Assembly: GCA_964414035.1 (NCBI GenBank)
Contig: CAYPUK010000073.1
Coordinates: 6,399 to 26,398, forward strand
DNA: 20,000 nt
Source: an uncultured Thermoplasmatales archaeon
Lineage (GTDB): Archaea > Thermoplasmatota > E2 > DHVEG-1
Reading direction: 5' to 3'
Under the pieces are notes generated by a model. It was not told the DNA's origin, made no database searches, and saw nothing but the letters and a program-made list of their open reading frames with translations. Made by a program: the position numbers and the translations under genes. Shown here piece after piece: positions 1 to 20,000 of this stretch (the stretch's first letter is position 1; the number at the start of each line of letters is the position of its first letter).

Positions 1-2
1 TC

Positions 3-2783
3 ATCGTGTTTTCATTTATCGCTCTGGTTTTGCCTTCATGTTCAATTTCAGCTGAATCTTCATTCAGCGATTCATTAGCTGAATCTATTTTATCTGATCC
101 TTCTATTCTATTAAGTTCATCATATAGTGATACTGATAGTTCCGGAAATCGTCAGGCAGATATTCTTTCATCCATGGGCGTTATGAATGCAACAAATGGT
201 GATTCATTTGTATTATTAAGTACTGGAATTGCAGGAGCATACCCCATGACTAGCAACGCTGAAAATCCTGGTACAGAGCGTGGTGAATGGTTTCGGGGTG
301 GTCAGTACCCTCGTGATAACTGGCCATATATTTATGATCGTGCAACGTTAACAATGGATGTATTAGTCCCAGAAGATATGAATTATGTTTATTATGACAC
401 TCAGTTCTTTAGTACTGAATATCCTGACTATGTTGGCTCATATTACAATGATGAGTTCACCGTCACAGTAGATTCTCCATCAAAAGGAATAAGTACTTAT
501 GTCGTTGATGTGAACAGTGGGCATTTTGTATTAGATGCACATTCATTATCTGGAACAGGTTTTGATCTCTTCGCTACAGATGGCAATCCTGATGGATATG
601 ATGAAGTAGATCAAGTTGATACCACGCCACGAGTAGATGCTTCTGATGCAGGTGCAACAGCATTACATACCGCAGGAGGTCATCCTGTTTCTCCAGGCGA
701 AAGAGTTACTATAACTTTTGAGATTAAAGATGAATGGGATAATCAATTTGATAGTACTGCATTCATTGATAATCTTATGTTTGCTCAATATGCACGACCA
801 GTTATTGAAGCAAGTAAAACTGTAGAAGAAATTGAAGTTGAAACAGATTCCTGTCATAATTATTTGAAATACACACTAACCATTTCTAATATTGGAGTTA
901 TTACTCAATCTGACAATCATGGAGATGAAATTCAAGATCCACTCCCAGAACATACGATTTATATGCCAAACTCTGCTACAGCAACCTCTGGCTACGTCTC
1001 ATTTGATTCAAATAATAATATAATAAAATGGAATGGGGAAGTACCTGGAGACAGCAGTGTAGTAATCACGTTCAAGGTTCAAGTGGAAGATTTTGAGTCA
1101 ACGGATAATTTACTTATATCTAATCAAGCTGGAGTGTACTGGGATAAAAATAATGATGGGAAAAACGAGGAATATTTATCAACAAATTGGGCTAACATTA
1201 CCGTTCAACCTGCAAACCTGCCACCTGTTGTTACTGATATTCCAGGCGAGACAATCTGTGGAGATGAGGGTTTTAAACAAATATACTTAGATGATTACGT
1301 GGATGATCCAGATGATGCAGACGAGGAAATAAGCTGGGAACTTCATAATGCAAGAACGCTATGGAGAAATAAGATAACAGGCCGAATTGAAGCAAGCGAG
1401 TATCTTGATTGGGTGGAGATTAGTGATAGAATTGCAACTATCTCATTTCCTGAAGATCAAAGTGAATGGGGAAAACCAGAACCTGCTGAAGATTATGAGC
1501 CTGTTATTGAAGGTGCGTCTTTTGTTTTTAAACCTCAATTCAACGCGATTGATCCTTGTGGACTCATTTCATTTACAAGTTCTGTAGGTAATTTCACTTT
1601 CTATGAAAGTTCTAGCCCAATAGCAAAAGACGATACTGATAATTGTAGTGAAGATAGCAGTGTATGGACCAATGTTTTAGAGAATGATTTTGATGTTGAT
1701 GAAAATCTTGATTATTCATCATTACAAGTTATTACCAGTCCAACAAATGGATCAACCACAGTGAACAAAACTACTGGTTTCATTAATTATCAACCCAATG
1801 AAAACTGGTATGGTATCGACTCATATGAATACCGTATTGACGATAACGATGGTAATACAGACACAGCAATAGTAACTATCACCGTTAACGAAATTAACGA
1901 TCCGCCATCTGCAAGCTTTTTTTATGATCCAAGTAATCCAACCACAGATGATCTAATCAATTTCACAAGTACATCCACTGACGATGAAGAAATTGTGAAT
2001 TGGACATGGAATATGGATGATGGAACCACATTATACGGCGAACAAGTAACCCACCAGTATACAGCCATCGGAAGTTACAATGTGAATCTAACAATTGAGG
2101 ATGAGAGAGGTGCAAATGCTACAGCTGCGGTGACGATTATTGTCTATCCTATTCTCAATCCTGATGAGTACCTCGAAGATTTTTCAGATGATATTGCTCC
2201 GGGCCCTGCTTCGGAAGGCGATTGGTTTTTGACCAGTTCTGATGGTCGTGGATGTAACTTCGAAGTTTCAGATGCAAGTCAATTTAATTATAGCAATCCA
2301 AATTCATTTAAAACTAAGATGAGAGCGGATGGAGAAGAATTATATTGGACATACAAAAATCTTAATTCATCTATTTTTGCTTGGGAAGTCTGGTTTTATT
2401 GCGGACAGTCAACTGAAGATACCGACTTGATATTAAACTTTAAAAATGACACTAATTCAATTGCAAAGATTAGGATTAAATATGATGGTGCGAGTATTGA
2501 TTCACCTGTCGGTCCGTCAATAGATATAATATATATTAATGGAGAACAAAGTACTGAACTCGGCTCATACCTATCTAATGGATTCTATAGACTCCAAATC
2601 ATAGATGGTGGTAATGACACCCAATATTATCTATATTCTGAAGAAGAAGGTTTCAATAATATGATTTCTATCGATGGTCAATCATTCTCTGGATTGGATA
2701 AACTCGAATGGAGTTCATCAAAGAATGCCGTTGTCTGCCCAATGTTATTCTGGGATGACCACATCATCGAACTGAATGAATAA
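3..2783 (+). CDS. Secreted multidomain adhesin-like surface protein, 5'-partial (choice-of-anchor-L-like N-domain, DUF11-like domain, cadherin-like Ig domain, PKD domain, unassigned ~200-aa C-terminal domain)
   Basis: The frame is open to the window edge. The first residues, ..IVFSFIALVLPSCSISA/ES, look like the h/c-region of a signal peptide, so the true start is probably just upstream and the GTG at 6 is doubtful. Motifs: FVLLSTG and FFSTEYPDYVGSYYNDEF (choice-of-anchor-L type); KYTLTISNIG...VVITFKVQV (DUF11/CARDB-like); PIAKDD..NVLENDFDVD..YEYRIDDNDGNTDTAIVTITVNEINDPP (cadherin-like, ~1614-1904); FTSTSTDDEEIVNWTWNMDDGTTLYGEQVTHQYTAIGSYNVNLTIEDERGA (PKD, ~1905-2147). TAA stop at 2781-2783. 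Confidence 0.85.
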   Translation: MVFSFIALVLPSCSISAESSFSDSLAESILSDPSILLSSSYSDTDSSGNRQADILSSMGVMNATNGDSFVLLSTGIAGAYPMTSNAENPGTERGEWFRGGQYPRDNWPYIYDRATLTMDVLVPEDMNYVYYDTQFFSTEYPDYVGSYYNDEFTVTVDSPSKGISTYVVDVNSGHFVLDAHSLSGTGFDLFATDGNPDGYDEVDQVDTTPRVDASDAGATALHTAGGHPVSPGERVTITFEIKDEWDNQFDSTAFIDNLMFAQYARPVIEASKTVEEIEVETDSCHNYLKYTLTISNIGVITQSDNHGDEIQDPLPEHTIYMPNSATATSGYVSFDSNNNIIKWNGEVPGDSSVVITFKVQVEDFESTDNLLISNQAGVYWDKNNDGKNEEYLSTNWANITVQPANLPPVVTDIPGETICGDEGFKQIYLDDYVDDPDDADEEISWELHNARTLWRNKITGRIEASEYLDWVEISDRIATISFPEDQSEWGKPEPAEDYEPVIEGASFVFKPQFNAIDPCGLISFTSSVGNFTFYESSSPIAKDDTDNCSEDSSVWTNVLENDFDVDENLDYSSLQVITSPTNGSTTVNKTTGFINYQPNENWYGIDSYEYRIDDNDGNTDTAIVTITVNEINDPPSASFFYDPSNPTTDDLINFTSTSTDDEEIVNWTWNMDDGTTLYGEQVTHQYTAIGSYNVNLTIEDERGANATAAVTIIVYPILNPDEYLEDFSDDIAPGPASEGDWFLTSSDGRGCNFEVSDASQFNYSNPNSFKTKMRADGEELYWTYKNLNSSIFAWEVWFYCGQSTEDTDLILNFKNDTNSIAKIRIKYDGASIDSPVGPSIDIIYINGEQSTELGSYLSNGFYRLQIIDGGNDTQYYLYSEEEGFNNMISIDGQSFSGLDKLEWSSSKNAVVCPMLFWDDHIIELNE

Positions 2784-2794
2784 CCGACAAGAGA

Positions 2795-3514
2795 TCATGG
2801 TATCTTTCTATTGGGGTTGAAAAAATCCCCATATTCTTCTTCTATTTCATCAACGATACCTTGATGTTGACCAGCACCACCTTGGTACATATCTTCAAAT
2901 TGCATTAAGGTCGTATTAAATTCTTCAAGTAATTCAGTTGTGTTATCTGCATAAGATTCATTTAAGAGTTTCTCTGCGATTTCAGATAGCATACTACTTG
3001 CATTATATCGAAGCATGGACAATGAATACCCTGATTTTGATAAATCAATGTATAAATCAAGAATTTCTTGATATGATCCTACAGTTGTATATTCTTTGGT
3101 TTCTTGGAAATAGTCTTGAGCAAGATCAAAGTTTACACTTGCATTCGTATAATATTGCATTGCTTGGGTACAGTTATCGATTATTTTCTGATATTCTCTT
3201 TGTGGAAACCAGATTCGAGCAGCATAATCAAAATGAAGATTGCCATTTCCTCTGATTTCTCTAGAAACATCTACGAGGCTCATCGAGCGAAGTAAATGAT
3301 AAGTAAAGTTCTCCCCATCATTTTGTAATCGATCAAGTTCAGAATCCTTATTAGATAGATCAGTTTCTAATTGATCGATATCTTCTGACATTGCTTCAAT
3401 TTGATTGCTGTTTATTGCATTTACACCAAGGAAAGTAATAACAATCCCCAATGCTAAGATGATAATGAATAAAACAGCCATGTTTTTGTTAGTTTCAAAT
3501 TCCATATTTACCAT
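2795..3514 (-). CDS. Single-pass membrane-anchored protein with helical, acidic, sequon-rich ectodomain (no family recognised)
   Basis: The ORF is 2795..3586. Its first ~24 codons (MNWPNYAMICQHF..) look non-coding and run towards the tRNA. ATG at 3514 (MVNMEF..) or 3505 gives a short tail, then a TM helix (MAVLFIIILALGIVITFLGV), then ~200 aa with a coiled-coil-like start (EDIDQLETDLSNKDSELDRLQ) and at least six N-x-S/T sequons. The start codon is uncertain. Confidence 0.6.
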   Translation of the reverse strand: MVNMEFETNKNMAVLFIIILALGIVITFLGVNAINSNQIEAMSEDIDQLETDLSNKDSELDRLQNDGENFTYHLLRSMSLVDVSREIRGNGNLHFDYAARIWFPQREYQKIIDNCTQAMQYYTNASVNFDLAQDYFQETKEYTTVGSYQEILDLYIDLSKSGYSLSMLRYNASSMLSEIAEKLLNESYADNTTELLEEFNTTLMQFEDMYQGGAGQHQGIVDEIEEEYGDFFNPNRKIP

Positions 3515-3638
3515 CCCATGAATGATGCTTATCATGTTATTAGTTAAAAAATGTTGGCATATCATAGCATAGTTTGGCCAATTCAAGGGAAAAATTTAAA
3601 GAAGGATTGTTATTTACCCCTTTAGCAGAAAACTAGTT

Positions 3639-3711
3639 GCCCTGGTAGTGTAGTGGCCTATCATCCTAGCCTGTCGAGCTAGGGACTCGGATTCAAATTC
3701 CGGCCGGGGCG
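3639..3711 (+). tRNA. tRNA-Asp (anticodon GTC), no encoded CCA
   Basis: Hand-folded cloverleaf. Acceptor GCCCTGG/CCGGGGC (one G.U); anticodon stem CTAGC/GCTAG; loop CTGTCGA with GTC at 3673-3675; T-arm TCGGA-TTCAAAT-TCCGG (archaeal-type T-loop); discriminator G at 3711. An oligo-T tract follows. Confidence 0.9.
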
Positions 3712-3734
3712 CTTCATTATTTTTTTATTTTGTT
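3712..3734 (+). terminator. Oligo-T tract downstream of tRNA-Asp (archaeal-type intrinsic termination signal)
   Basis: The sequence cttcattatttttttattttg lies immediately 3' of the tRNA. Archaeal RNA polymerase terminates at oligo-T runs. Confidence 0.4.
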
Positions 3735-3762
3735 GGTAAACTCTTATTTTTTGGTGGTAAAG

Positions 3763-3769
3763 TATATAA
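3763..3769 (+). promoter_or_regulatory. Candidate TATA box (TATATAA) preceded by purine-rich BRE-like GGTAAAG, upstream of the cold-shock gene
   Basis: The sequence is ggtggtaaagTATATAAgaaag. If used, the TSS would fall near ~3795, giving a ~100-nt leader before ATG 3893. A second AT-rich candidate lies at ~3845-3860. Confidence 0.3.
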
Positions 3770-3892
3770 GAAAGTGTTTCTATGCCTCCTGAGAAATTGA
3801 AAAACAAGAGAATAGAAGATAAAGAGTTTGAAATGATATTTTTGAATTTTTTATTTTTTGTTTTCTAAGAAATAAACTGGAGAAAAAACAGT

Positions 3893-4084
3893 ATGAATGG
3901 AAAAGTAAAATGGTACCATCCAAAAAAAGGATACGGTTTTATAACCGCAGAGGATGGAAAAGACGTTTTTGTGCATTATACATCCCTTCCAGATGGCATG
4001 TATCTTCATGAGGGCGATGAAGTAGAATTTGAAGTTGAAGAAGGAGAAAAAGGGTTAAAAGCTGTTGACCTTAAAAAATTATAA
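3893..4084 (+). CDS. csp: Cold-shock domain protein (CspA family)
   Basis: 63 aa with both nucleic-acid-binding motifs: RNP1 KGYGFI and RNP2 VFVHY. MNGKVKWYHPKKGYGFITAEDGKDVFVHYTSL is a near-canonical Csp N-terminus. A GGAG lies ~12 nt upstream of the ATG. Confidence 0.92.
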   Translation: MNGKVKWYHPKKGYGFITAEDGKDVFVHYTSLPDGMYLHEGDEVEFEVEEGEKGLKAVDLKKL

Positions 4085-4087
4085 ATA

Positions 4088-4130
4088 ATGTGGTTTCTCC
4101 TACAAATACCACATCATTCTTTTTCTTCTT
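4088..4130 (+). terminator. Hairpin plus T-rich tract after csp
   Basis: A 7-bp stem, ATGTGGT (4088-4094) / ACCACAT (4108-4114), is followed by cattctttttcttcttt and further T-runs. Confidence 0.45.
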
Positions 4131-4274
4131 TATCACGTTTTTTTGATTTTTTTACTTTTTTTATATTGTTTTAACTTGACATTAATTCTATGAAATATTC
4201 ATTTTTGGTTTTTTTTATCAGAAAGCAATGCTGAAACGGAAAGACAATGTTTAAATAGTAAGAACAACAAAAAA

Positions 4275-4283
4275 TATATATAA
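4275..4283 (+). promoter_or_regulatory. Candidate TATA box (TATATATAA) for the 139-aa gene
   Basis: It lies ~50 nt upstream of ATG 4332. A second TATAAAA sits at 4291-4297, and a purine-rich GAGGGGG sits ~11 nt before the ATG. Confidence 0.3.
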
Positions 4284-4331
4284 TGTTTGTTATAAAATTG
4301 ATGGGGTCAGCAAAGAGGGGGCATTTCTTCC

Positions 4332-4751
4332 ATGGATATAATTACATTACAAATAATGAAAGATGCTATAGAATATAAAATTGGATTAAGAAAGCAAAGA
4401 GCAAAAGAGATTGCAACCTTTATCATGGACATTTTTGGCTATGAACGAAGGATCATCGATAATGTTCTCACTAGTGACGAACGACAAATTTTTTATATGT
4501 TAGAACGCGAAGGAATTTTAAATACTTGTAGAGAACAAACCCGTCTTTATGATGGTCGAGCCTGGATGACACATTACTGGGAATTAAACGCTAGCGATAT
4601 CATTCAGTATTCAACGAAAAGCACACCTCAAAAAATTAAAAAAACATTACAAGAAAAGGTTTCATCTCAAACAAATATTTATAACACACTTTCTGAAGAA
4701 AAATGGCTTACAAGAAAAATACTTCATCATGATCCATTTTCAACCGTTTAG
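4332..4751 (+). CDS. Small cytoplasmic protein of unknown function (possible winged-helix-like segment)
   Basis: 139 aa with no TM helix or signal peptide. ERQIFYMLEREGILNTCREQTRLYDGRAWMTHYWELN resembles the recognition-helix plus wing pattern of wHTH proteins, but no family was confidently recognised. Confidence 0.6.
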   Translation: MDIITLQIMKDAIEYKIGLRKQRAKEIATFIMDIFGYERRIIDNVLTSDERQIFYMLEREGILNTCREQTRLYDGRAWMTHYWELNASDIIQYSTKSTPQKIKKTLQEKVSSQTNIYNTLSEEKWLTRKILHHDPFSTV

Positions 4752-4779
4752 AACATGCAAAAAAAAGTAAAACAATTGA

Positions 4780-6342
4780 TTATTTTTCTTTGATGAGAAC
4801 ATCATCAAAATCATCAAATAAATCAACTAACATGTTTTTATCTTCATTTTTAAGATACACATCAAAAAATGCTTTTTCAAACAAGCGAGTAATTCTAACA
4901 ACATGCATAGAATCTGCGGATCCAAAACCAAGAAGAGAGGCAGGAACAAACGGTATCAAATGACCAAGCAAAACTCCAACATCAGTATAACTATAATGGG
5001 CTGAACCAATAATTCCAACCTGATATGCATCATTACTAAACTGATCCCATACATGATTATAACTACTATGATTAAACCGTTGTTCTGCACACATTAACAA
5101 AAATGGAGTGGAAATGGATCCAGTTAAAAAATCGTTATACACAACTCCATCCAAGGTGAATCCTGCTTGAATTCGTTCATCTTCATAGCAACAACTCATG
5201 GTTGCTGCGCCCCCAAAAGAATGACCAAACATACCAACTCGTGAACAATCAAAAACACCTGAGAGTAGTGGATCAGTCTGATTCAATTCTTCAATAGTAT
5301 CTAAAACAAATAATGCATCATCTATAACCGATCGTTGAGATCGCATTAAAAATTCTCTTGACTCAGAAAAATTACCTGGAAGATCCGCAATATATACTGC
5401 TCGACCATCAGGAAAAACAGTAACTCCCGATACAAACGGATGATTCATAGATACAACAACATATCCATGACTGACCATCTCATCTATAAAAGATGTATAA
5501 ATCACATCAACACCATCGTAACCTGGAGAAAATAACAATACTGGAAAAGAAGTTGATTTAATTGGTAACGCATCCTCATAAACATAAGGATGAATGAATG
5601 TGTATGCCTCCTTTGGAATGGTTACTAAGGGAACAGGACCTTGATCTCTTAACCACGAAAACGTAATTTTATCCATGTAATCAGATCTTTTATCAAAGTC
5701 AGAACAGTCCGTTGGATACCATACATTTATCATCAATTCCCGATGATCTGTTTCATCTTCAGTAAACCACTCCTCCCTTGACTCATCAACGAGATGATGC
5801 GATTTAACACCAACCTGATATGGACCAGTGGGCTTTGGTAAAAACGAACCATCATAATTTCCAGAACCCGTGATTTTGCCAATTTTTGGAAGGAATACTG
5901 AAAATGTAAACGATGGCATCTGAGCATCTATTGAGCCGATCATAACTGATGTTTTAGAAGACTCAATAGAGGTGATTGACCCAACAATAAACTGATTGGA
6001 AATGTAAGCATTAAATGAAAAAGAAAACGATGAATTGTTATCTTTAATGAAACCCTTTATGTTTCCGATCGTATCAGATCTACCAAATGTAATGTTTCCA
6101 CTCAGGATTCCCTGCATGTTCTGATCGGTTGCCTTCCAAAATCCTAAAAGATAACCATCCGATGGATCCGTAACAGGCATCTGTTGTTCATATCCTTCTA
6201 TGTTACTACACTCATGCTGATAGGAACGTTCGTTAACAATACTACTTACTGGAGATTGTAAACAAAAAACAATAATAATTACAAAAATAACACGGATTAT
6301 TGAATTAGTAGTAAACAGAGAAAAGAATCTAGATTTCTTCAT
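4780..6342 (-). CDS. Secreted alpha/beta hydrolase, platelet-activating-factor acetylhydrolase (PAF-AH isoform II)/lipase-like
   Basis: N-terminal signal/anchor: MKKSRFFSLFTTNSIIRVIFVIIIVFCLQSPVSS. Family-typical LPKPTGPYQVGV..RELMINVWYP and FPVLLFSPGYDG..SHGYVVVSMNHP. Nucleophile elbow GHSFGG (Ser codon at 5218-5220) with downstream D and H candidates. The track start at 6345 is TTG; the adjacent ATG at 6342 is preferred, with AGGTGA ~12 nt upstream. Confidence 0.85.
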   Translation of the reverse strand: MKKSRFFSLFTTNSIIRVIFVIIIVFCLQSPVSSIVNERSYQHECSNIEGYEQQMPVTDPSDGYLLGFWKATDQNMQGILSGNITFGRSDTIGNIKGFIKDNNSSFSFSFNAYISNQFIVGSITSIESSKTSVMIGSIDAQMPSFTFSVFLPKIGKITGSGNYDGSFLPKPTGPYQVGVKSHHLVDESREEWFTEDETDHRELMINVWYPTDCSDFDKRSDYMDKITFSWLRDQGPVPLVTIPKEAYTFIHPYVYEDALPIKSTSFPVLLFSPGYDGVDVIYTSFIDEMVSHGYVVVSMNHPFVSGVTVFPDGRAVYIADLPGNFSESREFLMRSQRSVIDDALFVLDTIEELNQTDPLLSGVFDCSRVGMFGHSFGGAATMSCCYEDERIQAGFTLDGVVYNDFLTGSISTPFLLMCAEQRFNHSSYNHVWDQFSNDAYQVGIIGSAHYSYTDVGVLLGHLIPFVPASLLGFGSADSMHVVRITRLFEKAFFDVYLKNEDKNMLVDLFDDFDDVLIKEK

Positions 6343-6406
6343 CAAAGAATATATCTCACCTTATTTATTTAAATATGTTGAACGAAAAAAAGAAAGATAA
6401 TTGGAA

Positions 6407-9400
6407 TTAATGCATGAGAATTCCAAGCCCGATTCCTGCAAACCATTGATTATGTTCCCCTGCAATTCCAAAAAACAATTGCGCTGAACCTGATTGAGCA
6501 CCTGATCTCCCATAGACTCCACTTGTTCCAGCTGAAAAACAAAAACCTTCATCAAACTGCCACTGTAATCTTCCAAGATGCAAACATGATGGAAAACGAT
6601 GATTCTCTGAAGAAAAGAGATTCAAATTACTTCCAGATTGGCCCATACCAATGATGAATCCTATTGCATTTGAAAAATCACCTGATGATTCCCAATTGGT
6701 GATATGAACCCAATGTTGATCAGTCCAAGTTTGCCCTGATTCATCAAAAGCCTGAGCGCGAATCATCACATTCGCACCAGCTGAACTCAATTCAGGATCC
6801 AAAGACAATTGATCTTCAATTTCTTCCACATCACAATACCATTCAAAAGGAGGTTCGTTATCAACATATGGCAAACCTTCTCGTTCTCCAAACGGTTCAA
6901 TATCAAACTCTACCCGTTCGATACCCACATTATCTGATGGATTAGATCTTACCCAAAACGGAGTTTCAACTTCCTCTTCATTTGCTGGAGAAGTAATTTC
7001 AACGTAAGGTCGATCTGCATCAATTTTTATTACTCGTCTATTATCAGAAGAAGTTCGGCTTTCGATATTACCCGCATTGTCTGAAGCCCAGAACACAACC
7101 GTCCATTCCCCCATCCAGTTTGAAGACTGTGACGTACTTAACTTTAGACCACTATCAGGATTATACGTTTGCTGTTCTCCATTATTTAAGGTATAATAAA
7201 TCGATTTCACACCACTACCCGTATCCTTAGGATAATCCTCAGCATGCAACCAAAGAATGACACTTTCACTAATGTACCAATCATTTAAACCTTGTATTCC
7301 CTCAATATCTTCAACCGTTGTTTCAGGTGGTTCATCATCCTCTCCAACATAAGAAACACTCCAGTAATCTAAAAATGGTGAGGAAGAAGGATTATTTCGA
7401 TGAAACGTTGCTTTTAAGCGAATCGATGATGATTTAATGTTTTGAATATTTGCTCCAGATGACACATCAGCCATAATCACATCTGTTGGATCATATCCGT
7501 TAACAATATCAAACGTGATATCTCCTTGTTTTTCTGCTTCAAACAGGTGCCAGGATTCCAAATTCGATGGAGTAATCGGTTCTGACATGATCTGACTTGT
7601 TACTACCAGACTGTGCTCCTCACTAACATTATACGTTACCTCTGATCCACTTGGTGTATTAAATGACCAAGTATTTGAATACACATCTGGTAAATTTAAT
7701 GCATTATACGGATCAGGATACTCAACACGAGTATCTTCCCAGGCTACAAAAATGTGATCTCCACTTGAATCAATGTTTGCCCAATCAGCTGGATCTGATT
7801 CTGAATCACTTAATTGAAGAACATATGGATTAACATTCCCTTCTGAGGAAACAAGTTTTCCCCAGATATCTCCTCCACCGTCATAAACCACAAAAAAAGA
7901 AGAACTAAGATGCGGGACTACGTTAGTTCGTTCAAATGCACCATTTGCTATTTTAAACGTGTCAACGACCGTATTTCCATTTTCATCTAAGAGTTTTCCC
8001 CAGATATGACCATACCATTCATTATCACTAATATCATCTTCCTGCCAGGTAATCAAAAACCGTTCGGTTAGATCACAAAACGCAACACACGGAAAATTAT
8101 AATCAACTACAGATGATGCTTGTTGAGAAATAAGGAATTCATCACCTAATGAATCACCATTAATGGTAAATAGCTGCCCCCATATTTCAAAGGGTCCTAG
8201 TTCTGGATCAACGCCTTCTTCCCAAACAATCATGTAATGATTGTTCTTAGCATCTAAAGTAATCCATGGTTCACATTGAGAATTAGGATTATCAGAAATA
8301 ATTTTTTCAGATCCAATTTGATCCCCATTAATATCAAAGAATTTTCCATAGATGTTATAATTACTGGTTCCTTCACGTCCGTCTTCCCAAACCACGAAAA
8401 AACGATGCTGTCCATCATCATAGGACACAACGGGATCAGCTTGATTTCCAGATTCAACACAAATGTCGATGTACTCTACATCAGTGATACTTGTTGCATC
8501 AGCAGCAACTAATGCTCCTTTAATATCTCTACTTAAGTCATCAGATGGGGTATTATAATATTCATATGCTACAAAAAAGAGTTCTGTTGATTCACTTTTA
8601 CCATAGGAAGCAGCAGGATTTTCACAGCGAAACGCTGTTGTTGGGTTTTCATTCCATTCCGTGATATCGAATCTGTTGCCAATTTGTTCTCCCTCCTCAG
8701 AATAAAAGCAACCTCTGATTTGTTGTCGATAGATCATACCTAACGGTAAATAGCGAGGTGTTCCTTCTTCCCAGCTCACAAAGAACCTATCATCCCCCCA
8801 GCAAACATCTGGATCCCACGCACCTTCATTTTCCATATGATATGAAACCTTATGATCATGAGCATAATATTTTTGCCAACTGTTCTCATCAAAAACAGAC
8901 CAGTATTCACTTTCATCGGTAGCAGTTGGATTTCCATAAAAGACACTTATGTTACTTTGTCCCTCAGGCAGAGAAGAGATGCGAAGCCATATGATAGCAT
9001 AAGGGTTATTTGGCTCTGGATTTTTTTCTTCGATCCAATAAGGAAGCCAATAATCATCAGTATTGAATTTGAATCGTAAATCAGCATAATCCGATCTCAT
9101 ATCACTATCATAATCTACGGTGATTTTAATCACTGCATCACTCATCGAAACAGCACTAGTTATTGAAATGATTTTCATCCGAGTCCATGCTGCATCAGTC
9201 CACTGTGGAAAGGTTGCATACATTACCACTTTTCCATCTTCAACCAGATAATGTTCAGAATGAGTATCATCTATTTTTTGAGCATTATCAAACGTATCGT
9301 CCCAGGTGTAATAATTATCGTCGACTGAAACAGTATCAGAAAGATTTTTTGTGGTTTCTTCAACAATATCAGTAGAAATCGAAGATGATTGCATTGCTGA

Positions 9401-9457
9401 AAATAAGAGTAAAACAAGTATTCCACTTGAAATAATTTGCAAAATATGTTTTTTCAT
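6407..9457 (-). CDS. Large secreted protein: DUF2341-like domain + seven propeller-like repeats + two Ig-like domains + Gly/Ser/aromatic-rich C-terminal tail
   Basis: The preferred start is ATG 9457 (MKKHILQIISSGILVLLLFSAMQSS signal peptide), 14 nt after the upstream gene's stop. The longer track ORF (to 9547) would overlap that gene. DUF2341-like: DYADLRFKFNTDDYWLPYWIEEKN..YAIIWLRISSLPEGQSNISVFYGNP. Seven repeats of type FFVVWEDG..NIYGKFFDINGDQIGSEKIIS. Ig-like: LNDWYISESVILWLHAEDYPKDTGSGVKSIYYTLNNG..WTVVFWASDNAGNIE..IKIDADRP. Confidence 0.85.
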   Translation of the reverse strand: MKKHILQIISSGILVLLLFSAMQSSSISTDIVEETTKNLSDTVSVDDNYYTWDDTFDNAQKIDDTHSEHYLVEDGKVVMYATFPQWTDAAWTRMKIISITSAVSMSDAVIKITVDYDSDMRSDYADLRFKFNTDDYWLPYWIEEKNPEPNNPYAIIWLRISSLPEGQSNISVFYGNPTATDESEYWSVFDENSWQKYYAHDHKVSYHMENEGAWDPDVCWGDDRFFVSWEEGTPRYLPLGMIYRQQIRGCFYSEEGEQIGNRFDITEWNENPTTAFRCENPAASYGKSESTELFFVAYEYYNTPSDDLSRDIKGALVAADATSITDVEYIDICVESGNQADPVVSYDDGQHRFFVVWEDGREGTSNYNIYGKFFDINGDQIGSEKIISDNPNSQCEPWITLDAKNNHYMIVWEEGVDPELGPFEIWGQLFTINGDSLGDEFLISQQASSVVDYNFPCVAFCDLTERFLITWQEDDISDNEWYGHIWGKLLDENGNTVVDTFKIANGAFERTNVVPHLSSSFFVVYDGGGDIWGKLVSSEGNVNPYVLQLSDSESDPADWANIDSSGDHIFVAWEDTRVEYPDPYNALNLPDVYSNTWSFNTPSGSEVTYNVSEEHSLVVTSQIMSEPITPSNLESWHLFEAEKQGDITFDIVNGYDPTDVIMADVSSGANIQNIKSSSIRLKATFHRNNPSSSPFLDYWSVSYVGEDDEPPETTVEDIEGIQGLNDWYISESVILWLHAEDYPKDTGSGVKSIYYTLNNGEQQTYNPDSGLKLSTSQSSNWMGEWTVVFWASDNAGNIESRTSSDNRRVIKIDADRPYVEITSPANEEEVETPFWVRSNPSDNVGIERVEFDIEPFGEREGLPYVDNEPPFEWYCDVEEIEDQLSLDPELSSAGANVMIRAQAFDESGQTWTDQHWVHITNWESSGDFSNAIGFIIGMGQSGSNLNLFSSENHRFPSCLHLGRLQWQFDEGFCFSAGTSGVYGRSGAQSGSAQLFFGIAGEHNQWFAGIGLGILMH

Positions 9458-9470
9458 CGTTTTTTTCAAT

Positions 9471-12044
9471 TTACCATTCCTCCACATTTTCATACCATTG
9501 GGTTTCCCCATGTTGATTCGTCCATAACAAATCGACATCAAACTCATCAGTGCTCACTTCATAATCAAGCCAAATATACGGAAGTAACCGGTCACCTTTC
9601 CACCATTCAAGATTAAGATAAAATTGAAGGTTACTCAACGTAATATTTACTCCATATTGATCAAGATAAGTCACATAAAAACTAAAATCTTTGATGATTG
9701 ATCCATCATTATACTTGTTAACCGCAAAATACCCAGGATCAACGCTTCCTTGATCAGATCCTAAGCCTTGTTTTAAATCCCAACTCATGTCAAATTTGAT
9801 AGTTTCTGAAATGGTAATACCGCCACCAAAATCAAAATCAGTACTATTCAATGCAAAATCATTGAAATCAATGGAAAGATCTTCTTCTTGATCAAGTTGA
9901 ATTTGAAAACTTCCTGTTTGACCAATATACCAATCCATATGTAGGTCGGTTGATTTTCCTTGATATTGTAAATTTAAGATTAATCCATCCATGACATCGA
10001 CCATACCACCTAAATGAAGATCATTAATCTTCAAGGAATCTCCACTGGTATCAATATTCCAATCTGCTTGTAAATTATCCGCTGAAATTTGGCTTACTGA
10101 CAGTGATAAGCCATCCCCTGAGACATTATTAGTTACCTCTAAATCCTCACCAAATATTCCCTGAGTAGTATCAAAAAAGAAATGACCATTCTCATCTAAT
10201 TTGAACCGAGTATTGATATGTCCATTTCGGATAGTTAGCACATTATGGATTGAAAATCCTTTATAATCAAGATTAATTTCAACCGGATCAGCTGGCCCTA
10301 GCGACCCTCTCCACATTTCTGCATAACCTTCAAGGTTGTTCCATTGTAATTTAGCCTGAACTTCTGATTCTGCAGGTATTTCAGAAACTTTTACGATTGG
10401 TGTGCTTTCACCAGGAAGAAACGCCTGAATACACGCTACATTGTTACTACAAGTATGTTGAACATTTCCATAAAAATAATTATTTGGATTTTGCAAATCT
10501 GATAAATCAACATTAAGAGTTGCTGCTGCATCTATTCGGATATCAGAGGGCAACCCTTGTGGGACATTCATAAAGATTTGATCTTCAACTTCATCCTCTG
10601 TTTTTGGAAAAAACACATTTATTCCACCAAGTTCAGAACTCATAGAAAGATTAACAAATCCATCTGCATGTGCATAAAAAATTGGACTTGCCACAAAAGA
10701 AAAATCCAAATCCCATGAAATATCAATGTGCTTTGGAAGATGAACAAGTTCAACTTTTTCCTCAAAAAGCGGCGAATTTACAATAACACCTACATCAAAA
10801 ATATGACTTGCATCATATGCAAATTTACCACCCAATAACTCATGATCACCAATAATATCAGTATCAAATTTCATCCACCGACCTGTTTGACCAAGAGTTG
10901 CATCAATTTCATCAAAAACCAAGGTTAACTCAATCTCCTCAGCCACCCCAGATAAAATATTAGATATAAACGTAATTGCGGTTTCACTATTTTGCTGACT
11001 ATCCTCATCAAAATAATAATACAATTGCCCATCTGAAGGAATAAATTTTGTTCTTAAAGACACCGCAGGATTAAATTCAATTGAAAAAGCAATATCATAA
11101 GATGGACTTGTAGAACCCTCCCGATACGCTGAAAAACCATATAACACTTCAAATGCTCCTTTACCCTTTGAAGAACCTGGATCCATCTGATGTTGGAAGA
11201 GACTTGGACCAAATAATTCAGTTCTTGCAATGGAAAAACGTTTTTCTGCATAGCGAGGAATATCCTCTCCCTCGGGAGACCGGTAACCTAGACCTATGAC
11301 AAAATGATCTGAATCAGCAGCAGAAACCAAATCATACCCATCTTCTGAGAAAAGAGTAAAGAATATTTCAAAATGAGTTAAACGATTAATAAACTGATGG
11401 AATCTATGTTCAACTTGAGAAAACTTGCTAAATCTATCCAGCAAAGAATCAAGTAGTGACAAACTATGGACTTGTTTTTTTAGTAAGCCATAATTCACAT
11501 GCAATTCAGACCATACTTGCATGTCCCCATCTTGATCCTGAATGTAATTACCCGTTTCTAATTGACGGACTCTAACTCTTTTTTCTAAGGATTTAACATC
11601 ATTTCCACTTTCATCTTTAATAACAGACCAATAAAAACCAGCGATTACCTCAACATCATTTTCAGAGTCTGCATCAATATCAAAAGAAATTCGTTCACCA
11701 TACTCAGGATGTTTCAAAAATTTATCTTTAAAATCTGAAATGTTAACAGGAACCTGTTTTTCAAAGACCTCATCATTATATTCTATTTGAATCCACCATT
11801 CCAATATGTTTGAATGCTGATTAATCCATGGTAAATCTATGTCAGTAATGTGACGATCATCATCTTGTGTTTGGTAATTTGAAAAAATGGAGGGTATTTC
11901 AGAAAAATCATTCTCGGTACTTTTTACACAAGATTCAATCATCTGAGAATATCCAAGTTTTTCGTTATTTCCATATTGTTCTATACCCGATGTTATGGTG
12001 CAAAAAAAAGATAACGTAATAAATACAACCAGTATCTTTCTCAC
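9471..12044 (-). CDS. Large secreted acidic protein of unknown function (orphan by eye)
   Basis: The track ORF starts at TTG 12065. A perfect SD, GAGGTGAT (12051-12058, minus), sits 6 nt upstream of GTG 12044, which yields a clean signal peptide (M)RKILVVFITLSFFCTITSG. About 857 aa, very D/E/N-rich, with beta-rich degenerate modules containing W-x-[IL]-D-type motifs. No family recognised. Confidence 0.8.
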   Translation of the reverse strand: MRKILVVFITLSFFCTITSGIEQYGNNEKLGYSQMIESCVKSTENDFSEIPSIFSNYQTQDDDRHITDIDLPWINQHSNILEWWIQIEYNDEVFEKQVPVNISDFKDKFLKHPEYGERISFDIDADSENDVEVIAGFYWSVIKDESGNDVKSLEKRVRVRQLETGNYIQDQDGDMQVWSELHVNYGLLKKQVHSLSLLDSLLDRFSKFSQVEHRFHQFINRLTHFEIFFTLFSEDGYDLVSAADSDHFVIGLGYRSPEGEDIPRYAEKRFSIARTELFGPSLFQHQMDPGSSKGKGAFEVLYGFSAYREGSTSPSYDIAFSIEFNPAVSLRTKFIPSDGQLYYYFDEDSQQNSETAITFISNILSGVAEEIELTLVFDEIDATLGQTGRWMKFDTDIIGDHELLGGKFAYDASHIFDVGVIVNSPLFEEKVELVHLPKHIDISWDLDFSFVASPIFYAHADGFVNLSMSSELGGINVFFPKTEDEVEDQIFMNVPQGLPSDIRIDAAATLNVDLSDLQNPNNYFYGNVQHTCSNNVACIQAFLPGESTPIVKVSEIPAESEVQAKLQWNNLEGYAEMWRGSLGPADPVEINLDYKGFSIHNVLTIRNGHINTRFKLDENGHFFFDTTQGIFGEDLEVTNNVSGDGLSLSVSQISADNLQADWNIDTSGDSLKINDLHLGGMVDVMDGLILNLQYQGKSTDLHMDWYIGQTGSFQIQLDQEEDLSIDFNDFALNSTDFDFGGGITISETIKFDMSWDLKQGLGSDQGSVDPGYFAVNKYNDGSIIKDFSFYVTYLDQYGVNITLSNLQFYLNLEWWKGDRLLPYIWLDYEVSTDEFDVDLLWTNQHGETQWYENVEEW

Positions 12045-12050
12045 TTCTCC

Positions 12051-12058
12051 ATCACCTC
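12051..12058 (-). promoter_or_regulatory. Shine-Dalgarno site GAGGTGAT for the 857-aa gene
   Basis: It is complementary to the canonical 16S 3' tail (AUCACCUCC) and lies 6 nt from GTG 12044. Confidence 0.5.
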
Positions 12059-12098
12059 TTTTCAATTCTATTTACATCCTTAATAGTCCTAACACTAT

Positions 12099-12112
12099 CT
12101 TTATATATTTTA
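12099..12112 (-). promoter_or_regulatory. Candidate TATA box for the minus-strand secretome operon
   Basis: The plus strand reads ctttatatatttta (minus strand taaaatatataaag), ~55-65 nt upstream of GTG 12044. This would place the TSS at ~12075. Confidence 0.35.
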
Positions 12113-12423
12113 TTCACTTTAAATTTCAATGAAATGCTACAGAAAAGAAATGTTATGAGGAGTAGGGATTCTGGTTTCTAAATGAAAAAAGGGCAACTTA
12201 AAGGAGGCAAAAATAAATCGTAAGGGGGTGTTGAAACCAGAACCCACAGAGTGTTTTATTTGTCCCACATAAGGAAGATTTGAATTTTCATCGCGATGTT
12301 TAATCATAACCTTCCCTTTTTTCATCTATATAAACAATACCGATATTTATTAATAAAACGTATGAGTGAAATTATGTTCAAAATAGGAAAAATTTAAAAT
12401 CAAAGGAGGCATATGAACAAATA

Positions 12424-13395
12424 ATGGAAAATGTGGATTTGAAAGATCGGCGAATTTTATACGAATTAGACCGAAATTCTCGCGAATCATTCACTCAAAT
12501 TGGAAAGAAAGTGGGCCTCCATAAAAATGTAGTCAATTATAGAATAAAAAGGATGCAAGATAGGGGAATCATCAATGATTTCTATACAGTTATTGACACG
12601 TTCAAACTTGGGTATAATAGCCTTAGATTTTATATTGTGTATCAAAATACTACTCCATCCATTCGGGAAGAGATAATATCACATTTTGTTGAAAATAAAT
12701 TTACTTGGTGGGTTGGATCATTTGAAGGAGAATATGATCTGGCAGTCGTAGTTTGGATAAAGGACCTTCAGGAATTTTATAGTTTTTGGGAATCAACGCT
12801 AAAAAAATATCATAAATATTTCAAGCGACAAATGTTTTCTCTTTATGAACAGCTCAGATTGTTTCGGCATAGCTTCTTAATGATCGGAGAGTATAATAAG
12901 GAAGACCGGGAAAAATTCGAGATTACCGGTGGTGGAAAAAAAATAAAGACTGATGAAACTGATTTTCAAATCTTATCTTTATTAGCTAAAAACGCAAGAA
13001 TTCCCACTGTTAGAATTGCTGAAAAGTTAGATATGACTGTCGATACCATTTTGAGTAGAATACAAAATCTTGAATCCTCGGATATTATCCAAGCTTATAG
13101 GGTCAACGTTGATTACGCAAAATTAGGGTATCATCTTTTCAAAGTTAATCTTACGCTAAATGATTATTCTAATAGAGGAAAAATTATCAATTATATTAAG
13201 TACAATCCTCATTTAATCATGATTGATAATGCCATAGGGTTTTATGATCTTGAACTTGATTTTCATCTGAAAAACTTAGATCATTTACGCAGTGTTATGG
13301 ATGATCTTTCAGAAAAATTCCCTGAGGATATTAATTGTTACAATTTCGCCCATGATCCCATCAAACATAAAATGGTCTACATCCCAAAACAATAA
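12424..13395 (+). CDS. Lrp/AsnC-family transcriptional regulator, tandem-duplicated (two HTH + two ligand-binding/RAM-like halves in one chain)
   Basis: First half: DLKDRRILYELDRNSRESFTQIGKKVGLHKNVVNYRIKRMQDRGIINDFYTVIDTFKLGY. Second half: DETDFQILSLLAKNARIPTVRIAEKLDMTVDTILSRIQNLESSDIIQAYRVNVDYAKLGYHLF. Both match the Lrp/AsnC HTH-plus-linker pattern. AGGAGG lies ~14 nt upstream of the ATG. Confidence 0.88.
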   Translation: MENVDLKDRRILYELDRNSRESFTQIGKKVGLHKNVVNYRIKRMQDRGIINDFYTVIDTFKLGYNSLRFYIVYQNTTPSIREEIISHFVENKFTWWVGSFEGEYDLAVVVWIKDLQEFYSFWESTLKKYHKYFKRQMFSLYEQLRLFRHSFLMIGEYNKEDREKFEITGGGKKIKTDETDFQILSLLAKNARIPTVRIAEKLDMTVDTILSRIQNLESSDIIQAYRVNVDYAKLGYHLFKVNLTLNDYSNRGKIINYIKYNPHLIMIDNAIGFYDLELDFHLKNLDHLRSVMDDLSEKFPEDINCYNFAHDPIKHKMVYIPKQ

Positions 13396-13482
13396 AAAGT
13401 GGCAATTTTTTATATATGGGGGTAAAATATAATATGTATTCTATCATATTACTAGATAGTTAAGCTAGCGAGATTGCTCAAG

Positions 13483-15816
13483 ATGCGCATATGTAAAATA
13501 TACACTATCCTTAGTTTAATTCTTTGTTTTCTACTTTTATTACCCAGCTTCCAACCTTCCATATTATCAATATTTTTAGAAGAAAAAGGTCAACTGAAGT
13601 TTAAACAACTCCCCAAAACAAACAAAGAGTTGGAAAAAGTTTCAGCGTCAACAGATGAACAATTCAAATATATTATTATCACTCCAACATCCTTTTTAAA
13701 AAGTTTTCAAATTTTACTCAAGCATAAATCACAATATGTAAAATCTACCATAATCACGGTTGAAGAAATCGTAAAAAACGAAAGTTTCTGGGTTAACGGA
13801 CAATATGGTGATGGAACAAGTAGCATCAACGGAAATCCGTTCATTCAACCTGGAGAACAGGTAACAACTAACTATTCAAGATTTAATAATACTGCTGCAA
13901 AAATTAGGAATTTCATCCGATTTGCATATACTAACTGGAAAACACAATTCGTTTTATTAGGAGGAGACACTGAGTTCATACCAAGTAGACATTTTTTTGG
14001 ATATATCCCCAATTGGTCCGCAGGAAAAATTGTCAAACCTATCCAGGCATCAATAATATCTGATCATTATTATGCTGCGCTAAATGGTACGTGGAATAAT
14101 GATTTTGATGATCACTTTGGCGAGGAAGCAACATTTTCAGTAGAGGATGAAGCTGATTTTTCAGCTGAGGTGTGCATTGGCCGGGCACCAGTAAATGATG
14201 CCCACGAGGCCGATATTTTTGTTGATAAGGTAATATCATTTGAAACTAGCGACAAACCAAAAAATGTACAGTTTCATCAATCATATACCAATCCTCAACA
14301 TATACCAGATACAACAAAAGTTACTGAAATGTGTAAGAACTGGATTCCATCAGATTACAAGTTGTTCACTCTTTATGAAAAAGATGGAATTGTAGAGGTC
14401 GATGATTGGAAAGACTCATTTTCAAATCCAGATAAACTCTTATTATTTCACGTTGGAAACGGCTACAACGACGGATTGTATTCTTGGTACCAATTATCAT
14501 GGAATAAACAAAAACGAATAAAATTTAACGTCTTAGACGCTGGAAGTTTGTCAAATTCTTTTTATCCAATTCATATTTCAATCTCATGTCTAACAAGTGA
14601 TTTCAGCGAAAATGAGTGTTTAGCTGAAGAACTCCTCCTCACTCGAAATGGAGGCCCAAGTGCATGTATTGGAAACTCTGAAGTGGGCTGCATCTCACGT
14701 GATGACGCAGGTGCATACTCAGGTGAATTTTTTGAACAGATTTTCAAAAACATCTTCAATGATTCAGAACAACATTTAGGGAAAAATGTTCAACTAGCAA
14801 AAGAATATTTTTCAAATATTGCTAAGTCTGATAGGAAGTATCGATGGTGTTTTTACGAAATCAATTTACTTGGAGATCCTGAAACACCTATCTTTTCAAA
14901 AAGAAAAGTAAATGAAAACAATTCATGTACAGTCATTGTTAATCAAGATTTCAACAAAGAAACCCCTGGTTGGAACAGTACTCATTTCAACAATATTCAA
15001 TTAGCAATCAATCACATCAATCCTTATGGAACTATTATTGTCAAGCCAGGTGTTTACAAAGAGCATCTTTTCATTAACAAAACAATAACACTCAAAGGAT
15101 CAAATAAATCAACAGTCATCTTAACTAATAAACACCATGATAATTCATTACTTCTCCAACTTTCATGTCATTCCACAACAATACAAAATTTTAGTATACT
15201 ATGGAATGAATCAACACAAAAAAACCCGCCTTATGCATTAATTCAAATCTTGCCAAAGTACAATGGCAATACTATTAAAAACATGATAATCCAAGGAAAA
15301 AGCGATTTTGGCATTCTAGTTAGCAACTCAATACGAAACACGATTAAGGGAAACTGGATAATAGAAAATCAAAAGGGAATTGGACTGATCAATAATTTAG
15401 GAGGATTATTTCCATCGCAAGTTATTGTCACTTGCGATAATATTATTTCGAATAATCAAATAGAAAATCAAGAACAATGTGGAATAATCATAGAGGGAAG
15501 CATTCACAATTACATTTTCAATAATACATTTATTATGGATTCAAAAGATGAAAATCTAGAGGAGCAATTGTTTTTTAATCCGTATCTTCAACTAGTCAAT
15601 ACCAAACTAAATGAAATTTATGGTAACTATTGGAATGAACCAAGAGTCAAACCTTATCCAATTCATACATTGAAAGGTCCTATCACAATTTTTTCATTAG
15701 ACCTCTCAAGAGGATTAGTGTTTAAATTATTCAAATGTATCCTCATTCTCAACCTTGGATACCCCGCAACGGTTTTTGATACAACACCATCTCAACACCC
15801 TATTTCTTTTTTGTAA
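13483..15816 (+). CDS. Secreted peptidase C25 (gingipain)-like domain protein fused to a right-handed parallel beta-helix (PbH1/NosD-like) domain
   Basis: ATG 13483 is preferred over TTG 13474 (MRICKIYTILSLILCFLLLLPS signal/anchor). C25 hallmarks: YIIITPTSF..., FVLLGGDTEFIP, SDHYYAALNG, VCIGRAPVNDAHEADIFVDKVISFE, ISISCLTSDF, GGPSACIGNS, INLLGDPETPIF. Beta-helix: GTIIVKPGVYKEHLFINKTITLKGSNKSTVIL plus repeated N-rich turns. Confidence 0.82.
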   Translation: MRICKIYTILSLILCFLLLLPSFQPSILSIFLEEKGQLKFKQLPKTNKELEKVSASTDEQFKYIIITPTSFLKSFQILLKHKSQYVKSTIITVEEIVKNESFWVNGQYGDGTSSINGNPFIQPGEQVTTNYSRFNNTAAKIRNFIRFAYTNWKTQFVLLGGDTEFIPSRHFFGYIPNWSAGKIVKPIQASIISDHYYAALNGTWNNDFDDHFGEEATFSVEDEADFSAEVCIGRAPVNDAHEADIFVDKVISFETSDKPKNVQFHQSYTNPQHIPDTTKVTEMCKNWIPSDYKLFTLYEKDGIVEVDDWKDSFSNPDKLLLFHVGNGYNDGLYSWYQLSWNKQKRIKFNVLDAGSLSNSFYPIHISISCLTSDFSENECLAEELLLTRNGGPSACIGNSEVGCISRDDAGAYSGEFFEQIFKNIFNDSEQHLGKNVQLAKEYFSNIAKSDRKYRWCFYEINLLGDPETPIFSKRKVNENNSCTVIVNQDFNKETPGWNSTHFNNIQLAINHINPYGTIIVKPGVYKEHLFINKTITLKGSNKSTVILTNKHHDNSLLLQLSCHSTTIQNFSILWNESTQKNPPYALIQILPKYNGNTIKNMIIQGKSDFGILVSNSIRNTIKGNWIIENQKGIGLINNLGGLFPSQVIVTCDNIISNNQIENQEQCGIIIEGSIHNYIFNNTFIMDSKDENLEEQLFFNPYLQLVNTKLNEIYGNYWNEPRVKPYPIHTLKGPITIFSLDLSRGLVFKLFKCILILNLGYPATVFDTTPSQHPISFL

Positions 15817-15911
15817 TACTTGCAAGGAAAATTTGATAATGATTGTCTTCATGTATCCATTGCTCTTCATACAACTCCTAATCTTATTAAAACAGGTGAT
15901 GAGAAGATATA

Positions 15912-17057
15912 ATGAAAAAAATCATTACAAAAATAAAATCAAATCTTCTTCATAAGTGGTGGTTTCAACAACAAGATACTTTTTTTGACCGCATCATTAA
16001 CATACCTGTAAACCTGAGCAATTACCTTCCATCACCTTTAAAAAAGTCATTTGTAACTTCTATTGATACTATTGGACTAGCATTGTTTAGACTTATCCAT
16101 GTGCTCTCATCGATTTTTCAACCATATTACCTTTTTGAAGGATCTGAAAAACTAACATCAAAAAGAATAAAAATCCTTTTTAAAGGCAACCCTAAAAACC
16201 TGCAATTCATCACTAAAAGATTATATCGGGATCCCATTCAGATTACAAAAGTAAATAAAAAACAAGCAAAAAAATGGAAAAGCAAAAAAGGAAAAAAGGA
16301 AAAATTTCATCCTAATGCAGTCATAACCGAATCGGATATATTTTACAGATCATATTTCCAAAAGAAAGGAGGTATCATCATTCCCGAATACGTCACCTTT
16401 CTCCTTGATACAGCAAGATCAATGGATGAAATCATCGATAGAATCTCAAGTGATATAGTTCAGGATCTTCAAAAAGCAAAAAAAACAAATTACACTTTTG
16501 AAGTACGAAATGATTTGGATGCATTTAATTTATTCTATAATAAAATGTATTTACCATATATTAATTGGAAACATAAAAATTCCAATCGAACCGCATCATA
16601 TGCAACCATACAACATCTGCATGCACAGGGAGCAGAAATACTATTTATAAAACACGCTGATGAATATATTTTTGGAGGGATTTTTCACAAAGAAAAAAAC
16701 ATTATGAAAACATATTATGCAGGACTGATGAACAATAAATTTAGTCATTTACATAATGGCATTATGGCCGTATCCTATTATTATTTGATTATCATTGCAA
16801 AGAAAAGATCATGTCAGTTCATAGATTTTGGCACAGCAGGACCATTCACTGATGACGGATTGCACATGTATAAAAACAAATGGAAAATGGACATTATCAA
16901 ATCTCCACCTTATTCTTCAGACATCTTTTCAATAAAAATCTTCAACAAACAAAACATCTTCGACCAATTCATAAATGATCATCCCATTTATTATTTTGAT
17001 GGAGGTAGGTTAAGACTACTAAAAAAAGATTGTTTACCAAGGTCAAAAAAAGCATAA
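15912..17057 (+). CDS. FemAB/CelD/BioF2-like GNAT acyltransferase (Acetyltransf_6-type domain) with unassigned N-terminal region and Lys-rich linker
   Basis: The C-terminal half, FYNKMYLPY...GAEILFIKHADEYIFGGIF...YYAGL...HNGIMAVSYYYLIIIAKKRSCQFIDFGTAGPFTDDGLHMYKNKWKMD, follows the FemAB-like GNAT pattern (..G...a......Y.g......y..i.wA...G....DfG.g....gl..fK..wg). SD GGTGAT lies ~11 nt upstream of the ATG. Confidence 0.75.
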   Translation: MKKIITKIKSNLLHKWWFQQQDTFFDRIINIPVNLSNYLPSPLKKSFVTSIDTIGLALFRLIHVLSSIFQPYYLFEGSEKLTSKRIKILFKGNPKNLQFITKRLYRDPIQITKVNKKQAKKWKSKKGKKEKFHPNAVITESDIFYRSYFQKKGGIIIPEYVTFLLDTARSMDEIIDRISSDIVQDLQKAKKTNYTFEVRNDLDAFNLFYNKMYLPYINWKHKNSNRTASYATIQHLHAQGAEILFIKHADEYIFGGIFHKEKNIMKTYYAGLMNNKFSHLHNGIMAVSYYYLIIIAKKRSCQFIDFGTAGPFTDDGLHMYKNKWKMDIIKSPPYSSDIFSIKIFNKQNIFDQFINDHPIYYFDGGRLRLLKKDCLPRSKKA

Positions 17058-17128
17058 TTATAAAATTCAACACTCCATAAGGTTCAGAAATAACGGTAAT
17101 TTCAAATCCCTAGGATCACAGAGGACTT

Positions 17129-17893
17129 ATGCATAAAAATGAGATGTATGGATTTCCAATTTCAAGTGTTTTCTTTCAAATTTGCGGTTTTATCGTTCTT
17201 CTTCTCATTTTATTTTTAATGTTCATAACAGATTTTTCTATTGGGATTTTTATTGTTTTCATATCAATTCTCATTTTTTGGTATGCATTTGTGTTTCATT
17301 TTAAACTGCGATTTTCAAAAGTAAGACAAAAGATTTTACAATCGATGATATCCTTTGCTGATTTAGATGGATCAGAAAAGATTTTAGATTTAGGAACTGG
17401 TGCAGGATATGTTGCAATTGGTTTTTCTAAGGTATTACCTGCGGGGCTTGTGGTTGGTGTTGATAAATATGACCAAAACACATCAATTCTTGGAAGTAAT
17501 TTTTTTGAAGAATTAAAAATTAATTTTTTTGGTAATACTCTCAACCAAGCCAAAAAAAATGCTTCTCTTGAAAAACAAGCAGATAAACTCATGTTTGTAA
17601 AATCAAATTTGAAACACTATTTTCCATTCTCAGATAAATCATTTCATGTTGTTCTTTCAAGTCAATTTCTTTATTGTATCTCAAAGAAAAAAAGAGAACG
17701 GGTTCTCTCAGAGATCAATCGAGTTTTGAAACCAAATGGCAAACTCGTTTTTTTTGAATCTAACAAATTTGTTAACTGGAATATAGAAGATGTGGAATCA
17801 TTTTTTCAATCATTACATTATAAAACAGAGATCCATTCACTAAACTATATGAACAATAAATGCATTTTTTATGCTAAAAAACCAAAATCATAA
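17129..17893 (+). CDS. Membrane-anchored class I SAM-dependent methyltransferase
   Basis: Two N-terminal TM helices (FFQICGFIVLLLILFLMFI; IGIFIVFISILIFWYAFVF). Then SAM motif I ILDLGTGAGYVAIGF, VVGVDKYD, and post-II/III motifs FHVVLSSQFLYCI..RVLKPNGKLVFFE (Methyltransf_11-like). Confidence 0.85.
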   Translation: MHKNEMYGFPISSVFFQICGFIVLLLILFLMFITDFSIGIFIVFISILIFWYAFVFHFKLRFSKVRQKILQSMISFADLDGSEKILDLGTGAGYVAIGFSKVLPAGLVVGVDKYDQNTSILGSNFFEELKINFFGNTLNQAKKNASLEKQADKLMFVKSNLKHYFPFSDKSFHVVLSSQFLYCISKKKRERVLSEINRVLKPNGKLVFFESNKFVNWNIEDVESFFQSLHYKTEIHSLNYMNNKCIFYAKKPKS

Positions 17894-18049
17894 ACAAAAA
17901 AAAGATTATCTTCTTTTTTTAAATTACCACTAGACATTATAAAAAAAATCTCACAGACAGATAATAAGTAATAACTTTTTATATATTAAAGTTTATAATA
18001 TTATTTAAGCATTAAATATAAGACAACGTAACCGTGGACACTGAAACAC

Positions 18050-19237
18050 ATGATCGACTTGCAAAAAAACAACCTAGCAAAATACGGATTATTCACTAGT
18101 CTTTACTTTGCAGAAGGAATACAACTAGCAATCACCACCGTCCTTGTTCCACTATACCTTCTAAATGAAAGCATTAACCCAGCACTAACCACCATTGCAG
18201 CTAGTACTATTATGATCCCCTGGGCACTCAAATTCATCTTCGGATGGATCGTTGACTCATACCGGAAAATAAACAAAAAACAATACACCCTCTTCGGTGG
18301 GATAACCTCAGCATTAGCACTGTTCCTTATAGCACTCATCGATCCCTCATCTACAATCTACCTATTTATTCTCATTCTTTTTATCGCACAATGCGGCATC
18401 GGCATCCTTGACGTCTCCATGGATGCTTGGGCGATCACAGAATCAAAGAAAAAAGAAAGAGGAAAGATAAATGGATCAATGATGGCTGGATTCTTCACTG
18501 GTACGGCAATAGGATCCGCAGCATTAACAATAATTGCAGAACAAACCTCCTTCAAAATAGCATTCACTATTGCAGGAATATTAATCCTTACGTTAATGAC
18601 AATGCCGGCGATAACAAAAAAACCCGTACAAAAAGAAAAACTAAAACATCTTACAAATCTTGTTTTCAAAGAATTCAGAAAAAAAACCACTCTTTCATTA
18701 GCAATACTGCTTCCAATCATTTCAATAAACAGCGGCATCATCACCCTCTCAGCCCCCCTATTTATGAACTTAAACCTAAACTTAACCGTATCTCACATTG
18801 GTTTAATCACTACTGTTTTTACCATATCTCGAGTATTAGGATCATTAACCGGAGGATCACTATCAGATAAAACAAGCAGACAAAAAACTCTTTTTTTCAT
18901 AGTTACTACAACCATCATTTTTTCAGCAACACTCATCTTTGTAACCAATTGGATAACAATGATCTTAATCTATTCCATTCTAGGTTTTCTAAACGGTGGT
19001 TTATTCACCGTACTTCTGGCATCATCAATGGATATAACCAATGCAAAAATAAGTGCTTTTCAATTTTCAATTTTAATCAGTCTCATGAATTCCGGAGAAC
19101 TAATCGGAGAATTCATCAGTGGACCATTGATAACCACCCTTGGATTCAATGGCATGTTCCTCTTTTCAGCATGGATTCTCGGACCAAGCCTCCTCTTTTT
19201 ATATGCTATATTAAAACAAAAAAATTTAACATACTAA
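18050..19237 (+). CDS. MFS transporter, BT1 (folate-biopterin transporter)/AmpG-like
   Basis: 395 aa with ~11-12 hydrophobic helices. The N-terminal signature LYFAEGIQLAITTVLVPLYLLNESINPA...IPWALKFIFGWIVDSY....Y resembles the BT1/AmpG pattern (YF.qG...l....yl.d.l......lPW..K...G...D). Alternate-frame ORFs inside it are artefacts. Confidence 0.8.
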   Translation: MIDLQKNNLAKYGLFTSLYFAEGIQLAITTVLVPLYLLNESINPALTTIAASTIMIPWALKFIFGWIVDSYRKINKKQYTLFGGITSALALFLIALIDPSSTIYLFILILFIAQCGIGILDVSMDAWAITESKKKERGKINGSMMAGFFTGTAIGSAALTIIAEQTSFKIAFTIAGILILTLMTMPAITKKPVQKEKLKHLTNLVFKEFRKKTTLSLAILLPIISINSGIITLSAPLFMNLNLNLTVSHIGLITTVFTISRVLGSLTGGSLSDKTSRQKTLFFIVTTTIIFSATLIFVTNWITMILIYSILGFLNGGLFTVLLASSMDITNAKISAFQFSILISLMNSGELIGEFISGPLITTLGFNGMFLFSAWILGPSLLFLYAILKQKNLTY

Positions 19238-19332
19238 AAAAAGAAGTAAAACAATTTTTACAAAGATCTAACCAATGATAACATAACAAAAAAAATTGGA
19301 AAAAAAACTAAAAATAAACAGAAAAACCATCC

Positions 19333-19351
19333 AAAAAAAATCTTTAAAAAA
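19333..19351 (-). terminator. Oligo-U tracts just 3' of the 5S rRNA gene (end of rRNA operon)
   Basis: The minus-strand RNA after 5S reads CCUUAUCUUCACUUUUUUAAAGAUUUUUUUUGG, which contains two oligo-U runs within 40 nt of the 5S 3' end. Confidence 0.4.
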
Positions 19352-19362
19352 GTGAAGATAAG

Positions 19363-19598
19363 GATGGTTTGACAGCGTACCAAGAACGACTGAGTTTCAA
19401 ACAGTGAAGTTTACCTTAAAAAACTCCCGAAGGAGTAAATCAAGGCTCTCCACCTAGCTCAGAGGTTCCAGCCCTCTCAGGAGGGTAATCTTCCCATGGG
19501 CTCTCGCACCATAGTAACGAGGATTACGCAGGTAAGCTTAACTGCCGGGTTCGAAATGAGACCGGGTGTTTCCTTACCGCTTTGGCCGTCAAACCATC
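19363..19598 (-). rRNA. rrf: 5S rRNA gene, apparently expanded (~236 nt) by a ~108-nt insertion (19377-19484) between helix V and the 3' strand of helix I
   Basis: The minus-strand core is GAUGGUUUGACGGCCAAAGCGGUAAGGAAACACCCGGUCUCAUUUCGAACCCGGCAGUUAAGCUUACCUGCGUAAUCCUCGUUACUAUGGUGCGAGAGCCCAUGGGAAGAUUAC. It matches the archaeal 5S consensus helix by helix. Helix I closes only with GCUGUCAAACCAUC at 19376->19363. The 5S core identity (19485-19598) is high confidence; the extent including the insert is moderate. Confidence 0.75.
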
Positions 19599-19639
19599 AT
19601 TATGAAATTACATTACATACATAACCTGTCTAACGATTG

Positions 19640-20000
19640 AGCCAGTTAAATGAACGATTAGTAGTTACGGGCTGAACACATCGCCGAAGCTTTGTGCGTA
19701 CACCCTAACTCTATCAAACGAATCTTTTATTCGAGTTCTATGATGCCTCGTCTCGGGGCGGGTTTCATGCTTAGATGCTTTCAGCATTTATCCCTTACAG
19801 CGTGGCTGCCCAGCTCTGCCCTGTCGGACAACTGGTAAACTAGTGGCTGCAGACCCCTGTTCCTCTCGTACTAAGGGGTCTTTCCCGTCAAGCATCAAAC
19901 GCTTCTAGAAGTTAGCAACAAACCTGTCTCACGACGGTCTAAACCCATCTCACGATCCGCTTTAATAGGCGAACAACCTCACCCTTGGCAGCTGCTGCAC
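19640..20000 (-). rRNA. rrl: 23S rRNA, 3'-terminal ~360 nt (gene continues beyond the window); 3' end placed +/-15 nt
   Basis: The minus strand contains the sarcin-ricin loop AGUACGAGAGGAAC (19859-19872), GGAUAAAUGCUGAAAGCAUCUAAGCAUGAAACCCGCCCCGAGA, and the terminal ..GUAACUACUAAUCGUUCA motif. All are universally conserved domain VI sequences. G+C is far above the local background. Confidence 0.93.

Follow-up and report, generated by a model that had tools for sequence, protein, structure and literature searches.

An expanded 5S rRNA gene with a covarying, Halococcus-like insertion in an uncultured Thermoplasmatota archaeon

Positions 19598-19363 on the minus strand of the window, by which we mean the whole stretch of 20,000 nt of archaeal DNA that was analysed, are best explained as a single functional 5S rRNA gene that closes a 16S-tRNA-23S-5S operon. 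This gene has twice the usual length, owing to a structured insertion of ~105 nt that covariation places in the 3' strand of helix V. By analogy with Halococcus, the insert is probably a retained expansion segment on the central protuberance, a reading to which we give a probability of about 0.75. An initial annotation, made from the DNA letters alone, had proposed a 5S rRNA of ~236 nt with a structured insertion of ~108 nt, and this proposal is upheld by conservation and compensatory changes in 103 relatives, by four identical assemblies and by promoters and T tracts.

The locus and its boundaries

At the end of the window the minus strand runs from the 3' end of the 23S rRNA through a 39-nt spacer into the 5S rRNA, as identified with Rfam. 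The features of the locus are as follows.

19638..20000, minus strand: 3' end of the 23S rRNA, last 363 nt (Rfam LSU_rRNA_archaea, 356 bits, model positions 2622-2987); the gene runs past the window edge
19363..19598, minus strand: complete expanded 5S rRNA gene, 236 nt (Rfam core, fold, relatives, identical in 4 independent assemblies)
19585..19598, minus strand: 5' strand of helix I, GAUGGUUUGACGGC, pairing with 19376-19363
19491..19584, minus strand: 5S core, comprising loop A, helices II-III, loop C, the 5' strand of helix V, loop E, helix IV and loop D, up to GGGAA (Rfam alignment)
19527-19523, minus strand: 5' strand of helix V, GUAAU, within the 5S core
19495-19491, minus strand: GGGAA, end of the 5S core
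19382..19490, minus strand: expansion segment in the wide sense, ~104-109 nt, consisting of GAUUA(C), hairpin P1 and the long irregular arm P2-P6; its ends are ambiguous by a few nt
19377..19381, minus strand: GGUAC, by homology the junction-proximal 3' strand of helix V, pairing with GUAAU at 19527-19523
19363..19376, minus strand: 3' strand of helix I, GCUGUCAAACCAUC, homologous to GCUGUCAGCC in canonical relatives
19333..19351, minus strand: T6 and T8 tracts, 12 nt past the 3' end of the 5S (seen in the sequence)

The archaeal 5S core had been read correctly on the minus strand, sequences and coordinates included, and is recognised by Rfam RF00001 with 73.1 bits (threshold 38). The match had been expected to be truncated or split by the insert; instead it covers the full model, 1-120, at 19593-19474. 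In this placement 3 of the 9 pairs of helix I are non-standard, the first hairpin of the insert having been taken as a false 3' strand. A helix I that joins both ends of the molecule forms solely with the distal strand 19376-19363 and not with the strand chosen by Rfam. GAUGGUUUGACGGC and GCUGUCAAACCAUC form 14 bp with one G.U, just as had been claimed, and this closure is present in the minimum-energy structure of the 236-nt RNA, which folds at -97.1 kcal/mol (z = -6.9; none of 200 shuffles folds as well). It also covaries in the family of relatives described below, where pairing in helix I reaches 90.7% and both partners change in 7 of its 14 pairs. A weaker alternative closure on GGCUGGAACC had been considered and falls away, that segment being the 5' strand of a covarying helix of the insert. 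It had also been supposed that automated annotation would miss the true gene, which is right in that a wrong 3' end is called; the gene called, however, is not 3'-truncated but looks like a normal one of 120 nt.

With L001, a canonical Thermoplasmata 5S, the core of the window 5S shares 78% identity. G+C content is 0.52 in the core, 0.47 in the insert and 0.50 in the 3' strand of helix I, against 0.30 upstream and 0.20 downstream, in agreement with the earlier description of an insert about half G+C in AT-rich surroundings. Beyond the gene, the T6 and T8 tracts are likely an archaeal terminator, and a run of at least four Ts lies within 50 nt downstream in 101 of 123 relatives, with a median start 11 nt past the distal strand of helix I. 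Copies of the window type close complete 16S-tRNA-23S-5S operons; G+C-rich subtypes are stand-alone genes, and these have TATA-like boxes ~25-30 nt before the 5' strand of helix I and a T-rich tract after the distal strand. Since promoter-like boxes and T tracts thus lie outside the distal helix I, the transcription unit would include the insert.

An MFS transporter is encoded beside the 5S locus, and its protein was used to trace four independently assembled contigs. The 236 nt are letter-identical in these four assemblies, which come from four samples, so the gene is not an assembly artefact and the concern about misassembly raised at the outset is settled. The window also encodes a C25 (gingipain-type) peptidase, which presumably fits descriptions of Marine Benthic Group D. 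One of the four samples, SRR2989655, is sediment of Mahoney Lake, which is saline, sulfidic and meromictic, and 16S rRNA of Marine Benthic Group D is abundant in that sediment according to the original paper on the lake. The host is a Thermoplasmatota archaeon of anoxic lake sediment and would, circumstantially, belong to Marine Benthic Group D. Its earlier characterisation as a non-halophile-looking archaeon is only partly right, the source being saline meromictic lake sediment.

Architecture of the insert

The distance from GGGAA to helix I is 114 nt in the window and 107-118 nt in the new family, as against 9 nt in canonical 5S relatives, from which the expansion segment is missing. Its elements are the following.

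19472..19485, minus strand: hairpin P1, CCCUC-CUGA-GAGGG, 5 bp (4 of 4 counted pairs change on both sides; 97.6% paired)
19384..19468, minus strand: long arm P2-P6 (covarying helices; separate folds of five subtypes agree)
within 19384..19468, minus strand: P2 GAAC/GUUC, P3 CUGAG/CUCAG and P4 GGUGGAG/CUUCACU
within 19384..19468, minus strand: P5 CCUUGA/UUAAGG and P6 ACUCC-UUCG-GGAGU
19423..19436, minus strand: apical UUCG hairpin of P6, nested in CCUU/AAGG (covaries in the family)
19395..19402, minus strand: conserved 8-nt 3' side of an asymmetric internal loop, GUUUGAAA, opposite CUA (19457-19455)

Three hairpins had been named in the insert at the outset. CCUC-CUGA-GAGG is real and covaries, with 5 bp (CCCUC/GAGGG) in the family, and the same can be said of ACUCC-UUCG-GGAGU nested in CCUU/AAGG, which covaries in relatives. 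The third, ACUG..CAGU, dissolves on inspection, its bases being the 3' strands of P4 and P3 that flank GUUUGAAA. In the window a U6 run (19423-19418) directly follows P6, and the scan flagged P6 as terminator-like; this resemblance of a UUCG hairpin with U6 to a terminator is a caveat specific to the window, the run being absent from most relatives.

Minimum-energy folds of five subtypes, computed separately, all gave P1, an arm with a 3 x 8 internal loop and a tip capped by UUCG or CUUG, so that the architecture is common to sequences of widely different G+C content. The 8-nt side of the loop follows the family consensus G-Y-U-Y-K-A-A-M, in which G and AA are invariant though not forced by the search pattern, and it is seen in every subtype and also in Halococcus, as GUUACAAC. 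A K-turn or a sarcin-ricin motif was considered for the 3 x 8 loop and rejected, by inspection only, because the G+C-rich subtypes carry UAA where G.A pairs are needed. Searched alone against Rfam, the insert matched no family and gave chance hits only (E >= 5.9); no ORF was found in its ~105 nt.

Relatives and covariation

A scan of metagenomes with a pattern made of the 5S core and two insert motifs, CTAGGT and GCTGTC, both of them required, returned at least 120 contigs with at least 114 distinct sequences carrying the same insert, several of the contigs being from sediment samples as judged by their names. Because the search pattern required both motifs, their invariance is uninformative and the sample is biased. 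For a first scan of genomes the loop C pattern was too degenerate, and the matches listed were mostly bacterial 5S genes, with 18 of 120 archaeal. Among these matches listed there are at least two archaeal MAGs with an enlarged 5S, each with one 5S locus. L009, labelled Thermoplasmatales, is 84% identical to the window with obvious compensatory changes, and L023, labelled Methanomassiliicoccales, is far richer in G+C with the layout unchanged. About ten other Thermoplasmata loci among the matches listed have an ordinary 5S ending ...GGGAAGCGCGGAAAGCUGUCAGCC. The diversity of the expanded family amounts to at least five subtypes.

On an alignment of 103-104 distinct sequences, which MAFFT built from sequence alone, we scored the pairs of the minimum-energy structure of the window 5S. 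The entire structure is 88.3% paired, as compared to 33-46% when the 3' partners are slid, with both partners changed in 48 pairs; on each of five measures the observed value was out of reach of all 500 shuffles. For the insert only, pairing is 86.2% (33-53% slid) and compensatory changes occur in 28 of 36 pairs. A pair of P1, for instance, is C-G in 49 sequences and U-A in 49, and one of P4 is G-C in 73 sequences and A-U in 29. Inside the window subtype, sequence identity falls from 0.88 in the core to 0.80 in the insert and to 0.56 in the flank downstream. The claim that the insert evolves like rRNA and not like spacer is borne out by these figures, and the proposed check on relatives found it kept, with compensatory changes, among 103 aligned sequences. 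As read from the alignment, core and insert are both under purifying selection with compensatory changes.

The insertion site in helix V

The insert had been placed between helices V and I, with helix V taken as GUAAUC/GAUUAC. Covariation in the family favours GGUAC as the 3' strand, with the insert inside helix V. Whereas GUAAUC/GAUUAC (the latter at 19490-19485) shows 0-2 compensatory changes and 30-60 mismatches per pair across the family, the closure GUAAU/GGUAC, which occupies columns 75-79 and 239-243 of the alignment, is 88.9% paired (22-48% slid), and one of its pairs occurs as A-U in 69 sequences, as U-A in 24 and as C-G in 4. The five bases before helix I are GGUAC in the window and GGAAC or GGUGC in other subtypes, and the GGUAC of the window shares its alignment columns with GGAAA in canonical L001 and GGUUC in Halococcus. 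As the GGUAC closure covaries and the gap of canonical 5S was placed by MAFFT inside the 3' strand of helix V, between GCGCG and GAAAGCUGUC, the insert interrupts this helix. In the window sequence itself GUAAUC/GAUUAC, with 6 Watson-Crick pairs and chosen in the minimum-energy structure, competes with GUAAU/GGUAC; both pairings are possible there, and hence the exact junction and boundary are ambiguous by ~5 nt. P1 and the arm would meet both parts of helix V in a new four-way junction.

Comparison with the Halococcus insertion

The 108-nt insertion in the 5S rRNA of Halococcus was described by Luehrsen et al. 1981 and catalogued by Stepanov and Fox 2021 (PMC7812874). It lies between U104 and G105, which corresponds to C108/G109 of H. 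marismortui (PMC7530397) and to position 104.1-105 in the numbering of PMC7812874. It is kept in the mature 5S and forms a four-way junction by cryo-EM (PMC7812874; PMC7530397, Tirumalai et al. 2020), although the structure of the insert is stated as not known in the cryo-EM paper (PMC7530397). For comparison we used the 5S rRNA of Halococcus dombrowskii from a plasmid record (locus L245).

In both cases a single insertion of ~100-108 nt interrupts the 3' strand of helix V within a few nt of helix I and leaves the core intact, and in an alignment with canonical L001, H. marismortui and Halococcus the insertion falls at the same position of this strand. From GGGAA to helix I there are 117 nt in H. 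dombrowskii and 107-118 nt in the new family. The H. dombrowskii segment starts with a P1 hairpin, CCUCGCAAGAGGG, of which 13 nt are identical to P1 of several family members, and it folds as P1 followed by an arm with an 8-nt 3' loop, the same design as in the new family. Around this loop GCC-CA-GGAGCG...CGCUCC-GUUACAAC-GGC of H. dombrowskii can be set beside ACC-UA-GGUACG...CGUGCC-GUUCUAAC-GGC of L023, the second motif ending 16 nt from the segment end in both. CCGUUACAACGGC and CCGUUCUAACGGC, compared between Halococcus and the new family, each stand 16 nt from that end. The four-way junction predicted for the new family agrees with the cryo-EM description of Halococcus.

A covariance model (R2) built without Halococcus, with 36 pairs taken from per-sequence folds, gave an end-to-end match to exactly 402-518 of L245 at 17.5 bits (E 6e-4); on a 192 kb background its best full-length chance hit reached 14.8 bits and one partial hit 21.5 bits. 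It replaced a model (R1) based on the RNAalifold consensus of the MAFFT alignment, which had 14 pairs only, missed Halococcus with default filters and scored 9.6 bits with filters off. In global alignment of Halococcus with the family z is 2.76, and 9 of 1000 shuffles reach the score (p ~0.009), where true subtypes of the family give z of 3.6-3.8 between them. A sequence-only HMM of the new family (hmmbuild/nhmmer) had no hit on the Halococcus insert, and thus the case for homology rests on structure, position and short motifs. With regard to the cores, that of Halococcus shares 90% identity with canonical H. marismortui and 63-75% with the expanded cores of Thermoplasmatota; the latter cores are in turn 78-84% identical to a canonical Thermoplasmata 5S. 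The 5S cores follow taxonomy, not insert presence. Taken together, homology of the insert with the classical Halococcus insertion is moderately supported, and we consider it likely. Halococcus, which had been cited as a precedent, is probably more than that, namely a relative.

Alternative explanations

It may be asked whether the insert is transcribed and then removed, being either spliced out with religation or cut out unligated to leave a fragmented 5S, the latter in the manner of bacterial intervening sequences, with the 14-nt 3' piece held by helix I. Deletion of the insert would indeed leave a canonical 5S, a helix I of 14 bp could hold the fragment, and rRNA introns exist in the lineage: the 23S rRNA of the relative L174 measures 3618 nt against a model of 2987 positions, the excess being a 631-nt insertion that encodes a LAGLIDADG endonuclease ORF (Pfam E 2.6e-23). 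That insertion served as positive control for a bulge-helix-bulge scan and gave a clean motif, while the tightened scan of 104 sequences found no conserved bulge-helix-bulge at the boundaries of the 5S insert. A loose version of the scan, with 2-bp flanks, had yielded 14 chance candidates in the window alone and was uninformative, so the scan was tightened; the loose candidates, present in 13-22 of the 104 sequences, occupy inconsistent positions, from which splicing would yield no 5S. As a rule, introns and intervening sequences occur sporadically and vary, and introns of this kind often carry a homing-endonuclease ORF, whereas the present insert has no ORF and an interior that in every member sampled is conserved and covaries. 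A conserved loop and six covarying helices maintained across varied G+C exceed the needs of a nuclease substrate, and the probable homologue in Halococcus is kept in the mature RNA (PMC7812874); we regard removal as quite unlikely. That the expanded copy is a decaying or non-ribosomal paralogue with a normal 5S elsewhere draws on bacteria, some of which hold both normal and expanded 5S genes (PMC7812874). The gene, however, occupies the normal 5S slot of the rRNA operon, the carrier MAGs have one 5S locus each (two MAGs, among the matches listed), and both core and insert bear the marks of purifying selection with compensatory changes, while an assembly artefact is at odds with four independent assemblies that agree base for base; paralogue and artefact together are left with a very remote chance. 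A further reading would let the mature 5S end near 19474, everything downstream being trimmed away as a structured 3' trailer or processing stem. Structured flanks do guide 5S processing in some organisms, and Rfam aligns a full-length 5S to 19593-19474, yet 3 of the 9 helix I positions of that alignment fail to pair, its supposed 3' strand is the covarying P1, and it is the distal strand that is homologous to the helix I 3' strand (GCUGUCA...) of canonical relatives. A 5S trimmed at 19474 would lack helix I and a complete helix V, which makes this reading highly improbable.

The remaining alternative concerns ancestry only, and holds that the likeness to Halococcus arose by convergence, through unrelated hairpin-rich insertions at one sterically permissive site. 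Stepanov and Fox noted that the site allows unhindered expansion (PMC7812874); the sequence-only profile shows no similarity, pairwise identity to Halococcus is ~58%, the score of the covariance model is modest, and the cores are related by taxonomy rather than by possession of the insert. Unrelated insertions would nevertheless have to share a co-linear architecture, with P1 at the 5' boundary followed by an arm whose asymmetric loop is 2-3 x 8, a P1 identical over 13 nt, similar lengths and a CCGUU..AACGGC motif 16 nt from the 3' boundary in both, and to be matched by R2 end to end at the exact boundaries with a global alignment that few shuffles equal. Convergence is in our opinion rather unlikely.

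A model of the expanded 5S

On the preferred reading of a retained expansion segment, transcription would pass through the insert to the T tract 12 nt past the gene. Helices II-III, helix IV and loop E would fold, then P1 and then the ~90-nt arm P2-P6, after which GGUAC would complete helix V and the last 14 nt would close helix I with the 5' end. The canonical three-way junction would be left intact and, in the geometry that we infer, a four-way junction would be added inside helix V. By analogy with Halococcus, the extra RNA would be kept in the mature 5S and project from the central protuberance of the large subunit, where the conserved 3 x 8 loop may be the best candidate for contact with a protein or with 23S rRNA.

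A wider and more tentative idea, which we consider possible without favouring it, is that of an old, transferable rRNA module common to a radiation of sediment Thermoplasmatota and a few Halobacteria, whose 3 x 8 loop would dock a ribosomal protein, a 23S element or another factor. Since the cores follow taxonomy and the insert is shared, the insert would on this idea have moved between phyla by recombination into the same site of helix V.

Implications and comparison with known systems

In the literature that we searched, no 5S insertion had been reported from Thermoplasmata before. The survey of 2021 recorded archaeal 5S expansions in four genera of Halobacteria only, and a possible role in adapting to saline or thermal anoxic niches has been considered for such expansions (PMC7812874). 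Part of that survey drew annotated 5S genes >129 nt from RefSeq (PMC7812874), a step which would miss the expanded genes because automated annotation gives them a normal length. As Rfam-based annotation calls a normal-looking 5S of 120 nt with a wrong 3' end, these genes are invisible to length-based surveys. An expansion of this kind, and probably the same module, is found in more than 100 distinct sediment sequences of low to high G+C content, apparently of Thermoplasmatota (two carrier genomes being so labelled), and it is neither rare nor bound to extreme halophily. The fold described here is the first secondary structure supported by covariation for a Halococcus-type expansion segment, and the model of P1 and arm, which would explain the four-way junction of Halococcus, can be fitted into the cryo-EM map. 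The shared insert also raises a testable question, namely how a module of ~105 nt reached the same site in two phyla.

The differences from Halococcus lie in the host, which belongs to the phylum Thermoplasmatota and not to Halobacteria and has an AT-rich genome, and in habitat, which comprises anoxic lake, estuarine and other sediments as against salt crystals. The diversity of the new family, with its five or more subtypes among at least 114 distinct sequences, is far above that of Halococcus. Retention in the ribosome has been shown for Halococcus only, the new family having been read from gene sequences.

Expanded 5S rRNAs of bacteria (Thermoanaerobacterium, Halanaerobiales, Desulfitobacterium and Pseudoalteromonas; PMC7812874) are likewise self-folding modules within a normal 5S that have been overlooked by annotation, however they occupy other sites (helix III bulge, loop C, helix IV and others), have unrelated sequences of 13-109 nt and often occur alongside normal copies. 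Similarly, archaeal introns with bulge-helix-bulge motifs and LAGLIDADG endonucleases add sequence to rRNA genes, as seen in the 23S rRNA of L174 from the same lineage, but the 5S insert lacks both the ORF and the conserved bulge-helix-bulge and has a structure conserved throughout the clade. The supersized expansion segments of Asgard 23S rRNA (Penev et al. 2020, PMC7594248) are also lineage-wide and structured and were recognised from metagenomes in uncultured sediment archaea; these are located in 23S rRNA, at other sites. An Asgard-like expansion was considered for the long 23S rRNA (3620 nt) of relatives in the present lineage and rejected, the excess being a LAGLIDADG intron. Seen against these systems, the expanded 5S genes of sediment Thermoplasmatota belong, as far as gene sequences tell, to a kind of feature already known, within which they make up a new branch of much greater size, and do not amount to a new category.

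Genomic setting of the expanded 5S gene

In the G+C-rich subtypes of the insert family, the expanded 5S gene stands alone, has a TATA-like box of its own and shows no linkage to a 23S gene.
G+C-rich stand-alone expanded 5S loci: L023, L122, L126, L131, L140, L148, L178, L200 and L225

In the subtype to which the window belongs, it is the last gene of a 16S-tRNA-23S-5S operon. The same insert is common to both arrangements. Within the insert, a UUCG hairpin followed by U6 (window 19418-19436, minus strand) was picked out as resembling a terminator. Relatives do not conserve the U run: in 74 of 123 among the matches listed, no T run in the insert exceeds three.

Two metagenome contigs, L165 (1225-1466) and L203 (5S region), carry a normal 3' half of the expanded 5S fused to an unrelated 5' half; in L165 this half is the 5' end of another 5S. 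Both are probably chimeric low-coverage assemblies with the crossover in the conserved loop C.

A 23S intron and a probable tRNA intron in relatives

Of its own 23S gene, the window covers just the final 363 nt; the intron described here is that of a relative, in contig L174. There, the 631 extra nucleotides constitute an intron with a clean bulge-helix-bulge, enclosing an endonuclease reading frame of the LAGLIDADG_1 family.
L174:5942-9559, 23S rRNA of a relative, ~3620 nt (Rfam model, 2987 positions)
L190:1997-5618, 23S rRNA of a relative, ~3620 nt (same model)
L174:6993-7472, minus strand, LAGLIDADG_1 endonuclease ORF, 159 aa, inside the 631-nt intron

A 1.13-Mb contig bearing an expanded 5S (L178) also has a tRNA match at 12235-12344. 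The match is 110 nt long for a model of 71 positions, so the tRNA probably contains an intron.

Protein genes and strain variation in the window

The neighbourhood codes for a C25 (gingipain-type) peptidase and for large proteins carrying PKD, Big and DUF2341 domains, a gene content consistent with a protein-degrading sediment archaeon.
Window 6-2783, 6407-9547, 13474-15816 and 15912-17057, neighbourhood proteins

The last of these, a 381-aa ORF, has no match in Pfam, and neither has an 864-aa ORF at window 9471-12065. L241, another contig from the lake population of the window, differs from the window only by the absence of two short segments (9786-9813 and 12371-12405), which lie in and beside the 864-aa ORF. 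The gene calls for this ORF are divided differently in L241. These differences look like strain-level indel variation.

Expanded 5S genes on Halococcus plasmids

Two large Halococcus plasmids, NZ_CP095007.1 and NZ_CP095009.1, also carry an expanded 5S gene.
NZ_CP095007.1, 131238-131467, expanded 5S gene of a Halococcus dombrowskii plasmid (L245)

PLSDB, which leaves out RNA genes, shows no feature at this locus. When a canonical 5S is used as the BLAST query, the alignment with the Halococcus plasmid 5S ends at query position 105, which is where the insert starts.
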